NCBI RefSeq assembly: GCF_963506605.1 | Contig: NC_083290.1 | Span: 25,296,001 to 25,360,000, forward strand | Reading direction: 5' to 3' | Length of the DNA stretch: 64,000 nt | Source: Zootoca vivipara | Taxonomy: Eukaryota | Part shown: positions 1-64,000 of the stretch, in pieces | How positions within the stretch are numbered: position 1 is the first letter of the stretch | Layout of the letters: every line of letters begins with the position of its first letter | The notes under the pieces: generated by a model | Told to the model about the DNA's origin: nothing | The model's input: only the letters and a program-made list of their open reading frames with translations | Databases searched by the model: none | Made by a program: the position numbers and the translations under genes

Positions 1-318
1 GAAACCAGGTGGGAGGGGCATGGAATGGAGTGCCCTAGAACATGTTATGTTTGGAACCCTGAGCAGGAGCATTTCACGCGGCAACATTTTACTACAGACC
101 CCACTTGTAAAGCCTCTGATGAGTGATTCATCACTTCATGCAAAGCCAGACTTCTTTCTCCAGCTGGGCATCCATGGGTCTGTCTGCTCAGTCAGTGCTT
201 GCTTTGCCTACAGATAACCAGCCCCAACAACAGCAGGATTTGTGGGTGTGGGTGTGTATCCCCGTATTTAGAATTGGGTGCTTTGTTAAAAGTCAGTTTC
301 TCCTTCCTCTTTTTGCAG

Positions 319-449
319 GTTCTGCAGCTCTAACTTGCCCCCTGTCCTGACCTCCTCACAGCACGTCATGACAGTCCTCTTTGTGGCGGACGAAGGAATA
401 GCTGACAACGGGTTCTTTGCCACTTACCATGCCCACAACGCCACGGAAA
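319..449 (+). CDS. MFRP: MFRP internal exon, end of second CUB domain (partial gene; upstream exons lie outside the window)
   Basis: ttttgcag acceptor and gtaggt donor. Translates (R)FCSSNLPPVLTSSQHVMTVLFVADEGIADNGFFATYHAHNATE, matching the MFRP CUB2 C-terminus. Phases join the next exon. Absent from the ORF track. Confidence 0.92.
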
Positions 450-1992
450 GTAGGTGATGGTGGCTCCTGGCACCTTTGTCTACCGCCAGCTGAGGTAGAA
501 TGGGCCAGCCAGCTTTCTCTTCAACGTTTGTTTTCCACTAGCCCCTTTTCACCAGCCCCTGCTTACACATTATTTCCTGGAGCTTTCTCCCTCCCCACGT
601 GGGCCTCAGAAAGGGGCAACACACTGCCCATCTTCAGAGGCACCCTCCCCTTTTAAAATTGTTACCTCCCATTGCAAAGAGAAGACACCTTTCCAGAGCT
701 CTGGGATTCCAGCCAAACTTTCTTAAATTGGGGGTGGGTGGGGAGGTTGAACATTGTGGTTTTAATACTAAGCCATGTTTTTCCTCCTACCTCACCACCA
801 GCCCCAAACACTTACCTTGATATCTAGCTTGGTGAAGCATTCTGGTGCACTCAGAAGCTTGCGCACTCTTCTGTAACATTATGGTTGTTTGCAGTAAAGG
901 GACTTTGGAATCTTTCAAATCAAGAATGGTAGCTTGATCAATAGCTGTGCATGCTGGTGTAACCTCCTGCTCTTCCTCTCCTTAACAGCATATTTTTCTC
1001 TGAGAAAATCCAATTGATTTGGCATGCAGAGGGTTGGAAAATGTTTTCCTTGCTGTTGAATAAGTGGGGGTGAGACTTCACCCCTGCTCCCCCCGAATGA
1101 CTGCTGGCCACATACCTTCCCTTCTGTCTCACAGGAAGTGTTAGAAGTCACAGTGGCTGGTCCCCGCTGAGACTGGTAGGGCAGCAAGCAGGAAGGCCAA
1201 CAGTTGGTGGCGCCAGAGCCAGTGATGGATAAGAGACAGAGCCCATGTCAGGCAGATCCAGCTCATTCTGGTCTTGTCTCTATCCTCCTCTCTGCTGAGT
1301 TCTACAAGGGCAGCCCTGAGACTAAGGAGGAGGTTGAGAGAAGGCAGGCAGGTGGGGGCTAGCTGAAGTCAGATTGAGGCTGGTAGGGTCATCCCCCATT
1401 TGCCCTAATGGGACCAGTCTGCACTGCACTGCTATCCACACATTTTCTCTTCTGTCTCTGCTAACGAAAAGGACTAGAGGCATTCTTTTTCTTAAAATGA
1501 AAACAAGGTGGGGGAGGATGAAAGAAGGAAGATTTGGGCAGAGGGTTATGAAGGGGGCCAGCTGCCACCCATAGCAGCTACTTCCCCAATAGCAGAAAAA
1601 CTCCTGCTTTCTGCCACATCAGTCCTGGAGCTTTGAGGAGGGGCCTCATTCATAAAAGCCTCGAGGTGGCACTGGTGGCACTGGATCTGGGGACGGGGGA
1701 TGGGGTCATGTTGGCCCACATCTCTTGGGAAGGACTGCATTTGTTTGTTCTCAAACTCTAGCCCTCCTGGGATTACATACATTTTGGCAGTTGGGGTTTT
1801 TCTCTCTGTGTTTGTTGTTTTCCATAATTACTACTTAGCTTTACAGCAGGAAATTTCCATCCAGGGGAGAGAGAAACCCCTAAGCGGGAATGCCACTGAC
1901 CCCAAAGCTTTCATTCTCATGTGATTAGAGGAAAACTCACATCTGACTCCAGGCCAAACTTGTGAGCTGCTAAACTGTACAACTGCACACAC

Positions 1993-2420
1993 TAGGCATG
2001 GATGAATCTGTCAATTTCACTTTCTCTCACTTTCTCATTCTTCTAATCGTATGCAAAGGTCACCACATTTCCACAGCAATTTGCACTAAAAGAACAAAAA
2101 GCTCATGAAAATTTATCAGTATTTTAGTGCGAATTTCCCCAAATAAATGCATTTTTGGATGCAGTTTTGACTAATGTGCACATTTTTGCAAGCCATTTTT
2201 CCTAACACAATTAATTTTTAATGTCGTCTTCATAAAGACGGGTCTTTTATGCACACTTTCCTTTAATATATTCATTTTTGGACACATTGGTTGGAGAGGC
2301 GCATCGCAAGATTCGGAGAAGGGTGAATTTCACAAGATAGCTGAGTTTCATTTTGTGCATTGCTTCAGGAAGCGCAAATCAGGTAGTTTCTCATTAAGAG
2401 ACAAACAAAATCTAATCCCA
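1993..2420. mobile_element. Old squamate interspersed repeat (probably DNA-transposon derived) in an MFRP intron
   Basis: Recurring gcacatttt/gtgcatt/gcgaattt motifs of a repeat common in lizards. No TSD resolved. Confidence 0.45.
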
Positions 2421-2826
2421 CCCACCCAAGTTCCTTGCTTCCTCATCAAATGATGAGGATTTCCAGGACAGAGTACCATCCAAGTGCTTCTCATGGGCCA
2501 AATGATCCCCTTTACTCTTTGGATTTGGAAGAAATTTCAAGTTTCTCTGAAAGAAGAAAAGCAACTGGGAATCCCTGGCTCCCCTACTGAGATTTAGTGG
2601 CCACTTTGTGACAAAACTATATAATGATGCTATCTGGTGCTGACATGTAGATTAAGGGAGAAAGATTGAGCCTTGCAGAGGTTAATTAAAATAAGTTTGT
2701 ATTAAAGCAGTTGCATGCTGCTTTGGAAGTTCCCCATCCCTTAAGGCTGAAGCTGCCATTTAGCAGGGTGTTATCTACCCAAGACTTCTGCTGTCCTCTC
2801 TCTTGCCTTTCTCAACCCCTCTCCAG

Positions 2827-2961
2827 AAACATGCAGCCCCCTGGATTTCTCCTGCAGAAATGGCGAGTGCCTGTCTCAGGCATTGGTGTGTGATGGCTGG
2901 CACAACTGCCCAGATGGGAGCGACGAATTCAACTGCACCAGCCTCACCTATGCATCTTTCG
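2827..2961 (+). CDS. MFRP: MFRP exon, LDL-receptor class A repeat
   Basis: ctccag acceptor and gtgagc donor. [45 protein letters not shown] has 6 Cys and the CxDGSDE LDLa signature. Phase 1-1. Confidence 0.95.
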
Positions 2962-3595
2962 GTGAGCGGCAATTCCTTCCTCATGAAACAAGATTCCTAA
3001 AGTTGAGGTCCTGCACCAGTTGTTGAAAAAGGGCTGCCCTGTCATTATTATGGGGATAATAAATTCTGGCCTACCTTAAATGGCTGTTCCAACAACAAGA
3101 TAATTTATGTTAAGCAATTGAATATAATAAAGCAGCAGCCTTCGACATTCTTAGATCTGGAGGCCACCTTTCGGCCGAACATAAATTGTGGGGCCTTCTT
3201 AATTTTTGATGATATAGACTGGTGTATGTGTTTGCGTGGTTATTTGTTTAATAAAAGATAACAATTATATCAGTTAAAAAGAACACTTGAAAGCATTAGA
3301 TCAAGAAGAAATTCCCTAAACATGTGTGCCTTCAAGAGCTGTCGGAATGCCAAAAGTTTTGGAGTCTCTTGTATATCTGCAGGGATTGCATTCCACAAAG
3401 GGGACGTGCTGGTTTCCCCTTCCCTCTTGTTTCTCAGTAGCCTCATTTTGTCTCCCCAGTTTGCCCCCAGCGTATGAGTTCGTTGCTAGAAGGCTATCAC
3501 TATTCAAGGCCACCGCTCCCTAGTCTAGGGTCTTTAGCAAGGCCTCCTCCCCATCAGAACCTGGGGAAATGAATCTGGCACAATCTAACTATGCG

Positions 3596-3939
3596 TAAAG
3601 CTAAAGGGACCCCTGACCATTAGGTCCAGTCGCAGACGGCTCTGGGGTTGCGGCACTCATCTCGCTTTACTGGCCGAGGGAGTCGGCGTACAGCTTCCGG
3701 GTCATGACCAGCATGACTAAGCCGCTTCTGGCAAACCAGGGCACACGGAAACGCCGTTTACCTTCCCGCCAGAGCGGTACCTATTTATCTACTTGCACTT
3801 TGTACTTTCGAACTGCTAGGTTGGCAGGAGCTGGGACCGAGCAATGGGAGCTCACCCCGTTGCGGGGATTCGAACCGCCGACCTTCTGATCGGCAAGTCC
3901 TAGGCTCTGTGGTTTAACCCACAGCGTCACCTGCGTCCC
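3596..3939 (-). mobile_element. Sauria SINE, near full length
   Basis: Reverse-complement tRNA-like head (ggttcgaatccc B-box), conserved body and ACCTTT-type tail. Imperfect TSD actatgc(g/a)ta. Confidence 0.9.
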
Positions 3940-4153
3940 ACTATGCATAACCTAACTATAAATATGAGCTGCTGGGGGGTGGGGATTAGGCAAGACAACA
4001 GGGTTTTCACCTCTGGTGCCCAGTGATAATTTTCCTGGAGGGTGACAACATGCTGGGCTAGAAGTAACTTTGAGCTGGTCAGCCAAGCTGCTCTGTATGT
4101 TCCTGAGCTGGATCTGAAACATTGCCACCTTTTCCTTCTCTTCTAACCTGCAG

Positions 4154-4281
4154 AGCCGTCCTGTGAGCCGATTGAGGTGGAGATGTGTTTGGGTCTCAGT
4201 TACAATGCCACCTCTTTCCCCAACATCTGGCTGACCATTATGGATCAGCAAGAGGCAGAAGAGCATCTCGAAGACTATATG
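4154..4281 (+). CDS. MFRP: MFRP exon, start of Frizzled-like cysteine-rich domain
   Basis: Polypyrimidine tract plus cag acceptor, gtgagc donor. [43 protein letters not shown] resembles human [23 protein letters not shown]. Confidence 0.95.
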
Positions 4282-5147
4282 GTGAGCCTGGAGGAAGGTG
4301 GGGAAAAGGGTGAGGGAGAGTGACGGGGGGGGGGGCTGGACCCTTGGCTTGCAGGGAAGGTAGGGAACATCAACAGAAACACCTTGCCACAGAGTGGGGA
4401 GCAGGAGAGAAAGATCTGGCCCAGCAGGACAACATCCCTCCCACCACTTTAGAAAGATTGATAGATTGGTTCCTGGGCATGTGGAGCCCTGAAAAATGCC
4501 CCCACCAAGCCTGTTGGCCACTGCCTATCCTTGGTTCTAGGTCAGCTGGAGCCAGAACCAGGAAAATGACTCCCTTTCTGCCCCTTTGCTCATTTTTTAA
4601 AAAGATTGTTTTTTATAAATCCATGACATCGCAACATCATACAACAATTATAGAAAAGAAGTTTGACTTAACCATAACCCACACAGTGCACAGCCATTTT
4701 CTACTCGTTAGAAGAGAAAATTCACAAATGCACTAAATGCATCCACTTACCAACAACCATCAGGAATGCTTAGCCAAGGAGGTGTCTCAGTAATAAATCT
4801 AACTGAAATGATTTCTTGGAGAAGCGGCAGTTGTGTTGCAGCTCTCTGACAGGTCATGTGACAAGGGGTCCCACATATCTTCAGGTTTGTCCCTCCTGCT
4901 TTCGCCCGTCATTAGCATTTTTCTTTGCAGACGTTTTCCAGCTAGGGCAGTGGTTCCCAAACTTCCCCCCGCCCTATAAACTCATTCTCAGTGCCCCCTG
5001 CCCTATAACACATTGTTCAGAACAGCAGTTTGCACAACTAAGGAAGATAACACAATGAAAATTCAAAGCAGTAGCAATTAATTACACACTTATTCAAAAC
5101 CCAATTAAAACTATTCAGTTTTCTTGATTCAGCAAAACTGATGCACT

Positions 5148-5541
5148 TAGAGTTGGAAGTCATCTAGTCCAACCCCCTGCAATGCAGGAATCTCAGCTAA
5201 AGCATCCATGACAGATGGCCATCCAACCTCTGTCTAAAAACCTCCAAGAAAGTCCACCACCTCTCTTGGGAGTCTGTTCCACTGCTGAATAGCTCTTACT
5301 GTCAGAAAGTTTTTTTTCCGAATGCTTAGTCGGAATCTCCTTTCTTGCAACTTGAAGCCATTGCTCCCTCCTCCATGTGACAGACCACTTTTCCAGTCTA
5401 AACATACCCAGCTCCTTCAAGCGCTTCCCATAAGGCTTAGTTTCCAGACCCCTGATCATCTTGGTTGCCCTCTCTGCACAGGTTCCAGCTTGCCAACATC
5501 CTTCTTAAATAGCGGTGCCCATAACTGGACACAGTATTCCA
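5148..5541 (-). mobile_element. CR1 LINE 3' fragment (a short + strand CR1-type tail follows at ~5560-5627)
   Basis: Minus [27 protein letters not shown] is a CR1 ORF2 C-terminal motif, followed by a CR1 3' UTR. Confidence 0.85.
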
Positions 5542-5885
5542 CTTGATCCTATGATATTGAGATTCCTGCATTGCAGGGGGTTGGACAAGATGACACTTGG
5601 GACCCCTTCGAATTCTATAACTCTATGTTACCAGCTTCTCAAAGTCTGATGCTCACTAACAGCTCTACTGCCCCATGGTGGGCATTAGCGCCCCCTTTGG
5701 GAACCACTGAGCTAGGGCAAGAGACCACCATCTCTGCATGGGGTACTTCCAGTGATGGGCTATCAAATGCAGTATTAGGTATTTATACAGTAAACCATTC
5801 ATGTTTTCCCAGAGTGGTGAGAGAAGGGCTATTTCAACGCCTGACAAGTGCCTTTCCCTGCTGCCCCTTGCTTGTTCTTTTTCAG

Positions 5886-6110
5886 ATGCTGAAAGACTTC
5901 TCTTGCTACCCATCTCTGCGCTTGCTCCTGTGCAGCCTCTTCGTACCCAAGTGCACCCCGGACGGGGGCATCCTCCAGCCGTGCCGCTCTGTGTGCCTGG
6001 CAGCCGAGCAGAGCTGCCAGCAATCCCTCAGCCTTCTGGGTCTCCCGTGGCCCCTGAACTGCAACGTCCTGCTAGATTCCAACAACCCTTTGGAGTGTTT
6101 CCTGCCATAA
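5886..6110 (+). CDS. MFRP: MFRP terminal coding exon, rest of Frizzled CRD, TAA stop
   Basis: ttttttcag acceptor, phase 0. MLKDFSCYPSLRLLLCSLFVPKCTPDGGILQPCRSVCLAAEQSCQQSLSLLGLPWPLNCNVLLDSNNPLECFLP*. This is the 3' part of ORF 5571..6110. Confidence 0.95.
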   Translation: MLKDFSCYPSLRLLLCSLFVPKCTPDGGILQPCRSVCLAAEQSCQQSLSLLGLPWPLNCNVLLDSNNPLECFLP

Positions 6111-6703
6111 AAGGGGCTGCCCCGCTCCGTCCACATCCTCTACTTCACCTGCTGTGTTGCTGAACGCTCCTCTCGTTGCCCAGCTTGGTGGGAGACCTTT
6201 TGGAGGCCGCCAGTTCCCGAGCGTAAGTTCCCCATCAGAAGAAATCCTCCACCAGAAGGCCTTGGGATCTGAGCTACAATGCTTTGTAGGCTACCCACTG
6301 ACGAACGTCTCTCCAAGGAACCGGTGGAATCTGAGCAACAGGAGGACAATTTGCAGTTTGGGGGTTGAGTTTTTAGATTGTAAGCACCTTGGGTAAGAGG
6401 CCTGTCCTCGTACCCTTCATAAAGTTCTATGCGCCTTGATGGTGCCCATATAAATAACTTGGATAATAACATATCAGAGGCTGCAGGGGGCTTCCATCAT
6501 AATTAGAGCTGCAATATTTAGCTGATTGGTTTTTAAGTCTTTATGGTTGATTTTAAAAGGCATTTTTTAAAAAGAAAAGATTAATGTAAATGATTTTTAC
6601 TGTACATACTGACAAGTCCACGGCTTGTGAGCCCTTTCTTAGAAGGGGAGTTCTTTCTTCTCTCTTACATGGGAGCAAAAGCCTCCTGTGAGATTATGCC
6701 TAC

Positions 6704-6842
6704 NNNNNNNNNNNNNNNNNNNNNNNNNNNNNNNNNNNNNNNNNNNNNNNNNNNNNNNNNNNNNNNNNNNNNNNNNNNNNNNNNNNNNNNNNNNNNNNNN
6801 NNNNNNNNNNNNNNNNNNNNNNNNNNNNNNNNNNNNNNNNNN
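6704..6842. other. Assembly gap (139 N)
   Basis: Run of n. Confidence 1.
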
Positions 6843-7212
6843 ATTATGTTGTTAAAATGCAAATTCATTCAGATCATAGAACTTTTGGATTGGACAGGAT
6901 CCCAGGGGTCATGTAGTCCAGCCCCCTGCAATGAAGTTGATTGATTCGCTGATTAAAAGTGATACAATTGTTCCTTTCTCTGAGTGACAACCCTAATAAT
7001 TCTTGATTATATACCAGCAAATAAGGACATCTTCTTGTTCCAGCTAACACAGCATCAGATTGCACTATATACATAGTAGTTTACTGGATTGTGATTTTAC
7101 ATTAATCTCCCATTTCAGCTCTGCCCTCATGAGTTAACTTTGCATGCATTTAAAAAAAACACCAAAAAACACCCTTCAGAATTATTTGTCAAAGACAGCT
7201 GAATTTAGCACC

Positions 7213-7556
7213 CTCTGTGGGTTAAACCACTGAGCCTAGGGCTTGCTGACCAGAAGGTCAGCGGTTCGAATCCCTGTGGCGGGGTGAGCTCCCGTTGCTC
7301 GGTCCCAGCTCCTGCCAACCTAGCAGTTCGAAAGCACATCAAAATGCAAGTAGATAAATAGGAACCGCTATAGCGGGAAGGTAAACGGCGTTTCCGTGTG
7401 CTGCTCTGGTTTGCCAGAAGTGGCTTTGTCATGCTGGCCACATGATCTGGAAACTATACGCCGGCTCCCTCGGCCAATAATGCGAGATGAGCGCGCAACC
7501 CCAGAGTCGGTCACGACTGGACCTAATGGTCAGGGGTCCCTTTACCTTTACCTTTA
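7213..7556 (+). mobile_element. Sauria SINE
   Basis: Head ctgtgggttaaaccactgagcc, B-box ggttcgaatccc, tail ccctttacctttaccttt. Confidence 0.9.
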
Positions 7557-8439
7557 TAAACCATGCAAATCAACCAAGACTTTTCCTTATTTTGCAAAAT
7601 GCATTCCGTCTGTGCTCATTGTGAGCGGGTGTGGGCAGAGACATGCAGAGCCCTGAAGTCCTGTTCCTGGAACATTGCAAATCTTATTCAGCCACCCACT
7701 TGATTTCTGAGTTTTCAGTGGGCTTTTATACATCTTAAGGACTAGACGCTTGTTACTGTTGTTTAATGAAAGCTGCCATTCTCAGGAAGCTGAATCCTCC
7801 ATCCCAAACCACATCCTGTGAGTTTTCTGTGCTTGCATGTACTGTAATTGTCAGATGCGCCCAGCCCTTGCGGCAAAGCCCTGCTGAAAGTATTTCTTTC
7901 CAGAATACATCTGGTTTAATAATGATTATGTGAAGATTATGAAGACTTCAGAGTTGCCTCATTTGTAGATCAAGCTATTACAGCAGCATGCTGAGTGATT
8001 GAAACAACACAGACAAAACTTATGGGAGCTTCCAGTTTTCCTTGTATCTGAAAGCGGATGCTTCAGACCTGCGGGTGATATGGAATTGTTCTAGCCTGCC
8101 CCTCCAGCACCTCCAACAATTGACAGGGCTGCACAATTTATTAGTTTGATCTTAGCAGAATGAAGTGGTAGCGTGGTAGAAGACTGTCCTACTTCAGACT
8201 GCAGGTGACGGTTGATCCCCTTAAAAAAATAATCCACCAGCAAAAGAGGAGGGGAAAACAACCCACAAGAAGAAAGCTAGTGTGTAAGGGAAAGAGCTTC
8301 ATGTCTTCCTATGCTAGCTTTCCAGGTAAAAGGAGTTTATAATGCAAGGACTTTCCTACATACATGTTATCCCTCCATCTGCACTTTGAAATGGGATTAT
8401 TAGCTTTAAACACTTGATTTCTCTTCCACCTCACTGCCA

Positions 8440-8600
8440 ACAGTGTGGAGTAGAGGTGAGAATGCCAGACTAGGACCTGGAAGACCAGGGTTCAAATCCA
8501 CACTCAGCCATGAAGCTCACTGGGTGACCTCGGGCCAGTGGCTGACTCTCAACCTAACCTACCTCACAGGGTCGTTGTGATTATAAAAATGGGGAGGAGG
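8440..8600 (+). mobile_element. tRNA-derived MIR/Squam-like SINE
   Basis: A/B-box-like head (gggttcaaatcc) and core gggtgacctcgggccag...cctcacagggtcgttgtg. Confidence 0.7.
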
Positions 8601-8670
8601 AGGGTGAACCATGCATGCTATTCCAGCCCTACCTGGAGATGCTGGGGGTTGAATTTAGGACCTTCTACAT

Positions 8671-8921
8671 CATGGGTAGGCAAACTAAGGCCCGGCGGCC
8701 GGATGCGGCCCAATTGCCTTCTAATCCGGCCCGCAGACGGTCCGGGAATCAGCATGTTTTTACATGAGTAGAATGTGTCCTTTTATTTAAAATGCATCTC
8801 TGGGTTATTTGTGGGGCATAGGAATACGTTCTTCTTCTTCTTTTCAAAATATAGTCCGGCCCCCCAAAAGGTCTGAGGGACAGTGGACAGGCCCCCTGCT
8901 GAAAAAGTTTGCTGACCCCTG
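8671..8921. mobile_element. Non-autonomous hAT (Charlie/Buster group, OC1-like)
   Basis: Perfect 8-bp TSD ttctacat (8663-8670, 8922-8929). Imperfect terminal inverted repeats (TIRs) catgggtaggcaaact / agtttgctgacccctg. Confidence 0.85.
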
Positions 8922-9367
8922 TTCTACATGAACAGCAGATGCCCTGCCACCTGACCTTCAACCCTTCCCTGCAGAAACCACTGTCCCTGGTACTGCAACA
9001 TTTCAGGCTTCAGTTGAGAGGATACACAGTTATTGGATTCCTGTCATCAGTAATTCCCCACCCACAGAAAACTGGCCCGTCAGCAAAAGAGATCTAGCCT
9101 CACTTTTCACACTTGTGTGCAATTGTTTTGAAAGAGCATTTGAATCTGTTAAAAAGTCCAACCTGCAACTAAATGGTCCTAGGAGCTCTGTGCCACTCAT
9201 GTGTGAATTACTTCACCTTCCATTCCATCCCTGAGCAGCAGCCTCTGAGATCATCAGAGTCCAGCTTAAATCTGGGAAGCATCACCCCAAGACAAGGGAG
9301 GGGTTTCTATGGAAGGGAGCTGGCGGCGGCAGCGTCTGCAAAACCAGTCTGGGAACAACGCCCATCC

Positions 9368-9398
9368 AGCTGCTGCTGCTGCTGCTGCTGCTACTGCT
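9368..9398 (+). repeat. (GCT)n microsatellite
   Basis: Directly visible; explains the poly-C and poly-A ORFs in the track. Confidence 0.95.
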
Positions 9399-10677
9399 GT
9401 CAAAGCAGAAAAATGCTCAGGGACTTCAAAAGCAGGATCTGGGTGCCAATCCCCCCCCCCCAATCAAACTCTGCAAACAAGTTGTGGGTGGGATCCGTGC
9501 CTGTGTTTGTGGTACACTTGTGCATGTACCAGAGAGGGCAGAGAATCAGTTCCCACTCTCTCTGTCCTAATACTAGAATGAAATAAAGCTGAATAATGAA
9601 AGGTTCCAGGTGGACTTGGCCACACAGGAATCTGCTATCCCAAGAGGCAGCAATGGCCAGCCAAAGAGGATGAGACAAATTCATGGAGCTCCAGGCTACC
9701 TGGGGGCTTCCAGCCACAATGGCTACTTCGCAGGGTCTGAGGAAGTGATCCTCCAAGTACCTATTTGCTGGGCATCACAGGGGGGGGGTGAGATGCTGCT
9801 GTGCTCCGGTCCTGGCTTTTAGGCTTCCCATGAGCATCCTGTGAGAGATGGATGCTGGACCAGACGGGCGTTTTGTCAGATTCAGCAGGAGCATGGGGAG
9901 CCGTGCTTGGTTTAATCTAGGTCAGTGTTGATCATGCAAATTAGCAGCAGCTCTCTGGAGTTTCATGCAGAGAGCCTTTGCCAGCTCTGACTGGGGATTT
10001 CAAGGATTGAACCATGCTGGTTTGCATGCAGCTGTGGTGGGTAAGTAAGTTTGCAAGGTGCCTCCTGCAACCCTTTTCTGGTAGACATGGATTATAAGAT
10101 GTGCCCAGTATAAGCAATTCCCAAGGGGCTTGGTTTTCCCAGACAGCAGAATACAATACACATTGATCAAGCAACATGCGTTATCACCCAGCATCCTTAT
10201 CCTATATTCTAATAGCAAACTCAAATGGAGGGGGAGCCTTTAGGTAGCCAAAGCAACACCCCCACATGAAAGAAGTGCTGCATGAGCAGGCTTAGGGAAC
10301 CCCCAAGGGTTGCAGATATCCTGGCTGTAGGACTGGTGGTAGTTGTAGTCCAAAACATCTGGTTGGCACTAGGTTGTGGGAGGCTGCTGTACACTCACTC
10401 CTATGCTTCTGCCTGGTTGGAAAATATTTTGTAATGTTTTGTTGACTCCCTGCTTTTAAAACACGATACATGTCTGTTAATGTTACTACTTTTTTCAAGA
10501 GGAGAGTAAGTGGACCTCAGCCTGGCCTCAAAGTCACACCTGGATGCTTCTCTCCTCTAATGTTAGATTCATATGGAGAAGAGAGTTATTGTTAAGTGAT
10601 GAGCAGCAGGCACTCCGTACATGCTCAAAGACACTTCTTTTCCTGTGGTGAGCTCTGGCAGAAAGTAAGTTCTAGTG

Positions 10678-10813
10678 CAGGCACCCCCAAACTTCGGCCC
10701 TCCAGATGTTTTGGACTACAATTCCCATCTTTCCTGACCACTGGTCCTGTTAGCTAGGGATCATGGGAGTTGTAGGCCTAAACATCTGGAGGGCCGCAGT
10801 TTGGGGATGCCTG
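10678..10813. mobile_element. Palindromic ~135-bp hAT MITE
   Basis: TIRs caggcacccccaaact / agtttggggatgcctg; perfect TSD ttctagtg. Confidence 0.9.
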
Positions 10814-10904
10814 TTCTAGTGTCTGCTCAAGGTAAAAAAAAACCAAAATGATGGGCAAAGAGGAAATGGAACCACCAACCCACTTCTTCTTTCTTTGTTT
10901 ACAG

Positions 10905-11046
10905 CAAGCATAGGCAAACTTGGCCCTCCAGATGTTTTGGGACTACAACTCCCATCATCCCTGACCACTGGTCCTGTTACCGGTAGCTAGGGATGATGGG
11001 AGTTGTAGTCCCAAAACCTCTGGAGGGCCAAGTTTGCCTATGACTG
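10905..11046. mobile_element. Palindromic hAT MITE, caggcataggcaaac-type ends
   Basis: Same internal core as 10678-10813; perfect TSD gtttacag. Confidence 0.9.
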
Positions 11047-11338
11047 GTTTACAGCATTTCTGACTCACCCTTTAGCCAAAAGGTGTGTCAGAGTCAGAGC
11101 AGCTTACAAAAATCAATTCTAAGATGGTCCTGACCTTAGGTTCACAATCTAAAAATATGTGACACAAGAGGAAAATGGGAATAGGAGGGAGGAGGGAAAA
11201 ACCAAGCTCAAGCACAACTTCTTAAAAGTGACAGCCCATGCCAGTGAAAGTCCTGTCTATTTCGCGTTTGATGAGATGGGTTTCCTGAACTTTCATCCCA
11301 CCATTGCTTTTATGAGGCGCTTCCTTGGAATTACAGTA

Positions 11339-11693
11339 TAAGGTAAAGGTAAAGGGACCCCTGACCATTAGGTCCAGTTGTGACCGACTCTGGGGTTGCG
11401 GCGCTCATCTCGCTTTATTGGCCGAGGGAGCCGGCGTACAGCTTCCAGCGTGTGGCCAGCGTGACTAAGCCACTTCTGGTGAACCAGAGCAGCACACGGA
11501 AATGCCTTTTACCTTCCCGCTGTAGCAGTACCTATTTATCTACTTGCACTTTGATGTGCTTTTGAACTGCTAAGTTGGCAGGAGCTGGGACCGAGCAATG
11601 GGAGCTCACCCCATTGCAGGGATTCGAACCGCTGACCTTCTGATCGGCAAACCCTAGGCTCTGTAGTTTAACCCACAGCACCACCCGCGTCCC
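11339..11693 (-). mobile_element. Sauria SINE, full length
   Basis: (AAAGGT)n at left and head ...cacccgcgtccc at right; degenerate TSD cttggaa.ta.ag. Confidence 0.92.
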
Positions 11694-11727
11694 CTTGGAA
11701 CTATAGAGAACATTTATTTACACCCCA

Positions 11728-11850
11728 CCTTGGCCCTCCGGCTGTTTTGGGACTACAGTTCCCATCATCCATGACCACTGGTCCTGTTAGCTAGGGATGG
11801 TGGGTGTTGTAGTCCCAAAACAGCAGGAGGGCCAAGTTTGGCCATGCCTG
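11728..11850. mobile_element. Palindromic hAT MITE, left end degraded
   Basis: Core gactacagttcccatcatcc...gttgtagtcccaaaacagcaggagggccaagtttggccatgcctg. Confidence 0.75.
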
Positions 11851-11884
11851 CTGCAAGCAGCTCAAGGCGGCACACCTGCTTCTC

Positions 11885-12020
11885 CCCACTACTCATTCTC
11901 CCCGCACAACCACCCTGCGAGGTAGGCCAGGCTGAGAGGCAACGTGGGCTGGCCCGAGCTCACCCAGTGAGCCTCCACTGCTGAGTGGGGAATTTGAACC
12001 CGGATTTCCCCGCTCCCACC
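11885..12020 (-). mobile_element. MIR/Squam-like tRNA SINE at the edge of the CpG island
   Basis: Reverse complement of the family at 8440 (cacaaccaccctgcgaggtaggc...gaatttgaacccgg). Confidence 0.65.
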
Positions 12021-12470
12021 GCACCCCCACTATGACCCCTTCTCCGCCGCCCTGCCGGCTCCTGACTTTTCCTCCTCCCTCCCCTCCCGCCTTCCTCTCC
12101 CCTCTCTGCCCCATCCCAGAGGCGCCCGTCCCTCGGAGCGCCTCTGCCTCCGACGCGCTTCCCCGCTTTGCTTGTAGCTCTTGGCTCCGCTACGCAACTC
12201 TCCGGTTTCCATCGGAGTTGGGGAGGAGGGAGAGAGGAGGGTGGGGAGGGGGAAAAGAAGGCCGGCCGGCGGAGCTGGCTTGCGGCCTCCTTCGCCAGAG
12301 TAAGCGGTCCTCCTTCTTCCCCAAGCAGCCGGGAGCGCCAGCTTGCCAGCCCAGCCGCAGAGCGCCGCCGCCGCCGCGTGAGTATTGCAGATCCACGCGG
12401 GCTGGTGGGCTAGGGAGACTGGGCGGCCGGTTGCTAACTTGCCTGCTTGGGGCTGCCGTTTCTCCCGACT
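11990..12470 (+). promoter_or_regulatory. C1QTNF5: CpG island: probable C1QTNF5 promoter and non-coding first exon, donor GC|GTGAGT at 12378 (alternative GA|GTAAGC at 12300)
   Basis: Sharp rise in GC and CpG, (GCC)n run directly before a consensus donor, G-rich tract 12220-12252. The next coding exon has an acceptor 11 nt before its ATG, so it needs an upstream exon. Confidence 0.7.
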
Positions 12471-13702
12471 TTGCTGACACCACCTTGCTTTTGTTTTGGG
12501 ACCGACACGATCCCTTTAGAAGATCATCCGGGAGTTGGGAAATGCCTAGCGAGAGGAGATTTTGCTTTATTTGGGATTGATTTTAATCCGAGACACCCAA
12601 AAGCCTTGCCCCCCCCAAAATGCACTAGAAGAAAGAGCTGTTTACTTGGGGTAATTGATATAAAAATGGCCAAAGTTTGTGGCTTTTAAGAAAGAATGGC
12701 CTGATCCGGAACCCACCAAGGGGCGAGTGGGGTGGTGGTGGTCTGGATTCCAATTTCGAACTAGTCCGGTTTTTATTGAGTATTCATTCTGATTTGTTCC
12801 GCAGTGGTGATCCTAATTTGCTTGTGGGGTGTTTATGCATCTTCCCATGAATTAGTCATTCATCCCACACTTTTCAATGCATTTTCCCACCACTTTCTCA
12901 GCCACCAAAAGTCTGGGTTGGTTGTTGTTGTTGTTGTTTTAAGTGGATTTGTTGCTCCAGGGGAAGAGAGTGCTGTAATCTACTTGAATTGCGCAAACCT
13001 AGATTTCCTGGGGTGCTCTTGAAGCCTTCCTGAAAAATAACATACAGGATACGCCCAGAGGAGCATCTGGTGAACATTCCAGAATTTGAACTCAGGTCTC
13101 CTGGTCCTAACCACTATGTGCTAGGCCACTCTGACTCTTGGGAAGGTGTGGGAATGAGGGCCTTTGATTGCTGCAAGTGCCCCACAGGTTGGAAAGAAAG
13201 TCAACCATTCTGGTCTGATATTCACCATTATATCTCACGCACAGACAAAGGTAACCTTCACGTTATATGCAAAAGTTACTGCTACTTGCAATCCACAGGT
13301 AGGAGACTAATACTAAAAGTCAGTAGTGAAACTTGGTTTTTGCTTATTGCTTAAAAGGGCCTTGTGCCCTATATTCTCAACATCATTGCAACAGTCCTGC
13401 TAAGTTGGCCTGTTTTATTAACCCCATTTTGCAATCCGTTGTAGATCAGACAGACCAGTAGAAATCCTAGAGCCGTGAAGACAGAACTATATGCCAATGG
13501 CTCATTTTTCTGCCTATATTAGTACAGTTGCATGCCACCCCAGTCTGAGCTATGCGAGATTCCAGGGACACCAGGGATTACCCAGGGTTTGGTTTCCTCA
13601 GAATGAGGGACAACGTAGACTGGTATCTTTATGGTACCATAAAGATATATACAACCTTGTATATATACCACTGGTATATATACAACCTGAGCCTGAGTGT
13701 AT

Positions 13703-13847
13703 GGGGTATTAGGGGGAGGGTAGTACCTTCCCTGGGAGGGCACCCCATCCTGGACTCAGCTCTCACCTATGGCTCCTAGAAGCTGTGAGCATGTGACAGC
13801 AACCACACCCTGGGAATGGCTTTGGCTGGCTGGCTAAACCAGGTGAG
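13703..13847 (+). ncRNA. Degenerate HDV-like self-cleaving ribozyme fold
   Basis: P1 GGGGUAU(13703-09)/ACACCCU(13805-11); P2 CUCACCU(13762-68)/AGGUGAG(13841-47); P3 GGC/ACC; L3 UCCUAG; P1.1 CC/GG(13812-13); J4/2 GCUAA with C13834. The elements occur in HDV order. Confidence 0.6.
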
Positions 13848-14034
13848 GGTAGCTGATGGGTCTCAACGCCTTGGTGAGTTAGGGACCTCCCCTGCATGCA
13901 AAGACAGGCTCTGGCAGATTGAGTGGACAAGACCAATTGTCTCTTGATCAATGGTCAAGAAAGTAGTTTCTGCACGTGCTTTAGGGGGAAGGGGCAGATG
14001 GGGCTTGTCAACCTGGGAAAAACTCTGATCCTCC

Positions 14035-14259
14035 TCCTCCCCCTCCCCCTCCTCCTCCTCCTCCTCCTCCTCCTCCTTTGGCAATCACTCGTATCCGAGT
14101 AAGATTGTCTTCCATAAACACAGTTTTAACAATGGGTCTGTAAGTGACTGTGGAGGCCAATTCTGGATCCACACGTCCTTCCACAGTGGGGACATTGGTT
14201 TCCAGGTGGGAGTTGATCATGGTGTGGATTTGTGCCAAGCGTGCCTTCCTCTTAGCATC
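14035..14259 (-). mobile_element. 5'-truncated RTE LINE 3' end with (GGA)n tail
   Basis: Homologous to 14575-14775. 12-bp TSD ctctgatcctcc (14023-34, 14260-71). Confidence 0.85.
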
Positions 14260-14559
14260 CTCTGATCCTCCACTGCCTTGCTGGATATATTTGGGAGAAG
14301 AAAAAGCTAAGGAGTAAACCCTACCCAAATCCGGAGACCCTAAGACGGTTGGATGGTGCCTTGTGCACCTCCTTACGGCAACTCCTACAGCCAAGCTAGT
14401 GCCAAACGTCTTGCTCTGCTTCCCTGTGGACCCCACCAATGAGGCCAAAAGTCTTGGTGTCTGGGCAGTTCAGGACCTCCATACACACTGCCCAGGCTTG
14501 CACCCCTAGGAGGTCACTTCAGTGCTGATAATGCAGCAGTTTGACTTCACACACACACA

Positions 14560-15050
14560 TCCTTCTTCTTTCTCTTCTTTGGTGATCACTTGTAGCCAAG
14601 TGAGATTGTCTTCCATGAACACGGTCTTAGCAGTGAGTCCGTAAATGACTGTGGAGGCCAATTCTGGATCCACACGTCCTTCCACAGTGCGGACATAGGT
14701 TTCCGGATGGGAGTTGATCACGGTGAGGGTTTGCCAAATGTGCCTTCCTCTTAGCATGTTTCTCCCTTTCATCCTGAGTTTGAGCATGTTCAAAGTCCAC
14801 AGCACCTTTGGTCAAGGCTGTTCTCCAGTTGGAGCACTCTCAGGCCAGTGTTTCCCAATTGCCGGTGTTTATACTACATTTTTAAAGATTTGCCTTGAGA
14901 GAGCCTTTAAACCTCTTTTGTTGACCACCAGCATTACGCTTTCCATTTTAAAGTTCGGGATAGAGTAGTTGCTTTGGAAGACGATAGTCAGGCATCCGAA
15001 CAACATGACCAGTCTTCAGCCAGTTGATGTTGAAGAATTGTTGCTTCAAC
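14560..15050 (-). mobile_element. RTE-clade LINE 3' fragment, degraded ORF C-terminus
   Basis: Minus translation contains RLPKQLLYPEL..GKR..GGQQKRFK and ends CPHCGRTCGSRIGLHSHLRTHC (RTE C-terminal zinc finger). (GAA)-type tail. Confidence 0.85.
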
Positions 15051-16099
15051 ACTCACCCCACTACACCCCCAGTCCTCACTAGGCCCAGGCAATGCTGAAA
15101 GAATGTAAAGCATTGAGATTTTGGATGGGTTTGCTGCATTCCAGTCCTATTAGCTATGGCTAAATCCCAAAGCTGAAACTTATAGGAGCTCTTAAGACAA
15201 CCTGGACACTTGCAAAAAGTGGCAAAAGATGGCAGAGGGAGGAGGGAGAGGGGAAGAAATGACAAAGGAAAGGAGAAGTAGATGAGCAAGTTGTCAGGAC
15301 AGGCTGGCTGGCTGGCAGGCAGGCAGAAGGAGGGTAAAACCAGGACAAAAGTTCATAGGCTGATTCTGTGGTTTGAAGGCTGTGTTGCCTGCCCGGCTGG
15401 CTCCTGGCATCAGTCGTGCCTCTAGAGGACTAGCCTCTTGGGAGGCTCTGACTTCTTTCCTCTGATTCCATGGGAGACAAAAGGAGCGTGACATCCCAGA
15501 CAGTTGCTTAAGAGCCAGTTCACATTTTCTCCTCTCTGTCTCTCTTTCCCCTGCCCCCATCACTCACCACAAAATACACAAAATGCAGCTCAGGAAAGCC
15601 AGAGAATACTGAGCCATTTGAAGCTCCCAACTGTTCCAAGGGAATCATATGCATTAATGGATTTAGGTTGCACAATTGCTAGTCTTACAGTTGGATTAGG
15701 GTGTGGAGGCTCCCTGGGAGATAAACCATGGGGGTGGGTGTCTAAGAGGCAATACTCTGCTCTGGTTTTGCTGGAATTCTTCTAACTGTTCACAAAACAG
15801 TTGCTGCGATTAATTTCTGTGGGGAGAGGTGGAATGCTAACCTGATTAAAAACCAGTTGGACCTGGAATCTTAGCTGCAGGTCTGTGGGATGAGGAAGGT
15901 GAGATAAAGACATTCTGCACATGCTCAGTGGCGCCATCTTTCACATTAAGCCAGCCGGAAAGTTGTGTGGATTAAACAAAGATGGGGAGAACCTTGTGTT
16001 CCTTGGAGGTGGGATAGCCATATAATAAATGAATAATAATAAATATTCTTGACTGACTAAAACTCTGGAAATCTAATGCACCAGGGAGCAACATAAAAT

Positions 16100-16290
16100 C
16101 ATAGGAAGCTACCTTAGACTGAGTCGCACCCTTGATCCATCAAGCTCTGTACTATCCACACAGTTTGGCCATGACTCTCCAGGGTTTCAGACTGGGGACG
16201 TTCCCGGTCCTACTTGGGAATGCAAGGATTGGACCCCACAGACTTTCTGCATGCAGAGCAGATGCTCTCCCACTGAGCTGGACCCCTTCC
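16100..16290 (-). mobile_element. tRNA-headed SINE with CR1-like tail (second copy at ~34675-34860)
   Basis: gctcagtgggagagcatctgctctgcatgcagaaag head on the minus strand; tail ends ...cttcctatg. Confidence 0.6.
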
Positions 16291-16800
16291 CTTGCTCAGT
16301 CTAGTCTAGGTCAAGCATTCTAGCTTAGTTCTTTCCAGCTGCACTTCTTCCTATTTGCAGTGATTTTTTTGTTTTGTTTTAACTGTATGGGAGAACATAA
16401 AAAGAGCCGAGCTACTTGGTCTGACCAAAGGCCCATCTAAATAGCCCAGCATCCTCACAGAGACCAATCAGATACTGGTGGGAAGCCAGCAAGCAAGACC
16501 CGAGGGGAACAGTACTCCCCCCGCCCCTTGTTATTCCCAGCAACTGGTATTCAGAGGCTACTGAATACTAAACCAGTCATACTGCAGACAGTACATAGGC
16601 ATCACAACTTGTAGCTACTGGTAGTCTTGGATTTGTTTAATCTTTTAAAGCCATCCAGTTGGCAGCCATCACTGCCTCTTCTGGAGAAAAGAAACACCAA
16701 CAGTTAACTATGTTAGCTGGCAAACTTGAGAAGGCTGGGGAACGCAGAGATGGTCTCAGCTGCTAGGCAGGTTTATATGGGGGCAAAGCAGTCCTTAAGG

Positions 16801-17118
16801 CAGGCATAGGCAACCTTGGCTCTCCAGATGTTTTGGAACTACTGTACAACTCCCATGAACCCCCTAAAACACATATTCAAATATCTACTCACGTTATTCC
16901 TACTAAATAGGTGGACAGATTCTTTGAAGACATTTCACCAAAATGAACTTTTGACACAGATGCTGCCAGGATTGCTATACCACTGGCACCCCCAAACTTC
17001 AGCCCTCCAGATGTTTTGGACTACAATTCCCATCTTCCCTGACCACTGGCCCTGTTAGCTAGGGATCATGGGAGTTGTAGTTCCAAAACATCTGGAGAGC
17101 CAAGTTTGCCTATGCCTG
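16801..17118. mobile_element. Chimeric hAT MITE carrying an inverted copy of 23142-23357
   Basis: Outer TIRs caggcataggcaacc / gtttgcctatgcctg; TSD ccttaagg/ccttatgg. Internal 16865-17080 is the reverse complement of 23142-23357. Confidence 0.9.
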
Positions 17119-17353
17119 CCTTATGGCATCCCAGGGTCAGATTTAATAGGCCTAATTACCTAGGGCGAGTAGGAATTTCATGCAGGTGACCATTCAAGGA
17201 AGGTTTACTAAACTTGGTCCTTTGGGGGCATAAATGCATTGGATCAGGTAAGCTTTAAAATAATTTCATTTGTGGACCTATTTGCAAAAAAACCACTTCC
17301 CTGAAACCTTTTGGAGGTATTTGACAAACCTTCTCTCTGTAGACCGCCTAGAA

Positions 17354-17573
17354 ATGGAGTACACCGTCTACCTCTTCCTCTTCCTGCTTACATTGACCAC
17401 AGACTCTGTCCAGATTGAGGACAATAAGATCCCCAACCTTTGCGCTGGGCACCCTGGAATTCCAGGCACCCCCGGGATCCATGGTAACCAAGGCCTGCCA
17501 GGCAGAGATGGACGTGACGGGCGTGACGGAGCAGCAGGGATGCCAGGAGAAAAGGGTGAAGTTGGTCAAGCAG
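17354..17573 (+). CDS. C1QTNF5: C1QTNF5 (CTRP5) first coding exon: signal peptide and start of collagen domain
   Basis: Acceptor tctctctgtag (exon starts at 17343), ATG at 17354. [59 protein letters not shown] closely matches human [20 protein letters not shown]...[10 protein letters not shown]. Donor G|GTAAGG. Confidence 0.96.
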
Positions 17574-18335
17574 GTAAGGGCACCTCTGCCTTAGGAGGAT
17601 CTCTAAGGCCTGAAGGAAAACTTTTGGGCTTTAGGTGCAGATGAGGCAGTTGTGGGTGGGTGGGGAGAGCACTAGTATTTCCAGGTCCATTTCTATCATG
17701 CTAAGCAAGCTAATTCTGTGGAAGCCAAGAAGTGGGTAAGCCCAGCATTATTGTCTCTCAGTGTATTGGGGGAAGGAGTCCACTCTGTGTTAAGTTATCA
17801 ACTCCATAGAGCAGGGCCAGCCTGTCTGGGGACCCATTTTTGTCTATGCGGACAGCCAGCTGGTTTTCAGAGCTATGCAAGCCCCAACCATCAGCAGCTG
17901 GGCATGGCTAAAATGGCCTTGCAAGCCAACTGGGCAGGCCTGGCGGAAGTAATAAGGCCTGTGGGCTGGAAGTTCCTCACCCCTTTGAGGGAAACGAGGT
18001 CATTTAAATTAAGGCCCAAAGTTCTAACTATTGTAGTCGCCACAAGCGAGACATGGGGATAGCTGGTGTTTTGCTTTGTTCTGAGTTCTCTCTTTTTTGT
18101 CAATTAATTTTTATTGCTTTTCAAAAATAAAAAAAAACCTCAACAAATTAACATCAAATTAATTCAAATTTAATACAAATTTGAAAGTTTACTTCCCACC
18201 CACCCCTATCTTGATGTTTCTCTTCCCTTCCTTACTCGCTGCTCAATGTTACAAAATTTCCTAATTCCATTTTGAGAGAAGAGTAAGATAAAAAATATAA
18301 AAAGTTAGCAAAAGATGCAAGTGAAGAACTTCCGA

Positions 18336-18475
18336 NNNNNNNNNNNNNNNNNNNNNNNNNNNNNNNNNNNNNNNNNNNNNNNNNNNNNNNNNNNNNNNNN
18401 NNNNNNNNNNNNNNNNNNNNNNNNNNNNNNNNNNNNNNNNNNNNNNNNNNNNNNNNNNNNNNNNNNNNNNNNNNN
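18336..18475. other. Assembly gap (140 N)
   Basis: Run of n. Confidence 1.
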
Positions 18476-18618
18476 CTACTTTTTAACCCAGGAAAATCTT
18501 CTCAAAAGTCGGGGGTCATCTTATACGCTGGGTCGTATTTCTTATACGGCGAGTATATCCCAAACTCTATATTTTAACTGGAAAAGTTGGGGGTTGTCTT
18601 ATGCGCAGGAATATATGT
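18476..18618. mobile_element. Tc1/mariner (Tc2/pogo-like) MITE, cut by the gap; inverted homologue at 57115-57376
   Basis: tcttatacg repeats; reverse complement of 57220-57352. Confidence 0.75.
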
Positions 18619-18652
18619 GTGTGTGTGTGTGTGTGATAAACACACACACATA

Positions 18653-18903
18653 CAGTGGTACCTCGGTTTTCGAACGTCTTCATTGTTGAACATTTCAGTT
18701 TTCGAACGCTGTAACCCCAGAAGTAAATGCTTCGGTTTTCGAACATGCCTTGGAAGTCAACCTGGAAATGCGGCTTCCGTATTGAATTTTCCATATTGAG
18801 TTTTCCATTCTGAGGCTTCTGTACTGAGTTTTCGGTTTTCAAACATTTCAGAACTCGAACGGTCTTCTGGAATGGATTATGTTCGAAAACCAAGGTACCA
18901 TTG
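18653..18903. mobile_element. Tigger/pogo-like MITE
   Basis: TIRs cagtggtacctcggttttcgaac / gttcgaaaaccaaggtaccattg, flanked by TA. Confidence 0.85.
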
Positions 18904-19274
18904 TATATAAAATCACCCTCAGTCCATGCAAAAAAATAATAATATTTAAAACCTTCAGTCCATGCAAACATCCATTTTCTCCACTTTCTGTTAAACAATA
19001 TCTTTAAAGTCAGGGTGCCTCAGAATCATTCGTTTCTTTTCCCTAGGAAAAGTCCAAGGCAGGTTCCATAAATATTAATAAATGTTAGCCATCTGTTTCT
19101 TTTAGTTTTACCTCTGTTAATTCACGTCACCATTACTCCATATTGCATAGTACTAAATTCTTCCATCCATATCCGTGCTAAAGCCTCTCCAGGGTGAAAA
19201 CACATCAGATCCGTATTCCATTCTCAAACATATCCTAACACTGTCCTTGGTTGTTGTTTTTTCATTCCGTAAAG

Positions 19275-19792
19275 GAGCAGTGGGCCCCACAGGAGAAAGA
19301 GGTAGCCCTGGCCTCAATGGGTTCCCCGGAGAGAAAGGGGCTCCGGGAGAGTGCGCAGTGGCTCCCCGCTCAGCCTTCAGCGCCAAGCGCTCCGAGTCTC
19401 GCAGCCCTCCCTTGGCCGATGAGCCGATCGTCTTCGACGTGGTGCTGGTCAACGAGCAGGGACATTACGACAGCAACACGGGGAAGTTCCTCTGCGAGAT
19501 TCCAGGGCTGTACTACTTCGCTGTCCATGCCACCGTCTACCGCATGAGCCTCCAGTTCGACATTATGAAGAATGGCAAGTCGGTGGCCTCCTTCTTCCAG
19601 TTCTACGGGAACTGGCCCAAGCCCACATCGTTGTCCGGTGGCACCCTGGTGCGGCTGGAGCCGGAGGATGAAGTCTGGGTGCAGGTGGGGGTGGGGGACT
19701 ACCTCGGCTTCTACTCCAGCATCAAGACAGATAGCACTTTCACAGGATTCCTGGTCTACTCCTACTGGCAAAACTCTCCCGTCTTTGCCTGA
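19275..19792 (+). CDS. C1QTNF5: C1QTNF5 terminal coding exon: end of collagen domain and C1q globular domain (total protein 245 aa)
   Basis: The Gly-X-Y register continues across the phase-1 junction. [12 protein letters not shown]...[17 protein letters not shown]...[20 protein letters not shown] closely matches CTRP5. The Ser equivalent to human S163 is retained. Confidence 0.97.
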
Positions 19793-20189
19793 GAGACGAC
19801 TTGCCTCTCTCCGCCATGCAATTTGCGGAGAATTCCCGCGTTCCCTTTCTTAGCTCCGCCACGGCTGTCGTCCGTGGGGATACCTGTGGCCCTTCTTAAC
19901 CCGAGGGGTGTGGCACCCCTTTAGCTAATGCCTGTAATAGGGTTGTCGGTTCCTCCCAGAAGGTGTCTGGCAAACCCTCAGGCCAAGGTCGGGATAGCTG
20001 TGCAGCAGAGAAGTAAAGTGACCTTTGTAGCGCACTAGCAAACAGTGTACTCCTTGCGGAGTAGATTTGTTTTCTTTCTATATATATATACACACACATA
20101 CATATTTAGGGCTCTGCCCCCCTTGCTTCGCTCGCCAGCCCCACCTACCCCTTTGGTAACCACCCTGCCCCACATCAGATGTCAAATGA

Positions 20190-20360
20190 CAATATGACTT
20201 TTAGAAGACATCTGAAGGCAGCCCTGTAGAGGGAAGTTTTTAATGTCTGGTGTTTTATTGTGTTTTTATATTTTGCTGGAAGCCGCCCAGAGTGGCTGGG
20301 GCAACCCAGTCACAGATGGGTGGCATATAAATAATAAAATTATTATTAATAATATTATTA
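20190..20360 (+). mobile_element. L2-type LINE 3' end (further copies at ~30090-30240 + and ~33813-33985 -)
   Basis: tctgaaggcagccctg...gaagccgcccagagtggctgggg...gatggg followed by an (AAT/TAT)n tail. Confidence 0.7.
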
Positions 20361-20844
20361 TCATCTGACTAACCACCCTCCCTTTACACCCCCTTGTCCT
20401 CCCCTCACAGCTCGCCCAAACCTCCACACCTTTTATAAAGGAGGAGGGAGGCACAGTTGACTGAACTTCTCTATGAAGCACCTCTCCTTCTTCTGTCAAA
20501 CCTCACTGCAGGCATGTTTGACAGAGGTCGGCCAAGCGCCATTCAAGAGCTCACCTGGGCTACCCTGCCATTTCTCGTGCTGCAGCTGACGTGGCCATCT
20601 GTTGGCGGCCCTGTGAACTGCAGAGCATGACATTAAATCCTTTTGTTTGTACAGTACAGTATAGAGAGAGAGAGAGAGAGACAGGCCGTCCTTTCCTACA
20701 GTTCCTCAGAAGCAGTCCAACTGGTAGGGGCTGGTGTATTTCTGCAGCTCCTCCCTGTCAAAGGGGAAGGAGGGTACAGAGCAAGAGAGCTCGGATCAAA
20801 CCCCTGTTAAACCATGAAATCAAACTTAATTTGTATATGGCATT

Positions 20845-20998
20845 TAGGGCCGGGCAGTATCTGGTTTTCAACATCGTGATATATCACCAGCTAAACCTTG
20901 TGATATACCAGGGGAGCTGGCAGAGTTAACAGGGGCTGCAGGAATCAAGAGAAGCATTAGCTGGCTTCATGATTTTCCCCACATTGTGATTTTTGCAT

Positions 20999-21033
<35 letters not shown>

Positions 21034-21136
21034 TTTGATTCCCGATATATTCCCAGGCCAAAAATGACGGACCCAATATCATGATGTGGACTTCAAATCG
21101 GTTTTGGGTGATATATTGATATATCACCTAGCCCTA
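20845..21136. mobile_element. hAT MITE with TAGGGC termini, containing a (CA)n tract
   Basis: Perfect 8-bp TSD atggcatt; tagggc...gcccta ends with subterminal gatatatc motifs. Confidence 0.85.
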
Positions 21137-21263
21137 ATGGCATTGCAGAGAGAAATTAGAGTAATCACACAAATGAAAAATGCCACAGAAGGAATTATTT
21201 AAAAACAACAGTAATTGTGTGAATGGGTCTTTTCCCATGTTATCTTCTTAGCATGCACAGAAG

Positions 21264-21460
21264 CAGGGGCGTAGGAAGATAGGGGTGGTGGGGGCAGGGC
21301 ACCCCATCGCGGGTGCCCGCCTCACCCCCAAAACGCACGCCCTGCCCCAAAACGCATGACCTGCGCACGGCGCACCCTGCCCCCAAAATGTGCAACCCGC
21401 CCCGCCCCCAAAACGTGTGCCACGTCCCTGGGGGCAGCGCGCCTGCTCTCCGCCACTACA
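21264..21460. mobile_element. GC-rich MITE-like element with internal gccccaaaa repeats
   Basis: caggggcgtag ... ctccgccact imperfect termini; CpG-rich without promoter context. Confidence 0.5.
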
Positions 21461-21508
21461 CAGAAGCCTCCCTGCCCTCTCTTGCTTTGGCAGCCTGTAG
21501 TGACTGTT

Positions 21509-21570
21509 GGCGTGCTATGGTCCATGGGGTCACGAAGAGTCGGACACGACTAAACGACTAAACAACAACA
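21509..21570 (+). mobile_element. BovB/RTE extreme 3' end
   Basis: gtccatggggtcacgaagagtcggacacgactaaac plus a (CAA)n tail; TSD agtgactgtt. Confidence 0.85.
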
Positions 21571-21580
21571 AGTGACTGTT

Positions 21581-21810
21581 AGGGTGGTGCTGTGGTCTAA
21601 ACCACTAAGCCTCTTGAGCTTGCTGATCATAAGGTTGGCAGTTTGAATCTGTGTGACGGAGTGAGCTCCCGTTGATCTGTTCCAGCTCCTGACAACCTAA
21701 CGGTTCAAAAGCATGCAGTGCAAGTAGATAAATAGGTACCGCTCCAGTGGCAACCCCAGAGTCATTCACAACTGGACTTAATTATCAGGGGTCCCTTAAC
21801 CTTTACCTTT
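21581..21810 (+). mobile_element. Sauria SINE with internal deletion
   Basis: Head and ACCTTT tail present, middle missing; TSD agtg(a/g)ctgttag. Confidence 0.85.
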
Positions 21811-22524
21811 TAGTGGCTGTTAGAAGGGTCCAACAGCCACTACAGGCAGCCACAGATCCAGAGTCTTCTTGTGCAACATTCCCAGCAATGAAAGGGGCCC
21901 ATCACTGCTCACTCATTAATTTTTAACCTAAAAAGGACTGGAAACCGAGGCTGTGTTGTTTTCCATCTGGTAGGAAAAGAGCCTCTTTCCTATTAGGTAG
22001 CCCGGGGCAAGATAAAGGTTGCAAGCTGACTGCTCTGCTCACAGCCCAACTGCAGAGAATATATATATATATCAGAAAGGGTGCACAAATTCTCATTCAT
22101 GGACCAAGCAGCAATAAAAAGTTTAGCCGCCCTATATGTTATAGATGTGTGGCATGAGTTATCCACTAGGGGGCTCCCTGAGCCCAAAGTTTAAAAAAAT
22201 TTGCTGGCCAAGTTAGTTAACCCTAGAATGGATTTTGTTTGTACGATTGTTTCACGCATGACATTTCTTTTTTCCTACATGGAAATTTGAGTCTGTTAGT
22301 CTATTATTCCTGACTGCAAAGGATGTGTATATGTATATATTCACTCTTTTGTTCTCAGTCCTCCGAAGTGTCTTAAATATAAATGAAAAGATTTGGGTGC
22401 TGTTTCATATCTCTGTATGGCGGGGTGAGTATCAGTGTTTGGAGAGATCTTTTCTTACTGGTAGAAAGCAGTTTGGAGGGAGGTGTTGCAATGTTTCTTC
22501 CGACTCAACATTTTACAGCAGCCC

Positions 22525-22530
22525 AATAAA
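22525..22530 (+). terminator. Candidate C1QTNF5 polyadenylation signal (alternative at 22113-22118)
   Basis: AATAAA in non-repeat sequence downstream of the stop codon. No transcript evidence. Confidence 0.3.
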
Positions 22531-22567
22531 GAGAAAATAAGTGGGTGACATCCCCCCCCCCCACATT

Positions 22568-22840
22568 AAGGTAAAGGTAAAGGGACCCCTGACCATTAGG
22601 TCCAGTCGTGACCGACTCTGGGGTTGCGCGCTCATCTCGCATTATTGGCCGAGGGAGCCGGCGTATAGCTTCCAGGTCATGTGGCCAGCATGACAAAGCC
22701 GCTTCTGGCAAACCAGAGCAGCACATGGAAACGCCGTTTACCTTCCCTGTGAGCTCACCCCGTCACAGGGATTCGAACTGCCGACCTTCTGATCAGCACA
22801 TCCTAGGCTCAGTGGTTTAACCACAGCGCCACCTGGGTCC
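22568..22840 (-). mobile_element. Sauria SINE with internal deletion
   Basis: (AAAGGT)n tail and head at right; TSD-like Cn(a/g)cattaa on both sides. Confidence 0.88.
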
Positions 22841-23104
22841 TCCCCCCCCCGCATTAAACAGAGTTAAATAGAGCAAAACTTCATCTGTTTCAATTCTTGT
22901 ATACTAGAAATTAAAGAACCTATTGATACATTCCCTGTCTTTGAACTGATGAATTCATCAATTTAACCCCTAAGCCAGATTGCATATATTTATTCCTTCA
23001 ACATGGACCTTTCTTTGGATGTTGGAGGCTGTGAAACGGATTTTAAAAGGTACCATAAGGATATAGTCAGGTATTTTAAAACGGTTTCCACTGTTGTGCT
23101 ATAG

Positions 23105-23240
23105 CAGGCATCCCCAAACTGCGGCCCTCCAGATGTTTTGGCCTACAACTCCCTTGATCCCTAGCTAACAGGACCAGTGGTCGGGGAAGATGGGAATTGT
23201 AGTCCAAAACATCTGGAGGGCTGAAGTTTGGGGGTGCCAG
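23105..23240. mobile_element. Palindromic hAT MITE (donor of the 16865-17080 duplication)
   Basis: TSD tgctatag/tggtatag. Confidence 0.9.
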
Positions 23241-23699
23241 TGGTATAGCAATCCTGGCAGCATCTGTGTCAAAAGTTCATTTTGGTGAAATGTCTTCAAA
23301 GTATCTGTCCACCTATTTAGTAGGAATAACTGAGTAGATATTTGAATATGTGTTTTAATAATCTTTGAAATCTAATAAATTTCATTCCAGAGTGACACAA
23401 CCTGTGGGCTTTCCCACCAGAGATGGGGGAAAGTTCGTTTATTCCCACAACCTGTCTGATGAGAGGTGTATTGGAATTTGGGGTAGTTGAATGGGTATGT
23501 GATACCGTCATTGATGAACATGCTAACTCAATGCAAATAGGCCAATGCTCATTACGACCCGATATCCTGATGACCAACGTCCTGTAATGCTTCCTCTGAA
23601 TCTGGGCTGGGAAAACTGCAGCCAATGGTGCATGTGTGGCCCTCAGCCTGATTTCACAAGGTGCAGCCTACTGCAGAAGCCCTTGATGGACTTGCTGCG

Positions 23700-23830
23700 T
23701 AGCTTGAGACTCTTAATCCCAGGGTTGTGGGTTCGAGTCCCACGTTGGGTGAAAGATTCCTGCATTGCAGGGGGTTGCACTAGATGGCCCTCGTGGCCCC
23801 TTCCAACTCTGCAGTTCTATGACTCTATCT
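23700..23830 (+). mobile_element. tRNA-head/CR1-tail SINE (minus-strand copy at ~28975-29075)
   Basis: gggttcgagtccc B-box, then gattcctgcattgcagggggttg...ttctatgactctat CR1-type tail. Confidence 0.75.
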
Positions 23831-25144
23831 CTGGGGGCAGGGAGCAAGGCAGCCTGGGTTCTGTGGTTATCTACAAGTGACCCCCAAAAAACCCATTTAC
23901 CAGTGCCAAGTGTTGCCCACAGAAAGCATTGTGTGCGGATAGCCACAGCTCAGCCTTTCCTACAGAGCTGTGACAGGGACTGGGGCCAGTCAGCTTGCCT
24001 CCCTCTGGTCCCAGATTCTCCAGTGTGAGAACAGTGACCCAATTTGGAAGAAAGGTCCTTTATTTTTAGCACGGGAAGGAAGCATGCTTTCTGCATTCTT
24101 GCCCAAAATAGGCCTTGTTGCACTCATTTTCCCCTAATGTCTCTGGACTACTCCCAGCTGCAGAACTTTCCCAGTGTCCAAGCGAGCTGCAAACCTCCTT
24201 GGGATTTCTGGTCTCACCTGGAGGCTCCAAGGACGCTGGGAAGAAGGAACCTTGTCGGTTTCCGCCAGCATCTGTGATACCAAAGCAATTTCTGTCTAGC
24301 TCTTTGCCAAGCTAAGCCAGGTGGTTGGATTTGATTGGACTTTGTGGGTGGGGCAGGGTTTTTACAAGGCCATTTACACAGGACTTGGTTTGGGGCTGAG
24401 GGATAGGTATATAGGGGGACACAGATACTTCAACTGGAAGGAGAGCTTAGAGAGGAATGGGAGATGTGGAGTTCAGGCTGACCTGGAGTGATCTCAGTTT
24501 TTACCAGCGCTGACCCCGACCTCCCTGCTCAGGGAAAGCATCGCCCGGGTCAACGCTGACGACAGACATCTGTTGCCAATGACGCTTGGGCTGTAAAGCC
24601 AGAGCCCCAGGCTGTGTCAGCCAGTTAACAAAGACACGCTGTGTCCTGCATCTTGCAATGGGACTGCAGCAGCATCACGAGCCAATATTTTACTGTTTTC
24701 CCCACTCAGCTGTGAAGAGGGCTGTGGGATCTGGAGCAAAAGGAGGATATCCAGTTTCATAGCTTCCCTGGATTTTGTTTATTTTTTATGGGAACAAATG
24801 CTGGGGGTGACGGACAATAGCCCGCTTTAATTGTGCAAGCCTACATTTCCTGGCATGCATTTGAATGCCTCCTGCAAAATACTGGTAGCATCCTATGCTT
24901 TGATTGGCAGCTGCCCAGGGTCTTAGCAATAAGAATCTTTAAGAAGAGCTTGCTAGGTCAGGCCAGTGGCCCATCTAGTCCAGCATCCTCTTCTCAACCA
25001 ATGGGAAACCCACAATAGGACCTGAAGCAACAGTAGCAGTGTCCCCACTTGAAATTCCCAGCAATTGGCATTCAGAGATATCCTGCCTCCAAGAGTGGAG
25101 GTAGAGCCTAGCCATTGTGACTAGTCAGATGGTCTGTCCACCTG

Positions 25145-25525
25145 GTGCAGGTGGTGCTGTGGTCTAAACCACTGAGCCTCTTGGGCTTGACGATCAGAAG
25201 GTTGGCAGTTCGAATTCCCGCGACGGGGTGAGCTCCCGTTGCTCTGTCCCAGCTTCTGCCAACCTAGCAGTTCAAAAGCATGCCAGTGCAAGTAGATAAA
25301 TAGGTACTACGGCGGCAGAAAGGTAAACGGCGTTTCCGTGCACTCTGGTTTCCGTCATGGTGTTCCGTTGCGCCAGTAGCGATTTAGTCATGCTGGCCAC
25401 AGGACCCGAAAAGCTGTCTGTGGACAAACACTGGCTCCCTAGGCCTGAAAGCGAGATGAGCACCGCAACACCATAGTCGCCTTTGACTGGACGTAACTGT
25501 CCAGGGATCCTTTACCTTTTTACCT
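25145..25525 (+). mobile_element. Sauria SINE (older subfamily) next to a CR1 3' UTR fragment (~24930-25125)
   Basis: Full head, body and tail (ctttacctttttacc). Confidence 0.88.
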
Positions 25526-26382
25526 GTCCTCTCACCTGCTACCTGGAGGTGCCAGGTAAGATCTCGCCACCCCACTGTCTCAAACAGATGGGGAGAGGGA
25601 TAACATTGAGTCTACAGATCGTGCAGAATGGGGTTGAGAGAAACCCAGTCTCCCAAGCAAAGGTAAACTGCTCCTGTCCTTAACTCTGCTAGTAGCCATT
25701 GATAGCCCTCCACGCTCCATGTATATTTATCCTAACTTCTTGTGGAGCGGAATTTCGCAAGATAATGAAGCACTCAATAAAATGCACTTCCTTTTCATCT
25801 ATCTCAGGCATGCCAACAATCCATTTCTTTTGATGATAGCGAGTTGTACTGCTCCTTTTATGCGAGAGAAAGGGAATACTGTAATCTCTCTCTGTTCTTT
25901 CCTCTTTGTCACTTGCAATGATTTTGGAAATGACTTCTCAAGCCCTCTCGCCAAATGGAGAACATTCAGGGATGTTTGTTTCATAACCCCCCCAATCCCT
26001 TACCGTGGTGCCCAAGCTTCTTTCCTGGAAGGAGATTAAATTATTGCTGACTGCATGTTTTGTTTTGATTTGATCTGTTTTTCCTAAGCGGAGATGTTCG
26101 CCCAGCAACTAAGTGAATCCACAGATCAATGCTTGGCCTAGCTTTGCTCTGTGATTGGGAAGGACACTTTCCCTATTGTTATTTTTTTCTCACTTCACAA
26201 TCATTTCTCTTGCGGTTGCGACTGGTATAGTCTTCTTTCCACCCAAGATTCACTAGCCTAACACTGCTCACTCTGCATACAAAAGGGTTTCAAGAGCTAA
26301 TTGACCCAGTTATTGCAACAGGGATTACATATATCTGCCCCAATACCGTAATGAGCACAAATCACCATGAATGCACAATTGA

Positions 26383-27482
26383 CAACCAAGATGATGACAG
26401 GTCTGGAAGCCAAGCCTGATGAGGAACAGTTGAAGGAGCTGGGTATGTTTAGCATGGAGATGGGAAGAATGAGAGGTGATATGATAGCCATCTTCAAATA
26501 TCTGAAGGGCTGTCACATGGAAGATGTAGCAATCTTGTTTTCTCCTGCTCTGGAGGGTAGGAGACAAACCAACAGTCAAGTTACAAGAAAGGAGATTCCG
26601 ACTAAACCTCAGGAAGAACTTTTATTATTAATTAAATTTGTATACTGCCCTATACCCGCAAGTCTCAGGGCAGTTCACAACACAAAAACACAAAATACAT
26701 AATCAAAAAATAAACAAGAACAACCCAATAACCCACCCACCCCAACACATTTTAAAAGGGCATTGTATGTCAGTTAGCCAAAGGTCTGGTTAAAGAGGAA
26801 TGTTTTTGCCTGGTGCCTAAAGCATAGCTGCCAAGTCTCCCGTATTCCCCGGGAAACCCCTGTTTTTCCAGCCATTCCCAGCTGGAAAAACTGATTTTTT
26901 TGTTTTCTCTCGGTTTACTTACCAGCCAGGGGAGGCTCCTTCTGCACATGTCTGGAGTCTCTGGACATGCGCAGAAGCGATTTCTGGCATGGCGGCCATT
27001 TTGGAACTGGGCAGAGCATGCTCAGAACCGACTTCCGGTGCTGCTCTACCCAGTTCCAAAATGGCGGCAGCGCTACTTCCGGTCTGCCAATCCCTTATTT
27101 TTCCGGCAGGAACTTGGCAGGTATGGCCTAAAGGTGTATAATGAAGGCACCAGCCAAACCTCCCTGGGGAGAGCATGAGGAGCCACTGCAGAAAAGGCCA
27201 CCCTCCGAACCTCACATGGAGGAGTAACACAAAGAAAGGCCTCAGAAGATAATCTTGCGGTTCAGAGGTTCATATGGAAAGAGGCTTTCTCACAGAAAGA
27301 GCTATTTGACAGTGCAGCCGGCACCCTTGGAAAGGAGTTGGTCTCTCCTTCATGGGAGGTTTTTAAGCAGAGGTTGGGTGGCCATCATCTGTCAGGGATT
27401 CTTTAGCTGTGATTCTTGCATTGAAGCTGTTGGACTAGGTGACTCTCAGGCTCCCTTCCAGATCTACAGTTTTATAATTCTA
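26383..27482 (+). mobile_element. CR1 3' fragment split by an L2 fragment (26623-27285, -), which is itself split by a hAT element
   Basis: TKMMTGLEAKPDEEQLKELGMFSMEMGRMRGDMIAIFKYLKG is a CR1 motif. CR1 resumes at ~27286 and ends in its tail. Confidence 0.8.
26823..27125. mobile_element. hAT MITE
   Basis: TIRs catagctgccaagt / acttggcaggtatg; perfect TSD gcctaaag. Confidence 0.9.
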
Positions 27483-27555
27483 AAAAAGGACACAGGGCGG
27501 TCCCTAAATAAGAAACTTCTTTTCCTGAAAAAGTTCACCAACCTCTCAGTCTAGG

Positions 27556-28286
27556 CAAAGTCCAGTTGAATACTACGTGGTGCAGCGCTCATCTTGCTTT
27601 CAGGCTGAGGGAGCCAGCGTTTGTCCACAGACAGCTTTCCGGGTCCTGTGGCCAGCATGGCTAAACCGCTTCTGGTGCAACAGATCACCGTGACGGAAAC
27701 CAGAGCTCACAGAAACATTGTTTACCTTCCCGCCGCAGCAGTACCTATTTATCTACTTGCACTGGTGTGCTTTTGAACTGCTAGGTTGGCAGGGGCTGGG
27801 ACAGAGCAACGGGAGCTCACCCCGTCATGGGGATTCGAAACACCGACCTTCCAATTGGCAAACCCAAGAGGGTCAGTGGTTTAGACCAGTGTTTCTCAAC
27901 CACTGTTCCGCGGCACACTAGCGTGCCACAAGACGCTGGCTGGTGTGCAGCGATGTGCGGCGACGAGAAGGGCGATTTGCATTGTCACGTGCCTGGCGGC
28001 CGCCAATATACAACACTGACCCGCCGGAAAGCAATATTTCTCCTCCTCTTTCCCAAAGCTCAATGCAAACGAGCCTGGCGGCCGCCAATACTCAGCACTC
28101 ACCCGCCGGAAAGCAATATTTGGCAAGTGTTTCTTACAGTCATAATTATAATATAGGGCGGCACAGAGTTAAATTTTTTAACCGTTTTAATGGTGGTGTG
28201 CCTCGTGATTTTTTTCACGGAACAAGTGTGCCGTGGCCCAAAAAAGGTTGAGAAACACTGGTTTAGACCACCACACCACCCACGTC
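27556..28286 (-). mobile_element. Sauria SINE interrupted in its head by a hAT MITE
   Basis: SINE body 27556-27886, resuming at 28261-28286. Confidence 0.85.
27887..28260. mobile_element. hAT (Charlie/Buster-type) MITE, 374 bp
   Basis: Perfect 15-bp TIR cagtgtttctcaacc; perfect TSD gtttagac; internal ~48-bp direct repeat. Confidence 0.95.
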
Positions 28287-31200
28287 AGTCTAATGGCTCC
28301 TTGGACAGCCAAACAACATAAAAGAAAAAGATAAATCAGCAGACTGCACTTAGATGGGTGCAGACGTTGGCTTTGAGTTGCATATGGCTGCCCTAAGCCC
28401 TCGCCCTAGTCTCCTTTTCCCCAGCCTTGGAGGCCACTACAGCCTTAGCAGACGCACAAGGAAGCTAAGCTGTATGTTTACACCCGTGTGCTGCTTTGCA
28501 AATGACTTTGACTCCTTGCCTTAAGCCTAATGGCTCAGCTGCTTGATGTCTGGCTGCATACAGACTCATTAACTCATTTCCTAGCTTGCGGTTGGATTGG
28601 GGGTCCGCTTAATTTATACATAAGAGGGACACCTGGGAAGAAGCCCCACAGCCAGTCCACAGGGAATCCTTCTCTGCGGTCCATCTCCAAGTGGCCAGCA
28701 GGAGAGAGAGAAATTAACAGGGGGAATCACCGTCCTCATTAAAGTTGTCGTCTGATCTTACCCCCCACAGCACTGGGCTCAGATTTGGCCAGACAAAGGA
28801 AGCAGATGTGGGGAGTAGGGGGGGGAGAAAGAGATAGGCTTAGGGGGATAAATCAGTCTTTGGTTTAGCTCACATCAAAGGGAGCTTTTCCAATAACACG
28901 GGGAGGGAGGTTGAGATCAAGGGATGGGGAAAGCTACCTCCAAGGCCACTGTTAGCATCCTTATTTCTGGACACAAAATCATAGAATTGCAGAGTCCAAC
29001 CCTCTGCGACGCAGGAATCTTTTTGCCCAATGTGGGGTTCAAACTCTGAGATTAAGGGTCTCACGCTCTGCCAACAGTCTCAAGTCTCTGAGGAAGTTGC
29101 CTGTCTGCCAACAGAACACAACCAGGGAAGAATCCCAACCTCTCTACAAAGGCTGTCCTCATATTTTTGATGCTGAAAAGCAGCTAAGCATTGAAACAGT
29201 CCACTTTAACAAAAAGTGAAATACCTTTGGTTATGTTATGTTCATATTCTAATTGTATTTTCAACCTCTCTTGCATCCCAAAATCAGATTACAAGTCAGT
29301 TTAAATGTAGAAACAAATAAATGCAGAATTATGAAACAGTTCCAACAAAAAACAGGATAAGAAGAAAGCAGACTTGGGCATCCTAAAGTCACCTATGGAG
29401 TCAACCATGGAACATTTTCATATCCACAATCTGTTAATTGCATCCCATGAATGCCTAGGCAAAATGCCTAGGGGGCTGGTCATGTTTCCAGGGGGAGTGC
29501 TTTCCACAGTTGGGGTGCCACCACAGAGAAGGCCTGAGCCCAGGGGTTCCCAATCTGTGGTCCATGAAGCACAGGTGGTCTGTGAGCTTGGTTCAGGTGG
29601 TCTGCAGCATGTCTGCAGAAATACAATTAAAAATCGTACCGCTTGTAGCACAGCACATTATAATTCACAGAACTGTAGAATTGTAGAGTTGGCAGGTACT
29701 TCCAAGGGTCATCTAGTCCAGCCCCCTGCACCAGATGTTGCTGCAACAGGCAGAGAAACCAAGACACTCAGCAATTTTCAAGTGGTTTGTGTGGGGAAAC
29801 AATGTTTGGGAACCATGGCCCTAGCCTGTGTCACCGTAAAAAATATCTCACCCAGTGATGAAGCCATGAGATCATCCCCGCCCTGAACTTAGAAAAGTGT
29901 CATGGGCACACACACACACACACACACACACAAATGTAGCCTCAAACTTGGGTCTCCCAATGTTGTTGGACCACAACTACCATCATCCCTGGCCATAGTC
30001 CTGCTAGCTAAGAATGATGGGAGTTGTAGTCCAACAACATCTGGGGACTCAAGGCTACCTTAGTGTTGAAGATGTCAAGGAGATAAAGGACTACACAACT
30101 TTAGGAAGAAATCTGAAGGCAGCAGTGTATTGGGAAGTTTTTTACATTTTATTATTTTTTATATTCTACTAGAAGCCACCCAGAATGGCTGGGGGGCCTG
30201 GCCAGATGGGCAGGGTATTATTATTATTATCATTATGATTATAAAGCACTGGTGATAGCTAAGGAGGGCTCTCAGCTTTTCCTGTTGAGGAAAAAACCCA
30301 AAACCTTATGGCTACATGACACATAGCTCTTTTTGTTCTAGATGAAGTTGCCTTTCTCTCTGCGTAACAGCTAAGCAGTGTGTAAACTGCACTGCCTATG
30401 GGCAAACCCACAATGCAGAAGGCTGTATCATTCTGCTTTCTCTGGTGCACAGAACATCACAATGAGTTTTAGCAAGGGGGGGGGGCTGTGGGACTTTTAT
30501 GAGCATTTGGGAATTGCATCCTTCTCTTCATGGGCCAGACTTTGGAGAACCACATTGTTGAATCACAAGTGTCACAAGTTGCCTCGGGTGCAATCCTGTA
30601 GGTCCTTGCTTCTGTCTGACTGGTGGGACAGTCATGGCTGAGCAACAGAAGGGACTTCGGTCAACAGTGAGCGTCATTATCCGTTCATCCAGCCTTCTCC
30701 TCACCCCCAGAATTGAGTGAGTCATTTGTTCCCCATTGCAGTAAAGATTCATTTGTGTCAAAGTCATATGAACAGCCACAATCCACTTCTCCTTCCTCCC
30801 TTTTTGCTCCATTTAGAAATGAGAAGCTTCTGGGTTGATGCATCTTTTACCTTTCAAGTTCACAAAAATATGTTATTGGGTTTCTCCTCCACACTTTCCA
30901 CTTTCCGTATTCCCAGAACCTTCAATAAATAACAGTTTCCAGCGATATTTGGGTAAGCCATGCACCTTATGCATGTGGCCAGGGTGTGCGAAACACCGAA
31001 AGGAGAAACTTACACTGGGAAAATAATGCAGGGAGAGGAGTTAAACCACCATAGTTCTATTCTGAATCTCTTGTGTTCCCTCCTTCCCAGTTTTCTTTAC
31101 TACTTCTTCTTCTTCTTTTTAAAGGGGAAATTCTCATCAGGTACATCTTGCACCTTGTCCACTTGCCCCTTGATCCATGTTTCCTACCATGCTGGTTCTT

Positions 31201-32100
31201 GGAATTGTGCCCTTTTGGCGAGCCCTGGGAAGTCCAAGCAGGGATCGCCATGGAAGAGATGGATTTTGTTTGGTCCGTGCCACTTGGGAGAAGTTGCACG
31301 TGAGCGGTTGCCAAATCAGATAACGGCACATTGTTTTGAAGCTCTTCTTGCAGTCCCTTGTTCCCACCAGTTTTAAGAAGATATGAAGAAGAAAAATTCC
31401 ACTGAGACTGGAGCTTTTTTCTAGGCGAGTTTATAAATAGAGTGTGATTGGGAGGGATGGAGAGAAGCAAAACTATCTGTACGTGAGATCTAAACTCCAT
31501 TCCCCACCATCTACACAATGTGCTCTCCAGCTGGGCAGGAAAGAGGAATGTGTTCTGAACATGGACGGAAATGGCTTTATAGAACGAATGGAGAGGGGAA
31601 GCATTTTTCCAGATTACCCTTACTTAGACCACATTTCCCTGAGGATCTAAGGGTGGCCGTGTAGATCCCTTGATTTGCTGTCATGGCGACTGAGCAGCTG
31701 CACGTGTGAACCAAATATTAAGTGATTTGTGCCCGCCCACCCTCATGTTGCAATATATGAGAGAGCTCCTTCACACATTGTCTAATGCTTTTTTATAGCC
31801 ACTAGGTGATGAACATGCATGCAGGAAAGAGCACAATCACTCTGCCTGAATTAGCATTTTGTGTTGCATTTACAATGGGAAATTATTCCTGACGAGGAAT
31901 AATAGAAAGGCCGCTCCATTCAATCTATCAGAGCAGACCTTCAGTTGCCCTGTTCTTTTTGCCTCTGGGACATCACAGGAAGATACTTTTGAATGGGTCA
32001 GACAATTTATAAATCTAGCCCAGTATGACCCACTGTAACTGGCAGTGCCAGTGGCTCTCCAAGATTTCAGCCAGAGCTCCTTCCCGTCACCTGCTTACTT

Positions 32101-32236
32101 CAGCATTTCCCAACCTTGGGCCACCAGCTGTTTTTGGACTACAACTCCCATCATCCCTAGCTAGCAAGACCAGTGGTCAGGAATGATGGGAATTGTAGTC
32201 CGAAAACAGCTGGAGGCCCAAGGTTGGGAAACACTG
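32101..32236. mobile_element. Palindromic hAT MITE, cagcatttcccaacc-type ends
   Basis: Perfect TSD gcttactt. Confidence 0.88.
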
Positions 32237-33582
32237 GCTTACTTGATTCTTTCAGAGATACCAGTGACCAAGGGCTGTCTCTTGCTTTTCATGGCTGCAG
32301 GGGGCAGTTTCCTCACGTTCAGCTCAGATAGGGGGAGAAGCAGGGAGAGAAGGGAGAAAACGTCCAGGACAAAATCGCTTCCAACAGCCCTGTCGCGTGC
32401 AAACCAGGGTGGAAGAACATTGGGCATGTGCATTACAAGAAAGTTACAAATGTGCTCTGATCTACAGATAAACTCCTTGCTGGGTTTGTTGTTGTTGTTG
32501 TTGTTGTTGCTCCTTCAGAGCTTTCAAGGGAGCAGCTGCTCTCCAACCAGACTGGCTTTATCTGATTCTTTTATCACAGAGACAGATTTTTGTGTACACG
32601 AGCAGAAGCTGGGCTAAGCCACTGGCTCAAGGACCAGATTGGTCCAAAGGATACCATTCTTACTACCGTCTAATAGGGAATTATAACGTCAGTCTGTGCT
32701 TCACTTTCCTGACGACATAAGCGATGATGCTCTTTCCCTACACTTTGGAAAGGGGTGCCCAATTCTACCTACTGTTAGGACTCAAACTCCCATCATCCCT
32801 GACCATGGACTATGCTCGCTGCAGCTGATGGGAGCTGGAGACCAACAACATATGGAGATTGCAAGGTTGGTGTAGCGTGCTGTGATGTGTCCCAAGATTT
32901 TCTTGGGTTCCCCTCCCCCCTCAAGGGTTTCTTAGCTTATCGTGTCCCCTCTCATGGAGCAGGGCTAATGATTCTGTGTGGATAAACAAGACCTGCTGTC
33001 TCTCTCAGCCCTACTTGGCCTTCCTTAGGAAATTTCCACATAGCTGCTATCTCAGCACCAGATCAGCACATACACACGGCTGTGTAAGGAATATGCATGT
33101 GTGCGTAATTGTTTTGAAAGGGCAAACCTTTGTCCCATCACAAACAGCTAATGAATTATCTCTGATGTGGGGACAAGATATATCATGAAGGTTTTTTTTT
33201 AATGGTGCTCAGTTCTATTTTTTTTATAGCAACAACTTTCACCCCAGTATTTTTTAAAAAAAATATTCTGCACATATCTGAAGTTGTGTTTTTTCCTAAA
33301 TGGTTTAAAAAAAAAATTTCCCTGTGGTTGCAATATTTGGGTTTTCATTTAGATTGGTCTTTATTTCAGCAAGGACTGGAGTAACAGAAAACAAAGAAGC
33401 TATGGAGAGGAGGGTGAAACTGGAAAGGAAGGAGGGAAGAGACCCCCTCAGCCACCACCTAATTGCAAGAGGAATTGATGAGACAAGGCAGCAAACCCCA
33501 CTCCATCAGCTCCTCCTCTCCCTGAGCTCTTTCCAGTCAAGCTAGTTATTCTGAGAACTTTTGAGATTTTAAAGGTCTGGGC

Positions 33583-33718
33583 CAGGCATAGGCAAACTCA
33601 GCCATCCAGCTGTTTTGAGACTACAATTCCCATAATCCCTGACCACTGGTCCTGTTAGCTAGGGATGATGGGAGTTGTAGTCCCAAAACATATGGAGGGC
33701 CGAGTTTGCCTATGCCTG
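33583..33718. mobile_element. Palindromic hAT MITE
   Basis: TIR caggcataggcaaact; TSD gtctgggc/gtctgagc. Confidence 0.88.
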
Positions 33719-35839
33719 GTCTGAGCTTTCCTTTTCTTTCTTTCTCTCTCTTTCTATCTCTCTCTTTCTTTCTTCTTCCCTCCTTATCCCTTTTTCCTTT
33801 TGGGTTCTGCTTTATAATAATAATAATAATAATTTATTATTTATACCCCGCCCATCTGGCCGGGTTCCCCCAGCCACTCTGGGCGGCTTCCAACAAAACA
33901 GAAATTCTAAAATACAGAGATCCATCAAACATTAAAATACAGAAATCCATCAAACATTAAAAGCTTCCCTAAACAGGGCTGCCTTGATAGCAAGCAAGCC
34001 TGAGGTCAGGGACTGTCTTGCCTGTTACTGATCTTCATGTATGCAACTTTTCAACTGGTAAAAACGTTTCCATTTCTTTTGTAAAACCACAAAGCCTGTC
34101 TGTATCAGGTTTCTGTACTCTGCATCGCCATTACAATTTACCTATTCTTTACATCACAACAGAATAAGGGAAAACCTTACCTCCACAGCTTGTGCATTAA
34201 AAAAAAAACATTTTCTGAAAGCATGAGACACAGCAACTTTGAATATTTTTTGTTAAAGGTGGTGTTCTAAGAAAGCCTAATTATGCGCCAGTTGCAATAT
34301 GCGTCTCCTTAAACAATCCAGTCTTTTATGCTTTCGCCACAGTCCCATTCACCCCTTGGAATTATTCCTTTGCAGAAGCCCATCTAGATCCCTCATTACT
34401 GGAGATCCAAAAGCAGCTGGTGGCTGTTTTCACTCTATTTCAGAAACCATTTCCTAAGAAGCAGTTAGTCCCATTTTTTTTGCCCTGCTGATGAGTATAT
34501 TGTTTTTATTGTCGCTTTTATATTGGTTTATGTCAGCCTTCCCTCAAGCCTTCTAGATGTTTTGGATTACAATTCCCATCTCCCCTGATCACTGACTAGG
34601 GCTGAAGGGAGTTTGAGTCCAACAACATCTGGAGGGCACTGCGTTGGGTAAGGCTGAGAAGGGAGTACTATATCATAGGAACATAGAAAGGTGTCGTATA
34701 CAGAGTTAAGCATTGGTCCACCTGGCTCAGTATTGTCTACACTAACCGGCAGCAGCTCTCCAGGGTCAGGAGTCTTTCCAAGCTCCACCAGATGCCAAGT
34801 ATTGAACCTGGGACCTTCTGCGTGCAAAGCTGATACTCTTGACACTGAACTACATCCATTCCACTTGCTTGTCTCCCAACAGCCATTTCTTCCCTCCGAA
34901 GCTGCTAAACCCTTAGATTCTATCTAGGTGAGCGTTTTCACCTGGAATCATGTAACCCAGGAGAAAAATAGCCAGCAGGAAAAGCATTATTTACAACCTC
35001 TGCATGAAAAGAAAAGAAAAAATCACAGCCAGCTGTGGCTGCTTTTCATGAAAAGCTGAGGCCTCCTTACATGTCTCTGTGTGTAATGTTCACCACCCCA
35101 GGCTCCTTTAGGAGGAAAAGTGGGTAGAAATTCAATAAACAGAATAAATAAAAATGAGCAACTTGCCCCTGAGCTATAAAAGTATGCCACTTGTCTTTCA
35201 GCCTCAGCCCATTCACTCACCCCATCCTCTGAAATTTTGGAAGAATGATACCAACCTGATTTACAGGGTTGCTACATCATCCCACCACATCTGCAAAGCA
35301 CTTTGAACACTCTTTTAAGTATTCATTGTTGTTATTGATTGTAAATTGCTTTTACTGTTATTAACAGAGAAACAGCTCATTCATAATATATGTTAACACC
35401 ACTATCATCACCCCAGGTGCATTCTTTAAATTCTTAATCAGCATTTTCCCAGCTTGCTCTGGAAACCTATCCAGCTAGCTCTCTCATCCTATAGTGGAGG
35501 ATTCCAGGGTGAGAGAGTCACTCAATTTAGGTTTCGCTTTCTTGGCTGAACTTCATGAAGGGAATCACAGTGGCTGCCAGAGAGACCACAATGATCTGGC
35601 CTGGCAAGATTTCAGCTGTGCCTCAAAAGGGGCTTTCCTTTGCAGAAGTGGTTGCTGGAATTTTAACTCACAGCAGCCCCAAGTCAGAATGCAGATAAGG
35701 AGCCAACCTCAGACTGAAGGATTAAATCTAGAGTTGGAAAATACCGACTGCAGAACGCTACCCAAGATAAGACTTGCTCTCAATAAGTTCTGGACGTCTT
35801 CAGAAACCTCATTCATTTAGACTTTCACACAGAAGCTGG

Positions 35840-35845
35840 TTTATT
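35840..35845 (-). terminator. Candidate RNF26 polyadenylation signal
   Basis: First minus-strand AATAAA noticed by eye downstream of the RNF26 stop, at the end of a repeat-poor 4-kb stretch. Confidence 0.35.
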
Positions 35846-38800
35846 ATGTAGAAAATGCTACCCAAGTGATTTGTGTTAAATTACTAGTCCTCAAAGTTGG
35901 GGGAAATAAAAGTGTGGTTGCATTGCCTGTGGAAGGTTTCATTTCAACCGTATCATGTAGCTGGGGAACTGAAGCTGAGATAATAACTTACCTAAGGCCA
36001 CTCAGTGGCTCTGTGTGGGATTTGTATCTAGATTCTTCAGTTCCACCAAAGCCACTAGGCTCTTTCGGTGACATGTCAGCCCAGAAAACGTAAATGGAAT
36101 AAACAAAAAGGAGCGGCCTCGAGTTCCTTCCTTTTTAAAATAAAATCATTTAAAAAGAACAGTGGGAAGAGCTGATTTTGTGAAAAATGGTTCCTTTTAA
36201 TTTGCAAACAATCATTTACATAGTGCAAAGAATAGACTTTGCCATTACCACATAAGCAAACCAAAAGGCCCCTCCAGAGGCAGCAAGAAGGGCAACTGCA
36301 AGAGGAGACAACAGACCAGGTGCTGGATAAAAGGCAATTGCACGTCTTCTTCATCTTCTTATAAAGTAACACTCAGAAGGTTTGTGAGAGTGGGCAGCAG
36401 TTTGAACAAGGCACAGATCAGGAGTGAGCAACTAGCTCCACAGGACAGTAGGCAGGCCTTTGCTGTAACACCATACATTTCTGCTCCTGCTCCATTCTCC
36501 ATCCTCCACCCCCCCAAAAATTGCAAAATGTGCACTTCTACACATCTAACTGCTTAGAAAGACTGGAATAAAACTCCTCAGATACAGATTTTGGGAGGTG
36601 GGGTGGTTAGAGAAATCACATATTATTTTAAACTAGGTTGCTCTCCAACTTGCACATTTTTTTAGTTGCTCAGTACAAATCAGTGCATGTAAACTCTGGT
36701 CTAAGCTTGCAGAACTAGAGCACTGTACTGATTCAGACTGCAGGTGGGGAGGTTCACATTACTGAATGCTCCCCTCCAAATAAATAACAATAATAATAAT
36801 TTGTTAACATTAGCTTTCTACTTGCAAATAAGAAGAAGCAGGGTGACAAAGAACGCCTCTCTGATGTGCTACTTTGATTTTAACTTGTAGAAAGTTTTGT
36901 TATGTAGAGGATTACAAAAATAGAACCACCCATCGGCAGCCAGAAGTTGCAGGGTCTGTCCTACTACCTTGTAACACATGTTGACTGTCTAGATCCAAAC
37001 CATAGTACAACTGATTATATAAACTCTCTTTGATCCCATGTAAATGCACATACACACATACACACACAATCACAAACTGACTTGAGTTTGTTAGCTTTAT
37101 AGCTAGCTTGCCTTCAGCACTGTCTTCCTTTCTGACCTGCCATCATTAAGGCACTCAGTTTAGCATTTGCTCAAATCCATTTTTCAGCTACCAAACCTTT
37201 GGCTTTACACGAGAGTACATCATATCATTCAGGGGGGTGCCACAGCTCTCCCTCAAAACCAATGAACTTGGCAAATACTCTGTTACGATTCAGCAGCACT
37301 GTGCAGATTTAACTGCAAGGTTCAGAATTAAAAGAAAATTAAAAACATAATGAAGAAGACTTTCCAAATTTAAAAAAAAAACTCCACAATTTGGGAGGGT
37401 TTAAAACAGTCCCGTTTTTACAATGCAACTGAAAAATTCTGATTTTGCAACCCCCACACTGTGCACCCCCACAACATTCAAACCAAGTGTCATAAAATCT
37501 TAGCAAGTGACTTAGCAGACAATGTGTTTCAACAAGGTAGACACTCTAGTTTTCAGGACGGGAAAATCCGCTTTGAGATTCCAGTCTTCATTCTCATTTT
37601 GCAAAGTGAAGTTTAGCCCCTGAAGCATTTGGGGGTGAGGGTTGAACAACCTTCCCAGAGGGCTTTGAGCAGTGTTACAAAAGGCAAGGTCTCCTGGATG
37701 CGTTGCTCAAGTCTGCTGCAAAGGGTGCTGCTTAAGGTCACGATGGTGGAATTCATGACACCCTGACCTTTCAGCTGTGGACCTCATCTGTTACAAAGAG
37801 ATATTCACTGGGAAGTGCTATTAAAATCAACAGGGCATATTTCAAAGCAAACACTTAGGACCAGGGTGCCAGCCACATTCTAATGCTATTAAAACTATTC
37901 TGCGAAGGACGCTGATATCGGGTGCTTTTATACAGTCAGGATCAAGCCATGTTATGCCACAGCTTCAACAAGGTTGCAAAAATCTCTCTGGCCCAGGTGC
38001 AGCACTCCATTTATGACTAGGAACAGCTTTCAATAATTTAGAAAACTCAAAAGAACACCACAAATATAAAACCTGTCAGGGTTTCATATCTCTATCTCTC
38101 AGCTTTCTTTTCCCCAGTTTAAACATTCAAGAAACCAGATGGCTCTGGTCAGGGTAGCAGGTGAGGTGAGTAAACCACTATCTGTCTTTCTCAGCTCCAC
38201 ATTTTAGACACAGGAGAGATGAAGATTAGCAGCAGCTATTCACTGAGTTTTCTATGCTTTTGGATTTGCTCTCGTGCCCAATTTCCAAGAAGCAGAGCTA
38301 TGGATGCTTTCTGACTAGATCTGGAAAAAAGGGAGCCCAGAGGTTACTCTTATGCCACGTGCAACAGTCAAAACAAACCACTCTAGCCTATGTCCCTTCC
38401 TGCTTTTGTGATTTTCCTTCTAGAACGAATGTTACTAGCACCTGGGAGACTGGTTTAGTCTTCTGGATTTAAGCGATCAGATCCAGAGCCAGGCTTTCTT
38501 ACTGAGGTCACCACCCTGTTTGAATCTTACCCAGACAAGTAGCCATAAAAAGCTTTATCGTATTATCAGTCCACACCAGACTTAACAGGGCCTGGAGTCA
38601 AACCATTCAGTCTCCAGCACTGTTGATAAGAGGCTTGCCACTTGTTACGACTATATTTGGTTACATCAGCTTTCCCCAGCTGGACCCCAAAGAGTGAAAA
38701 TATATATCAATCAATCAGTTGTGCAACAAAGCTGGAATGTAATAGTTTTGCATAGGTGACCTGTGGAAGTTACATGCCAGCAGAGACAAGAGAATCCTGA

Positions 38801-39861
38801 CTTCAGCTTGCTAGTGTGTGGTGTCTCTGTGCTCCACAGCTGCACATTTGGTGTCCAGCTTGCTTTTTATATGAAGTCTTGAAACAAATGAGCACAGAAA
38901 ACCTGGAGGGGGGTGGGAAATGACAGTGCTGCCACAGCTCTTTCAAAATTACACATCAAAAAGATGCTCACCGGGTATTGGGAAGTACGTCTTGAAAGTA
39001 GGGATTCTGTGGTGCATGGTTTTTAAAAGTGCAAGCTAAATTAGTGAGCCTTTCTATGTATAGCACCTGTCAGAAATCTACACACCAGTGCTTGGAAGTA
39101 TGAACTTTCCTACTACAGAATGCACAAATACATGTTAAGGTAACTAGACAATATTCTGAAGAGAACCATAAAACTGGCCTTCTGGTCAGTTTCAGGTTGC
39201 TGAAGTCTCACTATTAGAACATAGGTGGGAAACTTATGGCTCTCCAGACATCAGCATGGCTGATGGTCAGGGATTACAGGAGCTGTAGTCTAGAAAGAAA
39301 TGCTGGGGTGAGAATATTGTTTCATACCCCCAATAAAAGAATGGAGGAAGGATTAACATATTCCCCCAAGTGTTTACCAAACAAGCCTGCTAAGGGTTGT
39401 TGTTGTTTACATGCTAAGTTATAGGAAACCCCCCAAAAATCTGCTCTCTTTGCAACAGGTAGCTCCTTACCAGAAATCTACCTTAATTACTTATCAGCTT
39501 CTGGCTGACATGTTACCAGTTGTTTTTTTAAGCCACACTTTTGTATATTCAACATGATGGCTCAACATCTTTAGCAACAGCAAAGTTCTAGATGATTACT
39601 GTGATCGGCTAGTGGCAGAAACAAGAAAATGAAAACAGAGGTGCATAGAAACCATCCACAGTATTTTCCAAGTTGCACTGACTGCAATAGTTCTTTGGAA
39701 ATAAAAAAAAGGGTAGCCATTGCCAATATCAACGATCAGCATAAAGCTGCTGTCAACCAGCTGCCATAGAAAACAGCAGGTCCAAAATGCCAGCAGCCCC
39801 ACATGCTTTGGCCAATGGAAAGCTTGAAGGAATGTGGAAAAAGCTATCCCCTCCACATAGG

Positions 39862-41367
39862 TCACAGGTAGACATTGAGAGTCTGCAGGATCATCTGCCG
39901 GCAGAGTGGGCAGTTGCGCTGGTATATGGCCTGCTGCAGCAGGATTTCAGTGCATTGCTGGCAGAGGCAAAGATGCCGGCAGGGAAGTAGCAAAACTGTC
40001 TTTGTTTGGTCCTGGCAGATGACACATTTCTTCCGCTCTTCTTGTTCTTTCAGAAGAAGCCATGGGTCATCGTCGTCCTCCAGAGTATTAAGCTGCTCTT
40101 TTGTTCCAGGTTTGGCATGTGATGTGCTTGGTCCTTCACTAGGAGGCTGCAAGTGCTGCCCTGACTGCAGACTCCGTTGTGTAGTTGATTCCAGATCATC
40201 TTCTGTTCTGTGCTGGTTCCTGCTGCCTCGAGCTGCTGCCTGCCATGTTTGGCGGGCACGGGGTACAGCTTGCTGATTGGTCACAGGTGGCCCTTGTCTT
40301 CTTGGATGAGTTGCTCCGGGAGGAGCTGGTCCCTGAACTACAGCAGGTCCTCCTGGCCTTTCTTGGTTGTCCTCAAGCAAAAGCTGTTGCTCTTGTTCCA
40401 CATGGTGGTTTCCTCCCCTGCCACCTCTGTTCCAGCTAGCCATCTGGAGGCTCCAGTCAGCTAACCTGCGCCAAGCTTGCGAGCTCAAGACCATCTCCAA
40501 TGACAAGAGTACAATCTGATACAGGCGACGCATGTCTCTGAGCAGGCGCTGGTAAGAAGGCATGGTGTTCAAATAGCCAGACATTTGGCTTGCCAGTGTC
40601 CACGTCAGCTGAGGGTTGAGGATTAAGATGCTGGTGGCAAGAATCACAGACAGCAACATCAAACCATAGAGGTTGAGGAAGAAAACATTAAGCAGCAGCT
40701 TGCTCACAGAGGCCAGCAGATCAAACGCCAACTGGCAGGGAGTCCACAGGAGGATGGCCATAGCAATGGCACTGCTGGACAGCCGTGCAACAAAAGCTGC
40801 AAAAATATCGGTGACCCTCAGAAAGGGGCCAACAACAGTTTCCCACAGGGCCAGTCCCAGAGAGAAAAGGTTCTGGGTTCCGATGAGGCAGATGTTGATG
40901 ATGCTGTTGACGAAGTAAGCCACAAGGCTCATGATGATGGCACACACTTCACACACTTGCCTGAGAAGTGACTGGCCGGATCCAACCAGGTTCCAGAAAC
41001 CACGGTGCATAATATCTTTGCTTTTAAGTGTCAGGTGGGTGAACAGGTGGCCCACTACTTTCAAGCTCTCCATGCTGGAGAAGAAGCCCCGCAGCATGTT
41101 GATGATGGTGTGCACAGAGCCCAGAGTCAAATAATACAATGCTTCGGCTATGCATAGCAAGGATAACGTAATCCCATTCCAGCAGTGGATCACACAAGCA
41201 ACCAAGGTATTGGGGAGGCTATAAACAAATGCAATGAGCCAGACGAGGAAGGACACTAGTGTGGAAAAGAGGAAGAAGTTGACATCCAGCAAGACAACCA
41301 AGAGGTCCAAAATCATTCCCACACCATTGATAACCAGAAACACTAGATCCATAGCGGAGCTCCACAT
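39862..41367 (-). CDS. RNF26: E3 ubiquitin ligase RNF26, main coding exon
   Basis: 501-aa ORF. Hydrophobic multi-TM N-half beginning MDLVFLVINGVG, C-terminal DPWLLLKEQEERKKCVICQDQTKTVLLLPCRHLCLC...CPLCRQMILQTLNVYL RING. Tail-to-tail with C1QTNF5 as in mammals. Confidence 0.97.
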   Translation of the reverse strand: MWSSAMDLVFLVINGVGMILDLLVVLLDVNFFLFSTLVSFLVWLIAFVYSLPNTLVACVIHCWNGITLSLLCIAEALYYLTLGSVHTIINMLRGFFSSMESLKVVGHLFTHLTLKSKDIMHRGFWNLVGSGQSLLRQVCEVCAIIMSLVAYFVNSIINICLIGTQNLFSLGLALWETVVGPFLRVTDIFAAFVARLSSSAIAMAILLWTPCQLAFDLLASVSKLLLNVFFLNLYGLMLLSVILATSILILNPQLTWTLASQMSGYLNTMPSYQRLLRDMRRLYQIVLLSLEMVLSSQAWRRLADWSLQMASWNRGGRGGNHHVEQEQQLLLEDNQERPGGPAVVQGPAPPGATHPRRQGPPVTNQQAVPRARQTWQAAARGSRNQHRTEDDLESTTQRSLQSGQHLQPPSEGPSTSHAKPGTKEQLNTLEDDDDPWLLLKEQEERKKCVICQDQTKTVLLLPCRHLCLCQQCTEILLQQAIYQRNCPLCRQMILQTLNVYL

Positions 41368-41448
41368 GGAGAGCTGGCAAAAATAGGAATAATTGGACTG
41401 ACAAGAGTTTGATTGCCACTGACGGGAGCTGCACCGCTTCCCAAAAGA
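41368..41448 (-). CDS. RNF26: 5' part of the RNF26 main exon, open and in frame (possible N-terminal extension or 5' UTR)
   Basis: Acceptor ctctcctttcag at 41460-41449; 81 nt (27 codons) with no stop up to ATG 41367. Confidence 0.5.
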
Positions 41449-41989
41449 CTGAAAGGAGAGGTCCCAGTATCCTAGGAATGGATTTTTACGTACTGTATTT
41501 CAGTGTTTTATGAAATAAGGGACTGTTTTGGCATCAAAATGGAAAGTGCACTGAAGACAAACATCAATGCTCCCTTGTCCTTTGAGGCTTAATCCCTTCT
41601 TATAAAATTTGTAGGAATGCTCAATTTGGAAGAAGAGTTGTTTTTGTTGCTTTTCTCTCCAATTCGAATATACAAAGTATTTATTTCAGACCAGGTAGCA
41701 ACAGTTCCATTTTCCAAAGGGAGCAGGTCTGGCTCCTAAATCACTCACTTGACAAAAAAATAATACCTGTAGTCTCACTTCACTCAAGAGTTATTGAGAT
41801 CTAAGCAAATGTCCCCACATGCTACAAGTGAGAGCTTCTTTCTTCCTGCTGAGCTTTTTATTTCAGGATTATGCTGTCAGCAAAAGGGGTAGAAGCGAGT
41901 GTGTTTTTATTTGCATGGGGAAAATAAGGCAGACCCCCATCAGACGAGATTCTTATCAATCCGCTGTGGCGAAAATGCGTGGAACACAG

Positions 41990-42750
41990 TAGACGGGGGA
42001 AGGCAAGTTAGGACATGCCCGCTAGTGTACTAGGGACGCATGCAGGGGAGGGGGGAGGGGACGGAAGGCTCCAGTGAAATCCCCTCCCCCTGGGGGGCTC
42101 CTTGAAGGTCTCTGAAGTCAGCTTAGGGAACTGGAGCCCAGACCGGGTGGGTCTCCCTCCGTAGCATCCACTCCTCGCCTTGACAACCGTTGCCACCTTC
42201 TTGCGTCCCCCTCTCTTACTTGCAAGCAGCGGAATAAGGAAGGTGGGGAGATCGATCCCGTTAAGTCTAGCAATCGTTCCCACTCGCCGCTGCATCCGAA
42301 GCTCTTACCTTCGCGCTGATGGGCGCCGCCATTTTGGTAGGCGGGGCCAACGCTCCGCAGCCAATCAACCCAGGGGAACCCGACGGACGTTGAACCGTCC
42401 AGCGCATGATTTGCTCGTCGTTGTTGTTGTTTTTCGCCTCCGTGCCACGATTGGAGAGTTTTGAAAAACGCCACTGGGCGGTTGACGGAGAGTGCCGAGG
42501 GGGCGTGGCTTTGCCGAGGCCGTTGAGGGGGCAGCCCCGCCCCAATACAGTCGGAGGATAATAGTAGGAGGGAGGAGGACGGACGCTGCCCGACTGTTAG
42601 TAGGTCACGTGATTCTGTGGTGGGCGGGGTCCTAGGTTTAAAAGGAGAGTGTACGGTATTACTGTATTGTGACTGGGAGTATAATTTTCCCGCCTTTTTT
42701 CTTGTAGGGATTCTCCCCCTCATTTGAAAGGCGCGGGGGGGGGGGCAAGT
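41990..42750 (-). promoter_or_regulatory. RNF26: RNF26 CpG-island promoter
   Basis: CpG-rich. YY1-type AAAATGGCGGC (42335-42325), CCAAT boxes (42361, 42450, 42542), GC boxes (42340, 42500, 42532, 42621), GTCACGTGA E-box (42604-12), TTTCCCGCC (42686-94). Confidence 0.85.
42309..42332 (-). CDS. RNF26: RNF26 upstream exon encoding MAAPISAK
   Basis: AAAATGG strong Kozak context; donor AAG|GTAAGA; phase 0, in frame with the main exon. Confidence 0.5.
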
Positions 42751-42919
42751 GTAGACAAAAGACTTTTGTTATTTAAAATCTGAGGTGAGATTTCAGGAAA
42801 GGAGCTCAGCTTGCAAACCGAAGGAAGGAGCTCATTTCCCCGCCCCACACACTTTTTTTGGGGGGGGGGGGGTTGTAGCATTTTAAAAAGTGAAGAAGGA
42901 ATCCTGTCAATTGCCTATA

Positions 42920-43309
42920 AGGTAAAAGGTAAAGGACCCCTGGATGGTTAAGTCCAGTCAAAGGTGACTTTGGGGATGTGGCGCTCATCTCGCTTCCAGG
43001 CCAAGAGAGCTGGTGTTTGACCACAAACAGTTTTCCAGGTCATGTGCCCAGCATGACTAAACCGCTACTGGCGCACGGAGGACTGTGCGCTAGTGACGAG
43101 TGCCAGAGCGCATGGAAACGCTGTTTACCTTCCCGCTGTAGCGGTACCTATTTATCTACTTGCACTGGCATGCTTTTGAACTGCTAGGTTGGCAGGAGCT
43201 GGGACAGAGCAACGGGAGCTCACCCCGTCGCGGGGATTTGAACTGCCGGTCTTCTGATCAGCAAGCCCAAGAGGCTCAGTGGTTTAGACCACAGCGCCAC
43301 CCGCATCCC
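42920..43309 (-). mobile_element. Sauria SINE, full length
   Basis: 15-bp perfect TSD tgtcaattgcctata (42905-19, 43310-24). Confidence 0.93.
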
Positions 43310-46300
43310 TGTCAATTGCCTATACCACATTAAGAACGGCATGAGCTTTCTTCCCCAAGCAGTTCTCTATTTTCCACCCTCAAGGACTACCCTTGAGGAC
43401 TCAAATTCTGTACTCTGAACCTCAGGACACCTGATAACCTAATTCAGTTTGAAGGCTATTCTTTGTTCACCACCACATATTATGCTTCCTTTCTCACATC
43501 AACAGCCCTATATATATACACACACACCTGCAATGTCTGGGTGCTGTTTACCTGTGACAGAGGTGCTTTAGCTACAAGGGCAAGCATATATGCTTGGTTG
43601 TTGGCCCACCATGAGGGGTTGCACTGATCACCTTTTCTTTCTTTTAAAAATAATGCTTGTTCAGTACTTAGGGTCATAAAACCTGTTCTGGCAAGTTTTA
43701 AATTAAACCTAGTAGGAAATTTGATCCGTCTTTTGCGTGCTTGGGGGAAATGAGAAAAAGCTATAAATGCTGATTCGCTGAGCAAGTCAAGGCTAAATTG
43801 CTATTAAATTCATTCAAGGCTAAATTGCAAAAAAGCAAAACAAAAGCAGCAGCTTTTCCCGTTTGCTGAGATTTGTACCTTCCAAAAGTTGTAGCAAGGT
43901 TATCAAACCTGATGCCTTTCTATTTGTCCTGGCAAAAGGTTATCACCACAGATTTCCTTCCATTTGTTTTAGCAAAAGAGATTTTAGAACATAAGGAGGA
44001 GCACTGCTCAATCCAATGAAAGATCCATCTACATTTTGCTTTCCCACACTGGCCGCAACTTGTTGAAGTTCTCACTTCAGTTTTCTGCACACCACTTAGA
44101 GATATTTGTAATACATTGTGCAGTATAGAAATGATGTTAATAATAATAAAACATGCAGCAGCAACTTTTATTATTTAATAGGCAAGACAAGCTCCAAGGA
44201 ATATATAAACTTTTCCCCTCTGGCAGTGGAAAGAAAACAAGGAAGTTATGTGACAGTTTATTTGCAGTCAACCAAAACAGATTATTTTAGAATAGTTCTT
44301 GTTTTCCATCTTTTTTTGTTTCAAAATGTTTATATACATTATTTTGACAGCAGTTGACATTACTTCAGAAAGTGTTATGACTGGAACAGAATGGAACATT
44401 TTACCATTCCTTCCAGAATTCATGAGTTGTTTTACCTTCTTCAGAAAAGTATTTGCAGTAAGAAGCATACAATAAGCCTCCAGTAGAAGACCTGATATGA
44501 AAAGTCCTTCCTTCAGTTTGTTTGTTGCTAGGCGTTATGATTCAACAGCCAGACCAGACTTGTCTTAATTCATTTTGTCCTTGTATCATATACAGACAAT
44601 CACTTGTTCAGGCAATCCCCCCTACACAATGTGTACGCTAGTGTGGGGCAGAGTATGGATTTATTCCTTCTAGGTGCTTCTGGTAAAAAAAAACCTACAA
44701 CCTTTCTGCAGAAAATTGTGGTTGATGAAAAACACATGAGTATAATCCTTACGAGTATAATTATGAGTTCAATTCTTATGAGTATAATTTTCCACATTTG
44801 TGGTTTAGCTGGGATGCAGAAGTGCCCATCCTGAAGCATCAAAATCTCTCAACTGTACTGAAAGAGAGTATTTTAGACAGGGAAGTCATAGGGTTAATCA
44901 TGACTTTGGGCCAAGGTAATGGAAAAATATCTTGGCTTCATTTCAGTCCTGCAGCGCAGCGTTCTCTACAGTGGCGTCCCTAGCAACATTCTCCTATTGC
45001 TCCCAAAGCCGTCTTGTCTGCTGCTTCCCCCAAACTCTGCTTTCCTGGTGTTCTTTGGTGTTGTATTTTTCCATTATGAAGAGCTGTTTGTACTCTATTT
45101 GTGCAGGTGCCCTTTCTCCAAAGTATAGAAGAATCAAAGCTTAATTGATTTAACAGAATCTGAGTCTTGTTTAAAGCCAGATGCCCTGGTCTTAAAGGCA
45201 GGGCTGCATATTATCACATTTGTCCTGCTTTCTTCATTAGCTGTAGAAAAAAACTTGAACTGAATATTTACACCAATTAGATTGAAAGAATAAGCCAAGA
45301 TATAAGAGCAGTTCTTCTTAGCATAATTTCCTTTGCTATTAGTTTACCAGTAAATCATAAATGGCACGGGGAACATTATTTAAAGAAATGACTAGGCTGA
45401 TTCCTTTCTATACTGTGTACTGGAACAGAAAGCCAGATGGATAGAAAGTGAATGAAAGACACTTTAAATTCAGATGGACATTTAGCCAATATATTTATAT
45501 CCATCCATCCATCTAGTTTTTTACATTTGAACTGCAGATGCAGGAAGGGGAGGCAAAAAAACTGGTGCATCATTTATGAAATCAGCTTAAACCTCAGAGC
45601 CAGTTTTCGAAACTCTCATTGTTCTAGGTGCATTTCATTAGTGCGAGCTGATTCTCAGCTCTAGGCACAGTAGTGCACCTAAGATTTCAAATTAAAACTG
45701 CAGAGTGGAAGGAAAGAAGGACCTTTTCCTGCCTCTCCACTTCCAGCTATTTTCTGAAGACTGGGAAAGAGACCCTCTTCAGAATGTTCATTCATTTTCA
45801 GCTTTGTATTCTTGTTATATAAAATTTGTGCCTGGACATTCTGTTGTTGTGCCCATAACCTGGGTTTAAGGTGCCATTTAGCTCCTAGCTTTCATATCTC
45901 AGTTTCTAACGCTGCTCGGAGCCACAGATGAAATTTAGCACAGCAAGGTCTTGTCCTAGCTACTGGAAAACATTTGTGCCCATAATATAGATTGACATCC
46001 TCTCTAAGGTATATCATGAGACATATAGTACCAGGACTGAAGTGGGATGGGAGTGGGACATAGCAGATAAAGAGAACAAAGGTGTATTGGCAGCATTTCA
46101 AGAGCTGAGCTCCATAACGTAAAACATATAACATATTTGAACATAATACATATGGATAAGATTATAAAAGCAGATTGGGGAGGGGGCTGTGGGTTGCAGT
46201 GCTTCATCATGGTGGTGCGTAGCTCAGTACAGCCATGCTGCAGCAAGATTTATGCTCTCATCCCAAGCATTACATTATGTGTCATGCTTTAAATTTCTTC

Positions 46301-47207
46301 TCTTGTGGCATGACCTCCCTCAACACAAACACACAGAGACACCCCCTCATTAGGGGCCCATTCTTGCTGGGAAATTAATTTTTTTGTGTTGTTTTCCAAG
46401 CATCCATAACGATTCCAGTGCCACCCAAGAGCCTCACTTCAAGGAATCAAGCTTACATTCCTTTCCCTGATTCCAAACACAAGTGCTCAGGGCTTGGCAT
46501 TCCTTCCCCTACAATACTGAAAGCAACAGGTTAAGAATCTGTATGTAAACTGTAAGGCAAACTTCAGGGTTAGTACTTAGGGTCCCTGGAGAGCAGCATT
46601 CCACACCCATCTAGCTCTGAAGTCAGTGATGATAAGCTCTGAGCTCTTTGAGCGAGACTCTCAAGCAGAGGTCTTTTGAAGGAAAGGGAAGGAGAAAAAC
46701 GTTCTATGGGAAAGAGAGCAGAAGATCCTCTCACTTGCTCAGAGCATCCTCCGCAGTTCACTGTGGACGCTTGTTGATCATATCCTTAGTGTGGCTGTGG
46801 ACAATGTGTGTTGCAGCTTTGCAACTCTTGGATACCTCTTAAGCTAGACTTTGTGTGGAAAATTCTTAATTCTTAAATATTACAGTATAAAACCATGCTT
46901 CTTAAAATTGTAGACAGGGCAAGAGTCTCCCTAGGCAAAATTTGACCCAGTATCCTGCTAATGTTAGCAATAGTCTCCTGATGCTTCCAGGATGTCACTT
47001 CTCTTGGGTGAAGGGGACAAAAGCTGGTCCCAGATACAACTCCTTGTCTTGGATATGTTAACTGTGTTCACACAGTTTCAATTTATGTATTTTAAGGATA
47101 TTTGTTATTCTTTTATACTTTTCAATAATTAAAGCAGTGTAGCAAGACAAACAACAACATAAAAAAGAGCAAGGGGGCTCGTGCCTGGACAAGGACATGT
47201 AGTACAG

Positions 47208-47380
47208 CAGAGCTTTCCAAACTGTGTGTCGCGACATGTTAGTGTGTCGGCTGCAGTATGCTCCTCTCGTGGCTGGAAATGGTTAGTTTAACCACTGTTT
47301 TGCTAGTAAAACTGAATAACTGTGTCATGAAATGATGCATGTCTAAAAAGTATGTCACCAACAAGGTTTGGAAAGCTCTG
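47208..47380. mobile_element. hAT MITE
   Basis: Perfect 15-bp TIR cagagctttccaaac; perfect TSD tagtacag. Confidence 0.93.
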
Positions 47381-48920
47381 TAGTACAGGGTGACTTTGTA
47401 ACAGTAACCATCCAACATGAAGAGCCAATAAGCTTGCTAGCAAAGTTTGGGATACACAAGTGACCTGAAGCGGGAGAGCAGAGGAAGGTATTTTGACTGC
47501 AATGTGGGTGGCAGCGCTGATAATACACACTTCATGTGTCATTACATTTTTATCCATGCTCTCTGCTTTCTTCTTTGATCTGCCTTTTCCTGGCCGTGAA
47601 ACAAGAATTAGTTGTACTAGCCAAACTGTTGCCTTCAGTTTGATCTGTATTATTTTCTTGAGGGGTTGAACATCTGTTCCCTCTATACTTAGAGAGGCCA
47701 GCTATATATTGAAATCCCCTGGTCTAAAATTATTACACTACACACAACAGTTTCATTGCTACACATGAGCTTGCAATTGGCTCTTATGCTGTTGACTAAA
47801 AGGCCAAAGGGAAAACACTACCCAACAGCCACAATACATGCTCTCAGTAATTAACAGTGGACTCAAGGAGAGGGGGAGAAAATGTAGCCTGTAGGCTGCT
47901 TCAACAAAACCATAGCTGTATTTCTCCATCCAAAGATACCATCATTAATGTCTGTATACACAACATTCATGCTATCATTATTCTAATAATCTGAGTTGTG
48001 CAGTCAATGCAGCTACCAAAAAAGGCACCAGAACGCATTTATTTATAATCCTGTTAAATTAGCAATGAGCCAATCTCTTCAGTTCTCACCATAACAGACT
48101 CTGTTTTCATGTTTATATTAACTCACTCAATTTTCATTCTGTAGATTTCTTTGGTGTGATTGTCTTTTCTTCTCTAATTTCATACATTTCTTCCTGCTTG
48201 TGCCATCCTCCCCTGCTCCTCACACACACCCCTTTACCACGAAACAGAGCTGGAGATGCTTTCAGCATTTATGGTAATGTTTGGATTTGTGATCCCTAAA
48301 AAAAGAAAGAAAGATGGCCTCTGTCCATTTCATTCAGTTTTATTTGTGGCAGGCTGTTGAGCTGGGGAAATGAAGCATATAAGAGGCATCCCAGGACAAG
48401 CTAGGATTTGCTCCTGCAATGGTCCTCTAAATCTTTATGTCCTGTCCCCCCCACCGTTTCTTAACACTGTTTTCTGTCACTGGTCGCTTCAAGTTGACCG
48501 GTTTATTGAGCAGTCATGCTGATTTTGTTTGCACGACGTTTGCAGGGAGGATAGACAATGCTATCTATTTATTCAGCATTCATTCTGGTTTGGTCTTGTG
48601 GAGGTTATATGACATTATGTCAAGTAACTGGCATCCCATACTTTCCTCATCAGTTTCTTTATTGCAAAAAGTCGGGGGGGGGCACAGGAAGAAGAAGGCT
48701 TGTTGAACAAGAGTACTAAATCAACCTAGAGTGCTAAATCAACCTGTACAACCTGGATTGTATTTATGTGATTGAAGACGACCTGAAAATAATAACAGCC
48801 TGAAAGTGGCCACTCTATGTGGTGCCTCTATGTGCTTAAATGGAGGGGCTTTTTTGCTCTTCATTCCAATCCCGTTCCTCCTGCATGGATTCTCTCTGAA
48901 CCTAACATTTCACTTCCAAA

Positions 48921-49077
48921 ACAAACAAACAAACAAAATTCCTTCCAGTAGCACCTTAGAGACCAACTAAGTTTGTCATAGGTATGAGCTTTCGTGTGCA
49001 TTCACACTTCTTCCTACTGGAAGGATTTTTTTAATTTTTTGTTTCGACTACGTCAGACCAACACGGCTACCTACCTG
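48921..49077. mobile_element. Penelope-like element remnant (inverted pLTR pieces)
   Basis: Same family as 59199-59424; 18-bp flanking duplication taacatttcacttccaaa. Confidence 0.75.
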
Positions 49078-49510
49078 TAACATTTCACTTCCAAATTAGA
49101 CATTGCATCTGGTTGAGACCTGCATTGGCAGGTCTCAACCAGAAAATAGTATTGGTGTGTCCATTTGGAATATTTGAAGGAGGCTGACCTCCTGGCACTT
49201 TTCCCAGCCAAGAGAGCAAAGGACATTTTAGAATTCAGCACTCAGCTTGGAGGACTGAGTACAGACAGAGACATCATGCTCTGAAATTTCTTGTAGCTAT
49301 AGTACATCTGTATTTTAGTAATAAATCTGAGAGAATTGATACCCTGTCTTTCCAGTGCAGGGAACACAGCTCAATGCAGTTTACAACAAAATAAAATCAC
49401 ATAATTAAATCAGCATAACCCTCCTTGCCACCAATAAAGCTGAAAATGGACAGAACAGATAACTCCAGGTATTGGTCCACTAAAATATGGATGACCAATC
49501 CCAAAGAGCC

Positions 49511-49555
<45 letters not shown>

Positions 49556-49562
49556 GTAGTAG
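49511..49562 (+). repeat. (AAT)n(AGT)n microsatellite
   Basis: Directly visible. Confidence 0.95.
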
Positions 49563-52331
49563 TCTTTGCATGGCTCTGGGCCATTCTCCTCAGCAGCCCC
49601 ATATTACTACTGCTTTCCTCTCCTCACCTGCCTTCCCCCTTTTCCTAGACATTTAAAGTCTGTAGACTCCATTTTATAAGGTGACCCTACACACCATGAG
49701 ATAGGTATTATCAGGTGTCAGCTGTATCCCCAAAGCTGCAGTACAATACCCAAGTCATGATAAGAGGTGGTTATTTCACTCTGTCATAACTGCTTACATC
49801 ACAGTATCTGGGAATCTCTCTTACAAAAGCATGAGTGCAGCTCTTGGCAATAAGCTGGAAATAACAAGGGTTAGGGTTAACATGCAGCAGCTGAAGGCCT
49901 ACAGCAGAACAGAAGGACACTCAACTTCCTAGTGCTTGGAAAGTACCGTCAGGCATTGCCTCACTCCAAGTTCCTTTGCAAAGCTGGTTCTTGTTTCAGA
50001 CAGTTGCTGAAGGTGGGCACACACTCAATTGCTTGGAAAACAAATCAACAGCTGTACCTTTACAGCTGTGTCATCCTTGCTTCGAGAATACAGTGCACTG
50101 TTTCCTACATGCCTGTTTGACTCAGATGACTCTGATTTACTGTTGCTTTTGATTTTGAGAATTGAATGAACTTCCCAGATCTGCCTCATGCTTCATTCTC
50201 AAATTACCAGCCTTCCTTATCTAATTTCATTAGGAGTCATTTATGCTTATATTTATGCGGGCAGAGCCCTGGAAGAGAACAGTCTCTGGCAGTTGGCACT
50301 GAGAATTGCCAGAATTCCAGGCAATAGCATCTATTGTAACAAAGTGTGACTTGGTCTTCTAGCAAAGAGAAAACAGTTTTTCTCCAAGTGCTTTAAAAAC
50401 TTGTCATGGTTGGCAATATCTGTGTGGCCAGAAGTCTCCCAGCACTATCACTAAAATGGCAATTTAAAGGTGGTTTAGTGGCAGCTGTTCAATGACTGAC
50501 TATTATTTAGTAGTCTTTGCATAAGACCTGCATGGGTATTAAATGCTCAAGCTTATGCTTTTATTGCATGAATATTACATTTTTCTAACACAAAACCCAC
50601 CAAAATTTGCACAGGGGTCTACACAATCCATCCCAGTGGCTGTGTACATAGTCACATTTCCTCTGCATCCAATGTGCTCCCACCACTGGTTTTTGAAGCA
50701 GTGAACACATGACATTAGCCACGATCCACATCTATCCTGAAGTTTTTTTTGAGAATGTACTGTGTTTTGATGCACTTCCCCCCAACCAGCTTTGATCCAA
50801 TTTGAAATGTAAACCATATGAAGGCACCTGGGCCCACCCTCTGCCCACTGGTGTAGGAGACTTGCAAACACAATCACGTATACATGTGATTCAAAACCCA
50901 GCAGAAAAAAATGACCTTGCTGCATTTTAAGCCAGTAATGTGTGCCCACTGCTGTTACGACTGCTGTGTAGGATGTGGTTGATCATGAACCCTACAAAAT
51001 ATTTGACTGCAATTTGAACATTCAGCCACACTTTTAAGAGATAAGTACCAGCATGGATCCATGCCCCTAGCATGCCCCACCATTCAGCAAGAGATTTAAA
51101 AAATATAGCGCTTCTAAGAAAATTATTTTGGTGCTATGTGCTATGCTGTGTTTTCTCTTAGGAGCAGCAGAAATGGGCAAGTCTAACTGTTTTTGCCTAA
51201 CCACTATGATGTGTTTGAAACAGTGATGGAAAATGGATAGCTGAGGGAAAAGAGCAGGTGCCTTGTTATCCAGAGAGAGGATGGAGGGGCCCCAGCTGTG
51301 GAAGGAGCAAAAAGGCAGGCAAAGCTGGTGAAAGTTGATTTTTTGGGGGGGGCACACCCAGCTGGTGGCTAAACCCTGCAAATCTGTCACTGATGGGCAG
51401 GTGGCTGATATTTGTCCTGCTGCATTTCCAGTTCACCCGCTTCTTTCATTGCTTTGTCATCTGAGCTGGCTTTTCCTCAGCTGTCCGTTTGTCTGAGGTT
51501 GTTATAAAATAAGGAGCTAGGAAAGGGGGAGGGGAAGATTGCAGCACCAGCAACAGAAAAGGGATGTGGCTACAAACCCCAACAGGAATCACCCCTTCAC
51601 GATATGTCTCTTTGTTTTGACACTGTGAGCAAGCATTGCCTGGCTTCCAAGCTACTCTGATAAGTGGGCATGAGAAAACTAGTTTGCTTGTGGACAGATT
51701 TTATTACAAGTGTTTCTGCTTCATGTAATGATTGGTAAAGGATACATTGAGATGGTGGTTGCATAAAGAAGAAATAAAACTTTTTTTAAAAAAATCTACA
51801 ATGGTCCTATGCTCCAGAATCCTAGAGTAGAAATTTCCTTTTCAAAGAGAACTGAGTTTTTCACCACCTCAGGCATAGAGTGCAAGTGCTTTTGGAGTCA
51901 GTTGAAATTTCCAGATTGTCTTCAAGGCCAGCCACATGCATAGTACAGTGCAGTAGTCTAATTTAGAATCTAGTTACAAAAAGCACATGTCAAGTTTGAA
52001 GAGTCCCTCCTTTTCCAGGAGAGAACACAGCTGCCATGGTAGATGAAGTTGAAAAATTCATTTCAGGTGACAGATAGTCCCTGAGTATTTAGAAAAAATA
52101 TATAAAAAGCCTATTCCTTAAGGAGAGTGATTTATTCCACAGCAGGTAAAACCACCAGCATTCTGGTTTATTGGATTACTCACCATGAGCAAATGTGTTT
52201 TATTTGAACCGAGCTTTAGTTTACTTGCTTTCATACAAACAAACACTAGTTTTCAACCACTTGTTAAGCAATATCACTGCTTCAGTTGCATCAAATGAAA
52301 AAGAGAAGCAGTGCTGAGTGTAGTCAGCATA

Positions 52332-53165
52332 CAGTGATGGCGAACCTATGACACGCGTGTCAGACGTGACACGCAGAGCCCTCACTGCTGGCACGCGCAC
52401 CATCGGGCCATCCACGCTGTTGTTGTTGTTTTCCATTTCTTCTCCTGCTCCCCCTCCCCCTACAGCTTGTCTCCGGATCCTTTTTGTTGTTGTTGTTGCC
52501 TGTAGCCAGAGATTGTGTTCAGCGATTGGTCTGTTTTTCAATTTGCTACGTTAGTGGCTGTTTCTGATTGGGTGTAACAGCGTTCGTTTTTTAACCCTTT
52601 CTGTGCTTTTTTTGTGCTTTGGCAGACGATGATGTTGGTGCTGCGTGTTAGTTCCAGCGAAGGTATTATTCGTCATTCATTTCTGTTCTCTTTCCCCCCA
52701 AAAAAGCTCAGCAGCTTTGGGGCACCCCCCAAAAAAGCAAAGTAACTTCCCCCCCCCAAAAAAGCTCTGAAACTTTGGTCAGCAGCTCCCCCCAAAAAGC
52801 ATTGCTCACTCCATAGCTCAGCGTGGGAAAGCACTCAGTGAGGGTGAATTTCTTAAAGAAACTCTCCTAAGATGTGCACCAGTTCTATTTCACGATATGC
52901 AGAATAAAGATGCAATTATTAAGAGAATATCTGAGTTACCACTCTCTAGAAATATCATAAAAGACCGAATAATGAGATGAGCAAAGAAGTCACTAAGCTG
53001 GTAAGTTAAATAATTAGTTTTTGGTTTATTAAATACAGTTATATATTACAATTATACATTTTTGTTATAAATATCGCAAAATTATAGTTTTTTCTCGAAG
53101 TGACACACCACCCGAGTTATGCTCGTTTTTTTGGCGAATTTTGACACACCAAGCTCAAAAGGTTG
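52332..53165 (+). mobile_element. Internally deleted hAT transposon (hAT1-like), right TIR truncated
   Basis: Left TIR cagtgatggcgaacct and subterminal tgacac motifs at both ends. Transposase-like remnant ~52830-52997 (IIKRISELPLSRNIIKDRIMR...SH*). Ends aaaaggtt. Confidence 0.75.
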
Positions 53166-55219
53166 TGATAGCACATTGCCCAAAATACCCAAACTACTGT
53201 ACATTGCTAAATAGTCTGGGAGACAAAACTGAACCCAGAGGCAAATCTTAGGATAAAAGAAGACAGACTCCCAGTGCCACTATCTAGCATACAAGGAGAA
53301 TATGCGTTGTAAGGGTTAAACTGTAAGCCAAACCTCATGTCAGCAGCCAGAAAAGAAGGTTCTGGTTCACTCTGAGCAGACTGGATTGATCCCAGAAGAA
53401 TCTCTTAAGAATGGACTGTGTGGGTGTTAGAGGAATGGGGAAAATTAGCTAGAACAAAGACCCAGAGATTTCAACTTTCAGTGAGCCCCAGTGGATGACA
53501 AATGGGTTTCTTGGAGGACACCAAAGCATTGTTTAATAGTGTACAAGAAAGCATTTCCTGCAAAGGCTTTCCCACAGGATGAGAGTAATTCCAGTAAGTT
53601 ACTAGAGGTTTTTCCTGTTTGGCAGGGGGAGAACCCCATCCTTGGAACCCTATCACAATGTAATTGCCATCTTCTATACAGTATAGATATTCTGAGAAAA
53701 GTGGCTAGCAAATATTGTTTCCCCAAACCATTAACTAGATGTACAGAATGAGTTAACCATATAAAAACCTGCAGTTTTTTTGCTCTGATTCTCCTTAGGA
53801 CTTACACATGGTCCCACTGAGCTCCTCCTTTTACACATCACCACTCTCTGCAATGCCCTCTATCCACCCAGCCCTCTATTCTGCATATAATGTATTTGTT
53901 GTCATCATATGTTCCATATTTTTACCCAGGCAGCCATGACAACTCCCAAGCCAAGTCACCTTTCTCCTCTTCAGTCTTGCTGTTTCCTCTCTAGAAGTGA
54001 ATGGCAAATGAGCTTTTCCTTTAGGCCGGCAACCCTGAATTAAATCAGTTCAGGGTAGCCAAGAGTGAAAAAAGAGCTCAGCAGGCCAGCCTCTCCCCCC
54101 CCCCCCCAATTTTTTTTGCAACAAATTCAGTGTCTTGCTCTTGGAAAGCTAACTCATGGTAGTTCATAAAGTAACTTTGTTATTGTTTTTCTCCATTTGA
54201 AGAACTATGATTACAGCAGTTCAGTTGCAGCTTCCTGAACTGCAGCCAGACACCATCTTTCATGGGCTTGGGCTCAAAAACGTACACATTCCTTTGTCGC
54301 TTCCTGGAGGATTTCCCCTAATTATTCAGGGTTTAAAGGTGAATTTTGTTCTTTGCCCTACTGATCAGCTTTGTGCTGGACTGCTTTTTAGCTCTGAATC
54401 CTTATCAGGAATTCCCTTCCAGTGTGAAGTTTCCGTTCTTGATGGTGATATCCTCCTAGACATCACCTTTTAGATCATAATTGACAGAGCTGATTGTTTT
54501 CTTTTTGCCTCATTTCAAATGATGTCTGAGTCTGCTGTGAGGGGAAACAGTTCATTTTCCATTACTGTAAGTGGATAGATACTCGAATACACAGAATGTC
54601 TTGTGTTATTAAGGTTAAGGCTATTAAGCACTTTTTAGTAGATGCAACACCGTGATGGGAAAAGCTGTGTTCCTCACTCTGTTCATTCCATACTTGCCAA
54701 ACTGATTAGGACTTACGATCTGTATGACATTAAACCAGATTAAGATTGTAGAATATTGACATAAGAAAATGCACACACACCCTTCAATATATTTCATTTC
54801 TGTTCCTTGTGCTCAGATGCTTTTAAATACTCAAGAATCTGTAGCAAGAAGTTACAGTGTAAGGATGAGGCAGGCTCTATTACTGTAATCTGAAAGATTT
54901 ATTTGTGGTTTCAAACAAGAAAACACATGGATACACTCAGTACTATTATTATCAAAGTACCGGTACATCAGGATTATTATAACTGAAGCCCAGTCCCATT
55001 CCCCGGTACTAAGCAGCTTTCCAGTATCATTGAACATCCATTTCCTCTAGAAGCATCATGTGTGGTCGAACACATCAGCTTCATGCATAAGGCCTGATGT
55101 TTAATTTCTGGCATCTCTTCTTCATGGGCCATGCTCTAGCTGCTGCATCTCATGTTGCGTTTTAAACTACTATTACACACCATTACTTAATTGCTTGATT
55201 TGTTTCTCCACACATTACA

Positions 55220-55357
55220 CAGACCCTCCAAGTGTCCTTATCTTCCAGAGACAGTCCCACATTTACAGAATCCGTCCCGGTTTCTGGTTTGATCCCGGAA
55301 TGCCCCGCTTCTCCTTAGGATGTCCCTATTTTCATCAGAGAAATGTTGGAGGGTGTG
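55220..55357. mobile_element. Short MITE (cagaccctccaa...ttggagggtgtg); related composite copy at ~57838-58146
   Basis: Inverted termini with internal gtccc/gggac repeats. Confidence 0.7.
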
Positions 55358-55734
55358 GTTTTAATCACCTTTGTAAGATACTGTAACATTATTGCCTATC
55401 TACGTGGCAGGTGTGCCCTCTAAACTAGGGAAAGGGAGCCTTTTTCTCCCAGCCATGACTACAATTCCCATCCATCTCTGACCATTGACCATGCTGATGA
55501 GAGCTGGAGTCCAACAACACCTGGAGGGCTACAGGTTGCCTACCTACCTCCATCCGAACCCTTCCCTGATAATGGGCGCACAGAGCTACACTCTTTGGCA
55601 CCATCATTTCAGCAGAAAGACTGTCAAGATTTTAGCAGCAAGAAGATGAAAAAATCAAAATACTGCATCAGGTTGAAGGGTCGGAAAAAGCTTGATTCCA
55701 CAGTCCACACATATTAGCAAATATATGCATAGAT

Positions 55735-56048
55735 CCCCTTATCCACTCTGAAGGAAATCAGCCTCCGAGCGCTCACTGGAAGGACAGATCCAGAAGCTGA
55801 GGCTACAATACTTTGGCCACCTCATGAGAAGAGAAGACTCCCTGGAAAAGACCCTGATGTTGGGAAAGATGGAGGGCACTAGGAGAAGGGGACGACAGAG
55901 GACGAGATGGCTGGACAATGTTCTTGAAGCTACGAACATGAGTTTGACCAAACTGCGGGAGGCAGTGGGGAGGCAGTGCAAGACAGGAGTGCCTGGCGTG
56001 CTATGGTCCATGGGGTCACGAAGAGTCGGGCACGACTAAACAACAACA
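55735..56048 (+). mobile_element. BovB (RTE) LINE 3' fragment
   Basis: YFGHLMRREDSLEKTLMLGKMEGTRRRGRQRTRWLD is the BovB C-terminus. (CAA)n tail; TSD atgcatagat. Confidence 0.93.
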
Positions 56049-56226
56049 ATGCATAGATATTGCTAATTATGCATAACTTCTATTAGTTAAGGTGAAATAA
56101 CATAACCCCCTCTCCCAAAACATTGGGCGTCCTGTTTAGCCTCTCCCCCTACTGACTGACCTTCAGGATTTCCCCTGGCTTTACCCACCAACATAAAGCC
56201 TGTATTCTCATGCTTAGGAACTAGAA

Positions 56227-56362
56227 CAGGCTCCCTCAAACTCGGCCCTCCAGATGTTTTTGGCCTACAACTCCCATGATCCCTAGCTAGCAGGACCAGT
56301 GGTCAGGGATGATGGGAACTGTAGTCTCAAAACATCTGGTGGGCTGAGTTTGAGGAAGCCTG
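56227..56362. mobile_element. Palindromic hAT MITE, caggctccctcaaac-type ends
   Basis: TSD aactagaa/gactagaa. Confidence 0.88.
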
Positions 56363-57114
56363 GACTAGAAACTTTAAAAATAACATCAATAATAATTATC
56401 AGTGTTTTGTAAACTGCTGGCCCAAAACACCACACTTAGTGCTTGAATAATAAATAGACTAACTACTGTTCTGGTAGCAGCAAGAATATAGAAGTAGCTT
56501 ATTGGATTGGATCAAGAATCCATCTGGTGCAACATTCTGGTTTATTATACTGAATAACTTCAAGAAAGTTCAGAAGCGAGGCATTCAGGGGCAAGTATGA
56601 GACACATCTATTTTTCATTATTATCAGACTAACACGTGTAGTTCATATAGCACTGTGTGAGAGAGGTTATACTCCCCCCCCCTTCCTCCACTGTCTTGCT
56701 TTATTTGTGGATTATTAACCATAGCTACAAGGATCATTGTTTATACAGCATGGAAGGCTGGTGGGGAAACTGAGATGGCTGAGACTAATGAGAGAAGAGG
56801 AAGGAAAACATAAGCTGTGGAGGAAAGGGCTGAGTTTAAAATAAAACACATCTGGATTTTCAGGTTGGGTTAGCACAAGACCACGGTCACCCCCTTCGGA
56901 GGCAAGCCACATGCAACACACAAAAGGAGCTTGAGTCACATCATCAGGGCACACCGCACCTTCTCCCTGCAAGCAAGGGGAGAACAATAAACTTGTTGTC
57001 TAAACTCCTGAGACCCATCTCCAGCCATTTCTGACAAATGAAGGGGTGGGAGCGGAGAGGGGAGGCTGTCTGAAACAAAGGACAATATGGTGCCTCTACC
57101 CCACATTCAAAGTA

Positions 57115-57376
57115 CCGTATATTCCGGCGCCCCGCCCCCGCCCCGTTTCTCACTGCAGCAGGCGGGCGGGCGCCACCCGGGCTTGCCTTAGAGCCCTGAT
57201 TCCGGCGTATAAGATGACTGGGCGTATAAGACGACCCCCAGCTTTTCCAGTTAAAATATAGAGTTTGGGATATACTCGCCGTATAAGAAATATGACCCAT
57301 CGTATAAGACGACCCCTGACTTTTGATAAGATTTTCCTAGGTTAAAAAGTAGTCTTATACGCAGGAACATACAGTA
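57115..57376. mobile_element. Tc2/pogo-like MITE with a 70-bp GC-rich insert in its left TIR
   Basis: TA-flanked ccgtatattccggcg ... cgcaggaacatacag; cgtataagacgaccc repeats. Confidence 0.75.
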
Positions 57377-57459
57377 CAAATGTATTCTAGGCTGGCCATT
57401 GAATCTTACTTTGGCAATAGGACAATTTCTTCCATTGCACCTAAGGACAGCAGAATAGT

Positions 57460-57460
<1 letters not shown>

Positions 57461-57533
<73 letters not shown>

Positions 57534-57540
57534 TGTGTGT
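57461..57540 (+). repeat. (CT)n(GT)n compound microsatellite
   Basis: Directly visible. Confidence 0.97.
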
Positions 57541-57903
57541 CTGCGCACGTCACACATAGCTCTCCACCCCTCAATATTTGCTGCCTGAGGCAGCTGCCTC
57601 ACTCTGTCTCAGAGTAGGGCCAACAAAGTGACAGACGAGCATAGAGTGAAGTAAAATTGATGGAAGGCAAAGGAGCAACTCAAAAGTACCATACAGGAGG
57701 AAAGCCTAATGAGGATTTCCAGATTATAAAGGGAATAAAGATCCCATGATGTCATGCAGCTTTTCCAATTATTTCCTATCTTACTGCTATTGAGGGTATC
57801 TCTCTAACCTCTGTTAACGGAAAATCCGTTAACACCTCATACCCTCCAAAATTTGTCTGATGAAAATAGGGACGTCCTATTCAGTAGTAGTAGTAGTAGT
57901 AGT

Positions 57904-57946
<43 letters not shown>

Positions 57947-58961
57947 TAAAACATTAAAAACTTCCCTATACAGGGCTGCTTTCAGATGGCTCGGGGGTCT
58001 GATAACTCCACACCCTCCAACATTCCTCCGATGAAATTAGGGACGTCCTAAGGAAAAGCAAGTCATTTCGGGATCAGATCAGAAACCAGGGCAGCCTCTG
58101 TAGATACAGGACTGTCCCTGGAAAATAGGGGCGCTGGGATGGTCTGTTAAGGGTGCAATGAGGTATGCGGCAGAGGATATTTGCAATGAGGAGAATCTCA
58201 AAGCCTTCCTCTGGCTGGTGACAGCAAGCAGCAAAATAAGGCAAGGTAAGCCTGGGTCCCATATTTGAAGAGGCCACGGAGCAAAGCTCCAACAGCAGTG
58301 CAATCCCTAATTTCCCCTTCCAATGCTCTTCTAAGCACCGAGGAAACCATCAGGGAGTGTGCATTAGGAAAGATGGAATTTGGAAAGGCCTCTTCTCCAA
58401 AGTCGCCCTCCTCACCCTACCTGCGAGCACCTACAAACCATGCAAACCTTGTGCTCAATAAGGGCGAAATGCATTTTAAATTTTTATTTCTGGGGAGTGT
58501 GAATCCAGCCACCCAGGGCTTACAGCATTTTTGCCAGGGGACAGGATGTAGGACAAAGTGATGAGCCAAGAGAGAGAGATAGCTACATCTATGATGCCTG
58601 CATGGTCTCTGGCAGAGGCCGAGGAATTTGCAGAGCTGGGGGTGAGCAAAATAGGCACAGAAGTACAGTATTTTAAAATGTGTGGGGGTGAGGATGGAAG
58701 GAAAAGTGGCAGGAATGTTTGCCCAAATGACTATAGCCGATGAAAAGGAGTACTGCAATATATTGGCGCCTCGTGGTGAGATGTGTGGAGTTTAGCACTA
58801 CCACCACCCAAATTCTACTATCAAGAAGTATTAATTTACCGGTAGTTCTTTGCCCAGGTGCTCCAAATTCCAGTCGGTCTTATTGGCCCCATATTGCAGA
58901 TGTGAAGACTGAGATTCATAAAATAGTGTCTTGTCTAAAGCCATCAGGAATGTTAATGGTT

Positions 58962-59661
58962 TGGTTGAATTGACCAGGAGACTACGTGACCAGAGGGAAG
59001 AGTCGGTGGAAGAAGATTGGAAGAAATTTAAAGTGTATATAAGAAATAATGGCAACATTGTGAAAGTTTGATACAAGATTTGGAAGTACATGGAAGTTGT
59101 AGAGGAGGTTTTGTAGAGTTATTATAGTATATTTAGATTTAGATATAAGTGTTAGATAAGAAAGGAAATGTTTGGTAAGGTAAGATTGAATTATGTATAG
59201 TTACAGGTAGGTAGCCGTGTTGGTCTGAGTCGAAGCAAAATAAAAAAATTCCTTCAGTAGCACCTTAAAGACCAACTAAGTTTATATTTTGGTATGAGCT
59301 TTCGTGTGCATGCACGATCTGAAGAAGAAGTGTATCTGAAGAAATGTGCATGCACACGAAAGCTCATACCAAAATATAAACTTAGTTGGTCTTTAAGGTG
59401 CTACTGAAGGAATTTTTTTATTTTGAATTATGTATGTTAAGGAAAAAAATAAGAGGATTGAAGTATGATTTAGAAATTACTGTACTAAGGATGATATACA
59501 ATGAAACGCAGTTAGGAGGGATATGAGCAAGTCAACAATGTCAGGATATATGAATGATAAATATGGTTTATTTTTCTTTTTGTGTTTTGTTTGGTATTTT
59601 TTATTTTTGTGTTTTATGTGTTTTTCAGTTTTATAAAATCAATAAATATATTTTTTTTTAA
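58962..59661 (+). mobile_element. 5'-truncated L1-like LINE 3' end hosting a Penelope insertion
   Basis: 16-bp TSD aggaatgttaatggtt (58946-61, 59662-77); ORF end ..EEDWKKFKVY..; AT-rich 3' UTR with AATAAA. Confidence 0.75.
59199..59424. mobile_element. Penelope-like element remnant with a perfect 80-bp inverted repeat and hammerhead core
   Basis: Arms 59236-59315 and 59346-59425; CTGAAGA...gtgcatgcac...CGAAAGCTCA; flanking duplication ttgaattatgtat. Confidence 0.8.
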
Positions 59662-62600
59662 AGGAATGTTAATGGTTGAGGTGAGTCTTCAGAACATTGC
59701 CTTTCTGGTTCACAGCAATTCACACACCTTTACTTCTTGTTTATTATACAGTTGATGAAAACATTAATATAAAACTTGAATATTTCCCATGGCTCCCTCC
59801 CCTCCCCTCGGGGGTGCCAACTTAAATGAAATATTGTGGGGCCCCAGGTAAGCCTTGCCCCACATAATCAATCACATAACATGGTGCACACGCACCATTT
59901 GAATGGCTATGCTCATCAACTTTGTGAGGGCCCAGCCCCCTCAAATATTTTATTGCAGGGATCAAAGCCCCCACGACCCCTAGGACTTGACTCCTATGCC
60001 TCCCCTTCAAGCCACTGAGGTGTGTCAAGTTCCATGTCTTATATAGTTGTAAACAACTTATGCATAAACTGGTTTGGAAATTCTGGGGATACAGATTGGA
60101 AAAAGAAAGGAAAGAAAAGAAAAGAAAGAAAGAGAGAAAGAGGAATTCAAACAAAAGGTTTTTTTTAAAAAAAACATGTTGGTGGTGCAGAGGGCTGATT
60201 AGTGCATGGAGAGAAATCTGCCTTCTATTCCTCAATCTACATGGATGTCTGCAAAAATGGTTCTCTCACTCTCCATTTGTCTTCACAATGTTTCTGTGCA
60301 TCCAAAGAGCTTCATGACTGAGTGTGGATTTGAACCTGGATCTCTCCAGTCCTAGTCTGACACTCTTACCAGTAAGCCACCCTGTCTCTGCGATTAATCA
60401 GTGCTTAAAACAATAGCACCCCACTATCGACAACACATGAAAACCAGGTGATGTAGACATACTGTACTTAACCTGCAATCTTCAGCTTGACCCTGGTTAT
60501 AAAATCGTACTGTGTTGCTTAGGTTCTGTTTCATCCCAAAATGAGTTCTAAGCAATGTGCAGGGCCTCTGGGTAAGCAGTGTCCTGTTGTCGATGCCTCT
60601 TGACTACAGCACACACCCATGCTCGTTTCCAGAGCAGCCGGCAGCATCTGTTCACACAAATGTCCCTGCCCTTCATTAATTTGCTCCTGATTAAACAGCA
60701 TCCCACAAAGCCCTGGTCTCCTCCGCGTATTAGAGGAAGGATGGAAACCGAGGGAGTAAAAAAGAAAGAATTAGCACCCTTGCAAGTGATCTTGCTCAGC
60801 TAAAACTTTGTTCAGTGCTGTGTATTTCTAAAAGAACACACACCCCCAAACACCCAAGGGGATAGGGGAGCTATATTCTCCAGCATCTCTGAATCCTCTT
60901 TCTAGTCCCCAGACAGGCAGGCTATCATTACTCAGCAGAGAGGGAAATGAACTTTGCACATGATGAGGCACCTACATTTTTTTATGTTATGTTCACCAGT
61001 GCGGAGGCACAGAGCCCTGGCATTCAAAACAGCCCTGGTACAATTAAGCCCTAAGAATCATCTCTCTTGGACGATGGAAAGAGCACAAGAGAGGGGCTTT
61101 GAAAGGGATACTACAGCAGTGCCAAAACCATGCAGATAGAAAAGCTGCGTATGCATTCTTGCTTACTCTGGCTCCAGCACGCTATCATCGCTTGACGTTC
61201 AAAGCCAAGTGCACATGTCATTAGCCACAATCCACCTGTATCCTGTAGCTTTTTGATAAATACTCCTGTTTGATGTGTTTTCCCACAAACCAGCTTCAGC
61301 CCAGTTAGAATATGGAAGCCGCGGTTAAACTGAGGTGTGTAAATTTTAGGCATTGCATATGCACAGACGACTGCTTTAGGGGAACAAAAGTTCAGTGCAA
61401 GGAAACAAATCGGGTAATGGGTGTTGTGCGAAGACATCCCCACACTCCTTCTGGTGTGAACAGCAACATAAAAAAGCAAATCAAAACACAGTGGGCGGAA
61501 ATGACCTCGCTGTGTTTCAAGCTAATTTTATACTTAGCCCAAACATATAAATCCCTTTGACCATACTAGGTGTTTTGTGTATGAGCACAGAAGTGGAGGT
61601 GGTGTTATAATATATTTGGCATTTGGACTGTCAGCAATAACGTCACACTTTTCTAGTGTTTTCGGTTTTATTTTTTCTTTATAGGCCAATGCAGACCAGA
61701 GGGGAACATTCAAATTTGGAGGGCAATTACTCTGCCTCCAGGAAATGAGCTTTGCATTTTTGAATGGAAGCAGCAAGAGGGAGTCCCCGGGCTTCTATTT
61801 TTAAGCTCCTTTTTTGGTTTGCATGAAGAAGAAAAAAAACTCTTGCGTCCATGTTGCCCTTTAGCACACGCACGGGCAAAAAGCCTCCGTTGTCCTGGAG
61901 CCAAAGGGATGACGAGCAAGGCACTCGGCAGCACAAAGGCTGGGGTTATTTGGCTAGCCAAGCGATTACAGTGGACGGCAGGAGGAAAGTGAGACCGCAG
62001 GGAAGAGAGCAGCTGCTAATCCTCCTTCCTGTTCTAATGAACTAATTAATCACGGTCAATAGGGCTGGCAATCAATTCCATCCACAAGGAGCATGCCAGG
62101 TGGGCTCTAGGCAAGAGAGAGGCCCAGGTGGCAGGCAGGCTTGCAGCAGCGATTTATCCCTGTAACTGGGAAATCCCCAAGCCGTGGATGGAGATGGGAT
62201 GTCACTGTCAGTCAGCACTGTGCATGATGCGGGACTCCCGCTGGCAGTTCCTGGCACACAGACATGGATCAAGTCCTGATCAAACAGTGCCCCTGAGATT
62301 TCCCTCCTCAGGAGACTGCTCAGACACTCAGATTCCTAGTAGCCATGTCAGCCCTTCAGGACACTCCAGAATGAAGGCCTTTTGTGGGTTTCAAGCACAG
62401 CTAATAGGCCCCATTAGCCATACTGAGGCAGTCATATAAGGCAGCTGATTGTGTTTGTTATGAAAGGGCTGCAAATTGTCCCAACATTTAATTTATCATA
62501 GTTTATTTTTGCTGCCAGGGAGGGGGATAGGTGTTTGTGAGGGTTTGTGCTTCAGGTGTCAAAATAACTTGGCAGTCCTTGGGTACTGTGCACCTTGATT

Positions 62601-62727
62601 TGGGGCGGTGGGGACCTTTGTTGCTCTGCTTCAGGCAGAAAAAATTTCTAGGGGAATCCTAATTTCGAGAACGCAGACTTAGGAGAAGCAGAGGACAAGC
62701 ATCACTGGGAGAAAAAAATGCACCTAG

Positions 62728-62728
62728 T

Positions 62729-62763
<35 letters not shown>

Positions 62764-62764
62764 C
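62728..62764 (+). repeat. (CAA)n microsatellite
   Basis: Directly visible. Confidence 0.95.
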
Positions 62765-64000
62765 TTTAGCCATGGTAGAAACTGCCATATCTGGATATAG
62801 CCTCTGTAAAAAGAATGTTGGAGCAAATGAGACAATGCTTTGTCTGGATCTTTTTCAAAAGTGCACAGGCTACATGCCATCAAGAGATGGTGTTTTCAAA
62901 GCAAAGACTAGCCCAATGACGTTTGCAGGGCATACTTCCCCTGGAATCATTCCCAGTCTTTAATTTCTACAAGGAGAGGTTGGTCAAACCAGGCAAATTT
63001 ATTTTTCTCATCTCGAATCCCTTCAGCTTAGGGCCACATGTTGCAGGGCTGGTTGTAGTTAAACAGTAGCAATAAGAACAGCACTCTTTGCATAATTGGA
63101 GGTACTCGTTATTATTTTGCATGGTTCTGGGGCTGAGCTCTGGTACTCAGAAACACGCTATGCAGCTGTGCTGTGGCTCACATTCAGACATACAGTATTC
63201 TATCCTTTATTAAAAAGCAGCTTCTGCTTTGTCACCTCTAAAATCAGGCAGGCCTGCATCTCCTGACCATCTCTTGCATCTCCTACTGATGCAGCAGTGT
63301 AGGACTGCCTGGATGCAACAGTAGCCCAGACAGACATCTTTGTGCTTCTCAGCAGCATCTTTCTTACACTCTGCCAGGCACTACCCAGACACTGATGGAT
63401 GCTGTAATCACTGGTAGGCAGGCAAGGGCAGAATGTAACAGTCCCTTCCCGCTTTGGGCTTTGTGCCAGTACCTATTCATAAACCACCTCACAGCCATAG
63501 CAGGGAAACAGGGAGATAGAAGCAGCCAGGGCCATGGCTCTGTGATCCGTCAACCTTCCGGACAAGGTTTTAAATAATCCTGCCTGGCACTGCTTCTCTC
63601 TCCTGCACAGCACGTCTCAGCCCAAGCAGCTTCATTGCCACGATGCCAATGGCTTGAACTTTTCACATCTTTCTGCAAGTGCTCAAATTATTCAGTGTTT
63701 GTTGTGCAAGAGAAAAATGGAACTGAGAGTAGCCAAGACTGGGTTGGAACTTCTCATCTTGACACACACACACACACCCCGGCACCCATTTCTCGGTTCT
63801 CTTTTATTTTGGGAGGATTTATATAAGGATATTGCACAATATTTTCGTTAGGATTGAATCCTGGGATAGTTTGCTACAATATAAATTTGCCTCTGAGCAC
63901 CTTTAGAGTGCCCTCTCATCCCATTAAATTTCAGATTATAGAGCAGAGCTTACAAAGCTCATTGGGAAATGATTGAAATGCAGTGAGTTCCTTCACAGAT

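Follow-up and report, generated by a model that had tools for sequence, protein, structure and literature searches.

A variant HDV-like ribozyme fold predicted at the 5' end of a non-autonomous RTE retroposon family, with a decayed copy in the inferred first intron of C1QTNF5 in Zootoca vivipara

A 64,000-nucleotide stretch of the Zootoca vivipara genome, here referred to as the window, carries at 13694–14550 a sequence that, judged from the homologies of its two ends, is a decayed copy of a bipartite non-autonomous RTE retroposon of about 745 bp. The reading we favor, with a probability of about 0.78, is that this copy has decayed neutrally and is likely inactive, and that the 5' end of the ancestral element was likely an HDV-like self-cleaving ribozyme with a predicted cut 5' of 13694. 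At the level of the family we regard the HDV-like 5' end of this RTE-derived retroposon as real on sequence grounds, in a variant form that has a hairpin in L3 and a tandem P1 strand. Family coordinates are given throughout such that position 1 is window 13694 and position 10 is window 13703. The coordinates of all features are collected in Table 1.

Table 1. Features of the retroposon copy, its predicted 5' fold and its surroundings, in window coordinates
Feature	Position	Strand	Remarks
Non-autonomous RTE retroposon copy	13694..14550	+	Family positions 1–696; last ~49 nt and CAA tail absent; 87–91% to family majority over aligned pieces
Likely family 5' end and actual P1 5' strand; cleavage predicted 5' of 13694	13694..13700	+	From start map, folding and L268 compensatory pair; window copy has T for G1 and A for G3
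Tandem duplicate of P1 strand (P1 of the preliminary description)	13703..13709	+	Likely 5' arm of P1.2, the J1/2 helix; may be a minor alternative cut site
J1/2 domain	13710..13758	+	52 nt, against 89 nt in family; 40-nt deletion; P1.2 3' arm ~13752–13757
P2 5' strand	13759..13769	+	7-bp core 13762–13768, extends to ~11 bp; A13769 is G in family
P3	13771..13804	+	13771–13773 with 13802–13804; A13802 breaks one pair; closes 28-nt L3 starting UCCUAG
Hairpin inserted at 3' side of L3	13782..13800	+	5 bp here and 6–7 bp in family; L268 and L342 retain it via one-sided G-U changes
P1 3' strand and GG of P1.1	13805..13813	+	P1' 13805–13811; GG 13812–13813
P4	13817..13832	+	13817–13821 with 13828–13832; compensatory G-C to C-G in L342
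J4/2 GCUAA	13833..13837	+	Catalytic-position C13834
P2 3' strand	13840..13850	+	Pairs with P2 5' strand
Younger RTE LINE 3' fragment inserted into element	14033..14259	-	10-bp target duplication 14023–14032 and 14260–14269
Second 3' fragment of same younger RTE	14560..15030	-	Abuts truncated 3' end of element
Host intron, inferred first intron of C1QTNF5	12378..17342	+	Exon contig 12263–12377; ATG 17354; coding exons to 19792

Genome searches returned 3387 first-look candidates for window 13690–13990 and 1981 for a 91-nt query from the 5' end, both of which are counts of candidates and not copy numbers. The family majority sequence is free of ORFs and ends in a CAA tail, and the 5' ends of 37 copies that were anchored at the 3' end are scattered along the element, a graded truncation as predicted by target-primed reverse transcription. 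Both ends are of RTE origin. The 5' part is 77% identical over 326 nt (family positions 3–326) to the 5' UTR of an RTE on a metagenome contig, L268, in which a PF03372 endonuclease ORF lies downstream of the homologous region; a second relative, L342, is 67% identical to the family. These were the two homologous sequences among 117 pattern matches in the 46 of 64 parts of the metagenome scan that were covered, and none of 48 pattern matches in viral contigs was homologous. The 3' end is 75–80% similar to RTE LINE copies L121–L140, a relative of whose protein carries PF00078. The pattern of an intact RTE C-terminal motif identified 23 copies of this old LINE in the genome, and 14 of the 20 that were fetched match the 3' end of the family, most at 75–80% over about 60 nt. 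The combination of an RTE-like 5' UTR and an RTE-like 3' end with a microsatellite tail, 5' truncations and no ORF identifies the family as a bipartite non-autonomous RTE, and the two homologies support the proposal made in the preliminary description that the HDV-like fold belongs to the 5' end of a non-autonomous RTE-derived family.

Bipartite non-autonomous elements of this type (RTESINE1/2, WALLSI3, MAR4_MD and Bov-A) are described in the available sections of PMC5786205, and the present family is like them in that it joins a 5' part to the extreme 3' end of an RTE LINE, retains the 5' end of the LINE, lacks an ORF and finishes in a microsatellite tail. It differs from them in being squamate, and may already bear a name in Repbase or Dfam. 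No autonomous copy bearing the family 5' UTR was found in the genome at 20 RT loci or 30 endonuclease loci, 24 of the latter matching the unrelated 5' end of a younger RTE instead, and a pattern search for the 5' end of an autonomous partner gave one match, which is unrelated. A longer subfamily, with 70 additional nt near the 3' end that finish in codons of the RTE C-terminal motif, is likely the ancestor of the short form; its members (L065, L071, L076, L079, L090, L093, L100 and L005) retain the final codons of the ORF of the parent RTE. Family positions 424–665 are also found directly upstream of the C-terminus of the RTE ORF in L121 (1136–1377, oriented), possibly as a chimera or through a separate bipartite deletion. 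The 5' truncations seemed to cluster around family position 335, which would have suggested a second ribozyme, but the cluster is gone in the 37 copies anchored at the 3' end.

The motifs from which a nested double pseudoknot had been proposed are all present in the window, with GGGGTAT at 13703, CTCACCT at 13762, GGC at 13771, TCCTAG at 13774, the hairpin at 13782–13800, ACACCCT at 13805, GG at 13812–13813, GCTAA at 13833 and AGGTGAG at 13841. The three A residues that had been read as mismatches repaired by G are indeed G in the family, in 16 of 18 aligned copies at 13708 and in all 18 at both 13769 and 13802. With G at these positions, the family majority matches an HDV descriptor (a permissive one, built for this analysis) with no mismatches, a match that none of 2000 shuffles made from its first 200 nt attains. 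There are two such matches, one at family position 1 and one at position 10, since the family has two P1 strands in tandem (window 13694 and 13703). The five HDV helices and the core bases can be fitted to the majority and to both distant relatives: P1 makes seven of seven pairs with the upstream strand and opens with a G paired to a pyrimidine at the predicted cleavage site, and P2, a 3-bp P3, P1.1 (CC with GG) and P4 are arranged in nested order, P2 of L268 having a 1-nt bulge. All three sequences have UCCnnG in L3 and GCUAA in J4/2, corresponding to the U and G reverse-wobble positions and to the catalytic-position C and A, and the C at 13834 is present in 17 of 18 copies. The second base of the family CUAA is a U, where the J4/2 of the HDV descriptor in PMC6326823 is CRRA. 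Across the three families, which are 67–77% alike, the catalytic C, the P1.1 pairs, the U and G of L3 and a 7-bp P1 that starts with G-C are constant, while L3 positions 4–5 and J1/2 drift. The G1·U wobble previously assigned to the cleavage site probably reflects CpG decay of a G1-C pair, position 13811 being C in seven and T in nine of the 18 copies and C in both L268 and L342. The register first given for P4 rests on an A13825G change private to this copy, and in the family P4 adjoins J4/2.

The preliminary description placed cleavage 5' of G13703, but the start sites of the copies point to the upstream duplicate of the P1 strand, 9 nt away at 13694. From 74 loci with the 5' part, 49 including the window copy were aligned over positions 10–23 and 25 were dropped; 34 of the 49 start at family positions 1–3 (13694–13696), three at positions 4–5, and 12 at positions 7–13. 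Most copies do not begin at 13703, an outcome that the preliminary description had itself named as counting against its cut site. Constrained folding, with energies that take in the nested parts only, likewise gives a more stable structure with the upstream P1 strand than with the internal one, both for the majority (−78.4 versus −71.2 kcal/mol) and for the CpG-restored majority (−85.0 versus −79.2 kcal/mol). The difference is 8.5 kcal/mol in L342 (−69.5 versus −61.0) and at least 13.6 kcal/mol in L268 (−73.4 versus −59.8 or worse). In L268, P1 pair 2 has undergone a double change from G-C to U-A, with which the first strand retains seven of seven pairs and the second strand is broken. The starts at positions 1–3, the folding energies and this compensatory pair together favor the upstream cut site, and the strand at 13694 is likely the P1 strand. 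The minimum-energy fold pairs the second strand with family positions 96–101, closing a J1/2 helix of about 90 nt. Either a second cut or stalling of reverse transcriptase at the base of this helix could account for the 12 copies with starts near position 10. Target-site duplications in 19 full-length copies are mostly ambiguous and too decayed to fix the 5' boundary; the family 5' boundary, as mapped from the copy starts, coincides with G1 of the predicted ribozyme.

The hairpin that had been recognized within J1/2 is private to the window copy, in which this segment is 40 nt short. The L3 hairpin is a family feature, as proposed, and is present also in the distant relatives L268 and L342; its pair probability is 0.99 in the family majority and 0.24 in the window copy. 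The unpaired positions of L3 vary across L268, L342 and the family, and the hairpin is maintained there with one-sided changes only and no double change. Canonical HDV-like ribozymes have a short L3 of about 7–8 nt. The lizard family has an L3 of 28 nt, with slightly shorter ones in L268 and L342, and it is for this length and the inserted hairpin that we call the fold a variant. The hairpin is located 3' of the equivalent of G25, and in HDV the 3' side of L3 is solvent-exposed. An extended P3 competes with this arrangement, with a pair probability of 0.12–0.29. A search for other L3 subfamilies in the genome gave eight matches, all of which we interpret as mutated copies of this family. We found no literature on an L3 hairpin in HDV-like ribozymes or on this family, although the primary RTE paper (Ruminski 2011) was outside the scope of the search and may show such a case.

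The window copy itself is likely to be catalytically dead, because it has lost G1, has mismatches in P1 and P3, and lacks 40 nt of J1/2. In the upstream register pair 1 of its P1 is U-U and pair 3 is A-C, and in the internal register P1 contains an A-C; P3 has a C-A mismatch and a pair probability of 0.0, and L3 mispairs with 13810–13815 at a probability of 0.55. Folds that contain P1 lie 18–20 kcal/mol above the minimum, compared to 2.8 kcal/mol for the CpG-restored majority. The catalytic C, P1.1 and the U and G of L3 are intact. The suggestion in the preliminary description that this copy is attenuated or dead is therefore upheld in part: it is probably dead, as P1 and P3 are broken, but there is no sign of an attenuation that spares the host transcript, since the core decays neutrally. 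Among 44 copies, about half of which were picked by likeness to the window copy, non-CpG changes are present in 149 of 1967 core cells (7.6%) and in 8.1–8.7% of non-core cells. The window copy has two core breaks in its best P1 register and the median over the same 44 copies is three, two of the 44 having none; the 16 picked on J1/2 alone are worse, with a median of four. An APOBEC-type excess of G>A changes in the window copy was considered and rejected, 15 of 180 being the family rate (271 of 3267). The CPEB3 ribozyme is a single-locus ribozyme. The core at the present locus is not preserved above the neutral rate in the way that marks a host-domesticated, CPEB3-type ribozyme. The copy is most likely a neutral fossil without effect on C1QTNF5, and its location within an intron of this gene looks incidental. 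Elsewhere in the genome the exact P3-L3-P1'-P1.1-J4/2 core is present in 88 copies, compared to none in the control; among 30 exact-core loci examined, one (L458) also has an intact upstream P1 and P2, and it is the best-preserved genomic copy.

Several observations bear on whether the HDV-like pattern has arisen by chance. Rfam searches at E≤10 gave no HDV-type match in window 11000–17000, in L268 or in L342, folding z-scores are about zero (0.33 for the window copy), and covariation among 19 lizard copies is nowhere above that of shuffles. Over six sequences there are two double changes, at P1 pair 2 in L268 and in P4 of L342, and as many are reached in 45 of 500 shuffles. The window copy alone matches the descriptor only at two mismatches, which is chance level, as 12 shuffled 64-kb strands gave 12 such sites (about one each) and the real + strand has four. 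The chance-level match, the z-scores and the lack of an Rfam match would all fit a fortuitous arrangement within a GC-rich retroposon 5' UTR, but we consider such an origin extremely improbable, given that none of the shuffles matches the majority, that the match begins at the first base of the element, and that compensatory changes are seen in P1 and P4 across families. A less remote though still unlikely explanation is that the fold is HDV-derived but made slow or inactive by the L3 insertion, and serves as a structured 5' cap or as a translation or RT-binding element, the 5' ends being set by an internal promoter or some other process. The unusual length of L3, the competing extended P3, and the spread of starts over family positions 1–3 are all consistent with this, as are the IRES-like and protein-binding roles of such folds reviewed in the available part of PMC6765202. 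It accounts poorly for the retention in three families of the catalytic C, P1.1, the U and G of L3 and a 7-bp P1 amid drift of L3 positions 4–5 and J1/2, and for the coincidence of the 5' boundary with G1.

It can also be asked whether this sense intronic copy is cut 5' of G13703 and is either selected for attenuation or weakly active on the C1QTNF5 pre-mRNA. In the window copy the 13703 strand pairs with P1' with one mismatch only, the 40-nt deletion shortens the helix that would normally sequester this strand, and the internal register is better than the upstream one by 2 kcal/mol (−45.5 versus −43.5); the 12 of 49 copies starting at positions 7–13 and the intact P1.1, catalytic C and L3 residues U and G point in the same direction. 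Even so, we regard this as improbable, as both P1-containing folds are far above the minimum with P3 unformed and L3 misfolded, and the internal register fails in L268; attenuation is further disfavored by a break count under the family median, neutral decay of the core, and G>A changes at the family rate.

According to the reading we prefer, a neutrally decayed copy of an element with an ancestral 5' ribozyme, the ribozyme would have cut 5' of family position 1 and so freed the element RNA from read-through host transcripts. The first GGGGUGU strand would form P1 and the second would form an arm of the J1/2 helix, P1.2, and this helix together with the extended P2 may pinch the core, as in drz-Agam-2-1. 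Catalysis would be by C13834, the hairpin would be tolerated on the exposed 3' side of L3, and the element would be mobilized by the reverse transcriptase of a partner RTE that recognizes the shared 3' end. We hold as more tentative, and on balance doubtful, the larger proposition that an RTE lineage has an active and undescribed HDV subclass, with the L3 hairpin and with a tandem P1 strand alternating between a place in the P1.2 helix and use as a second cut site, that it has been missed by standard models, and that some of the 88 exact-core copies still cut lizard transcripts.

HDV-like 5' ribozymes are known in the non-LTR retrotransposons RTE, R2, R4, Baggins and L1Tc, the RTE cases being those of Ruminski et al. 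2011 as cited in PMC5786205, PMC6765202 and PMC3774820. As far as these sources describe them in the sections available, the family resembles them in having a nested double pseudoknot at the first base of the element, a G1-Y pair, two C-G pairs in P1.1, U and G in L3, the catalytic-position C in J4/2, and a proposed role in release of the element RNA; it differs in its 19-nt hairpin within a 28-nt L3, in being a squamate non-autonomous family, and in that its activity is predicted. The ribozyme drz-Agam-2-1 of the mosquito, in which a short linker, a structured P1.2 and an extended P2 constitute a 'pinch' (PMC4908430), is similar in its short linker, its long structured P1.2 in J1/2 and its extended P2 (of 12 bp, against about 11 bp in the family). 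Unlike drz-Agam-2-1, for which the available part of PMC4908430 describes no L3 hairpin, the family appears to use a tandem duplicate of the P1 strand as an arm of P1.2. For R2 ribozymes, tandem P1 strands are discussed as a route to shifted cut sites (PMC3774820), and the family shares with them two tandem P1-competent strands able to shift the cut site and to lengthen J1/2; the R2 duplicate comes from the 28S target, whereas that of the family is fixed inside an RTE element that is not site-specific. The CPEB3 intronic ribozyme (PMC6765202) is alike in presenting an HDV fold in sense orientation within an intron, but it is described there as conserved in mammals, whereas the window copy is one of thousands that are decaying and its core is broken.

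The interest of these observations rests in the variant fold and not in the C1QTNF5 copy. If the fold is active, an entire helix can be accommodated in the catalytic L3 loop of the HDV fold, which would widen its known tolerance, account for the failure of Rfam-type models to recover such RNAs, and offer a new engineering site beside the active site. It would also provide a vertebrate RTE 5' ribozyme that is open to a simple bench assay.

The sense orientation of the element within C1QTNF5 intron 1, as given in the preliminary description, agrees with the coding exons on the + strand and with RNA data that list the second splice (17571/19273) and, further upstream, an exon contig that terminates at a GT donor at 12378, from which the joint between exons 1 and 2 is inferred. 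In three RNA runs from the same species the depth is 0 at 13420–13723 and 0–2 at 13724–14027 with no molecule ends listed, which is too low to bear on cleavage. The younger RTE that contributes the two minus-strand fragments in Table 1 has a sharply defined 5' end (L196–L221), its copies are about 95–97% alike, and it is unrelated to this element by blastn. Two AT-rich palindromes are located directly upstream of the element, a perfect one of 24 nt at 13624–13647 and one of 29 nt with a single mismatch at 13657–13685. The 3' UTR of C1QTNF5 at 19860–19975 also matches the permissive HDV descriptor, with one mismatch for a C at 19925 and two for a C at 19971; this match is probably due to chance, as one of 12 shuffles reached one mismatch. 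The window further contains SINE copies at 7218–7555 (+) and 11342–11692 (−), which we take to be of the Sauria type, as well as several MITE-like hairpin repeats; at 11729–11837 one of them scores weakly against miRNA families.
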